From Octopus vulgaris (taxonomy: Eukaryota), in NCBI GenBank assembly GCA_951406725.2, contig OX597820.1, positions 30,690,001 through 30,754,000 of the forward strand: DNA of 64,000 bases, given 5' to 3'. How positions within the stretch are numbered: the stretch's first letter is position 1; each line of letters begins with the position of its first letter. The translations under genes and the position numbers were made by a program. The notes beneath the pieces were generated by a model, which was not told where the DNA came from, made no database searches, and saw only the letters and a program-made list of their open reading frames with translations. Shown here piece after piece: positions 1 to 64,000 of the stretch.

Positions 1-33
<33 letters not shown>

Positions 34-34
34 C

Positions 35-74
<40 letters not shown>

Positions 75-410
75 GTGCGTGCGTACGTGTGTGAGTGAGT
101 GTGTTCTTGTAGTGCTATCTCGATTGAAACAGCGTAACAGTCAACCAGGCTTGCCAAACGTATTTTGATGAAAGTACCAAAATCACCTAAGTAAAAGTAC
201 CAGATTTTGCTCAAAAAGTATCAAAATTTAAATTTGTAATATTTTGCCTATAAATCAACTGAAATGCATAGTATACATTATTTATAGTATACAGGCCTCT
301 ATCTTAAAGTGATCTACACATATTTAATATACTTACTTTATAATTATATGGTTGCATCGTCAACAGGGTGAGGTTCCTCTTTGTACCAATGTCCTTGTCC
401 GTCTTTTAAT

Positions 411-2540
411 TTAACACCAATCTCTGCATCGGGTGTATAACTTTACATCATGAAGAGGACTTTGTGAATGTAGCAGAGCATTGATTGTTTGGGTATGCAG
501 TTTAGACCTATTCTTGACTTTAATGTTATTAAGGACTGAAAATATTCTCTCGGTTGCAGCTGAAGAATGTGGTAATGATAGGAGTTGAAACATAAAGCAC
601 CATAGAACCAGATAACGAGCTTTATCTCTACATTTTTCCTTAGAAATTTTATATCAATAATCTTCTGGTTTGGTAGCTTCAGTTATGTCATTGTTATCTT
701 GAAGTTTAAGCTCCCTTCATTCTTTATTAAGAGCTTCAGTCTGACTCTCCTGAACAATATTTGGAAATTTGCATGCCAGAGGAACAACCGAACTTGGACC
801 ATTGTAATCACGAATACTAACTGGGTCTAGTACCTCTAGAAGCTTCACATTACGGAAGAAATCATGTTCAAAAAAGCGCTGAAAAAATTCCTTCACAGGG
901 CGCACATAAAAATTTAATGTTTTTACATAAAACTGTTCCAATACAGTTGTACTAATAAATGAACCTTTTTTTATGTAGATGCTTTCAACTTTTGCTCCTC
1001 TGTAAATTTCAGTTATGGGAGGATACACTGATGGATCATTGATGTTAATTTCATGTAGCTCTTTATTTTTCACAATTTATTTTTTAACAAAATTAGCAAG
1101 TATTCCCTTAACAGGATATGTAATAGATTTGTGCAGTTCGTGTATTCTATAGCTTTCTGATTGAAAATTTAAGTTCAACTTAATAATATCTAGCAAAATA
1201 TATGCTAAAAATGCATAATACACCTCTGTGATTGGATTTGTTAATGAGTTCAGTATATTTGAAGCTGCACTGTTGTCTTCAATAGCAACAGTAGTAAAGA
1301 ATAACACTAGAGCAGGCCACTGTTCTCGTATTCTTTAGACAACATGTTCTGAAGATAGCCACTTTGTACAACTTGCATGTAATAATTAGAGGATTTGTTT
1401 GAATAAATGCCTGAAATTCTTCATATTCCTGCAGTCTCTTTGGGCTATTTGAGAGGAATGAATATATGCTTCTAGCAAGTTCTTCTAAATATGAAGGTAA
1501 TTCTGAACATGCCTTTGATGCACAGTTATGCATAGAATAACAAACACAACCCTGAATAAAGAGAGAGGGAACTTTGTTCTTCAGTAATGCCTGCACACCG
1601 CCCTTTTGTTCCATCATTACACTAGCATTGTCTAAGGCAAATCCTATCAAATTTTCAAAAGGAATATCATGTAAGTTGAAGAATCTTTCAAAAGAGGAAA
1701 ATATCCCATTAGAAGAGCAATCCTTGGCTTCCAAAAGAATTAAATAACTATGAATAATTTTTTGAATGCTACAATCATAAAATCTAGACAACAGAACAAG
1801 GTGTTTTTTTTTTTGTACTTACGTCAGTAGTTTCATCAACAATTGATGAAAACGTGCACTCTTTGAAATATTCAATGAGGTTTTCAAAGTAATGTGGACC
1901 TAAAATATTTTTATGTATTTGAGTAGCTTTGGTTCTTGCACATTTAATATCTTTAGCTATTTTGGAATCAGGACATGCATTCTGAATTAGTCCAAGTAAA
2001 TGAGTCATAAGTCTCTCTGGTAAGTTACGTTCTGCAATGAAGGAACAAAGCTTAAGCTCCGCAGCTGCTACGCTTGTAATATGAACAGAAGAAGTTGTAG
2101 GCTGCCAAAAGTCGATCAGTTTTCCACTTTTATTTTCTGAATTAACATTTTTGATATGAAAACAATTGCAGCGTGGAAGGTGTTTATACGCCATTTAAGA
2201 AACACACAAAAACCGTTAGATTCACTTCAACATTTAAATTTAATTTGTCAAAATATTTTCGTCGCTTTGAGACCGCGACCTGTTCACTGACAAAATTCCA
2301 ATGCAGCACGGAAGGTAATTCTGAACATGCCTTTGATGCACAGTTATGCAATTGTTTTCGTTCCAGCACATGATCTCAGATCAGGTCACTTGCTATGCAA
2401 GTACATCTCCGTAATTTTTTATATGTTTATCCGTTTTCCCGTGCCTCTCCAGATGAGTTATACTGCCTTAAATTCCACAACGACAAAATTTGGAATACGC
2501 TCATTCGATATTTGCTTTACTTGGTTCTAATCATGATGAA
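411..2540 (-). pseudogene. Frameshifted hAT transposase (BED-finger/ZNF862-like type)
   Basis: Consecutive minus-strand ORF pieces: SIVDETTDVS (first catalytic D), GFALDNASVM (second D), CVCYSMHNC (degenerate CxxH), LSLPHSSAATERIFS (hAT dimerisation domain with catalytic E). Multiple stops and frameshifts. Interrupted at about 2158-2359. Confidence 0.9.
2244..2294 (-). ncRNA. Minimal type I hammerhead ribozyme motif, G3:C8 core variant
   Basis: Minus strand reads UUUGUCA-GUGAACA-G-GUCGC-ggucucaaa-GCGAC-GAAA-AUAU-UU-UGACAAA: 7-bp helix I, 5-bp helix II, palindromic helix III (AAUAUU), NUH = UUU. Confidence 0.7.
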
Positions 2541-2884
2541 AATCGAGAATCCAATAAAAGTTTATTTGATAATTTATGATTATATTGTTAATTCTTTTCT
2601 TTCATCACTATCTTTCGTTTTCTTGCTCATCGCGAGGGTTATAGATCACTCATAATTGATAAAAGTTTAACGAGATAGTAAGGAAGCACTTGTCACTTAT
2701 GTATAAAACATGTTACTGACTGGCATTAGAGACAGCAACTCGGTGATATTGGATGGTACGTACGATGCACGTATGTACTAACTAGCTACCAATTAGATAT
2801 AAACTGCCTCGTTATAAAATGTCGCAAAATATATTTTGATATAAGATCGTTAGTCCATTTGTAATGTAATGTTCGCTTACATAT

Positions 2885-3167
2885 CTTCTTTCTTGTGCCC
2901 TTTTTCAAGCCTAGCCAGGCTCATGGGCCGGGTTTCCCGGTTTCTATGGCGTATGTGTTCCCCCCAGCTGGACGGGACGCCAGTCCATCGCAGCGTTACT
3001 CAAGAAACAGGAAGAAAGAGTGAGAGAAAGTTGGGGTGGAACCTCGTGGAGCTTTAGGTGTTTTGTTTTCGCTCAATAAACACACACAACGCCCGGTCTG
3101 GGAATCGAAACCCCGATCCTCCGACTGCGAGTCCGCTGCCCTAACCACTGGGCCATTGCGCCTCCAC
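2885..3167 (-). mobile_element. tRNA-derived SINE (family C head GGAGGCGCAATGGCCCAGTGG) nested in the hAT element
   Basis: Reverse-complement A/B-box head at the right end. TSD TTCGCTTACA at 2872-2881 and 3168-3177. Confidence 0.85.
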
Positions 3168-4239
3168 TTCGCTTACACATGCTGTAAACTTATTTTTTTA
3201 CATAAAACGAAAAGATTTGAAAAAAGTATTAAATTATTGCAGCGTAGTACCAAAAGTACTACCGTACACTAAAAGTACAAAATTTGGTACAATAGTACCA
3301 GGTTCAGCAAGCCTGCAGTCAACCGATGTTTAGAACTCCATGTTCATCTCTGTAATTGCAATTTCCAGTCAATTTCAACCAAGTACTGAACGTTATTTGC
3401 CCTCCGACTTTCCTTTGGTATTGCGTACATTTAAATAATTTACTGAGTGTATATCCGAAATCAGAACAACGCCGGAGAATTAGTTTTAAAACGTTTTCTA
3501 CGACAGAATGAATTTCCAAATTTTACAATAACGACCATTATAGATCTGGTCCAGAGAACCACATCTACCTGAACACGCTGTATGACATAACCTACCAGTT
3601 ATTTCGCACGACTTGAAAGCAGTGTTAAAAATTTTGACACAAGCAAAGAATTCAACAGTGTCTCATACGGGAACTTCGCAACGTTCCTTGACTCTGAATT
3701 CGATCCGCCTGTCATTGTAATGTAGAAAAGACAGAAAGGTAAAGTATTAGAGGTTAGGGATTCTCTGTGAGTGATTTTATGCAATCAATCAAGTGAAATT
3801 TCACTGCAATGTGGGCTAGGATGTCTCTATATGCAAATTGTATTGTCGTACCGTCAATAAACCTACTTTGATACACTAGTGCTGAAGTTTCTAGAGAAGT
3901 ATGTAAAAGGCGATACTCCCGCATGGCCGCAGACTGAAACAAATAAAAGAATATGAAAGTTTGTGCCACATGATTTTTAAAAAATCAGTAACAAATTTAC
4001 CTATACGCTTAACAGGCTGAAATTTGACTCTCAAATCAAAAGGACTTCAGACAAAAGTATATAATATTTTTCACATTGGGAATGGCCTTACAAGTATAGT
4101 CTTGGGCACCGGGCCTCTCCTCATCTATATCCGGTACTGTTGAAGATACATTGTGCTACCTTAAAATTTGTGCTGTGTCTGCTAATAGAGGAATAAGAAA
4201 ATCGAGTCACGGTGAGTAAATTATTAATGAACAGACATG

Positions 4240-4600
4240 AGTGTGGAAGACTAATCGAACCCTGAAGTACGCCAGTGTTCTTATAGTGTGTATCGGAGAG
4301 AACCTCTTCGACCCATACTGCAAAAGAGGAACGTTCTGACTGGAAACTTTGATCTGAGAGATGACAAGCGCATAGAACTAAGAGCCAAGGAACGTTACTA
4401 AGTTCTCGTACAAGACACTATTGACTTCTTAAAATTTTAGAGACTGCTTTCAAGTAGTGAGAGGTTTCTCAAGTAGATCTCATGCTCTTAAACCTATACA
4501 GGTCGTCACTAAGAAAGCAAGGAGATCCGAGGCGATGAAGGAGGTCTGAGATCGTGAGAGATATGTAATTGGACAGATTAGAGAAATTATCCGACTTAGG
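4240..4600 (-). pseudogene. Highly decayed CR1/L2/Jockey-group LINE reverse transcriptase fragment
   Basis: Minus-strand pieces PKSDNFSNLSNY, FLSDDLYRFKSMRST and NTGVLQGS resemble RT motifs PK..NYRPISL, Q.GFR..RST and GVPQGS. Confidence 0.55.
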
Positions 4601-5340
4601 TAAGTGATACAGATTCGTTTCCGTCTAACCTTTTAATGCTTTTAATGCTTGCTGCCTGCGATAAATGTTAACATTAACTTAACTGTTGTTTTTCTTGCAG
4701 ATGGTGTCCCTCAGTCATTAACTCTCGAATCTGTTATGTCAACTAGTGTTGCTGGCTAGTACGTTAAAAGGTATGCTTTGCTAATGAAATTAGAATAATA
4801 CTGAAACATGTCTAGCATTATCTCCCATACTTGCTGAAATAATTAAAATGATATTAATAATTTTATTTCTTCCTCTCTGCGCAATTATTTCTAATCAGGT
4901 TTTTGATGCTCATTAAATATCTTAACACTAATTAACTAGCTACATATTTGCATAGTTTTCTATAGAGAAAAACAGCTAAGAGTCTCATGTGAAAGCATGT
5001 ATGGGAGAGAGAGGCGGGAGAGCAAGAGAGATGGGTCGATAGAGTGGGGGAAGGAAAGGTGAAAGAGAGAGAGCGAGGGAGAAAAGGTAGGGGGAGAGAG
5101 GAAGGTAGATTGAAAGGCAGAGAGAAAAAGAAAGTATGTGTGTGTATGTGCATGAGTGATGCGTGTTTGTCTGCGTGTTCGTGTGTGTTTTGTATGTGTG
5201 TATGTGCATATATGTTTGTGTATGAGTGTGTTTAAGAGAGTAAGTGCAGGAATTTCTTTTTGCTAAGAACTAAAATTCCATCAATGAGAGAAAACAGTGG
5301 GTAGCTGAAATAATAAGAGACCAAAGTGTGCGTACGCCGT

Positions 5341-5379
<39 letters not shown>

Positions 5380-5488
5380 GGAGAGAAATTTTCTTTAAGT
5401 AGTGGAAACGGCTAAAAAAATTTTTTGGGGCTGCTATTTCTACTAAGTTCAGTATGTGGCAAAGTAATTTATTTTACTAAGCCCTAAT

Positions 5489-5536
<48 letters not shown>

Positions 5537-5539
<3 letters not shown>

Positions 5540-5609
5540 ACAAAATGGGACAAGAACGCAAAACATCCTAACTCTCCGGATGTTTTGCGTTCTTGTCCCA
5601 TTTTGTATT
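5537..5609. repeat. Perfect 32-bp inverted repeat with 9-nt loop
   Basis: AATACAAAATGGGACAAGAACGCAAAACATCC at 5537-5568 with its exact reverse complement at 5578-5609. The same terminus starts dispersed repeats at about 54340 and 60046. Confidence 0.95.
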
Positions 5610-6787
5610 TTTTCATATATATATGAAACAATAACGTCTTTCTAAGACATTTTTTTCTTTTACACCATGACAGAAGCAAAATGTCTTCAAACATAAATAA
5701 AATCCAGGTCGTTAGCTTGACCGGGTCAAAAGGTTGTCACTTAATCTATAGATCTTAAGCTCTACAAGTACACTGTTAGATTTCGGCAAATTTCACTAGT
5801 TTAACAATACACCTGTATGCATCAAGGCACATTTTTCTTTCTAACTATCATTTTATCTATCTTCCTTTCTATACTTGTAATAATTGGATATTTCCCTATC
5901 CATCTATTTATCATGTATTTATTTAACATGCATCTGTCTCTCTACCTGTTTGTCTACCTGTCTGTCTACCTTTTTGTCTCTTTATCTGCCTCTACATTCA
6001 ACTTACCTATCAATACTTATCAATATTTCTAATTATATTCCCTTCTCCCTCCCTCTTTCCCTCACTTTCTCTCTGTCCTTCCCTCTCCCTCTCTTCCTTT
6101 CGCTGCTTTATTTTTCTCTTTATTTTTTTTTTTACATATTTTCTCCTCTTGTCCACATTCTCCAGTAACATTACTACGGCTATCAGAACATCGCCTCCAT
6201 CCCTGACCACGGGATATCTCGAGCCAACAAAGGAAGAAATCTCTATGTGGCCACACGATTGGCTGCTAGAAGTAGCAGTCAAATCCCATTCAAACAAATC
6301 CCTATAACTAAAAAAAGTGGATGAATACATTGGATTTGCTAGATAAGAGGGCCAGAAAATCACGTCTTGGATGGATGTCGTTAGAACGATAGAAATTCAA
6401 CAAAAAAAATATTTTTTAATAAAAAATCGATCAGAGGAGTACGCGATGAAAGAAATGTGCGAGTTTCGTCGCTCATTTCTGGAATGTGAAGCATACTGTA
6501 GGGTAGCCAGGGTCTTCAGAGCAAGGGCAAAAAAAGAAAAAATGATGCCTCTAATTTAATTGAATGGTATGATCAGAGAAAATTATACCTCCCTTCAAGC
6601 ATGCACCGGGAGTGGGGTTGACTACCCTTTGCTTCTCCACCGCTTCTAACATTTCTGAGAAAATATACTCACTTAATACAACTCACACCAGCGAGGGGGC
6701 CTCTGTGACAGGCATGGGCAATCTTTTTCGAGATGTGGGCCACATGAGATAGGGTTCAACGTTAGGTAGGCCGCACCACTAAAACTA

Positions 6788-7547
6788 TTGGTTTCAAATT
6801 TTGCCACAAGGCCAGCAATTTCGGGGAAGGGATTAAGTCGATTACATCGAATCAGTGCTCAACTGGTACTTATTTTATCGACCCTGAAAGGGTGAAAGAC
6901 AAAGTGGACCCCGGCAGCGGAATTTGGACTCAGAACGTAATGACGAGCAAAATGCTACTAAGAATTTTGCCCGACCTGCTAATGATTCTGCCAGCTGGCT
7001 GCCCTGACTGATCTCATTATTGGTTTCAAATTGAAGGCGGCAAGCTGGCAGAAACGTTAGCACGCCGGGATGAAAGGCAAAGTCGACCTCAGCGGAATTT
7101 GAACTCAGAACATAAAGACAGATGAAATTCCTTTTTCTTTATTGCCCACAGGGGGCTAAACATAGAGGGGACAAACAAGGACAGACAAACGGATTAAGTC
7201 GATTACATCGACTCCAGTGCGTAACTGGTGCTCAATTTATCGACTCCGAAAGGATGAAAGGCAAAGTCGACCTCCACGGAATTTGAACTCAGAACGTAGC
7301 GGCCGACGAAATACCTATTTCTTTACTACCCACAAGGGGCTAAACACAGAGAGGACAAACAAGGACAGACAAACGGATTAAGTCGATTATATCGATCCCA
7401 GTGCATAACTGGTACTTATTTAATCGACCCCGAAAGGATGAACGGCAAAATCGACCTCGGCGGAATTTGAACTCAGAACGTAACGGCAGATGAAATACGG
7501 CTACGCATTTCGCCCGGCATGCTAACGTTTCTGCCAGCTCGCCGCCT
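6788..7547 (-). mobile_element. Cluster of SINE family B (head AAGGCGGCGAGCTGGCAGAAACG), tandem and partly inverted
   Basis: Minus copies at 6788-7001 and 7069-7547 (tandem body units), plus a + strand head fragment at 7034-7068. Body GACTTTGCCTTTCATCCTTTCGGGGTCGATAAATTAAGTACC resembles the Deu/Nin SINE domain. Confidence 0.85.
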
Positions 7548-8279
7548 CTCTTTGTTCTCATTCTCACCACACCAAGTATGTCACCTCTGACCGCTCTCTT
7601 TGACCTTTTTTTCTTTTTTACTGACTTAGATTTCACTATTGTTACTAAGTAGCAACAATGAAACTACAATAGTTACTACCACCCAGTGACATAGCTAACA
7701 GGGGAACAAGGGGAGTGACCACTCACCCGAGCACATTTTTCAGAATTGATGCCCTTTCACCTGTGTGATAAAAGTTGAATCTCTCTTTTTTTGCTTCTTT
7801 GTTTTCCTTAATCGCATGGCTTTGGAAGAATTTTCTCAAGTTATTACTTTATTTGACCGCCTTCTCTCGTTTTTTGGCTGTCTTCTCAATCTCCTGTGAT
7901 GTGCTGGTGGCCACTGACATCTGAAGAACCAAAACAAACCCTGACATCATAAACCTCTTGACACCGGACGATCATATGGAGTTTCATCTTTTTCAGGTCA
8001 CACCTATATCAGTAGTTGTAAGTTTCATGCATAATTAATTACATTGTTAATGAAATATGAAATTAATGAATGTAGAATAAAATTACGTATATCATAACTT
8101 ATGAAATATTTCGGGTAATATAAGAGAAATGGGTTAAAAATTGTTTGGTGTGTATCATGGTGCTCTTTCTTATGTGATCGTTCCTCTAACTTGGCTACAC
8201 TTATACTACCACCATCACTATCACAGACACTAAAAACACTACAATGCTACAATACTACAGCCATCATCACTAATACTCC

Positions 8280-8506
8280 GTGTGTGTATGTTTGTGTGTC
8301 TATGCTTGTCCCATCCCCCCTCACTCAATATCGCTTGACAAACGATGATGGTGTGTTTACGTCCTCGTCACTTAAGCGGTTCGGCAAGAGGAACCGATAG
8401 AATCAGTACTATGCTTACAAAGAATAAGTCCTGGAGTCGATTTGCTCGACTAAAGGCGGTGCTCCATCAAGGCTGCGGTCAAATGACTGAAACAAATAAA
8501 AGAAAA
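8280..8506 (+). mobile_element. SINE family A, 3' half
   Basis: CGCTTGACAA..GGTGTGTTTACGTCC...CTAAAGGCGGTGCTCC...GACTGAAACAAATAAAAG, shared with many copies in the window. Confidence 0.85.
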
Positions 8507-9430
8507 GAATCAGTAAATTAGGGCAGGCCGAATGGGGGTTGTTTCAAAAACATCCGTACTTTGAAGCTCTCATTGAAATTGGTAACTCTCAACCAGAATA
8601 ACACCGGTGACATATATAGAAAGGTTCTTTAAACAAACTACTGATTGGTTCAGAAACTCCGTCATTCGCAGTAATTAACTCCAGTTACTTCTTTCGATGT
8701 GCCTGCCGAGGAGAGGCCTCTGCTGATATTTATGTTTTTTACCCGGGTAAAATTATGTGTGACCTGGTTTTGATAACAAAACTCCGTAACTATAACCCAA
8801 ATACACGAGATTTTTAATTGTTATTCACTTGGTCACAACGACCTTGTTTACACACATCAGTTGCTACACACACACTGACAAACACACATATACACACACA
8901 CACATACACTCAAAGGTATACACATTTTATTCTATATATATGTATTATTTGCTTCTGAAGGTGCAGTATGGTCGATTGGTAAAGAAATTCGCTTCGCAGC
9001 TATGGGATTCCGGGTTCATCCTACTGAGTAGCATCTTAAGCAGATGTCGTTTTTGATCGTCTCGGATCGACTATTACTTTGTGAGTGAATCTAGGTTGAC
9101 GAAAACTGAATGGAAGTTCATAGGATGGATTGTATTTGCGATTTAATGATCCAGTTTTGTCACATCGTTTCTCGTTGAGAATCACATTAAGAGTACATGT
9201 GGCTGGGGAATACTAAGACACGTGTTAATTCAGTAAGTAGGTAATTCAATTGATCGAATATCTGAATCTTCATTATCGAACGAGGAAGAACCATCCATCC
9301 ATCCGTCCATCCATCCGTCCATCCATCCATCCGTCCGTCTGTCCGTCCATCCTCTATCCATCCATCGATCTACCCATCCATTTAGCCATCCATCCATCCA
9401 CATGTGTATATGTGTGAGTACATCCTGATA

Positions 9431-9818
9431 GTGGAGGCGCAATGGCCCAGTGGTTAGGGCAGCGGACTCGCGGTCATAGGATCGCGGTTTCGATTCCCAG
9501 ACCGGGCGTTGTGAGTGTTTATTGAGCGAAAACACCTAAAAGCTCCACGAGGCTCCGGCAGGGGATGGTGGTGATCCCTGCTGTACTCTTTCACCACAAC
9601 TTTCTCTCACTCTTACTTCCTGTTTCTATTGTACCTGTATTTCAAGGGGCCGGCCTTGTCACTCTCTGTGTCACGCTGAATATCCCCGAGAACTACGTTA
9701 AGGGTGCACGTGTCTGTGGAGTGCTCAGCCACTTACACGTTAATTTCACGAGCAGGCTTTTCCGTTTATTCGGATCAACCGGAACCCTCATCGTCGTAAC
9801 CGACGGAGTGCTTCCAAA
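9431..9818 (+). mobile_element. tRNA-derived SINE (family C head), full length
   Basis: A-box TGGCCCAGTGG and B-box GGTTTCGATTCC. TSD ACATCCTGATA at 9420-9430 and 9819-9829. Confidence 0.9.
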
Positions 9819-11399
9819 ACATCCTGATAAGTTTATGTATGTATTCTAAAGTGCAACCTCTGTTGAAAATTTATTAAATACCGATGATTAAGACATTTTA
9901 CAGAATTACTGTTTTAACAGTAAAAAAAAAAAAATCCGCTTCCGTTAATTCATAATTAGCTACACTGAAACAGATTCAAGGCTTTCTGCTTCAGAGGAAC
10001 TATGCTTGGCAATTGAAAGTATATAACTACAGTTATTTCTGTGTTAATTTAGCAATCAGTATATACGTACTGATATATATCACAAAACCTCGCTAAGCTA
10101 AGTATATATTTATATTTAAGATCTTTAAATTTTAATATTTTATAAGTCTTATGGTGTAATAATATTGTTTTTTATGTAAATATCGTTGTTTATGTAATGA
10201 TCTAATTATCGTAATTTTCTATAAAAATATTAGATATTAACTCTAAGTTTATTCGTAAGAATTTACTTAGCGATAGATATGTTGTTTGATAGCAAATATA
10301 CGAGTTGTTTAAAGTTAGGTTTATGTATATAGATGTATTAATAGCATTAATTGTAGTTTTAAATTTCTTATAATTATTATTTTAACTTATATATTATCTT
10401 TTTAAATTGATATTTGCTAGGTATATAATTCCCTTTGATAAATATATTTATAGTATTTATTTGATACTATATTACTACGAATTGATTATTTCTTTAAGTA
10501 TTTAAATATAAGGTTTCTGAAAGTTATTATTTAGCCAACGAGATGTAAAGATAGTTAATTTGCTATAGTGTTCGTTTAAGATTGTTTGTTTGTATTTTTG
10601 AAATTAGCTATTTCATCTTTAAATATGAAAAATTAATTTATTAGGTCTTTATTATATGTGCATATATATCTATTTATAGAGATTATTTTAGATCTTAATT
10701 ATAATATTTATATACATTTATATATTTTCATTGATAATTTATATATTATTTCAATTTTATATTTTTAATAATGTAATAGTTTTTTTTTGTAAAATATTTA
10801 TGTAATTAGATATTAACTATTACTGATATTAGATTATTGGTGGGTTTCTTACCTTAAAAATTAATACTTAAAAATTAAAATTAATATTTAACATTATAAT
10901 CGATGTTTTGATATAATCATAATCGTTAAGTTTCTAGTTTGATAATAGAGTTTTTTATAAGTAAAATTATTATATTATTTATTTATTAAAAATATTGTTT
11001 AAATATTTCTGATTATTTATTAAAATATTACAATTAACCTGAAGATTGGTTGTAACCATAATTCGAATTATTAATTGAATTTAAATTATTGTTATACGAA
11101 TTGGCTACGGGCATGAAACGATCGTAGTGTTTTTACTCTTTATCTTATATTAAACTTTTAATACTTTTTGATAGTTATATAATTAAAATATATATATATA
11201 TATATATATATTTAAAATTTATAAGTTTAAATTATTTAAATATTTTTTTATATTTTAACTTTAATTTAAATATTTTAATTTGGAATTCTATATTTTTTTA
11301 TATTTTATATTTATTTTAATTAATTTTATTTCTATGTATTGGCTTATGATTTTCACTGTTTGATTTGCCTAATAGTGGTTTTATCTCTAATTTAACATA

Positions 11400-11532
<133 letters not shown>

Positions 11533-11939
11533 ATAAGGAAATTAATATCCAAACTCCTAATAAAGATATACCCGTGTGAAAATAGCTACTGTATTAAAAT
11601 TATATAAATAAAGAAATATAAATATATATAAAAAATATATGGAAATATGTATAAGTATAAATATAATGTATAAATATATTCGATAGTATAAAAGTTTTGA
11701 ATCAATTATTTAAAGCATCTTACGATCGTTTCACAGAAGAGTTGTCCCTATAATGAAATCCTTTATTGATAAGAATTTATAGACAACGCTTCTGCTCTTC
11801 AGCGATATAAAATATGAATATTGTTTAACATATCGAATGATAGCTTTTTTTAAAATTTGAAGTAAAACTGTAAAATGGTGTTTGTTATAAATATAAATTA
11901 AAAATTAAAAATTACCTCTTTTGAAGAGAGTCTTTAAAT

Positions 11940-12001
<62 letters not shown>

Positions 12002-12005
<4 letters not shown>

Positions 12006-12317
12006 GAGGGAGCAGAGCAGATGCTAGAAACTACAGGTCCATCTCTCTGATCTCACGTGTTAGCAAGACAATGAACGCATTGTCAGAAAAAGGCTGATCA
12101 CGTTCCTAGAAGAAAACAACCTTCTCACAAACACGCTTCCGTCCAGGGAGGAGCTGCCCCACACAGTAACTCCAGCACTTTGACTTGGTACTGAAGCAAC
12201 AGCTAAACCAGTCAGCTGTAGACGTGATATACCTCGACTTTGTCAAAGCTTTCGACAAGGTTGATCATGGCATGATATGTCACAAGATGCGAAACCTTGG
12301 TATCACCGGGAAACTAT
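12002..12317 (+). pseudogene. CR1-type LINE reverse transcriptase fragment
   Basis: KGGSRADARNYRSISLIS ... VDVIYLDFVKAFDKVDHGMICHKMRNLGITGKL, frameshifted. Confidence 0.85.
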
Positions 12318-12786
12318 CTTTCACGCACACCCACACACGCACGCTCACATAAACGCACATCCACATCCGCCCATTCACACACCAGACTGCCCCGACTCAC
12401 TATTGACCAATCCATCTACGCACACGTGCTAAAACACACATACATGCACACACACGCACACAGACTACTCACACACGCACATACACACACAAACACACAC
12501 ACAGAGTTACCACCATACGCACGCACGCTACCATGAACGCACACACACTCAGTTACGGCCGCTCACACACACGCTACCGTACACAACCCACACGCTATCA
12601 CACACACACACACACACACACGCACACATACACACAGATGCCAACCATTGTTCACACTTTCGTGCCCTAGAAAGCACTTTCTCTTTGTCTATCTACTTCC
12701 AGTGATTCCAAAATGTAACTATACGTGGACTGTCGGCGATTTTTTTCCTCTGTCTTCCTTTTTCTTTGGACTTCCTCTGTTTCATA

Positions 12787-12819
12787 TTTCCGAAGAAGAG
12801 CTATGCTCGAAACGTAAAA
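12787..12819 (+). ncRNA. Degenerate minimal hammerhead motif in a Penelope-type terminal repeat
   Basis: UUU-CCGAAGA-A-GAGC-uau-GCUC-GAAA-CG-UA-AAA. U4>C in the core and only 3 bp of helix I. Confidence 0.5.
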
Positions 12820-13869
12820 CAACCACTCTTTTCCTTCTCTGAGCGTCTTATTAATACTTTGCATGTACTACGTCCTCACGTCGTTGCTTTTTTCTTGTCT
12901 TTTTCTCCCTTTTTTTAATTAACTATGTGTGTGAGTGGGTAGGTGTGTGGGTGTGTGCATGTATGAATGTGTGTATGTATGTATATGTATATACGTGTAC
13001 ATATACATGTAACCAGAGACAATATCTGCCTTAACACATTAAAAAAAAACCAACCAAATCTTTCTGAAATTACATCTCACCGTATTATTAAAGAAATAAA
13101 GAGGAAACATAGAATAATGTAGTCATAGATATACACAATTTGAATAAAATATGTGATGGTCGCAGCTGGAGATGAATGCATTAAATAATATTATGCAACA
13201 TACCTACTAAAAGCACCGGGCAGAGACAGCTGGAATATCTTTTGATATAAGAATCGTTCGACCAGGGCTAGTCTGAGACTGAGCTAAAACATGTATTGAG
13301 GAAGGCTGTGGGTGCTTGTTCAACATATAGGACAAGATAATTACAACTAGAATGCTTTTTATTATAGGTCTGTGCAACCATGCTCGCATGGAGCTAAACA
13401 ACAGCTTTAATTGATTTAATACCTAGAAATAATGCTCTTAGTTACGTGACAAAATGTTTAATTAGTTATGAAAAGTTTGAGAACTTAGCCAGAGTTAATT
13501 ATACAAATTCAATAAAATCTAATTATATAAATTTAATGAAAAGTACACAAGACACGTCTATATTTCATCACGTGATTGGCGGTGTCTTCATACCAGTTGG
13601 TCTTAATCTGCTCCGTAGCGCTATGGGTATTCCGGGGCGCTATGGGTATTCTGATTCTTGATGATCGTGATTTTTCTGATATGTAAAACATTTAAACCAG
13701 GTATGATATTTATATTTTGATGACAATTTCAAAAAAAGAAAAAAATTATCGGGATCAAAATATGAATTAGATATTTTATTATCAGAAACCAGAAATGTGC
13801 TAGATTATATGAAAATATATATATAGGAAAGAAAAAAAATGGAGCAATAATTAACAATGAGAAGTTGAT

Positions 13870-13915
<46 letters not shown>

Positions 13916-14228
13916 CGTGCGTGTGTGTGTGTGTGTGTGTTTGTATGTGAATATATATATATATATCTACACTACACCATACGACATTACATATCATATC
14001 ATACATACATACACACGTCCAGACCTTTCATACACACCACATACTCTCTCATACACACACGCACCCTTATGTTGGGGTGAAGTCATTTGACCCTGTTATC
14101 TCCCCTATTTTCGCTCTTGCGTCTCACGTTTGATCTCTGACTTCTGGCCAGAATCGCCATGTTGAATCGCTAGCTTCTGCACGCATTTTTTTCTCTCCTT
14201 GTTTCTCTCCGTGTTTCTTTTCTGTGTA

Positions 14229-14266
14229 TCTTTCTGTTGAAGAGCGTAGGCTCGAAACGTAAAAGA
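14229..14266 (+). ncRNA. Minimal type I hammerhead motif (A6>U core variant)
   Basis: UCUUU-CUGUUGA-A-GAGC-guag-GCUC-GAAA-CG-UA-AAAGA: 5-bp helix I, 4-bp helix II, loop-less palindromic helix III (ACGU), GUA triplet. Confidence 0.7.
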
Positions 14267-14413
14267 CTTGTTTTATTTATATTCCTGAGCCATACTAATA
14301 CAATTGTTTGTTTGTACTCCACCTGCCTTCGTCTTTTGTTTATTTTCATAAAGCTTCCCGTTATGTGTATGTATATATATATGTGTGTGTGTGTATGTAT
14401 GTATGTATTTGTA

Positions 14414-14459
<46 letters not shown>

Positions 14460-14576
14460 AAAAGCAATAAAGATTCAAGTTCATTTAAATGAATTTACTT
14501 GAATATGGTACCTAACTTAGATGCACCAAAAAAAACTATACTGATTTAACAATACAGTAATGTGGGGTGATTATAA

Positions 14577-14671
14577 GCGAGAATGAAGCAACAAGAATGG
14601 ATAGGTTTTTAGTACAATCGTTTGAAACGATTGTACTAAAAACCTATCCATTCTTGTTGCTTCATTCTCGC
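14577..14671. repeat. Perfect 47-bp palindrome with 1-nt spacer
   Basis: GCGAGAATGAAGCAACAAGAATGGATAGGTTTTTAGTACAATCGTTT-G-exact reverse complement. Confidence 0.95.
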
Positions 14672-14694
14672 GTATATATATATATATATATATA

Positions 14695-15032
14695 GGAGAC
14701 CCCCTTCAGTCATGAATGACCATGGAATTGCATCTAGAAAGTTACCCTCCCGGGCACAAGTCCGGGCAAAGTTGTTTGTGGGGGCCAGCAGTCGCCTATG
14801 CATACCAGCCTCCCCTCTCCACACCACAGATGTTATCCAAGGGAAAGGCAGAGGCCGATACAGCTTGGCACCAGTGAGTGATTTCGCAACTCATTTCTAC
14901 AGCAGAGTTAACTGGAGCAACATGAAATAAAGTGTCTTGCTCAAGAAAACAACACGCAGCCCAGTCCGAGAATCGAACTCACAACCTCACGATCGTTAGC
15001 TCGACGCTCTAACAACTGAGCCATGCACCTTC
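14695..15032 (-). mobile_element. tRNA-derived SINE family D (CORE-like central domain)
   Basis: Reverse complement of the 36688-37020 copy, with A/B boxes at the right end. Confidence 0.85.
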
Positions 15033-15065
15033 ACATATATATGTATGTATATGTATGTGTATGTG

Positions 15066-15099
<34 letters not shown>

Positions 15100-15105
15100 T
15101 GTATG

Positions 15106-15142
<37 letters not shown>

Positions 15143-15174
15143 TTTATTTTAAGCAGCAGAAAATTCAACAAAAT

Positions 15175-15212
15175 CTGTTACTCTGAGTTTCTCGTTGCCG
15201 TTCATCAGACAG
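15175..15212 (-). ncRNA. Minimal type I hammerhead motif with canonical CUGAUGA core
   Basis: Minus strand CUGU-CUGAUGA-A-CG-gcaa-CG-A-GAAA-CUC-a-GAG-UA-ACAG. GNRA loop on helix II, A.A mismatch at 10.1/11.1, GUA triplet. Confidence 0.7.
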
Positions 15213-16236
15213 TTTTTGCTAGAATGGAACTTATATATCAATTCAATCTATACTCTTACAAACGCTACACCTTTAAAAAGAAATGGACTTGCTTGATTGG
15301 CCCTTTAGAAAAAACGGTCAATCTTCGAGCGATAAACAAAAAGGTCAAAAATATATGTATATATATATAAAAAAACTTATAAAAGTTATAAAATCCGAGG
15401 AAAAAAGCGAGGAAAAAACCTATTGCCGTTAATGAAGACAGTGCAAATTAATGCATAGAAATTAAACCTGTTATAAATACTGCAATACATATTTATATTA
15501 AAATCTACATATATATATCAACATACACAAAAGGATGCGCGTAAACGCCATACATACATATACAGACGTATGAATATGAATCTAAATATACACATAAAAG
15601 CATGTGTACATATATTCACGCAAACCGTCTCGCACGCAAGCTAAAATTCATCTATGTAGCAATTCTCATATACTGAGCAAGGAGGGGGAACGAAAGAAAG
15701 GGAAAGAGAGAAAAAGGAACGAAGGAGGGGTGGGGAAAAAAACTTGTAACGATGTTATTGGCATCTATAGAGACCAGTATACATACACAAGTTTGAATGG
15801 ATACATATACATACCGTCGTGTATATGTGTGCTTAAGCACAAGCATACTTTCACTTACACATACACAGATACGCATGCTTACAAATACATATGCTTTGCT
15901 ATACACATACTTATATAAACATTCTAATTTTGACAACATTGCTTTTTTTTAAAAAACATTGCTTTTAAAAATGGGTGCATTAATAAAATATATAAGTTAC
16001 AAGTGCGTTTTTAGGTTTCTGCCAACCAACCAATTCAATGATTTTACAAAGACTTGGTGTACAGGAAGTACCTATGCAAATGAATAATTTTCAGTGGGTG
16101 CAGCACCTATTGGCCCAAGACGACTTTCACCGCTGTGACATGAAAATTGACAAAACCAGGAACTTCCAAGGCCACAGGTTTTACTTCAGAGATTTCCTTC
16201 TCCTAGGTAGATTACCATCCAAGATTAAAGAGTTAA

Positions 16237-18039
16237 CGAAGGGTCAGCGTAGAGAATCTGGTTTGGGGTTTACTCTCAAGAATACATTAGTATCCTCCAT
16301 TGTAGAGCTTCCAAGTGGTATATCTGAACGGACCATGTCATGCCGTATTAAACTAACAAAAGATAGGTTTCTTACCGTTGTTAGTATTTATGCACCAACA
16401 ATGTCCCATTCTGATGAAACTGTAGGACAGTTTTATGATGATCTTGCACAATTATTGAGGAATGTACCAATTTCTGACAAGTGATCATATTGGGAGATTT
16501 CACTGCAAGAGCTGGAAAGGACTACATTTCATGGCCTATTTTAGGCCAACATAGGATTGGAAAATGTAATAAAAATGCAGTAGCTCTTTTGACGTTTTGT
16601 ACTGAGAACAATCTGGTTGTGACCAACACTTCTGTTTAAGCAGAGAAATAAATATAAAACCACCTGGATCTAAGCACTAGCATCTCATAGATTATATTCT
16701 GATCAGAAAACGTGATATGAAAGACGTTTCTAGCGATCAGGCCATGAGAGGAGCAGAGAGCTGGACTGACCATCGTCTAGTGCGTGGAAAAATAGATTTT
16801 TCGATAATGCCTAAAAATCGACAGTCTGGTCCTAAGGCACCCAAAAAGTTAAATGTTGCAAACTTTAAATTATCGAGCAACCTGCAAAGATTACAAGATG
16901 CTATAGAAAGTATCAATCTTGACCCAAACAATCTATGGGAAGATTTCAAAACAAAAGTATTTCAGGCTGCAAGTTCGGCAGTGGGATTTAAATCACGTAA
17001 GTCCAGTGACTGGTTCTCAGATAGATCAACAGAAATTCATGATCTACTTTTAGATACACTTCTTTCTCACTCCTTGAACCCCAACTCAAACGAAGCTCAC
17101 AGAAAGCTGAAAAGGAAAGTGCAAACTGCTCTAAGGAAAATTAAACATTGTGATGATTTTGGCTTGACTATCAACTTGAAAAAAAAACAGTTGTAAAGCA
17201 TCAAACTGCGTGTGGTGCTGTTTGTAAACCTACTAAAATTTTTGTTAAGGGTAAGTTACTTGAGGCTGTCGATTCGTTCATCTACCTTGGAAGCTTTGTA
17301 CAAAATGGCGGAAATCTTGATACAGAAATATATCCGCGAATTCAAAGGGCAAAAGCCTTTGGTGGCTTGGTGTCACGCGTTTGGTGCCAGCGACATATAA
17401 ATAAGAATACAAAGCTGGCTCTTTACAAAGCATTTGTCTTACCATCCCTGTTGTATTCTTGTGAAACATGGACTTGTTATGAAAGGCATTTTACTTCAAA
17501 CACAGATATCCTTGCATCTGCAGGCATCACTTCAATTAAAGATATGATCTCAAGGAACCAATTGAGATGGCGTGGCCATATTGTTCGAATGGTGGATGAA
17601 CACATGCTGAAACAGCTGTTTTATGGTGAGCTTGCAGAGGGGAAATGATATCGGCGTAAACCTAAAAAAAGAGGTTTAAGGACGGCATAAGGACTACTAT
17701 GAAGTCACTTGGAATGAATTCAGAAGACAGAAACCCTTGCTTCGGATAGAGCTGGATGGCGAAAAAAAGTGTGGAGTGGAGTGAAAGCGTTTGAAGAAAC
17801 CAGGATAAAGCATGTAAGATTCAAAACAGAACTAAGGAAGAATGTTACGATCAAGAAGGTGAATGACAATGACCTTTCTGTGCACAGTTTGTGACAGACC
17901 ATGCCTTTCTTATGCTGGGCTCAAATCTCATTTGGCAACCCAGGGAAAACGAACCTCCACCAACTATTCTGCCCATATATCTGTGTACACCTTTGAATGC
18001 AGTGTATGCCAGAAGGTTTGCAAATCTAACGGAGGCCTC
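16237..18039 (+). pseudogene. RTE-clade LINE ORF remnant (AP endonuclease, RT C-terminus, C2H2 fingers) with internal deletion of the RT core
   Basis: RESGLGF, ISERTMSCRI, VSIYAPT, IILGDF, HLIDYIL, WTDHRLV endonuclease motifs. Jumps at about 17146 to FGLTINLKK. Then KLALYKAFVLPSLLYSCETW, QLRWRGHIVRM and two CxxC..H fingers. Confidence 0.9.
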
Positions 18040-18260
18040 ATATATATGTATGTGTGTCTGCGTTTGTCCCGCCAACATCGCTTGACAACCGATGCTGGTG
18101 TGTTTACGTCTCCGTAACTAAGCAGTTCAACAAAAGAGAACGATAGAATAAGTACTAGGCTTACAAAGAATAAGTCCTGGGGTCGATTTACTCGACTAAA
18201 GGCGGTGCTCCAGCATGGCAACAGTCGAATGACTGAAACGAGTAAAAGAGTAAAGAGAGT
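18040..18260 (+). mobile_element. SINE family A, 3' half
   Basis: Matches the other family A copies and ends in GTAAAAGAGTAAAGAG. Confidence 0.88.
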
Positions 18261-18717
18261 ATATACACACACATATATACACACACATATATACATACAC
18301 GCATACAGACAGACAGACGGACATACATAAATGTGCACGCATACATACACGTACGCACACACACACACACACATACACACATGTACATATACAAAACATC
18401 ATATGCCTTATGCGATGAGATATGAAATGGTTTTGACCACGAACGCAATGTTGAGCTGGTGATGGGACTCTTGCCGTCGACGCTCCGCCTTCTAACTCGA
18501 TACACTCTCGACACTCGTCAGCTGGCAACCAGCATTTAATGTCTTTACAGACACGTGTATAAGCAGTGCACAGGTGTTTGTACATGAATGGAAGCGATAA
18601 TTGATTGAGTATATATATTATGTGCATGTATGAGTATTGTGTGTATGTATGCTTGCATGTATGTAGGTATGGATGGCTGGCTGGATTTATGTATATACAT
18701 TTGTATGTGTCTGTGTT

Positions 18718-18778
<61 letters not shown>

Positions 18779-18883
18779 TGTGTTTATATATAAAGCAATC
18801 ACCCAGAGTAAATGATTTTCTACTAGTCTATTATATTTGGTATGTGTAATTATACCTCTGCGTGTGTGTGACTGTTTGTGTTC

Positions 18884-18941
<58 letters not shown>

Positions 18942-19460
18942 AGGGCGTGCGTGTACTAGAAATATTGTCAATTGTATACCAGAAAAAAATCTATAGTTTT
19001 TGTGATGCGTATACTGTGTCAATTAACTCTTTCTACTCCACAAACACACACACACCTACGCATCACGTACGCACGTACGCCCACACACACACACAGATAC
19101 ACACTCACTCACTCACGAACACACAAATACGCACAAACGCACGCACGAACGCAAACTTCCTTTTCCTTACTCCTCTGTTACCTCTTCTTCCCCCGTCCAC
19201 TTTCTTTACTTTCACTTTCCTTTCTCCTCTTTCTTTTTATGTATTTTTCTTTACTATTTGTAACTACCAGTATTTATAACTAATATCTATGCTTTGCACT
19301 CTTCCTAACCTTTGATATCTGTCTCTCTTATTTGTTTGTTTTTATTCTTTTTCATTTTTTGTGTGTGTCTCATTTATACTCCTAACAAATATTCACCACC
19401 TTTCTTTTGCAGACTTCCCCTCTCACTTTTCACTTCTCTTATCCTTTTTTGTCTCCCTCG

Positions 19461-19506
<46 letters not shown>

Positions 19507-19542
19507 ATACACATACACACACACAGAGATTATATATATATG

Positions 19543-19594
<52 letters not shown>

Positions 19595-19744
19595 ATGGAC
19601 ACAGGTTCGTGTATCATATAGCTAGCTAGAGGTGATGGCCTCTTAGAGCTAATCAACGGCAGCTTTCGTCCTATATTTATGGACTGCCATATTAGTTTGG
19701 CGATAATTATTAATATCCAGCACCGCTGCCGTAGTCTCCTTTAG

Positions 19745-20690
19745 AGGGATTTAGAAAGTTTTTATTATACGATAGGAACGACGATAATCCAGAGAGAATT
19801 TTAGTGTTTGGCACACAAGCTGGGTGAGATGACCTTGAGCATAATAGGGATTGGGCTTGTGATGGCACTTTTAAATGCGGCCCAGATATATATTATCAGT
19901 TGTTCACGTCACATATTGTCATACGAAATATTAGCATCCCATGTCTTTATGTTTTGCTGCCTAATAAATCACAGGTAAAGTACAGAAGGCTTTTTAGCGT
20001 TTTGAAGGACTTACACCCATCATTAGAACCCGAAACCTTAATGGTTGATTTCCAGAAAGCAATTATCAATGCTCTCTGTTATATATTTCCAATAACAGAT
20101 ATAACAGGTTGTTTCTTTCATATAGCTAAGAATATCTATGATCACTTTGTGGATATAGGTTTAAAGTCTCACCATCGAACAGACGCAGAATTTAACAACA
20201 AAATCAAATGCTTCACTGCATTAGCATTTCTTCCAGTTTGTGATGTTATTGATGGTTTTCTTGAACTAACTGATGATGATGATTTTCCTCAAGAATTTGT
20301 ATCATATTTTGAAACTCACTATATAAGAGGAGAACGAGCGAAGACTAAAAATGCAGCCAACGTTTCCTATTCAATTGTGGAATGTTTTCGAAAGAACCCA
20401 GAATAATATGATGAGAACAAACAACAGCATAGAAGGCTTCCATAATGCAAAGCAAAGCTCCATTACTAACATGCAACCAAATTTGTGGAAAATTATTGCG
20501 TATTTGAATAAGGAAGAGACCTTAGCGAAAAAGAAAAAGTGTGATTTAGATCGAGGAGGTGTAGTCCTAATGAAGAAAATATGTACTGATATCAACGAAA
20601 GACTTCAACAGAAAACGCTTCCTTACAGTCGGACACAGAAAGCACATCATTTACGAAGCATTGCTTGGAATTTGCGCACATTCTTAATTA
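19745..20690 (+). pseudogene. Mutator/MULE transposase remnant
   Basis: RILVFGT, WACDGTFK..P..YYQLF, PCLYVLLPNKS, LMVDFQKAIINA, GCFFH, FVSYFETHY, WNVF..RTNNSIEGFHN are MULE DDE-domain motifs. Stops and a frameshift are present. Confidence 0.9.
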
Positions 20691-21614
20691 ATTTTTGTCA
20701 ATTTGTAGAGTTTCATATGTTTCAAAATAAATTTATACTTTTTAATCTATTTTCTAATGTTTGACTCTGAAAATAGGCATGTTATACAATGCTTTTAATA
20801 ATAAACTCCTATCTATACAAGGCGGGTTTTTTTTCCTTACCAAAATATATCAATGTTTGGAACAGAATCAAATGACTCACAGAAGCCGATCCATCACAAA
20901 CCTATAACCTTCCTCCTTCCCGGGTACTTTTGGGTAATGGTAAAGAATGCGGGGAAGAGCATGGCAAAGCTACGGGAGGCGGGGCTAATATAGTTCCAAC
21001 AAATCAAGAATTTATCGTATATGGTGTTAAATATGCCATTATTTGTCTTTGATATTTAAATTCATGCCACCGATCACTCTGAACAATTCCTCTCACCTCA
21101 TTTTTGCTTCTATTACATAGCCATAACTGTTATATCTCAAGCATGTGTCCCTTGGCAGAATGTATCACGATTTTGTTCACCGTTTTAGTTACCTGTATAC
21201 CTAAAACAATTATTGAATAGATACCATTTTGGTCCCCTTATCTTTGTTCTAGTGGCACATAGAACGTGGCACCAACCCTTGGCTAGGCGGACAGGCCAAC
21301 ATTCCCCTTGAGTGGAACACCACCCCGTTGCAGGTTGCCTATTTATAGCTAAGGGGACTGGAACTACATAAAACGATTGTGAGTGCAACGCCCTAACCAC
21401 TCGAGCACACATCTTCATAAGGGTGTACATACTCTTATTAAATGTTTGAAAAGTGTTTCCGTATATCGAACTTATATCGCTCGACTGATTTATAATCTTA
21501 ATTAGCTTATCTTTCCTTCCTTCCTTCCTTCATTCATTCATTCTTTCTTTCTTTCCTTCTTTCTGCCTTCCTTTCTTCTTTCCTTCCTTCATTCTTTCTT
21601 TAATCTTGTATAAT

Positions 21615-21777
21615 CGCAGGAGTGGCTGTGTGGTAAGTAGCTTGCTTACCAACCACATTGTTCCCCATTCCGTCCCACTGCGTGGCACCTTGGACAAGTG
21701 TCTTCTACTATAGCTTCGAGCCGACCAAAGCCTTGTGATTGGATTTGGTAAACGGAAACTGAAAGAAGCCCGTCGTA

Positions 21778-21833
<56 letters not shown>

Positions 21834-22072
21834 TGTGTGTATATGTTTGTGTGTCTGTATTTGTACCCCCAACTTCGCTTGACAACCGATGCTGGTGTGT
21901 TTACGTCCCCGTCACTTAGCGGTTCGGCAAGAGAGACCGATAGAACAAGTAGTATGCTCACAAAGAATAAGTCCTCTGGTCGATTTGCTCGCCTTGGTCA
22001 ATTTGCTCGACTAAAGGCGGTGCTCCAGCATGGCCGCAGTCAAATGACTGAAACAAGTAAAAGAATAAAAGA
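21615..22072 (+). mobile_element. SINE family A (head GGCGCAGGAGTGGCTGTGTGGTAAG), full length with internal (TA)n
   Basis: tRNA-like head, TTGGACAAGT core-like motif, internal TA/TG microsatellite, AAAAGA tail. Confidence 0.9.
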
Positions 22073-22251
22073 AAGAATCTTAACTAGCTTATCTTTCCTT
22101 CCTTTCTTCCTTCTTTCTTTCCTTCTTTCCTTCTTTTTCCTTTCCTACTTTCTTTTTTTTTCTTTCTCGTATCTTCTATTCAGGATAGATTACACAACTT
22201 TAAAGATTTAGCTGATATGTATATACATACATACATACATACATACATACA

Positions 22252-22325
<74 letters not shown>

Positions 22326-22693
22326 AAATGAGAAAATGGAGAAACATACCTAAATCAATCATCAACCATCAGATAATACCCAATCAATACTTTATTAAAC
22401 CATTACACAACAACAATGATATTATACCTAATATATTACAAATATAACAAGACATAGAAATAGAAATAGAAAATACATTTATATATATATATATATACAT
22501 ATTTGTATGTATGTATGTATGTATGTGTATGTGGCGGCTCAACGACATCTTTGTTATTCATTCTGTTGTTGCTTACAAAAGAATTAATAAGTAATACGTT
22601 CCGGTAAAACTGTATCGATTTAATCAACTAGCTACCCTATTTTCCGCACAACACCCAAAATATATGGCTTTTTGTCAGAGTTATCAGAGTTAC

Positions 22694-22737
<44 letters not shown>

Positions 22738-22757
22738 ATGCATGTATGTATATATAT

Positions 22758-22827
<70 letters not shown>

Positions 22828-22883
22828 TTATATACATATATATATATGTGTGTATGTATGTATGTATGTATGTATGTATATAT

Positions 22884-23407
<524 letters not shown>

Positions 23408-23574
23408 AATATATTATTTAGAAAGAGAATGTTATCCTTTAAACAAAGGTGTTTCATAAAATAGTCTTCAAGATTACATGTTCAGACGTCTGGGCTGAGT
23501 TGTTTTTGCTGTTGTTTGCTTCTTTAGAAGATTATTAGTTTTCGGACTAATAAACTTTCGACGGCTTGTGAAAA

Positions 23575-23613
23575 TGTTGTTGTTGTTGCCGCTGCTGCTG
23601 CTGCTGCTGCTGC

Positions 23614-23647
<34 letters not shown>

Positions 23648-23996
23648 GATCATGACGACGACAATGATGATGGCGATGATGATGATGAAGACGACGACGA
23701 GACCGTGATGATGACGAAAATGGTGATCATGATGGCGACGATGACAACACCATGATGATGACGATAACGATGATGATGATGATGACGACGACCGTGACGT
23801 CGACAACAACGACGACGACAATGATGATGATGATGATGATTACGCCAACTGCAGTGGAGGTGGTGACGTCGACAACGATTACGACGACGATGATGATGCT
23901 GATGGTTACGCCAACGTCGGCGGTGATGACAGTGGTGGTGGTGGTGGTGACGGCGACAACGATTACGACGACGACGATGATGACGATGATGACGTT
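23575..23996. repeat. Compound trinucleotide repeat (TTG/CTG/GAT/GAC/GGT)
   Basis: Direct reading. It generates spurious poly-His/Thr/Ser ORFs. Confidence 0.9.
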
Positions 23997-25289
23997 GAAA
24001 GAATGTCACATTGTTGATCAATTTCTTTTGTTCCCAATAGAGACACAAGTAAAAAGGTTTCAATTCCACAGCATTAGAACCTGAGAATCGAATTTACGCA
24101 GAAAAATTACTAAACAAATTAAATAAACCGTAAAAGTAATTCAAATAACGAAAACAAATATTTTCTGCTGACAATGTGAATATGCGACGGAATTTGTGTT
24201 TGTGTGTGTGTCCTAAGAGGGAGAGGGAAAGAGAGAAAGAACGAGAAAGAGAGAGAATGAGAAAGAGAGAGATGGAGTTCGTAAGTCTCAAGATGGATCA
24301 AAATGGATCACCGGTATTGGTCGAAATCCAGCAATTCCCAGGCTGAGTTTTGGCTCTTGACTGCGTTAAAATCTTTTGAAAAGGGTTAAATAGCGTGGCT
24401 TCTGCCTAATTCTGAACCATCTTGCTCAGGTCCCCAGTTTAGAACCACAGCCCAACTATATTGCCACCCATGAGATATTAAATGTGTTGCCACAAGAAGT
24501 CTTAACACCTACGTGAACATGGTTCGATCACTCAGATCGGCTGATGTGTAGTCAAATAGCAGTGGACTTGAAAGTATATGTTGTGAAATTTACCGCCTAA
24601 TAGTTCTGCCGAAAGTTCTAGAAATTTGACTGAATGTTATAAAAAGTTGAGATACTGAACTACCGAACAGAACAGCCTCCGATGCTATATAGAACTCTGT
24701 TGATCAGTTTTATGATAAGGAGTTCTCACCTTTTCTACCTGATCTTTTTTGATAACCGTAAACAACTTTCATATAAATAACTTAAATATTTTGTGCTATA
24801 AAGACTTTTAACTACCACATCCACTTTCTTATATATATCCACTTTCTTATATATGCAGTTCTATTCATATAATTGTTGTACATACGTAAGTGCAAAAGTT
24901 CCAGGTAATAAAAAATATCAAATATTAGTGTTGTCATTTTCAACTTCCCACGCAACCTCTCAAATAATTTTATGACAAGACTCATGGCAGGCTCAAAAGA
25001 GAAGCTGCTGATATGTCTACAAGCGGTTGGTAATTGGTCAGTTGTAGTCAATCAAAAAAATAGTCAAACTATCTTGTTAAATTTCGCACCAATTTGTATA
25101 TAGTGTAGATTTTTACCAATCGTGATATTTTTAAAAGCTTTTAACTGTATTTGCGCCTAAACTTATTTCTAACCAATTGTAATACATTTAACAGATGTTA
25201 ATGGGTGAACGAGGGTGAAGGGAATAGAAGTCTTATTTCATGTAGCAACATGTGCATGTGTATTTGAGAGACAATAAAAAAAAAGTATG

Positions 25290-25940
25290 GAAGGACAGCG
25301 AAAACATAGTTTGCTACATTGCTACATGGATTATCGGTAAACTTATACGTTGCTTTAAAATTTATGCATGGATCTACCGAGAATGAACATCTTTTTCCTA
25401 AGATCTGACAAGCAAGAAGTAATCTTGATTTGCAGCAAGAAAAACTTAGGCTATGGATACAAACAGTACTGTTTTTCCTTCCAGGAAAATGCCCGCGACT
25501 CTTTTAAGGAGTAGATTTCACTAAAAGCATAAAGAACCAGACACTTTTGCTAGCTGGTAGGCGGATTAAGTCAACCACAAGGTATTTAGATGACAAAAAC
25601 TAAACTGGTAGGAATTTAGTCTAAACCATTTGAACATTTTCCTCGAATCTCTTTATCATAGTGTATCACTATTTAAGTCTTTGTCCTCTGTGATGGAACT
25701 CAGCTTGTGACTGAGTAAGACCACTTCCTAAACTCAGTAAGCACATGCAGACGTTCTGAGAGTTTAAGAAGTTCATGTGCGTGAATTTGTTTTATGTGAA
25801 TAAAATGTTGCACAGCACTGAACCCATTTTATAGCGCAATCTGCTATAAAACCTTTGACACCATAGAAGTTGAAACGATCACAAACTAGCTGTATTTCAG
25901 GTTTTATATGACTGTACTTTCTCCTAGAAGGAAGATCTAA
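25290..25940 (+). pseudogene. Very old non-LTR retrotransposon RT remnant (possibly R4/Dong-like)
   Basis: Broken similarity to WIDY.KAYD...HAWI near 25325-25372 and RLY.PR..GGRGL near 25907-25940. No continuous frame. Confidence 0.3.
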
Positions 25941-26169
25941 CGAGAACTAGAGATCCTTTAATCCCATTGGTTCTCATGCTAGTTAACCTATACACGGGAC
26001 CCTAACAGGTGCTACTACACCGGATCAAAGTAGACCTGGGAACAACCGTATCTAAGAGGTGGTTCAGTACTCCTCAGAAGCCTGGAACTCTCGAAACCAG
26101 AGCACTTCTACTGGTCGCAATTTAATGTCATACCTGGAACAATGGTATCACATGCGATACACAGAATAG

Positions 26170-27008
26170 TCATTGGATGGCGGTCATGCTGGAGCACCAC
26201 CTTGAAATGTTTTGTCGAACCAATCGACCTCAGTACTTGCCTTTTATTAAGTCTTGCACTTATTCGATCGGTTTCTTGTGCCGCACCGCTAAGTTACTGG
26301 GATATAAACAAACCGAAATTGGTTATCAAGCGATGCGGTGGGGACAAACACGAAAGCTCGCATACACACTCACACATACATACATGCATACACACACACA
26401 CTCACACATACATACATGCATACACACACACTCACACATACATACATGCATACACACACATACATATATTCTTTTATTTTATTTGTAACAGTCATTTGAC
26501 TGCGGCCATGCTGGAGTACCGCCTTGAAGGATTTTAGTGGAACAAATCAACCCCAGGGCTTATTTCTTAAGCCCAGTACGTATTCTATCGATTTCTTTTG
26601 CCGAACCGCTAGATTACGGGGGCGTAAACACACCAACACCGGTTATCAAGTAGTGAAATACACACACTCATACAATTCGCTTCTTTTAGTTTCTGTCTAT
26701 TAAGTCCACTCACAATGTTTTTGTTGGCCCTGGCTTATAGGAGAAGACGCTTGCCCAAGTGACTGAATCCGAAACCAAGTGATTGCAAAGAGAACTTCTT
26801 ACTACACAGATATACTCTTTTACTCTTTTACTTGTTTCAGTCATTTGACTGCGGCCATGCTGGAGCACCGCCTTTAGTCGAGCAAATCGACCCCGGGACT
26901 TATTCTTTGTAAGCCCAGTACTTATTCTATCGGTCACTTTTGCCGAACCACTAAGTTATGGGGACCTAAACACACCAGCATCGGTTGTCAAGCGATGTTG
27001 GGGGACAA

Positions 27009-27039
<31 letters not shown>

Positions 27040-27201
27040 CATATATACGACAGGCTTCTTTCAGTATCCGCCTACCAAATCCACTCACAAGGCATTGGTC
27101 GGCCCGGGGCTATAGCAGAAGACACTTGCCCAAGATGCCAAGCAGTGGGACTGAACCCGGAACCATGTGGTTGGTAAGCAAGCTACTTACCACACAGCCA
27201 C
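26170..27201 (-). mobile_element. Three adjacent SINE family A copies (two diverged, one young at 26814-27201)
   Basis: Repeated GGCCATGCTGGAGCACCGCCTT...CCGCTAAGTTA...AAACACACC blocks. Confidence 0.85.
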
Positions 27202-27802
27202 CCAAATTTAATATACAATACTTTCAATATTTTGTTTGGAAAATTTTTCTGAAAAACTTTAATCAAAAGAGGTCTTGGCGTGCTTTCTACTTGAATTAAG
27301 GGCATCTTTGGTGCTTTACAATTGAGAGCGTTGTAACTTCACGGTTAATTAATTTTGTTTAGTGTGGCCGCGCAAATGTATATATATATAGATATGTAAA
27401 TTTATAGACGTTCAAATTTCATGCCCTAGTACAGTTTTGCACTTCACTGCTAGATATACATAAATTTTACGTCGACCTAAAATAGCTAGAAAATATATGT
27501 CTAAAATATTTTAAATACTAGAGTGTTTTTGACATATGACAAGGAACTTTGGAAGGATAGGTTTGCCGCTATAGGTAATATCAGGAAATATGGCACACAG
27601 ACAGTAACTTATATCGAATTTGTGCTTGTAAAAACTGATTAAACGAATACTAGTTTTTAAAAGAAATACATTTATTATCTTGAGATAAAATTAGATATAG
27701 CAAATTTCTCGTTTGTATAACACTTTAAATAACTACTCGTTTGTTACTCCTTATATGCTTTTGTCTCTATGATTCTTTTTCTTCCATTGTTCCTTTACAT
27801 AT

Positions 27803-28838
27803 TTCTTTCTTTATTGCCCACAGGGAGGTAAACATAGAGGAGACAAACAAAGATAGACTAAGGGATTAAGTCAATTACATCGACTCCAGTGCGAAACTGG
27901 TACTTATTTAATCGACACCGAAAGGATGAAACGCAAAGTTGACCTCGGAGGAATTTGAACTCAGAACGAAACGGCAGACGAAATACCTATTTCTATTTCT
28001 TTATTACCCACAAGTGGCTAAACACAGAGGGGACAAACAAGGACAGACATAGGTATTAAGTCGATTACATCGACCCCAGGGCTTATTTCTTAAGCCCAGT
28101 ACTTATTTAACTGGTACTTATTTAATCGACACCGAAAGGATGAAACGCAAAGTTGACCTCGGAGGAATTTGAACTCAGAACGAAACGGCAAACGAAATAC
28201 CGCTACGCAATTCGCCCAGTGTGCTAACGATTCTTATTTCTTTATTGCCCTCAAGGGGCTAAACATAGAGGGGACAGACAAGGACAGACGCCAGTGCGTA
28301 ACTGATACTTATTTAATCGACCCCGAAAGGATGAAAGGCAAAGTCGACCTCGGCGGAATTTGAACTCAGAACGTAGCGGCAGACGAAATACCTATTTCTT
28401 TATTACCCACAAGGGGTTAAACATAGAGAGGACAAACAAGGACAGATAAACGGATTAAGTCGATTACATCGACCCCAGTGCGTAAATGGTACTTAATTTT
28501 TCGACCCCGAAAGGATGAAAGGCAAAGTCGACCTCGGCGGAATTTGAACACACAACGTAACGATAGACGAAATGCCTATTTCTTTACTACCCACAAGGGG
28601 CTCGACAGACGAAATACCTAATTCTTTAATACCCATAAGGGGCTAAACACAGAGAGGACAGACAAGGAGATTAAGTCGATTACATCGACCCCAGTGCGTA
28701 ACTGGTACTTAATTTATCGACCCCGAAGGATGAAAGGCAAAGTCGACCTCGGTGGAATTTGAACTCAGAACGTAACGGCAGACGAAATACCGCTAAGCAT
28801 TTCGCCCGGCGTGCTAACGTTTCTGCCAGCTCGCCGCC
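27803..28838 (-). mobile_element. SINE family B tandem multimer (about 5 body units, one head)
   Basis: Repeated GAAAGGATGAAAGGCAAAGTCGACCTCGGCGGAATTTGAACTCAGAACG units. Head reverse complement ends at about 28838. Confidence 0.9.
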
Positions 28839-29212
28839 CTACGTTTCTTTATATATTAGCAGCCACCATCCTGCATATCCTGGATTAACTTTCTTTATAT
28901 CACCCCTTTACTTTCCGCCTCTCTCTCTATATATATATATGTTGTAAAGCGCGATTGGAGAAAGTTATCAGGCAATCAGCTTACATTTATATTGACTATA
29001 ATTAGTGATTACACTTATGTACTTATAATAATTAAATACCTATCAAATTTCTTAAGAAACAACATACATAAAAACAAAAAAAATGATGTCGCAAAAATTG
29101 AAAAGCCATGTTTTCAGGCTTCCCCCGAAAAGAAGAGGTAATGAAACATATTTTAAACAAATAATAAATTTAATATCAGAAATGATAAACAGGTTTTAAT
29201 ATCAACTAATCT

Positions 29213-29603
29213 AAGGCGGCGAGCTGGCAGAAATGTTAGCACGCCGGGCGAAATGCATAGCAATTTTTCGTCCGTCTTTATGTTCTGAGTTCAAATTCCG
29301 CCAAGGTCGACTTTGCCTTTTGAGGTCGATAAATTAAGTACCAGTTACGCACTGGGCTCGATATAATCGACTTAATCCGTTTGTCTGTCCTTGTTTGTCC
29401 TCTCTGTGTTTAACCCCTTGTGGGTGGTAAAGAAATAGGTATTTCGTCTGTCTTTACGTCCTGAGTTCAAATTCCACCCAGGTCGACTTTGCCTTTTAGC
29501 CTTTCGGGGTCAATAAATTAAGTACCAGTTGCATACTGGAGTCGATCTAATCGACAGGCTCCCTCCTCAAAAATTGCGGGCCTTGTGCTTAGAGTAGAAA
29601 AGA
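29213..29603 (+). mobile_element. SINE family B dimer
   Basis: Head AAGGCGGCGAGCTGGCAG followed by two body units. Confidence 0.88.
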
Positions 29604-29854
29604 ATATCACAACTAATCTCTGAACCCGACATCAGAACACTGACATCACAAAATCCGTTAATTTACAATGATTCACTCATTATTACAACTTATTGTCCAC
29701 CCAGAATATTCTGAAGCACCACCAGGTTCCAAAGTTCTGTACGACAACAATATTAATTATCTACCACTACGGCGAAATATGGTATTTTCCTTTCTCGTAA
29801 CAACTTCTGGGGCGATTTCGTTTTCCTCGCTCTGATGTTTATTGTTTTACTCTC

Positions 29855-29930
<76 letters not shown>

Positions 29931-30134
29931 CGGGTGTACAGTGGTGGTGGGGGGAAATAAATATTCGTATATGTCAAAATTCTTTATTTATTTAATTTCT
30001 AATAAACATAATTGGGATGTACCAAAGCTATATTTGCATACACATGCATAAACTAAGAATATGCAAAAGAAACTAATAAATTATAGTAACTAATTAATTT
30101 ATATACAATTATAAATATTTAGGGGTGAAAAAAG

Positions 30135-30165
<31 letters not shown>

Positions 30166-30242
30166 GTATATATATATGTATATATATATATGTATATATA
30201 TATGTATATATATATGTATATATATGTATATATATATATATG

Positions 30243-30310
<68 letters not shown>

Positions 30311-30529
30311 GTGTGTGTGTGTGTACGTGTGTATGTGTGCGTTTGTGTGTGTGTGTGTTGGAAAGGAAGTTCTGTCGTATTTTTGTCATGATCACTTTGA
30401 GGATACGTCTTTGATACTTACAGTAAAAATAAGCATTAATGTTTACCTTTTTAACATATTTTCTTTCTTTGCGGGTTACCATGTATCATATTGTTAAATA
30501 CGTATCAATTTTATCCTTAAAAGAGCAAA

Positions 30530-31236
30530 AGAGTTTAGATCAGACCCATATCAGATGCTCCATACTATAGGATTTCAAAAGGAGCTCTTCAGTGATAGAA
30601 ACAGTAAGATATATTCGTTCTGCCTATTGAAATAAGGCTTTAAGTGTCTGTATGCCAGTGATGGCTTGGTTCGTTTCGTCCAGGAAAATTTTCTATCGCT
30701 GATTCCGCTCGATCTAAACGACCAAGTTTTGTGGATACTGAGCTCCTGAAAACTGTAAACCCAAAGCAAACTGTCAGAGATTTAGTAAAAAAAGTTCAAG
30801 TCGCTCTTCCTTGATAAAACACCTTCATGAACTAAGAAAAATGTCTAAACTTGGTCAGTTGATCCGTCATCACCTGACAGCTTCTCAACTTCTCTCTCTG
30901 CTTATCATTGAAGAGGCGACTTGCTATCGAACCTTTCCTGACCAGAGTCATCGAAAGTGATGAAAAGTGGGTTGCCTATAATTATATCCGACGAAAACGA
31001 CAATGGTTAGCACCCAACGAAAAAGGAGAATCTATCTCCAAACCAGGACTTATACCTGAAAAACGTTGTGCCCCGTGTTTGATGGAATAAAACGAAACAG
31101 TGAACAAGGGAAAACATTGCCGTCAATTGGAAGCACTGCGCAAAAATTTACAGTAAAAACGTCCAGTATTGGTCAATAGTAAAGGAGTTTTCTTCTTACA
31201 CGATAATGCAAGACCACGTATTACTTAAATAAGTCA
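30530..31236 (+). pseudogene. Tc1/mariner transposase remnant
   Basis: HIRCSIL (N-terminus), VIESDEKWVAYNYIRRKRQWL (first D) and [13 protein letters not shown] (second D). Broken by stops and frameshifts, truncated at a (CT)n tract. Confidence 0.85.
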
Positions 31237-31271
31237 GGCAGATATTATGGCAGTAAAGTCTCTCTCTCTCC

Positions 31272-31344
<73 letters not shown>

Positions 31345-32011
31345 TCTCTTTCACTCTCTCTCTCCTTTGCTCCCTCCATCTCTCCAGCAGTCAGTCCAAC
31401 AGATGGACTCAGTAAATCTATCTATCTTTCTATCACTTTTACCTCCGATGAATGGGCACTGTCCGAAACCTTAGACTTCTCTTTCTTGTCGTTTTCTTTT
31501 TCATGATCGTGGCATTAAATATAATAATGATAACTTAGCTGTTGTTTTACATACAGACGAAGCGTCCCTGAGTAATTATTCCCAGTACTGTATTCCCAAA
31601 AATATGCAAATTTTCAAGCCATGCCTACCGTTTACAATATTGTACATCTGAATGTTTCTCCCATCAGTAATGACTTATCTTTACTAATAAGGTTTAACCA
31701 AACCAAAACATGCATGTAGTTGTATCCCTTACTTGCCGAAATAAATTAAAATAATATTGATGTCTGAAATAGACATAACGCTACACATTTTGGAAGATTA
31801 TAAGAGATTATATCAATCCCGACACTTTATTAGTACTTTCTTATATCGTTCTTAGCAAGGATGAAGACGAAGTTGAGACTTCGGTAAAATTTAAGCTCAA
31901 TATGTTATGGGACGTAACTAAATACCATAAGGCATGCTGACATTCTAAATTCATCAACTTCCATCAATCGGAATTGGGTGTGGATCTTTGTGGGATCTTC
32001 GTGGTTTTACG

Positions 32012-32253
32012 CTTTTACTCTTTTACTTGTTTCAGTCATTTGACTGTGGCCATGCTGGAGCACCGCCTTTAGTCTAGCAAATCGACCCCAGGACTTATTC
32101 TTTGTAAACCTACTACTTATTCTATCGGTCTATTTTGCCCAACCGCTAAGTTACGGGGACGAAAACACACCAGCATCGGTTGTCAAGCGATGTTGGGAGA
32201 CAAACACAGGCACACAAACATACACACACACACACACACACACACATACACAC

Positions 32254-32320
<67 letters not shown>

Positions 32321-32425
32321 CGACGGGCTTCTTTCAGTTTCCGTCTACCAAATCCACTCACAAGGCTTTGGTCGGCCCGCGGCTATAGTAGAAGACACTT
32401 GCCCAAGGTGCCACGCAGTGGGACT
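32012..32425 (-). mobile_element. SINE family A, 5'-truncated
   Basis: Reverse complement of family A. Confidence 0.88.
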
Positions 32426-32432
32426 GATATAT

Positions 32433-32855
32433 ATAATTCATTTTTCCTATAAATCTATAATTAAAAAGTTATTAGCCTTTTAAATTTGGTTATTTTAGCC
32501 AATCAAAAGCGCATATTTACGACGTCACTGTGGCGAAAAAGTTTGTTTCTATAGTAACCACAGCAAAGAAGCACCACGTGTTCCATAGCTGATTGTGAAG
32601 AACTCTGTTTCCATAGACACCAAAGATGCTGCGCATGCGCCCAAGGAGTGTAACCGCCACTTGTTCTTTAACAGATGGAACTCACACTCAACAATTTTAG
32701 TTTAATGTTTTGACATCCCGATGCCCCCCACCCCGCATCCTGATAATAGAAAAGGCAGCAAACGTGCTGTTATTTGATTGGCTGAACATTCTGAAAATTA
32801 TCAAAATGTGAACACCTGTAACATTTTTTCAAAATTTTTCTGGAATAAATGAATA
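32433..32855. mobile_element. Old MITE-like element with long imperfect TIRs
   Basis: ATTCATTTTTCC...TTTAGCCAATCAAA at left versus TTTGATTGGCTGAA...GGAATAAATGAAT at right. Confidence 0.5.
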
Positions 32856-32864
32856 ACAAATTCA

Positions 32865-33279
32865 GGATCTTTTCGGTTTGAACGGCAGTTTTTTCTAACG
32901 GTGTCATATGAAATTGTCACCCATAATTATGACCCTAGTATCGATCTATTGCATTTCAATCTATTTTAGGGTTAGGGTTAGGGCAAGGTTATCTTTTTTT
33001 TCTTCACAAATGTAAATAAGCCCAATCTGTTTCTTAAACGAGGGACATACTCATACGGCACAGAATGTTTTTTTCTACCTCAATAGACGTCACTGATTGG
33101 TTGAAATTGTAGAAACTGAAGAAAAAAATAACAAATATCTTACAAACTATCGAATTTTCTCAATAAAGCCAAGAGAAAAAGATGTTTTTTAAATACATTC
33201 TACCAGTATACGAAGTTTAAAAGTATTTAGTTACGTGGAAATTATTTTTAAAAAACTGCCGGTCAAACCGAAAAGATCC
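32865..33279. mobile_element. MITE with about 27-bp TIRs and internal TTAGGG repeats
   Basis: GGATCTTTTCGGTTTGAACGGCAGTTTTT ... AAAAACTGCCGGTCAAACCGAAAAGATCC. TTAGGG repeats near 32966-32983. Confidence 0.9.
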
Positions 33280-33357
33280 TAAACGAATAACAAATTCAGA
33301 TTCAGTGACAAAAATTACAGCTATATGCTACATTAAAAAAAAAATTTTTAGGACATA

Positions 33358-33522
33358 GGCGCAGGAGTGGCTGTGTGGTAAGTAGCTTGTTTACCAGCCA
33401 CATGGTTCTGGGTTCAGTCCCACTGCGTGGCATCTTGGGCAAGTGTCTTCTGCTATAGCCCCGGGCCGACCAATACCTTGTGAGTGGATTTGGTAGACGG
33501 AAACTGAAAGAAGCCCGTCGTA

Positions 33523-33566
<44 letters not shown>

Positions 33567-33767
33567 TGTGTGTGTTTGTCCCCTAGCATTGCTTGACAAC
33601 AGATGCTGGTGTGTTTACGTCCTCGTCACTTAGCGGTTCGGCAAAAGAGACCCATAGAATAAGTACTGGGCTTACAAAGAATAAGTCCCGGGGTCGATTT
33701 GCTCGACTAAAGGCGGTGCTCCAGCATGGCCGCAGTCAAATGACTGAAACAAGTAAAGAGTAAGAGT
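33358..33767 (+). mobile_element. SINE family A, full length
   Basis: Complete head-to-tail match to family A. Confidence 0.9.
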
Positions 33768-34000
33768 GACGAAAGCCACAAAGATCCTTGGGTTTGATCA
33801 GGTTGCTTGTATCTTAACGCTTTCGCTAATTGCTTTAAGTGCCTGTGTAGTCACGAGCTGACACTCTCTCAGTGATCCTATCCTTCACGCAGCGGGACGT
33901 TGAAGATGTGATAGCTGGGGTAAGGGTGGGAGAAGCAAAAAGGGCAGCAATAATATTAATCTGGTACTCATTTCCTGTTGAAACAAAGTGAAGCGGATTG

Positions 34001-35373
34001 GGATTTTTTTGGTTTGAACGGCAGTTTTTTCTAACGGTGTCATATGAAATTGTCACCCATAATTATGACCCTAGTATCGATCTATTGCATTTCAATCTGT
34101 TTTAGGGTTAGGGTTAGGGTTATGGGTGGGGGAAGGGTAGCTTTTTTTCTTTAGAAATGTAAATAAACCCAATCTGTTTCTTAAACGAGGGACATATTCA
34201 TACGGCACAAAATGTTTTCACCTCAATAGACGTCATTAATTGGTTGAAATTGCAGAAATTGAAGAAAAAAATCAACAAATATCTTACAAAGTTGAGTAGG
34301 CTGAAACAAAGTGAAGCGGATTGGGATTTTTTCGGTTTGAACGGCAGTTTTTTCTAGCGGTGTCATATGAAATTGTCACCCATAATTATGACCCTAGTAT
34401 CGATCTATTGCATTTCAATCTCTTTTAGGGTTAGGGTTAGGGGTGGGGGAAGGGTAGCTTTTTTTCTTTAGAAATGTAAATAAACCTAATCTGTTTCTTA
34501 AACGAGGGACATATTCATACGGCACAAAATGTTTTCACCTCAATAGACGTCATTAATTGGTTGAAATTGCAGAAATTGAAGAAAAAAATCAACAAATATC
34601 TTATAAAGTTGAGTAGGCTGAAACAAAGTGAAGCGGATTGGGATTTTTTCGGTTTGAACGGCAGTTTTTTCTAGCGGTGTCATATGAAATTGTCACCCAT
34701 AATTATGACCCTAGTATCGATCTATTGCATTTCAATCTCTTTTAGGGTTAGGGTTAGGGTTAGGGGTGGGGGAAGGGTAGCTTTTTTTCTTTAGAAATGT
34801 AAATAAACCTAATCTGTTTCTTAAACGAGGGACATATTCATACGGCACAAAATGTTTTCACCTCAATAGACGTCATTAATTGGTTGAAATTGCAGAAATT
34901 GAAGAAAAAAATCAACAAATATCTTATAAAGTTGAGTAGGCTGAAACAAAGTGAAGCGGATTCGGATTTTTCGGTTTGAACGGCAGTTTTTTCTAGCGGT
35001 GTCATATGAAATTGTCACCCATAATTATGACCCTAGTATCGATCTATTGCATTTCAATCTCTTTTAGGGTTTGGGGTGGGGGAAGGGTAGCTTTTTTTCT
35101 TTAGAAATGTAAATAAACGCAATCTGTTTCTTAAACGAGGGACATATTCATACGGCACAAAATGTTTTCACCTCAATAGACGTCATTAATTGGTTAAAAT
35201 TGCAGAAATTGAAGAAAAAAAATCAGCAAATATCTTACAAACTATAGAATCTTCTCAATAAAGCCAAGAGAAAAAGATGTTTTATAAACACATTCTACCA
35301 GTATACGAAGTTTAAAAGTGTTTAGTTACGTGGAAATTATTTTTAAAAACTGCCATTCAAACCGAAAAGATCC
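34001..35373. repeat. Four-unit (about 320 bp) tandem array derived from the TTAGGG-containing MITE
   Basis: Left TIR recurs at about 34001, 34324, 34641 and 34964. A single right TIR ends at 35373. Outer 8-bp TSD-like GCGGATTG (33993-34000) and GCGGATCG (35374-35381). Confidence 0.92.
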
Positions 35374-36687
35374 GCGGATCGTTTTCTCCAAGGACACCAC
35401 GCGTCGCTCTATCCAGGAAATCGGACCACAAAGTTTCAGACGTGAGTCGTCCAACATCACGCACCAAATCACACACCATCTAAATCATGACACCGAATAT
35501 TAGCCATTAATTTCATCGCCACATAATTATTACCAATTAAGTTTTTAGTGCTCACTACATTAATTATGTTGATACTAACAATGAACACTTTGTCGGCACT
35601 ATCTCGATTTCCTTGGATTTTATTGTTTCACTAGCTTTTGATCAGTTACCTCCTCTCCCCCTCTCTCTTTCCCTCCCATACCTTCTCTCCCTCTCTTATC
35701 CGCTCTCTCTACTGACCTTGCTTTCCTTCCTTCTCCCTCTCTCTTACTCTCTCTCTATCCACTGAGCTTCCTTCTTCCTCCCTCTCACTTACCCTCCCTC
35801 TACAATGTTCCAGTCTCCCTCTCTGTTACCCTTTCTCTATTAGGATTCCTCCCCCTTCTTTTACTCTCTCTTAAACTTCATTTCCTTCTCCCCGTCTCTC
35901 TCTCTATCTCTAACTAACTAAACTTATTTTTCCCTCTCTCTACTAAACTGTTCCCCTCTCTGTCTCTCTCTTACCCTCTCTCTCTCTACAAAGCTGTTTT
36001 CTCCTACAAATTTTACTTTCCTTCCTTCTCTCCTCCCTTTCTCTTCCTTAAAGCAGTATCCTTTATCAACCGTCTCCCTTTCTCTCTACTAAGTTTCCTT
36101 CTCCCTCTCTCTTACCGTTTCTCTACTAAGTTTCCGCCTTCTCTCTTTTACCCCCCTCTTTATTAGACATTTAAATTTCAATCTCCCTCTCTTTTCCCCT
36201 CTCTCCTACCCTGTCTCGACTAAACTTTTTTCTCCCTCTCTCTTTTATACCCCTCTCTGTACAAAGTTCTCCTTCCTTCTCTCTTCCTCCCCTTCCCAAT
36301 GCAAACATTACCGATACACTCGAAACTGCTGACTTGATGTCAAGAGAACACAAAACATGAAAACGTCGTCATATTTTACGGACACGTCAGACATTTTACT
36401 GTTGTAACAGAGAGAGAGAGAGGACATAGAGTGTTTGTGTGTTTGGGTGCGTATGTGTTTGCGTGTGTGTGCTTGTTTGTGTGTATGTGTGTGTATGTGT
36501 GTGTGTGTGTGTGTGAAAGAGAGAGAGAGATGACAGGATAAATAGATTAAAAATACATACGCACGCATTTATCTACACATACACAGCACACAAATATACT
36601 TGTACATACACATACACAAGCACACACAAGACACATATATGCAGACATACCCATACATACATACATACAAATATAATGCTAAGTGTG

Positions 36688-37020
36688 AAGGCGCATGGCT
36701 CAGTGGTTAGAGTGTCGAGCTAACGATCGTGAGGTTGTAAGTTCGATCCCCGGACCGGGCTGCGTGTTGTGTTCTTGAGCAAGACACTTTATTTCACGTT
36801 GCTCCAGTTCACTCAGCTGCAGAAATGAGTTGCGACGTCACAGGTGCCAAGCTGTATCGGCTTTTGCCTTTCCCTTGAATAACATCTGTGGTGTGGAGAG
36901 GGGGAAGTTGGTATGTATGGGCGACTGCTGACCTTCCATAAACAACCTTGCCTGTACTTGTACCTGGGAGGGTAACTTTCTAGGTGCAATCCCATGGTCA
37001 TTCATGACCGAAGGAGGTCT
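36688..37020 (+). mobile_element. tRNA-derived SINE family D
   Basis: A-box TGGCTCAGTGG, B-box AGTTCGATCC, CORE-like TTGAGCAAGACACTTT..CTCAGCTG..AAATGAG. Confidence 0.88.
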
Positions 37021-37475
37021 CCTTTCCCAATGCTAAGTGATAATATACAAGCAAAATGGATTTATGGATTTATGTATATGTATAATATACAGTGTATATC
37101 ATATCTTTTATGTGCTTCAGTCATTGGACTGCGGCCATAATCGGAGAAGAGAAGGCACATTATTGATGAGGTTGCAATTGGCCACAAAAGGATTTTGACG
37201 GGCAGCTGATGGATTATTTAACAGACTCATTCAACAAGTGATCGATTAATTGATTGGCTTGATAGCTAACTAATTGACTAACAATAAAGAAGTGAAATTG
37301 AACCAGTGCCTGTGTTTATTATTGGTGTAACGACCCTCCTAAGGCTCAACATCTGTCTATTACTTGTTTAAGTCATTGGATTTAGTGGCACACAGTCTTA
37401 TTTCCTGAACTCCCAAGTTGTAGACGTAAATGAACCCGTACCGGTTGTCAAGTGGCAGTGGGGGAACAAACAAAG

Positions 37476-37506
<31 letters not shown>

Positions 37507-37570
37507 AATGTATATACATTCATGTGTGTCCGTGTATTATCTATAAACATATATGCATGTGTGTGTGTTA

Positions 37571-37840
37571 AAGCGTATGGCTTAGTGGTTAGAGTGTTGC
37601 ACTCATGATTGTGAGATCGTGAGTTCGATTCCTAGACAGGGTGTTGCGTTGTGTTCTTGAGTAAAACACTTCCTTTCACGTTGCTCTGCGATTATTTCGT
37701 CATCTGACATGTGACACTCGGTGCAGCTGTACAGGTAATGTCGATTTGATGGAAGGAGTGATCTTATGTGAACACAAACATTTGATCACTATAAACAAAT
37801 CGTGCCGAGCCCTCATACGTCGTCTCACAATGGGGGAATC
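37571..37840 (+). mobile_element. Diverged tRNA-derived SINE (family D-like head, different 3' part)
   Basis: TGGCTTAGTGG and GAGTTCGATTCC boxes, TTGAGTAAAACACTT. Confidence 0.7.
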
Positions 37841-37868
37841 CTACTCCACGCAGCTTCTATCAACCGTA

Positions 37869-37917
<49 letters not shown>

Positions 37918-38043
37918 CAATAAGTCGTCTGCATCTTGTATCGTATAGCTGCACGTTCCGGCGGTGCGCTCTACATAGTCACCGAAGACTCAACACGGAT
38001 ATTATATATCTGTTACAATGGATTTAGAATAGTATGACCATAT

Positions 38044-38137
38044 CGGCTACCTCTGATGAGCGTAAGATTACATAATCGGATTGTTATCTAACACTCTGTT
38101 GAATCTCTAGCGCGAAATCGATTGGTAAGATCAGCCG
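38044..38137 (+). ncRNA. Hammerhead-like motif with long helix II
   Basis: CGGCU-ACCU-CUGAUGA-GCG(uaagauu...aaucucua)GCGC-GAAA-UCGA-UU-GGUA..AGCCG. Palindromic helix III. Helix I register is imperfect next to the core. Confidence 0.55.
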
Positions 38138-38829
38138 TAATGGATATATAATACTGTACGCATGCGCACACAGACAGACAGACAGACACACACACACACA
38201 CATATATCCACGATGCTGGTGTGTTTACGTCCCCGTAGCAAAACCGTCCACCCTTTGCCCTTAACTACCTGTGAAATCTCTCGCCACATCTTCTCTCGAT
38301 ATCATGTGACCATCTCATTTCTCCTTTCAGCTTCTTTTTATTTATTTATTTATTTATTTTTGCTTAAACGCTGACCCGCTCAGTAGCGCTTCTCCCAGGC
38401 CCTTACTTCAGCCTTCACCTTCAACACCGGATTCGTTTTTAACACATTTCTTTCTATCTTTTCATCTCACCACTTTCCTTTTCAAGTCCAAAGCTACACA
38501 ATGTTCCATTGCGTTACTTCTACATGTGTTTTGTCCTCATGATGCCACGGAGCTGTACGGTCTTTATTTTTTTTATATATTTACATTCATACCATCTACC
38601 TGTGTCGTGTTTGTTTTCGTCACCGTCCTCTACATTCGCTCATTATTCCCAGCGCTTGTTTCCTGTTGACGCCACCAAAATGAACAATATTACTGTTAAA
38701 GGAGTGAAGTCGTAATGATTTTGGAGCGATCACTGATGAGGAAAGAGTATGCCCAAGTCTACTGTTTGAATTTTCCGTTTGTTCCTTAGTCGTCCTCCTG
38801 TTCAACTTTCGAATATATATATATACATA

Positions 38830-39019
<190 letters not shown>

Positions 39020-39157
39020 CAATTGCAACGTGGAAGGTGTTTATAAGCCATTTAAGAGACACACAAAAACCGTTAGATTCACTTCAACATTTCAAATTTA
39101 ATTTCCCAAAATATTTTCGTCGCTTTGAGACCGCGACCTCTTCGTATATTATATATA

Positions 39158-39765
39158 TGTAGGGATCTAGCTTGACCCTACCTGAGATTTGAAACTAAAT
39201 CCACCTGCTTGTTGCTTGTCAAAAAGAGCGGGAAATCCACTCCACACCAGATGATTGATGAGGAAACACTCGACCTCCTAGGACCTGTGCTGGTCAAGGA
39301 AAGGTCAGTCCTTTGTTTAAGGTTTGACCTACATTATTGACCATAGTCTATATAACAGAAAGAATTTACTATCTCTTCCTCTTATGTGTCAGCTATGACC
39401 AAGGCGTAACACCCACTTTTTTGTGTCAGCCAGACCAGCGAGCTACACGCTCTTTTGCATCAGGTATGACCAAGAGCAGCACTTCCCTTCCGGCCGCAAG
39501 AAAGACGATGCCACCTTTATCCTTTCCTTTCTGGTCAGCACCGTGCATTCCTTACTCTTTCACTCTCTACTGACAGACAACTTTTTTCTACACTATCAAC
39601 TACTAATCAGTAAACCAACCTTGTCACTATCACTAGAATCGCTACTGTCTCTTTAACTATCTGTCGGGAAAACAAATAAACATATGTAAATAATATTTCT
39701 TCCATCTTGGTCTTGATTCTTCGATGTTTACTGATACTCCGACGCGAGAACCTTCAAGCGTTACA
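39158..39765 (+). mobile_element. Possible solo LTR
   Basis: TGTA...TACA ends, TATATAA near 39349, AATAAA near 39675, unique non-microsatellite sequence. No TSD found. Confidence 0.4.
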
Positions 39766-39833
39766 TCAACATGGTATATTTGGTAGTGGGCTACATCATA
39801 TCGATCTGATATCACATCTTTCATCAAGCCCGC

Positions 39834-39887
<54 letters not shown>

Positions 39888-39916
39888 TAGCAGAATATCT
39901 GTATATATATGTCAGG

Positions 39917-39965
<49 letters not shown>

Positions 39966-40329
39966 CGTACGTGAATGTAGTTTATGCACATCCACAAATT
40001 AGCACGCATGTCGCTCAAATTTTAGGATTACATTCGTCACGATCCTAGCTGTATTTTCGTCAAATTATTTCCCCCCGAGGCACTCGCGAATAGCGGTAAA
40101 TAATTTTGAGCCATAACTTCTCTAACAGTTTTCACGGCGAAGAAAGCCACTGTAGTGACGCCATTATTGTTTACAAACATGAGTTAAGTCCCCTTCTAGC
40201 GACGGTGTAAAGAGAGGGAGGGAAAGGGAGAGAGAGGGAGAGAGAGATAACAGATTTTAAAAATTTCGTCTTTTTACTGAGTGATTGACAGGCAAAAACA
40301 GACAGACAGGAGTTAATCCATTTAAATCA

Positions 40330-41647
40330 TATCTTTCATGAATTTCTCGCTCACACCAAACAACGTAAACTCCACTCACTCCTCCATTCCATCACACTCG
40401 ATGCCACTATCCCAACTCCCCCTACCCTTCCCGCCCTGATACACTTCTCCACCCTCACCACCCACCGCCGTCACTCCAACTCCTCCACACACACACCTAC
40501 TCCTCATCTCCTCTCTTCCAGCCTTCCACTACCCCCACCACCCCTCCCACTTCTGTCCCATCCACCCTTACTCCACTTCAGTCTGTTGTTACCATTCCTC
40601 CAGATCTTCCCTTCTCTAAGGCGGAGCGCTCCCTCCTCAGTAGGGGCCTCCGCTTCATCTCCCTCATTCCATCCAGCAACGAATTTCGGACTCGTGCCGA
40701 TATCCACAGCTTCATGCGCCGTGTTAGGTTGTGTGCGCTATTCCGCGACACTCCACCTGCATCTAATGAGGAGGACTACTTTACCAACCTGGCCGCCGAC
40801 CATCCCAGTGGACGCCAGCTCCTGGCCAGTTCCAAGCAGTCGATCTTTTTGCGGGTGTCTACCAGCGTGCTGTGGACCGGTTTGACTTTTCAAGGTGTCC
40901 CTGACATCTGAACATCTCCCCAGCCGAACTCTTGGCACTTCGATGTCTCCGATACCGCAAAGTCATCATCATAAAACCGGCCGACAAGGGTGGAGCGGTG
41001 GTGGTGTGGTGCACGGGCCTCTACAAGGTCGAAGCTCTTCCCCAACTTCAAGACACCTCCTTCTACTGCCCTCTGCCCTCTAACCCCATGCCCAGTTACC
41101 AACAGACGGTGTCCTCCACTATCTATGACCTCATCTCCTCCTCCCGTCTCCCCACCGCCTCCAACCTCATTGTTTGCACACCGCGCACCCCCATAATTTA
41201 CTTCCACCCCCAAATCCACAAACCTAACAACCCTGGCTGTCCCATCGTCTCCGCCTACAACTGCACCACCGAACTCATCTCCAGATATCTTGACCGTGTA
41301 CTCGCCCCCCTGGTGGCTTCCATCCCCTCTCACATCCATGACACCAACCATGCTCTTCGTCGGTTCAACTCTTTCTCCTTCCTTCCTGGCCCCTCTAAAC
41401 TTCTCTTCACTCTTGACATCTAGAGCCTATACACGATGATCCATCACTACGAGGGGTTTTGTGCACTCCAATACTATCTTGACTTCCGACCCAACCACCA
41501 GCCTGACACATCAGCACTTCTTCGTCTGGCCGAACTTGTTCTCTCCTTTAAATGCTTCTCGTTAGTGGGCGATTTTTACCCGCAAGCTCCGGAGTGGCCA
41601 TGGGAACGAGAATGGGCCCCAACTATGCGAACCTGTTTGTTGGCTAC

Positions 41648-41651
<4 letters not shown>
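40330..41651 (+). pseudogene. Penelope-like element reverse transcriptase remnant
   Basis: AERSLLSRGLRF, IIIKPADKGGAVVVW, YFHPQIHKPNNPGCPIVS, LFTLDI*SLYT, GVAMGTRMGPNYANLFVG are PLE RT motifs. Truncated at (TA)n. Confidence 0.92.
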
Positions 41652-41690
<39 letters not shown>

Positions 41691-41847
41691 GAATTTCTTC
41701 ACTTACCGTCTATCAAATTTATTCACAGCATTAGCCGATCTTAGGCTATAGTAGAATATAACTGAATAGCCCAAATTGAAAGCGAAACCACGTGGCTGCA
41801 AAACGTGCTTCTTAACCACATAGCTATTATGTGCACGTGAGTGAGCG

Positions 41848-41912
<65 letters not shown>

Positions 41913-42008
41913 GCACACACACACGCATACATACATACATACATACATACATACATACATACATACATACATACATACAGGCACTGGAAGTCGCTTATTG
42001 TGGTTACT

Positions 42009-42056
<48 letters not shown>

Positions 42057-42785
42057 AACGGGAAGAGAGGAAAAGAGCGCGCGCAACAGAATGACCCTGA
42101 TAGATAAATAGATATGGCAGAGATAAACAACTATTATGTGTATGTGTGTGTGCGCGCGTGTGTGCGTGCGTACGCGCGCGTTAGAAACTAGATAAAGATA
42201 TTACCTAACAACTACCTTTTGAGTTGATGAATTGAGCAGGTCTTACAACCAGTCAGTCTTACCACGTGTACTGCTTTAAGGGAAAATTTTAACACAAGCA
42301 CACACATACACACACGTACACACGCAAGCACACACACACACACACACGTACACACACACACACACACATACACATACACGTACACAAAACACTTGACTAA
42401 TTTAACGCGTGGTGTTATTTACCAGAAAACTGTATCATCAGCTGCGGGTTTTTCCGGAGAGTTTTTCACTTTTGTTTTTCTTCCTTTTTCAAACAGAAGT
42501 TCTCATTCACGGCGAAGCTATTCATTTGACCTATAGAACTACAGCCCATTGGTTAAAGCTTTTCCGGATTACTGATTTTTTTTCCTAACCAGTGATAGTC
42601 AGCTCTAAAGTAGACAATTATTAAATTTACTCAAATAATGCTAACATTTTTTTCTTGTCTTTGGTCAATGAGTGTTATTTCCTATTTGCTTTATCTAAAA
42701 ATCAAATCCATTCAAACTTTGCTTTTGTGACCTGGACATCAATGTTTTGAAACTGGCCTATTTTTCATTTTATTTCAGACAGATA

Positions 42786-43173
42786 GGCGTGGAGTGGCTG
42801 CGTGGTAAGTAGCTTGTTTACCAGCCACATGGTTCCGGGTTCAGTCACACTGAGTGGCACCTTGTGCAAGTGTCTTCTACTATAGCCTCGGTCCGACCAA
42901 AGCCTTGTGAGTGGATTTGGTAGACGGAAACTAAAAGAAACCTGTCGTATATATATATGTATGTGTATGTATATGTTCGTGTGTCTGTGTCCCCCCAACA
43001 TCGCCTGACAACCGATGCTGGTGTGTTTACGTCCCCGTAACTTAGCGGTTAGGTAAAAGAAACCGATAGAATAAGTACTAGGCCTTACAAAGAATAAGTC
43101 CTGGGTTTGATTTGCTCGACTAAAGGCGGTGTTCCAGCATGGCCACAGTCACATGACTGAAACAAGTAAAAAG
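42786..43173 (+). mobile_element. SINE family A
   Basis: Full match to family A. Confidence 0.9.
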
Positions 43174-43380
43174 AAATTCAGCACTGCGTTGCTGAAGCAG
43201 AGATATTGTTATAGCAAATATTCTGCTCAATACTATAGATTTGCTTGTCAGTTGCTGGAGCTTTGCCACTTGAGCATGTTCGTTAGTGACTGACAATATG
43301 TGCATCTCTGATCATGAGTAGGAGTTGTGGAGGAACATCATAGCCTTGTGTTGAGAGCGATCCTTTTGGGTTTCAATAAA

Positions 43381-43966
43381 TGTAACAAAAGCAAAGTTAG
43401 AAGGAAATATTAGCCTGTAGTGATCCTATACAACGGCGCGCGCTCGCGCACCGTCCATTTGTATTTCGCGCGTGCGGGGTTGGTGCTTTCACCACCGGAA
43501 GAAGAACCCTTTTGCCTACGTAGCAGTTAGCCGAGGCAAGGGGATCGTAAGACGTTGACCACCAGCGTCCAGCAAGCAGCGACTTGAGACAGCAGCGACT
43601 TGAGACAGCAGCGACTGAAGGCGACGGTCACGTATATTTTCTCTCCGTCCGAACTTGATTCTAGCAGCACCTTACCAAAAGGCCTTTAACCAAATTGTTG
43701 CAGACCACATCTCCCTGTTCCGGACGCCATCTTTGACCAGTGTCGTTTTGCATTTGAACACTTTCTTATTTTACAGCGATAAGGTTCAGCACTGACACAT
43801 TTATACCAAAGGGATACCAGATAACCACTTATTGTTACTGTTACCACATTAGAGAATAAAGTAGTATATATATCTTTTACGTCTGCGTCTTGTTGTTTCT
43901 GACTGGTAGAATTCTGGATTATTAAAGCAACGGCTAGTGATTGCTTTCTTGTACCCCGAAAGTACA
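43381..43966 (+). mobile_element. Possible solo LTR
   Basis: TGTA...TACA ends, CpG-rich 5' part, 16-bp tandem CAGCAGCGACTTGAGA repeats at about 43573-43618, AATAAA at about 43855. No clean TSD. Confidence 0.45.
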
Positions 43967-44608
43967 AGAGAATTCACTCACACAAGTTCTTTACAAGCCG
44001 TTTTTCACACTTTCCAGGAGTAATGACAATTACTACCCAAGGACAAAAATCATATTACACTGTGTAATTAAATGAAATACAGAAACCTGTAAAGCTCCTT
44101 TCCGAGTTGTACAAATTCACAGGATCGCTTTCCCGATTTTTGTCCCTGGACGAGACGGAGGAGTACTCATTTTTTTAATACATGAAATGGCTATGAGGGT
44201 CATCTGAGTAAAACAGGGATCAAAGGGGTCCATAAGTATAAAAAAAAAAGGTTGAGAACCACTAGTATAAAAAATACAAGTTTATTAATACTGTACTGTG
44301 CAAGGTACTATGAAACAGGATCACCCAGTAAACTAGTCTGGAAGTCCGCAAGAAATTGAAGCTCCTGCTCATAAATTAGTATGGAGGTTCCGTACCATCA
44401 GAGTCCGAAAAATCTGTGCTGTACCTGTACATACTTAACTAATAACCACAGCAGTACTAAATACTAAAGTACAACCCAAGTCAGCGAGGGACCCTCTACG
44501 TGGTTGCTCGGCGTGTTAGAAATAGGAGATAAATTTCAGTTAAATTACACCCTATGCTTTTTAAAGGATAAGGGTTGAAAAAAAAAAGGCAAGAAACAGG
44601 TGAGATGT

Positions 44609-44767
44609 CGCAGGTGTGGCTGTGTGGTTTAGAAGCTCGCTTTACAACCACGTGGTTTTAGGTTCAGTCCCACAAGTCGGCATCTTGGACAAGTGTCTTC
44701 TACTATAGCCTCGGGCCAACAAAAGCCTTCTGGGTGGATTTAATAGACGGAAACTGAAAGAAGCCCG

Positions 44768-44826
<59 letters not shown>

Positions 44827-45068
44827 GGGGGGGCGTGTGTGTGTGTGTGTATGTGTGTGTATATGCTTGTGTGTCTGTATTTGTCCCCCCCAACATCGCT
44901 TGACAACCGATGCTGGTGTGTTTACGTCCCCATAACTTAGCGATTCGGCAAAAGAGACCAATAGAATAAGTACTAGGCTTACAAAGAATAAGTCCCGGGG
45001 TCGATTTGCTCGACTAAAGGCGGTGCTCTAGCATGGCCCCAGTCAAATGTCTGAAACAAGTAAAAGAG
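44609..45068 (+). mobile_element. SINE family A
   Basis: Full match to family A. Confidence 0.9.
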
Positions 45069-45698
45069 AGACGTTCCAATCGAACGATGCGGTATGGTAT
45101 TAGACACATTGGTCTTTCGCTAGCTGAAATATTTCCACTGCGCACATCACAACTTCTGATGAAAACAGCAGTGCGCTTACTGACCTGGTTGATCCTGGTC
45201 GTTGACAGTTTGTTGTCTGTCCACCCGCTCAGCATCTGCTGGTGTTCGACATTGATTCAGCAAGCTCATTTACCAAAATAGTTTATACCTCAACCATGCT
45301 GATTCTCATGATTTCAACTTATTCTGGCTCAGGGGTTTTACATGCTATTTAACTCATACCGGGGACCCAGATAGGTGCAACTACTCCGGGTCAGAATGGA
45401 CCTGCAACAATAATGTCTGAGAGGCGGTTTCACGCTCCTCAAAACCCTGGAATTCCCCAACCAGGGCCCCACTACCCGATGTAGTTTAAAGTCATACCCA
45501 AGACGTGTGTGTATGTGTGTATGTATTTGTGTGTGTGTGTGGTTTGTATGTGTGATGTGTGAATGTGCATGTGAGTGTGTGCATGTGAGTGTGTGCATGT
45601 GTGTATTTATGTATGTATGGATATACGTATGGATGTGTATAAAATTAAATAAATGACAAAGGAAAAGGAAATTATGTAATGAACTCCATTAGCTTATA

Positions 45699-46109
45699 GA
45701 CGTAGAAGTGGCTGTGTGGTAAGTAGCTTGCTTACCAACCGCATGGTTCCGGGTTCAGTCCCATTGCGTGGCACCTTGGGCAAGTGTCTTCTACTATAGC
45801 CTCGGGCCACCAAAGCCTTGTGAGTGGATTTGGTTGACGGAAACTGAAAGAAGCCCGTCGTATGTATGTATATATATATGTATGTATGTGTGTGTATATG
45901 TTTGTGTTCTGTGTTTGTCCCCCCAACATCGCTTGAAAACCGATGCTGGTGTGTTTACGTCCACCTAACTTAGCGGTTCGGCAAAAGGAACTGATAGAAT
46001 AAGTACTAGGCTTACAAAGAATAAGTCCCGGGGTCGATTTGCTCGACTAAAGGCGGTGCTCCAGCATGGCCACAGTCACACGACTGAAACAAGTAAAAGA
46101 GTAAAAGAG
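45699..46109 (+). mobile_element. SINE family A
   Basis: Full match to family A. Confidence 0.9.
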
Positions 46110-49100
46110 CTTACATCTGTTTCTGCGATAAGATGCAGTGTACTCAGAGTCGAGTGCGTGTCCGTATTATTTTTCTGGTTCATTTACTCTGAAGTAAAGA
46201 TAATTAAAATTTAACTGTGAATTCACATCTAAACTATTTCTTATTTATTTTGTAGTTAATAATAATAATAAAAGTAGAAAGTGTTAATCAGATATTGGTA
46301 TTTCGTTCTTTGGACTTCCTGAGTTCGATGTTGAATTCATGACAATCGTTTTTCGCTTAACATAGCGTTGTGGACATCCGAAGATCGTTAAGCATACTTG
46401 TGATCAGTATCGTAGCCGGTAGAGGGAAGTGGGGAAGATCCGCCCCGGGCGGCACAACTTTTGGGTCTGTTGTAGGCAATATGTATTTTTTTTTTTCTTG
46501 TGGCGACCTGGGAACGCAAACTGAAGGGCCGCCCCGGGCGGCACACACTGTGTTTGTGATTAGCCTTATGATTAATTTATTATTAACTACAAAATAAGAA
46601 ATAGTTTCAATATGAATCCTAAAGTTGAATTTTAATAATTGTTACTCAGAAATAGATTTTCTCCCCAGGAAAAAAACAGTAGATAGATCAATTAATTGTG
46701 ATTGAACGAATTCCAACTACCATTCATTGGGAGTTCGCTAATCACCTCGTATATTTTCTCATGAAGACTAAGGCAATAATCAGAGGAATGCGATGAACCA
46801 AATGTACATACACACACACACTCTTTCTCTCTCGCTCTCCCCCCACACACGCACACACATATACACAAAGACACACACACATACACACACAGAGACGGAA
46901 TTGTGGCTGTTAAGAGAAAACGGTTTCATAAAATGCAGAATATTTTCGAAAACACTTGTTTTTAAAAAGAGAGGAAGAGAGTCCCGCACCAAAATGATTC
47001 ACAAACCACTGCCAGACCAATCGATTACCAGACTAATTCATTACTGCAGTCGTGGTAGGGGCCGCTTCGCCTGTCGTTTACCTCACCAACCCAACTACAT
47101 CTCTTCACCATCAAACTTCACTCATCTGTTTTTACACCCCACACTTTTTACTACCATAGCCATTTGGCAAGCAATTCTCCAAACTACTTCAGGCCATCAT
47201 TACCAGGGTGATTAGTCAAACGAGTTTCACCATAATTTAATTATGTTTTATTTTAAAGAATCTAACAAATAACCAAATAATGTCCATGTGCCTGACACAA
47301 TTGATGGCCGCAGCATTACTCCATTCGATACGACCGCAACTATACTTTTTCCAAATGAAGTTTGAATTTAGAAAATTCTATTCTGAAAGTCCAATTTTTA
47401 ATGGTGGGCGGTATCTTCAGCAGATAAACTTCTATAAATTCTGATCAGAATTAACCAATGAATATCTATTTACATAAACATATCTACAATTACGAAAAAA
47501 TATATATTCACTTGAAGAAATACTGGCAGCAGAACTGCAACACCCCCTATTTCCACTCGATATTATCGATAACGTTCAATATAATGAGTCCTTTTACTTT
47601 AATTCTTTCTTTATACTTCTACATTATATAATCCTTAAGCTTAATGTCAGTACCTGTCGCTTTGTTGATGAAAAAAAAAACCAAAAATCCCTGTATAGAA
47701 CTGTGTGCTTCACAGTTTCAGTGACGTGGTGTTTGACTGTTGTGCGCATGCTCACATGTTCGAGATAGAAAGCTTCACGCTAGGGAGAGAGAGCACTGCA
47801 TGAACGACAGTTCCGACCCTGATATGCTGATGAAATGTAGTGCTTCTTTTTGATTCCGGGTGTGTTATGCTTAACGTCTTTATATTCTTAAATGTGATAA
47901 AATGTAGAATTAGATTATTTTGTGATTTAGGGGAGGATTTTTGAAAAACAAGGGGGAATTCGCGGCGATTTTTAGTGAACAAATTAAACACACTACCTGG
48001 CAGTGGCTAAAACGCAAACTGATCAAGTTTATATATAAATATTCTTTTTATATATTTGTTTCCTTTTACACAATATTAAAACAACGCCTAAAAATCTTCT
48101 GAATCAGCATCCCCAATAATTTTATCTACGAACCGCCACTGACTCGCAGAATTCCTATTTCTTTTACTTACTGCACTAATCACAATTTCCTTTTTTTCTG
48201 AGCATATTGGCGTTGAAATATTTTCGTTAAATTCGTCTGTCTTTACGTTCTGGGTTCAAATTCCGCCGAGGTCGACTTTACCTATCATCCTTTCGAGGTC
48301 GATAAATTAAGTACCATTTGCGTACTGGGGACTGGCTCCCTCTCCCAAAATTTCGGGCATTGCGCCTAGAGCAGAAAAAAATATTTTCGTCAAATGAGAA
48401 GCATTCTTAGGTAAAGCCAAAATGTTTATCTTTAATAGATTTCCCAATAAAAGCAGGTTTAATTATTGCATCCATGGAAAATTTATCAATCGCAACTAAT
48501 TTGTATACTGTACCTTTTATAGTCTCAGTTTGGTTTTCCCTAAAGAATGTTTTTTCCTGTTTCTTTATTATGATCGTAAAATCTAATATAGAAGGACAGT
48601 ACAGGACAATACAAAACATTAATAAAGAAATACTCAGCGAGTTGTTTTTCAGTTCGTTTTTTTTTTTACACAAAAATATATCAAGTTAAAAATAGATGAT
48701 TTATATGATTTAAAAATTTAGATTCCATTTTTTTTCTTGTTGGTCTACTGTCCAACGGCTACATCCTTTTTTTCCTTATGGTAGATTAAGTAGGGACACT
48801 CACTCCCAACTTCCTTACCACATCCTGTTATTTCCTGTTGGTCAATTATTTCTGAAAGAGTTTTATCTATATCAATTGTACTAGTTTTTGAGAAAATGTC
48901 TTTGAATGATCTTTAACCTTTTGTCTGTCCAAAGCATTTTCATAAGTTTGTCCTAAACGTTCGTGCTTGTTTTCAGTTTTAGCTAGCCCTTGTTTCATAC
49001 GGCCTGAGTAATTTAAAGCTTTTCTTTCATAAGTCTCACGAGGCAAGCGAAGGGTTAAACAATATTAAAAAAACTCTTGTACAACCACTGGACTACCTTT

Positions 49101-50205
49101 AAACAATTTTGGTAATTTATGATTAGATTCTAGATCATATATCCGAGAATTCCTTGGTAACAGAATACAATCTAGCGAATTTTCGATTGCAGTATCAACA
49201 AAATTTCCCTGCGACTCGGGGTGTGAGAATCCTGGAAAATAATCCTTAATGCTGAATTCCTACTCTATCGAAGTTGACTTTGCCTTTCATTTCTCCAGTG
49301 TCTATAGATTAATTCCCGATCGTTTATTGGGATAGATTAAATCGACAATAATATCTTTATTGTTTTCAACAGCTTTTGTTTATGACAAAATTTAATCTCT
49401 ATAAGCACGACGTTTCTTTTTAAGGAGAGGGTGCTTCAATTATCATAGTTTCCGGATTTGGAATTGGAAATAGGGGATTCTTCTGATAAAAATTTCACGT
49501 CTTTGTGCTAACAGAGAGGTTGAAATCCTTGGATCAAATCCCTTTTTCTGTTTAATTACATCTGAGTTGAAATCAGGATGGAGCTAATATCTTCTTTCAT
49601 CCATTCGGATCGTCGGTTAAATAAGGACCAATATTATATACTGAGGCCTAAATTCTTATGATAGTCAGTCGCCCAAGACCGCCCCTGTTCCTGTGAATCA
49701 AAACACCTTTAAAATGTCCATATTTAAATCAAAACCTTTCAATATAATTTTAGATTAAAACTTTTTTAATTATGTTCGGAAAACTGGTTAAAGTCTGCCT
49801 CGAGCTCAGAGCATCATTAGATCGAGGCTTAACTCAGTTGCTGAGGAGTTTAAGCGACATAGAATACAAGACTTTCGATAGAATGAGACACGTAGATGAT
49901 CCATCATAGAGTTAAGCCCTAGCTGTCTCCAGTACTCATTTTCGACTGAGTAGAGTGAAGAAACATGAAGTAAAGCGCCTGACTCATGGACACAATGCGC
50001 CGTCCAGTGTGATAATTGAAACCACGACCCAATAACCGTCGTCGCTATCATCATCACCACTTTCACCATCACCAAAAACAACGGTGTCGTCGTCGTCATT
50101 GTCATCATCATCATCATCATCATCAACACTGCCGCTGCCACCGCCGTCGTCATCAGCAGTAGATTTCTTCATCTGAAAATTCATTCGAATTTTCATTATA
50201 TTTTG

Positions 50206-50575
50206 TTACATCCGGTTTTAGCGAAGGCGGAGGTATTATTTCCAGTCGTGTTTGTTTGTCTATAAACAAGATATCTCAAGAACCGCTGGATGGATTCGGA
50301 TGAAACTTCAGGGATATTTGACCTCGTGGCTGGCACAAATTGATTAGATTTGGGAATCGATCTGTTACTGGACAAGGGTTCTGAATAATTTAACCTGTTT
50401 TTGTTTTTTTACTTAATTTTTAAGAGCGATCGGGTTCATGTTAAGTATTCTTGATTGTGAGAGCAGCAGTCAAGTTTATTTAAGATATTCTCATTTTTAA
50501 AAAATCATCTCTGGCTAATTGTTTAGAGGATGTCGGTGTTGCTTTGGCGGAGGTTTGCGCTCTCTGAGTGCTCTT
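50206..50575 (+). mobile_element. Helentron-associated non-autonomous element (HINE-like)
   Basis: 5' TTACATCCGG..GAAGGCGGAGGT, GTTT/GTCT microsatellite, 3' subterminal GGCGGAGGT plus terminal hairpin GCGCTC-tct-GAGTGC, TT context. Confidence 0.65.
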
Positions 50576-50633
50576 ATATTTAAATTTACCAGGATATTAA
50601 GAATCCTTATTTGTTCCGTTATTTATTTATTTA

Positions 50634-50693
<60 letters not shown>

Positions 50694-51151
50694 TGTGTTA
50701 TCTAAACTCCCAAACCTATAACTAATCAGATAATAAAGCTTGCTTTAATCTTGCTGTTAACAAAGATTATTAATGAGATTATAAATATAATTTCAGATTA
50801 GTGAGTGGACGCGCGCACGCACGCGTACACACACACATACACACGCACACACACATACACACAAACTCCTACTAACTCCCTGTCTCTCTCTTCATCTATC
50901 TATTTCTCTAATACAGGCTATGCATACTCCACTTAAAAAATTGATTTTTTTAAAATCCAATTTTCCCTACCTTTAGCAGACCACCCGCATCAAACACATT
51001 CATCACTTCATGAGTCAACGAGGAAGATTTTAGGTGGTGCTTCGTTCTGCTTGATATAGCAGTCAAGTCTCCCTCCTACCACGCCCAATTGTTTCATGAT
51101 AATATAACACTTCTATTTTCATGAGACAGAGAAAAAAATATTTATGTTCAT

Positions 51152-52069
51152 CAGGGCCGGCGCAAGGAAGTGTGGGGCTCAATTAAAGAATTGCCTGTGG
51201 GGGCCTTCTACTTTACAAAATCTGAAGATTGATGTTTTATGCTTCGTGTAGTACACCTGTCCCAGTCAAAAAGCGTTGAGGGCTTCGGCTCCACTATTAG
51301 CCACAATGATATACTAAAACCTGAAAGCTCATATGAAAGTTTTAATGTTTTATTATAAATCAAGACAATTACTGATATACTGTTTGTGAATTTATTTATT
51401 TATGCGCCCTTTTCAAGCCTAGCCAGGCTTGTGGGCCCGGTTTCCCGGTTTCTGTGGCGTTTGTGTTCCCCCCAGCTGGACGGGACGTCAGTCCATCGCA
51501 GCGTTACCCAAGAAACAGGAAGAAAGAGTGAAAGTTAGGGCGAAAGAGTATAACAGGGGTCGCCACCACCCCCTGCCGGAGCCTCGTTGAGCTTTAGGTG
51601 TTTTCGCTCAATAAACACACACAACGCCCAGTCTGGGAATCGAAACCGCGATCTTCCGACCACGAGTCCGCTGCCCTAACCACTGGGCCATTGCGCCTCC
51701 ACACTGTTTGTGAATAAGCCTTCTAAAAACAGATTTTTCTGGCTTCTTTATCAGAGAAATCTTTCAAAATCGTTTCAAAGTCAATGGTTTTTGTAATGTC
51801 ATTTTCTATAGATAGCATGACCAAACTATTTAGCCTAACTTATGAAATTGTTGACCGTGGGTGTGTTTTAATCAATTTTAGTTTTGCAAAACTTCTTTCA
51901 CCAAATGCGACAATTACGAGCATTACTGAGTAAATCCTCAAAGCAATAAAATCGTTAGGAAATGTTTAATTCATCTTAGCATCCTCAGCTCGAGCGTATG
52001 CTCGGGGCCCTTTCTTGGCGCGGGCCCAATTTAAACAAATCTGCCTGATTGGAATTAAAACCTGTCCTG
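51152..52069. mobile_element. Old hAT-like non-autonomous element containing a SINE
   Basis: CAGGGCCGG... and ...CCTGTCCTG ends, with GGGCCC subterminal motifs at both ends. TSD degenerate. Confidence 0.5.
51392..51702 (-). mobile_element. tRNA-derived SINE (family C head)
   Basis: Same type as 2885-3167. TSD ACTGTTTGTGAAT at 51379-51391 and 51703-51715. Confidence 0.9.
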
Positions 52070-52083
52070 ATGCAATTATTCGG

Positions 52084-52156
52084 TTGCTATAATAAGACTC
52101 CGAGTTTCGGATGTCGAGGCGGAAACTGCTTCGGCATCTCGTCAGTTAGCGAGCAA
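52084..52156 (-). ncRNA. Type I hammerhead motif with canonical core and GUC triplet
   Basis: Minus strand UUGCU-cgc-UAA-CUGACGA-GAUGCCGAAGCAG-uuu-CCGCCUCGACAUC-C-GAAA-CUC-g-GAG-UC-UUA-uuau-AGCAA. Confidence 0.7.
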
Positions 52157-52199
52157 TCGAGGTCTCGTTCATCCTTTTGTTGTCTTACCATTACTATTA

Positions 52200-52234
<35 letters not shown>

Positions 52235-52264
52235 CATGGACATTTTTAGACCTAAGTGAGCATA

Positions 52265-52809
52265 GACATACTTACACAAGTGTGCCCATCTAATCGATTT
52301 TGTTTCCTCATAACTTTCAGAAAAATGGATGTTCTTTAATGGAATTTTCCACGAATAACTTTCAGATGGTGTACATTATGACTATATCGGAATTTGATGA
52401 GAAAAAAGTTGGTGGATATTCAGTGACACACATTACATAAATGTGTGTGTGTGCGATTGTGTGTCAGTATGCATGTATGTGCGAATAACAACTTTTTCGC
52501 ATCAGATTCCGATATAATCGCAATCTACACAATCTGAAAGGTATTTGTGAAAAGTTTCATCAAAAATTATCCTTTTTTCTGAAATTTAGGAGATAATAAA
52601 GTCAACTAATGTGAATTGTCCGAAACTCTCCTCTCTCCACTACCTCCGAATTTTTTTTTTTTCTTTTGTTTTGCGCAACATATTCCGTTATAATCGGTAT
52701 CTACACCATTTGAAAGGGATTTGAAGAAAATTTCATTAAAAACTATTCCTTTTTCTGGAAGTTATGAGGAAACAAAGTCGATAATGGGACACAATTGCGT
52801 AGGTATGCC
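52265..52809. mobile_element. Mutator-type MITE with about 130-bp TIRs
   Basis: GACATACTTACACAA... and ...TTGCGTAGGTATGCC long imperfect TIRs. 9-bp TSD-like GTGAGCATA (52256-52264) and GAGAGCACA (52810-52818). An extra internal TIR copy at about 52495-52600. Confidence 0.75.
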
Positions 52810-53312
52810 GAGAGCACATCCCTCTCCGATCGTTTACCAAGTAGATTTCTTCCAGAGAGAAAAAACATAAAAAGTAGAGTGAAACAAAGAGAATAGATCT
52901 GGCAACTTAATTTATCTGACATTTTAACGACACTGACAACTGGCTACATTAGAGTAATATAATTTATTACACATAAGTATAAAATGCTTATATAAGTAAA
53001 AAATGCTTATTTTCTTTCAAATTTTCCCCCTTTTTCCCCTATGTATTTCGGCGATCCCAAGCACATGGTGTTCCCCCGCCCGATCAAGTGAAGTAGAGGG
53101 CGTTACCCAAGTTTCTTGTAGCTTACCTCCAGTCGGCACTTCAATAAGAATTGTATCCAGAATTGTAGTTGTACTGTTAAAGGTCAGGCTTGCTTCTAGC
53201 TGCATCCCATGACTAATTAGTCTCTTACCAAATGGTTGTTCTCATCACTACAAGCGTATTTTCAATTCACTGAAATTTCTTGGTTCGCTGCATCACATGT
53301 TAGCACATAATT

Positions 53313-53354
<42 letters not shown>

Positions 53355-53491
53355 TTACTATAAGGTGAGCAAAAGTATACGTACTCCGCTATATGTATAT
53401 ATGAATATTAAGAAAAAATGGAACCAAAACGCAGTAGAAGACAATAAAACATCTGGACAGATAACCGATACAAAGACGGATAGGAAAAACA

Positions 53492-53717
53492 ACAATTAGG
53501 GGAACAGGAAAAAAAAGGACGGGTCATTCGTGGCCTTCTTTTGTCAGTCAAGCCACCAGATGTCCTTACAATTTCAGGCACTTACACTTGAGACTGGGGG
53601 CAAGCAGATCGAACAGTCACAAGTGTAACTGCCCGTAACTGAGAGGACATCTGGTAATTTGACTGACGAAAGAAGGCCAATAATAACCCGTCCGTTTTTT
53701 CTTGTCCATCTAATTGT
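53492..53717. repeat. Imperfect fold-back with about 105-bp arms
   Basis: 53492-53596 pairs with 53614-53717 (GGACGGG/CCCGTCC, TGGCCTTCTTT/AAAGAAGGCCA, ACCAGATGTCC/GGACATCTGGT, TTACACTTG/CAAGTGTAA). Confidence 0.85.
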
Positions 53718-54089
53718 AATTTTCCTGCACGCTCATACACAGCCTGCAATACGAAAAACAAAACTTATCTAAGGACGGATGGACGCAGCAGATCCAACGG
53801 CCACCGAACAGCAGGGAGTGAGAGACCCCCAGTTTTTGCATAGACATCTCTCTAGGAGATTTCATTTGCATCGACTGATGTAGCATAGTTCTTAGGAGAA
53901 TGAGGAAAATGCGCTCGTTGCTAAGAGAGTGGGAGCGACCTTGTTCAAAGCGTTAGTTTGCTTTCAAGTGCTTCCGACACAGGCGTCGCTTGATTTATAA
54001 CATTTTCATTATGTGTTGCATACTATATATGACAGACCATAGCCGTAAAAAGTAAAACACTCAATGAAAAGTTTCATGATGAAATGTTG

Positions 54090-54265
54090 ACATGTGTCAA
54101 CATGGGTGATAAGCTTTCTGAACACCTGTTGTAAGAGGCGCCCATTACTATCCACATCTGTGTAAAAGAATGTAAGTCCCTAGCAGGAGTGAAAATCCAC
54201 ATCCGTGCTGCTTTAAGAGAACAATCATTCGATGTCATTATTCGAAATCGAGTTGAAGTCATCGT
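54090..54265 (+). mobile_element. 3' end of an RTE-type LINE (C2H2 finger and short 3' UTR)
   Basis: HICVKECKSLAGVKIHIR resembles the fingers at 17875-18039. Followed by a short tail and TGTA repeats. Confidence 0.5.
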
Positions 54266-54621
54266 GTATGTGTGTATGTTGGGAAGGAGTAAGTGTGTCT
54301 AGGTATATATGTATGTATGTGTGTATGTATATATATATAAAATACAAAATGGGACAAGAACGCAAAACATCCAGACAGTTAGGTGACACAAAAAGGGACA
54401 ACAAAACATCCAGATAGACGATACAAAAAAAACAAGGACGGGTCATTCGGATTTTTCTTTCCTCAGTCGAGTTCCAGATTATCTTTGCAATTTCGGCTGG
54501 TTATACTCGAGATTTCTCATAGGTGCAGGTGTGTCTGCATGGTAAGAACTTGCTTTGCAACCGCATAGTTCCTCACATGATACTTTGGACATGTGTCTAC
54601 CACTATAGCCTGCGCCATGTG

Positions 54622-54652
<31 letters not shown>

Positions 54653-54911
54653 CTTTGTGTTGTTATTCGATTAAAATTTCTCAAGGCAGTGCCCCTGCAT
54701 GACCACAGTCTACTGACGGATAGGTACATAGGTAATATGAACAGACAAGCACATATACACACATACGTACGCAAATGTAGACTGAAACACAGGATCATAG
54801 ACACACACACTTCACTTCACACAAGGACACATATGGAGACACACACCCATACATACAGACACAGTACATAGTCACAAAACCCCATACACAGACACGTTAG
54901 AAACACAGACA

Positions 54912-55523
54912 CTGGCAGAAACGTTAGCACGCCGGGCGAAATGCGTAGCCGTATTTCGTCTGCCGTTATGTTCTGAGTTCAAATTCCGCCGAGGTCGGCT
55001 TTGCCTTTCATCCTTTCGGGGTCGATAAATTAAGTACAATGTTAAGCACTGGGGTCGATGTATTCAACTTAATCCGTTTGTCTGTCCTTGTTTGTCCCCT
55101 CTGTGTTTAGCCTATTGTGGGTAGTAAAGAAATAGGTATTTCGTCTGCTGTTACGTTCTGAGTTCAAATTCCGCCGAGGTCGACTTTGCCGTTCATCTTT
55201 TCGGGGTCGATAAATTAAGTACCAGTTACGCACTGGGGTCGATCTAATCGACTTAATCCCTTGTTTGTCCCCTCTATGTTTAGCCCCTTGTGAGCAATAA
55301 AGAAATAAGAAACGTTAGTACGGCGGGTTAAATGCTTAGCGGTATTTTGTCTGCCGTTGCGTTCTGAGTTCAAATTTCACCGAGGTCGACTTTGCCTTTC
55401 ATCTTTTCGGGGTCGATAAATTAAGTACCAGTTACGCACTAGGGGTCGATCTAATCGACCTAATCCCTTGTCTGTCCTTGTTTGTCCCCTCTATGTTTAG
55501 CCCCTTGTGGGCAATAAAGAAAT
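54912..55523 (+). mobile_element. SINE family B trimer
   Basis: Three tandem body units. Confidence 0.9.
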
Positions 55524-55593
55524 AAAAACCCATACACAGACACACTCAGACATGCACAAAGGGACAGAGGTACACATACGTACACACACACAT

Positions 55594-55632
<39 letters not shown>

Positions 55633-55725
55633 GACATGAATATGCAGAATACATGCATACATACAAACGTACACACATACATACATATATACATACGCGC
55701 ACACAACATACATGCATACACACTC

Positions 55726-55756
<31 letters not shown>

Positions 55757-55918
55757 CATACATACATACATACATGCATGCATGCATACATACATACATA
55801 CATACATACATACATGCATACATACATACATACATACATACATACATGTGTATGACCCACACACATGGGCACAAACAAACAAAAAGATCGCAGCTCGGAT
55901 CACGGATAGAGTCATCGA

Positions 55919-55954
55919 CTATTGAAAAGGTTCAAGACGCAACGAAAATTTTAG
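55919..55954 (+). ncRNA. Minimal hammerhead motif, U3:A8 core variant
   Basis: CUA-UUGAAAA-G-GUU-c-aagac-GCAAC-GAAA-AU-UU-UAG: palindromic helix III AAUU. Helix II appears to lack one G (GUUGC/GCAAC expected). Confidence 0.5.
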
Positions 55955-56101
55955 GAAAAATAAATAAGTGAATGGAAACTTTACCGGTGAGTGTGTTAAA
56001 TAATAAGGAACTAAAAGAGAATGACTCTCCGCAGACACAACAAAATATGCTTCAACACACGAACTCACATAAAGAATCTTGCAAACCAAATCCAAAAACG
56101 A

Positions 56102-56149
<48 letters not shown>

Positions 56150-56164
<15 letters not shown>

Positions 56165-56997
56165 TATATAAAATCCGTTCTGTCTGTCTGTGTGTGTGTG
56201 TCTTCTAGGATCTCGGGCATCCTCCATCCAATTCTGCTCAAATTTGATATGTAGATACCGACGGTATCAGGGCGTGTATAAGTCTTGAAAAAATTACAAA
56301 AATCGATTCCAGGTGAGAATGCGATCGATAAAGTCGTGGGAACGTGCATTTGTACGCGCAAGTACATCAGTTATGTGGTTTACAAGGCTGCGCTCCACTA
56401 GCTTTTCCATGCCTTTGAACATCCCGTAAAGTAAGTTAGCTTAAAATTAGTTACTTAGTTCCCTAGGTTATTGCTTTTCATCAAAAATCGCCCCAAGTTG
56501 ATTTCCTACATGTTTTATCGGATAAACTTAGTATTGTCCCAGGTACGTTCTCATAAATTCATCATGCTTTTCCTTCTAGATTTGCCTCCAGCTAACCCAT
56601 TTGCATGCATCGTTTTTGTCCTGCTTTTCTTCCGTCAACCTGTACATAACTGCACCTTGCATTTTTTGTTGTTTTTGTACTGCTTAAAGACACGTTTCTT
56701 TCCTGCCAAGCTTACTGTATAAACCATGTTTGTGTTCTCCCAGTCAACAGCCTTATCATTACTGGTACTTTAAACTCTTCGGTTGCATACTTGTGTGAAT
56801 AAAAATCGTTTTTCTTTGGAATAGAAAAAAGTCTATCTTTATTTCTTCTTTTGCTGGTGTCTCAAATTTAGGTTAAATCAGTGTTTCTCAAAGGGTGGGG
56901 GCGGGCTATGGGACGGTCGGACAAGTTGTTTTGAGAAAATTTGTTTTAAATGTTTGACAACTCAGCACCGTCCATTGGACGGGGGCGTTTTGCTCGT
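56150..56997 (+). mobile_element. Non-autonomous Helitron-like element
   Basis: 5' TC..TATATAAAA plus CTGT/GT microsatellite. 3' hairpin CCGTCC-att-GGACGG about 10 nt before the terminal CTCG|T. Confidence 0.55.
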
Positions 56998-57146
56998 ATA
57001 ATTTAGATGCATGTTTGTATGTATGCATGTATATATCATAAATATATATGTGTGTGTGTGTGCGTGTAGATATGGCCAGTAAAGCATATATTCAAAAGCG
57101 AAGTACACTCTAAGTTATAGTGCAGTAGACTAATTGGCTGGTATAT

Positions 57147-57280
57147 GGGGCTATCCCGAGTTTCACGTCCATAAAGCGCTTAGCTTTACAGCATCTCTTA
57201 ATACTCTAACGGCTGCCATTAGGTCTGAAGTGACGCTGTTAAGCTGAGCGCTTTACGGACCTGAAACCTAGGGTAACCCC
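57147..57280. repeat. About 134-bp imperfect palindrome
   Basis: GTTTCACGTCCATAAAGCGCTTAGCTTTACAGC pairs with GCTGTTAAGCTGAGCGCTTTACGGACCTGAAAC. Pairing extends to GGGG/CCCC ends and inward to a minimal loop near 57214. Confidence 0.88.
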
Positions 57281-57308
57281 TCGGACCGACCATAACTATT
57301 TCTAACTA

Positions 57309-57352
<44 letters not shown>

Positions 57353-57756
57353 TACATACACATACATACACACACACACAATGAAAAGCGAAGATGCTGA
57401 CCATGCCGAACTTGAGTTCTTGTACAAAACGGAAGTGACGTAAAGAATTTGAAGCAGCCGACATACAATATATTTAATTGCAATCATTGTTATGCTTGAT
57501 GACTAATATGATTTATCAAAATGACTAAATTACCGTTTTATGATATACTTTATAAACATAAAACACTAAGGTTAATTAAACTGATTTAATTACCATTTTG
57601 TAGTATATTCTAATTGCTAACACACTTCGATTCTTTCCATTCTTTTGTACCGGAGGTGAAGGCAATTTCTTCATTGCGCACATGGTCGACAAATCGGTCT
57701 ATCTATCTATCTATCCATCCATCCATCCATCCATCCATCCATCCATCCATCTATCC

Positions 57757-57792
<36 letters not shown>

Positions 57793-58499
57793 CTCTATCT
57801 ATCTGTCTGTCTGTCTATCTATATATGTATGTATACACACACACATACAGACAGACAGACAGGTAGACAGACATGCACGCATACATACATATTTACAAAG
57901 ATACATACATATGAAAAAAGTATGCTCTGTTGTGAAAATCAGTTACCCTCTGGATACCAATGTGATCAGAAAATGACAGTAGAAAAGGACATCTGATAAG
58001 TAGCTTGCAAAACCAGTGCCCAAGATACACCTTCGTGGTGATGTTTTGCATTTATAATAAAATATATATATGCAAATTATAAAAATGATTTTAAAAAATA
58101 TACAGTACTGTTTCTACTTCGCGGATTTTCACCTATCGCATGAGTTTTGGGAATGTAATACCCGCGATAGTCGAGGGGTTATTTTATAACTATTGTTATT
58201 GGAGCAAGCCGCCTTCAGAAACATATGGCTAAACTTCGGTTCTTGAGAAGAGAAAGCAAGTCCTTAATTCATAGATTACAAATGATCACGATATCTAGGA
58301 AAATAGATATCAGCAGGACTTTCTTAAGACTAATTAAGGACAATTAATTAAACAAGACGCTTTCCTCCACAACTTCACTACCAAGTAGGTGGCCAGTCAA
58401 AATTAATTCTAAAATTAAAAGAGAAAAAGAAAACATATAAACGTGTATGTATACATGTATGTATGTATGTATGTGTGTATGTATGGATGGATGGATGGA

Positions 58500-58858
58500 G
58501 GCGTAGCTGTGTGGTAAGAAGCTTGCTTCCCAAACAAATGATTCCATGACACTTTGGGCAAGTGCTTTCTACTATAGCGTTGAGCTGACCAAAGCCTTGC
58601 GAGTGGATTTGGTGGTCGGAAACTGAAAGAAACCTGTTTTGTGTGTGTGTGTGTGTTCATGTCTGCGTTTGTTCTACCATCACTGCTTGACAACCGGTAT
58701 TGGTGTGTTTACGTCCCCGCAGCATGGCGGTTCGGCAAATAGACTGATAGAAGAAGTACTAGTCTTTAAGAAAAAGTCCTGAGGTCGATTTCTGCGATTA
58801 AAAGCCTTCGAGGTGGTGCTTCAACATGGCCACAATCAAATGACAGAAACAAGTAAAA

Positions 58859-58861
<3 letters not shown>
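58500..58861 (+). mobile_element. SINE family A, older subfamily
   Basis: Diverged match to family A. Confidence 0.82.
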
Positions 58862-58893
<32 letters not shown>

Positions 58894-58912
58894 TGTATGT
58901 ATGTATGTATAT

Positions 58913-59336
58913 TACTTGTTTCAGTCACTGGACTGCGACCATACTGGGGCACCGAATTGAAGGGTTTTTAATCGAACTAATCAACCACAGTACGCATTTT
59001 TAAAAACTTGGTAGATGTTCTATCTGTCTTTTTGGCCCAACCGCTAAGTTACAGGAACGTATATAAAACAACACCAGTTATCAACAAGTGGTGGGAAACA
59101 GACACAAAGACACCTCCCCCCCACACACACACACATTGTAACACATATATGCATGAATGTATACACATGCATACGTACACGCACACATTAAGGTAGGCTT
59201 TCAGTTTTCGTCAACCAAATCTACTCACAAAGCTTTGGTCAGTCCAGGATTATAGTAGAAGTCCCAGTGTGTCGTGCAATAGGACTGAATCCAAGACCGC
59301 ACAGTCTAGAAGCAAGCTTCTTAACCACCGAGCCAC
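58913..59336 (-). mobile_element. SINE family A, older subfamily
   Basis: Diverged reverse complement of family A. Confidence 0.8.
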
Positions 59337-59477
59337 TGAGCGTACAAGATGGAGAAATTTGAATCAGTGCAACATAACAGAATTTCCTTAAATCCTTCAA
59401 ACAGTTTGTCTTTTTACTTCTATACGTGCATTCGGGCGACGAAGAGATTATGTATATATATATATATATATATATAT

Positions 59478-59724
59478 CACCGTGACCAACCAGACTATCA
59501 GATGTTGCTACACATCGCTGGTCACAATGCGCTTCGCATTGTTTTAGCCTTCAAATGACGCTACCCCGCTGGCTAAGTGAGCAGGCCGACAGAATGAAGA
59601 GTGAGAGAAGCCTCGTGGAACTTTAGATGTCTTTTTTCAATAAATACTCACAACGCCCGATCTGGGAATCGAAACCACGACCCTACAACCGTGAATCCGC
59701 TGCCCTAACCACTGGGTCATTGCG

Positions 59725-59726
<2 letters not shown>
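59478..59726 (-). mobile_element. tRNA-derived SINE (family C head, third tail type)
   Basis: Head reverse complement at about 59610-59726. The tail differs from the other family C copies. Confidence 0.8.
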
Positions 59727-59773
<47 letters not shown>

Positions 59774-59886
59774 ATATATATATGTATATATATATATGTA
59801 TATATATATATATGTATATATATAACTATCTAAAATAAATGTATATATATATGTATATATATAACTATCTAAAATAAATGTATATA

Positions 59887-60007
<121 letters not shown>

Positions 60008-60244
60008 CAAAGTGTACGTACGCCGCTATATATATATATATATATAATACAAAATGGAACAAGAATGCAAAACATCCGGACAACTAGGTGATACAAAAAG
60101 GGACAACAAAACATCCAGATAGACGCTACAAAAAAAAACAAACAAACAAGGACTGGTCATTCGAAGCTTTTTATCCTCAGTCAAGAACCGAATCATCCTC
60201 GCAATTTCGGCTGATTAATCTTGAGATTGCTTGTCCCAAGTTTG

Positions 60245-60288
<44 letters not shown>

Positions 60289-60782
60289 ATACAAAATTCT
60301 AATTCATAACTTCTATCTTACAAGAGAGTTCATATAACGTACTTGTTTTGTGTGTCTATATAAGCGTGTACAGCATGTGTGTGTGTGAGGTACGTGATGT
60401 GACTGTTTTGTTTCTACGTAACGTGCGTGTGTGTGGTCCCTTCGTCCAAAGACATCTTGTGCAGAGTTCAGTAGAAGTGAATGAAAGATTATATATCACT
60501 TGTGATGACGTGTTAGTATCTAAGCTTCCTTCCCCCATCACTCGCTGCCACCCGTCATCATATAGGAGAGAGAGAGAAGAGAGAAGGGTAACTACATACA
60601 TACAGAGAGACACACACACAAACAGACAGAGAGACAGTAGTGGGGGAGAGAGAGAGAGAAAGTGAACAGAATAGATGAGAGAAAGAAAATAAACATAAGG
60701 GAAACAAATTTTGGACACACGCACACATACTCTAATACACAAGTGCACACACATACACTTATACATATGTATGTGTGTGTGC

Positions 60783-60831
<49 letters not shown>

Positions 60832-62319
60832 CATGTAAATATATATATATATGCATACATAGCTCCTTTCTCGTATACAAAGCCATCGCTGTATGCGTGT
60901 ATGTGTGTGAGTATGAATTAATAAACTACAAAGGGGAGAAAATTATTCAACACAATATAAGTGGTTTATTTATTTACTTACTTATTTATTTCGAATATGA
61001 GGCTTCCATATGTTTAATAAATACTCTGAAATTCGCAGCTCCGTTTATTCTTATTACTATTTATTTATTTATTTCTATCAGGTACCACCGTGTCCTTTCC
61101 CGTCCACTTCACTTACTCTCTTTCTCTATTCAATCACTATATGTGTTAAGTCACGATCGAATTTTGTTCCCAGTTTCGGACCCTTAACATCACGTCAGCT
61201 GATTCTTCTCTCAGAAAGATACACTCACCACTTACCACTTCATCGTCTTCGATGAGTTGCTGAAAATTTCCTACATTTTGGGTAACAGAAAAATGCAAGG
61301 AGGATCATTTTATTCAACATATTCTCGTCTCAGATTCACACACTTATTGCAGCGGTCCTTCAGTTTTTCTAAGCCCTGTAAAAAAACTTGAAAGGTTGGG
61401 GCCTCCAAACAGGTCTTTTGCGATATCCTTAAAGCCAGGAACTTTTTCAGCACGTCTTCGTATGTCAGCAGTTCTCAAATTTTATTCTTACCTGAGGACT
61501 CCTTTGATTCCTATTTTGCACAGATGGACACTCAGAGCTATTCGATGTTTAAAAAGAAATCCTATTGTATTTATTTTCTAATTATTAAATATATTACGAA
61601 ATGTATTAAAAAAAATTGTTGAAATATTGTATGAGTTGTAGAAAATATTACCAATTTATTGCTCATAAATTTTAACCTCAAAATCTTCCCCACGGTCATA
61701 TATATGGACCCCAGTTGAGAAGCATTGATCCATATCTTCCCCACCCTTCATACACACACACACACAATACATATACCTTTAAAAGTGATGAAGAGATTGA
61801 GAAAACTGATTGGTGTAAAAATAATTAAAACAGTTTACTAATTAGGTTTGATGATGTTGTTACTGTTGTTGTTGTTGTTGTTCTTATTTATCCCACCCTT
61901 ACCTCCTGCAGGCAGATCAGCCGGAGACCAATACTTTAATTCTCGGTGATGTTTATAGCACAGCTGTCTACTAAGTAACTAACCCATTTCTTCTTGGTCA
62001 TTCTCTTAAATCTGATGTAATCAAAATACCAGATGGTGATATGACATTATATAATAACATACTACAGGGCTTTGTATTTTACTTCTTTTTCCTTTTCTTC
62101 CTTTTTTTTAAACTGGAGTGCAACGGGTCTCACTCACCAAGTTATGTCAGGTTTATCATAATATATCAATAAATTTCAAACATGAATGAAATGAAAATAA
62201 AAATATAACTTTTCAGATATCCTTCTCTTATTCCCCTCTAACGCACCCACGCATATACATTACAAAATGACTGAATATTGTTATACAGTTTCATTATCTT
62301 CGCACAATAAACACAGACT

Positions 62320-62703
62320 AGACCACACTGGTCTTGTTTCTGTTTTTGCATAGCTCGGAAATCAGGGAGTGTCTCCAGGTCATGCCGCTACTTCTCCGTA
62401 TAGTGAGATCACAACTCTGATACTGAAGACATGTGAGTAGAATGTCGCAGGAAAGAATCCCAAGGTGGATTCTCCATGCTGAGCTATCCTGCAGGAGACC
62501 TTGAGATAGATCAAGAACGAGATGGTTGGATAATATCCATAGGCGTAGGAGTAGCTGTGTGGTAAATAGCTTGCTTACCAACCACATGGTTCCGGGTTCA
62601 GTCCCACTGCGTGGCACTTTGGGCTAGTGTCTTCTACTATAGCCTCGGGCCGACCAAAGCCTTGTGAATGGATTTGGTAGACGGAAACTGAAAGAAGCCC
62701 GTC

Positions 62704-62769
<66 letters not shown>

Positions 62770-63158
62770 TTGTGTGTCTGTGTTTGTCCTCCCAACATCG
62801 CTTGACAAACCGATGCTGGTGTGTTTACGTCCCCGTAATTTAGCGGTTCGGCAAAAGACACCGATAGAATAAGTACTAGGCTTACAAAGAATAGGTCCTG
62901 GGGTCGAGTTGCTCGACTAAAAGGCGGTGCTCCAGCATGGCCACAGTCAAATGACTGAAACAAGTAAAAGGGTAAAAGAGAGAGAGAGTCAGAGTTGGTC
63001 ATGCTTAGGAATCCAGCCAGAAAGTCTCATGATGGCTGCTTCAGCTTGGACTCTACGGAGAAGACACCTGAGGGTTCTATCTCCACAATCCCCTCAAGAA
63101 TAGTCGGCAAAAATGATGGATCGATGTCTAGGTGGACGGACGGATGGATGGATGGATG
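62320..63158 (+). pseudogene. RTE-type LINE 3' remnant interrupted by a SINE
   Basis: SEIRECLQVMPLLLRIVRSQL*Y*RHVSRMSQERIP...RSRTRWLDNIH at 62350-62540, continuing at 62990-63110 and ending in (GATG)n. Confidence 0.75.
62541..62980 (+). mobile_element. SINE family A
   Basis: Full match to family A. Confidence 0.9.
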
Positions 63159-63526
63159 CCTCAGTCATACTTATAACTACCTATCCCTCGCCAAATTTGG
63201 GTCATGTCTTGGATACATTTTGCCACTTTTTAGTCAGTAGACGGGTCACTGTTGTATTCTTTTTTTCTTTTCTTTTTTAGAGGATTTAGTAGAAGACGGC
63301 ATACACCCGAACACAATAAGTTTAACCCTAAAGTTCATGTTTTTTCGTGTTGTAGTGACATGTGACAAACGCCTCGTGGGTGAACAACACTGTTTTCAAT
63401 AGACGTTAAATGTATGTGTGTGTGTGTGTGTGTGTGTGTGCGTGCATGTAGTATGTGTGTAGACAGTAACTTCGAAATCACTGTCAATAAATTTATGACT
63501 CTTCATACATATAAAATCTTTCTCTT

Positions 63527-63722
63527 TCTTTTACTTGTTTCAGTCATTTGACTGCGGCCATGCTGGAGCACCGCCTTTAATCGAGCAACTCGGCCCCGGG
63601 ACTTATTCTTTAGTAAGCCCAGTACTTATTCTATCAGTCTCTTTTGCCGAACCGCTTAGTAACGGGGACATAAACACACCAGCATCGGTTGTCAAGCAAT
63701 GCTAGGGGGACAAACACAGACA

Positions 63723-63788
<66 letters not shown>

Positions 63789-63902
63789 TATACGACGGGC
63801 TTCTTTCAGTTTCCGTCTACCAAATCCACTCACAAGGCTTTGGTGCCACGCAGTGGGACTGAACCCGGAACCACTACTTACCACACAGCCACTCCTGCGC
63901 CT
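63527..63902 (-). mobile_element. SINE family A with small internal deletions
   Basis: Reverse complement of family A. Confidence 0.88.
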
Positions 63903-64000
63903 TTCATTCAATATCCATAATTTTAATGCATATAAACACATATATACCCACGCATGTAGGTAGGTAACAGTTTTACTGAAATAAAGTCAGGGGGCACCAA

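Follow-up and report, generated by a model that had tools for sequence, protein, structure and literature searches.

On the minus strand at positions 2244–2294 of the window, the 64,000-nucleotide stretch of Octopus vulgaris DNA analysed here, a minimal type I hammerhead-like motif was identified in which G3:C8 takes the place of the usual core pair. The swapped core was shown to be the own state of the repeat family that carries the motif, and by its structure this repeat is the pseudo-LTR (3' end) of a Penelope-like retroelement (PLE). The site is probably best explained as a hammerhead-type motif of a PLE pseudo-LTR, in which cleavage, if it occurs at all, is predicted after U17 and would be likely to need a second copy or the protein of the element. 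Relative to the literature searched, the natural G3:C8 swap as a family-wide state is what is new here, and minimal PLE hammerheads and the U3:A8 exchange were known already.

A classical hammerhead has three helices and the letters C3 U4 G5 A6 N7 G8 A9, G12 A13 A14, A15.1–U16.1 and H17. The 51 bases of the minus strand at 2244–2294 read UUUGUCA / GUGAACA / G / GUCGC-GGUCUCAAA-GCGAC / GAA / AAUAUU / U / UGACAAA. Helix I was composed of seven Watson–Crick pairs between 2294–2288 (5' strand) and 2250–2244 (3' strand), and helix II of five pairs between 2279–2275 and 2265–2261, with its loop at 2274–2266. The core GUGAACA occupied 2287–2281, and an extra G was located at 2280 between A9 and G10.1. 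On the same strand, G12 A13 A14 were positioned at 2260–2258, the palindrome AAUAUU at 2257–2252 and U17 at 2251, and the predicted cut lay between 2251 and 2250. The letters U4, G5, A6, A9, G12, A13, A14, A15.1, U16.1 and U17 all matched those of the hammerhead. The only departures from the CUGANGA core were G at position 3 and C at position 8, which can form a Watson–Crick pair (G3:C8). The earlier note on this DNA had described the 7-bp helix I, the 5-bp helix II, GAAA, the AAUAUU palindrome and a core differing only at two mutually pairing positions, and all of these were found on the minus strand at 2244–2294. Against the full set of classical letters, the motif departed at G3, at C8 and at the extra G after A9. 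Moreover, AAUAUU was unable to form an intramolecular helix III, and only a 6-nt palindrome was present in its place. The extra G at 2280 and the inability of AAUAUU to close helix III were missing from the earlier note, and a reading as a three-helix hammerhead gave way to the minimal PLE type, which is without helix III and has the extra base after A9. Both helices of the motif were present in the minimum-energy fold (−13.8 kcal/mol, z −2.5), with 2 of 200 shuffled sequences equally stable, and the fold of the plus strand was weaker than that of the minus strand.

The state of the core was evaluated across the genomic copies of the repeat. An initial search of the 2.8-Gb genome with the stretch 2163–2300 (138 bp) returned 588 candidates, and 40 scored candidates yielded 59 matches, the full-length ones being 93–100% identical. 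Copies bearing the motif were counted with a pattern in which the flanks were fixed and the core was left free, and at least 1376 matches were obtained genome-wide, whereas the control gave 0. The sequence GTGAACAG, which holds the GUGAACA core, was present in 84 of the first 100 listed of these 1376 matches, and neither a CUGA.GA nor a UUGA.AA core occurred among the same 100. When copies were drawn by their 3' end, a recognisable motif was retained in 59 of 100; among these 59, the core was GTGAACA in 44, position 3 was G in all 59 and position 8 was C in 53. G3 and C8 were also kept in older copies, in all seven alignments covering the core. GUGAACA is the family consensus, and the first objection foreseen in the earlier note, a different consensus core, did not arise. 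Changes within the core numbered 20 in 800 sites of the first 100 listed copies and look like neutral decay. Because the copies are young (93–100% identity among those scored), conservation within the family says little on selection. No copy of the family had a second compensated state of the 3:8 pair. A common subfamily change from A to G in the 3' strand of helix I retained pairing as U.G in the strand of the motif, which weakly favours an RNA structure. The common variants and the borders of the unit were taken from contigs of 4 sequencing runs.

The carrier unit is about 210 nt long. It begins with AGATGCAGCA..., contains the motif and ends in ...CATCTCCGTA, next to which (TA)n is usually found. 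A 22-mer from its 3' end had 3311 genomic matches. The thousands of copies were mostly short 5'-truncated ends, often within (TA)n, and they were either solitary or paired in inverted orientation, 5' end to 5' end, the extent of truncation at the junction differing among pairs. An antisense arm was present upstream in 31 of the 100 copies of the sample drawn by 3' end. The target duplications of the insertions varied in length from 8 to 12 bp, for example CATATTATATT (L013), GATACAAACT (L026) and AAGGAAAT (L015). A one-sided tail, consisting of the last ~55 nt at one outer end only, was observed in 11 of 11 clear inverted pairs. The full element was traced through a rarer, longer form of the unit. 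In locus L085, the unit was present at 19–227 and again at 4280–4482, where (TA)n followed, and the motif was located at positions 42 and 4303, in sense orientation on both sides of an open frame of 777 aa that lies between the two units. The element was 4.2 kb long, with the unit as its last ~210 nt and repeated upstream as the pseudo-LTR.

In the 777-aa frame, the reverse transcriptase (RT) motif SRYVDDI (YVDD) was present, as were a CX3CX2C linker and VYQIKC...YIGETSRS, with which a GIY-YIG domain begins. According to the results of BLASTP, the frame was colinear with another PLE frame of the genome over ~560 residues (E 7e-9, 20% identity), for which Pfam called RVT_1 and GIY-YIG. For the L085 frame itself, neither RT nor GIY-YIG was called by Pfam, since the frame was too divergent for the thresholds, and a PDB sequence search gave no match at E ≤1. 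Its relatives in the databases were unnamed or reverse-transcriptase-domain proteins, two of which gave faint RVT_1 or GIY-YIG signals. A protein search of the genome returned 5928 candidates; many of the 142 listed matches were 97–99% identical over the full 276–277 residues of the query, and some were arranged in head-to-head pairs. Elsewhere in the full element, there was no hammerhead-like motif whose helix II had 5 or more pairs. The published description of EN+ PLEs gives pseudo-LTRs, inverted 5'-truncated partners, a one-sided tail and (TA)n targets among their features (Craig et al., 2021; PMC8557442). These same four features indicate that the carrier repeat is the pseudo-LTR, that is, the 3' end, of a PLE. 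The octopus element also shares with the EN+ PLEs of that description the CX3CX2C linker before GIY-YIG, and differs from them in that its L085 frame falls below the Pfam thresholds. A reading of the repeat as a SINE or polymerase III unit, drawn from the TTTT stretch at the end of the short form, was dropped after the full element was found, and the existence of a short and a long form agrees with the one-sided tail described for PLEs. Just before the usual start of short copies, AGATGCAGCA, the sequence GAACTAACTGTTACTTTCTCAG was observed at L085:4258–4283 and also in L097, L129, L133, L140 and L181. With a CTAAC like that of a branch point, a run of pyrimidines and an AG, it resembles a 3' splice site; in the Penelope element of Drosophila virilis, an intron is described as ending at helix I (PMC4209133). 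At L002:1786–1890, a 5'-truncated PLE end was fused directly to ~3.5 TTAGGG telomere-type repeats.

The C3:G8 pair of the hammerhead has been established from structures and laboratory mutants, and the identity of the pair was compared among the PLE families of the octopus genome. All families were compared with one descriptor, as a MAFFT alignment misplaced two of the sequences. A GIY-YIG search of the genome gave 6136 candidates, of which 30 loci were examined. A minimal motif with U3:A8 was present in 18 of these 30 GIY-YIG PLE loci (L049–L072), in sense orientation and ~100 nt before the (TA)n-flanked end, and read UUGAUAA-GGUUC...GAACC-GAA-ACAUGU (UUGAUAA ... GAAACAUGU). A family with 50% protein identity to that of the window carried UUGAAAA-G-GUUGC-AACAC-GCAAC-GAA-AAUU-U (UUGAAAA-G-GUUGC..GCAAC-GAAAAUUU) at the matching place, ~180 nt before the (TA)n end. 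It has the extra G in common with the GUGAACA family, one pair of helix II covaried between the two, and U3/A8 was retained in 33 of 33 genomic copies. A third family, with 50–51% identity (L217/L218), carried CUGAUGC-G-GUCAC...GUGAC-GAAA. This pattern had 3234 exact matches, and among the first 100 listed, C3 was present in 98 and C replaced A9 in 96. The C in place of A9 suggests that the motifs of this clade may be decaying. Among the three related PLE families, three different Watson–Crick pairs are present at 3:8. G3:C8 beside relatives with U3:A8 or C3:G8 at the same place is supported as the pattern expected of a compensated pair, in line with the suggestion of the earlier note that the core is a natural compensatory variant. 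The family-wide swap beside U3:A8 and C3/G8 sisters provides natural comparative support for the 3:8 pair. Two further motifs were observed during the comparison. One of the loci held a second version, in a short element at L061:1–300 that ended near a TA-rich microsatellite and carried a U3:A8 minimal hammerhead with other helices (AGGG/CCCT and CUGCA/UGCAG). Downstream of the end of a U3:A8 PLE copy, at L216:1308–1360, a canonical-core motif, CUGAUGA-AAGGU-AAAC-ACCUU-GAAAC-UCGG-GUC, was present; it may belong to a further insertion that carries a ribozyme, and Rfam gave no match to it.

The motif would descend from the minimal PLE hammerheads and work as they do. Helices I and II would form within one RNA, the AAUAUU palindromes of two copies would together make helix III, and the G:C swap would preserve the 3:8 pair, with a low cleavage activity as the expected outcome. 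In the published work on minimal PLE hammerheads, weak activity is reported, and as dimers only (PMC4209133). The intermolecular AAUAUU duplex was predicted at −0.2 kcal/mol, compared with −4.6 kcal/mol for the ACAUGU of the other PLE family, and there were no tandem pairs of the unit among the copies listed. Among the 100 copies sampled by 3' end, no excess of 5' ends was seen at the predicted cut, at the UUU triplet for which the earlier note had suggested possible activity. Two of the 100 alignments started there, one of which was an internal deletion; 62 copies began at unit positions 1–21, and the other ends were spread out. The motif is likely to cut weakly at best, and would then need a partner copy or a protein. 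Laboratory work on the swap itself is also available. In the PAc Poseidon element, either single change, C3G or G8C, is reported to abolish cleavage, which is regained in part in the double mutant when the element protein is present (PMC11167929); a G3–C8 laboratory variant is mentioned as active in another report (PMC3884650). On the other hand, the PAc study is reported to have detected no reads that end at the cut (PMC11167929). Only tentatively can it be proposed that the natural G3:C8 core is functional and that selection has preserved it in a PLE lineage of thousands of copies that was active recently.

An inactive relic is an unlikely alternative, albeit the one with the most to be said for it. 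The motif would be the descendant of a PLE hammerhead, dead through G3:C8, the all-A/U palindrome and the extra G; the family would spread without a working ribozyme, and the fold would persist only through inheritance, or because it serves some other purpose, for instance as a site where a protein binds the RNA. The very weak predicted pairing of AAUAUU in helix III, the lack of a pile-up of 5' ends at the cut among the 100 sampled copies and the C at position 9 in a sister family are consistent with such a relic. So are published observations on other elements: the hammerhead of the PAc element is described as dispensable for insertion in vitro (PMC11167929), and Naiad PLEs are described as thriving without a canonical hammerhead (PMC8557442). 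However, a Watson–Crick pair is retained at 3:8 in all three related families in three different forms, the laboratory G3:C8 mutant of a PLE hammerhead is partly active (PMC11167929), and helix I of the 2244–2294 motif was the strongest among the motifs compared.

The possibility of a chance look-alike, in which two nested hairpins of a repeat happen to stand beside letters like those of a hammerhead and have no ribozyme ancestor, was evaluated with two descriptors. The loose descriptor asked for a helix I of at least 6 pairs and a helix II of at least 4, with G–U pairs allowed, at most 2 core mismatches and neither helix III nor the palindrome, and it found 9 sites in the window against 9.7 expected in simulated sequence. 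Hence, loosely defined near-hammerheads are noise, and at that level the motif could be a coincidence. The descriptor of minimal PLE hammerheads asked for N3-UGA-N-N8-A with a Watson–Crick 3:8 pair, 0–1 extra base, a helix II of at least 4 pairs, GAA, a palindrome beginning with A, and H17. It matched the window once, at 2244–2294. In simulated sequence of 64 kb, it gave 0.08 sites without a requirement for helix I and 0.003 sites with a helix I of at least 5 pairs, and at the strength of the observed motif none of 300 simulations had a match. Furthermore, the position of the motif, on the sense strand of a PLE pseudo-LTR, is exactly the one at which PLEs carry hammerheads, and the motif has both the extra base and the G10.1–C11.1 pair of the PLE class. 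The hammerhead models of Rfam did not match the motif, either at the gathering threshold or at E ≤10, which would suit a coincidence, but Rfam also failed to detect the U3:A8 motifs in the GIY-YIG PLE loci, so its silence carries no weight. A chance origin is very improbable on these counts. Descriptors with fixed letters and Rfam models overlook motifs of this kind.

The descent from a PLE hammerhead, which is the preferred reading, agrees with what is described for known systems. The metazoan PLE hammerheads of Cervera and de la Pena (2014; PMC4209133) are minimal type I motifs without helix III and with palindromic 15.x–16.x positions, a conserved base between 9 and 10.1, a G10.1–C11.1 pair and a natural U3:A8 covariant. 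The octopus motif resembles the motifs of that account in its pseudo-LTR location, sense orientation, open helix I and absence of helix III. It also shares with them the palindromic 15.x–16.x, the base between A9 and G10.1, G10.1–C11.1 and the lack of a loop 3, as well as the very many dispersed copies, some of which are opposite-strand pairs. It differs in having G3:C8, where the account gives C3:G8 or U3:A8, and in its palindrome, which is all A/U. Natural U3:A8 core covariants were described by Perreault et al. (2011; PMC3088659) and in Schistosoma PLEs (PMC4209133). They likewise represent a compensated 3:8 exchange in nature, and U3:A8 is present in other PLE families of the octopus genome; the octopus motif is a transversion swap from C:G to G:C, whereas the exchange described there is a transition pair (PMC3088659). 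The same two letters were exchanged in the C3G/G8C laboratory double mutants (Martick and Scott, 2006, as cited in PMC11167929; see also PMC3884650). Those mutants were engineered (PMC11167929), whereas in the octopus an entire element family has the swap by inheritance. A natural G3:C8 core was not found in the literature searched, and Lunse, Weinberg and Breaker (2017), whose subject is PLE hammerhead variants, may report further core variants. If the G3:C8 core works, the identity of the 3:8 pair would be free in vivo, and searches that fix C3/G8 would miss whole families of ribozymes, also in elements reported without them. The motif is a ready test case for the weight of the 3:8 letters in protein-assisted PLE hammerheads.

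In the window, the PLE insertion comprised 2159–2413 and was flanked by two copies of a target duplication of ~12 bp, ATTTTTGATATG at 2147–2158 on the left and ATTTTTTATATG at 2414–2425 on the right. In hAT copies without the insertion, ATTTTTAATATG was present once at the target site. Arm 1 (2159–2300), whose sense strand is the minus strand, contained the motif, lacked ~10 nt at its 5' end and ended at its 3' end in the short form ...CAATTGTTTT, with no tail. Arm 2, whose sense strand is the plus strand, met arm 1 in a 5'-to-5' junction. The first 13 nt of arm 2 (2301–2313) correspond to the unit start AGATGCAGCA..., and its last 64 nt (2350–2413) carried the one-sided tail and ended in ...CATCTCCGTA. 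The interior of arm 2, its hammerhead included, was replaced by a filler of 40 nt on the plus strand (2311–2350), which was 100% identical to 1493–1532 of the window, inside the hAT transposase region ~800 bp away. The filler looks like the product of a repair or a template switch that deleted the interior of the arm. The host of the insertion consisted of decayed hAT transposase frames on the minus strand (411–2158). Its identity was based on the hAT C-terminal dimerisation domain at 411–653 of that strand (PF05699, E 1.1e-9).

Eleven other copies of the hAT element were compared with that of the window. The insert 2159–2413 was missing in nine, the insertion site was broken by other sequence in one (L036), and an insert was present at the same site in one (L038), there as a complete inverted pair. 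The earlier note had placed the motif in a short insert inside the hAT transposase; an insertion within a hAT copy it is, and its carrier is the PLE pseudo-LTR and no part of the hAT element. The position of the repeat within a hAT copy and the many inverted pairs among its copies would suit a DNA-level element, namely a foldback MITE of hAT whose hairpins would be transposase-binding or terminal-repeat structures. This identity of the carrier is refuted and was dropped: the repeat is absent from 9 of the 11 other hAT copies, the lengths of its target duplications range over 8–12 bp, a large number of copies consist of one arm cut back to a varying extent at the 5' end, and the unit flanks an RT/GIY-YIG frame.

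The motif copy of the window belongs to a dead PLE end, within a hAT copy that is itself dead, and plays no part there, so that the finding changes little for the window itself. A second copy of the PLE end was located at 39019–39143 on the minus strand, 5'-truncated, in the short form and flanked by (TA)n. It had been described as having lost helix I and the core; it starts inside the core as a result of the truncation, and the 3' strand of helix I is present with two changes. The hAT copies of L038 and of the window were 87% identical and have the site of their PLE insertion in common. This would mean that the hAT element was mobile after it had received the insertion, or that the site was struck on two occasions.
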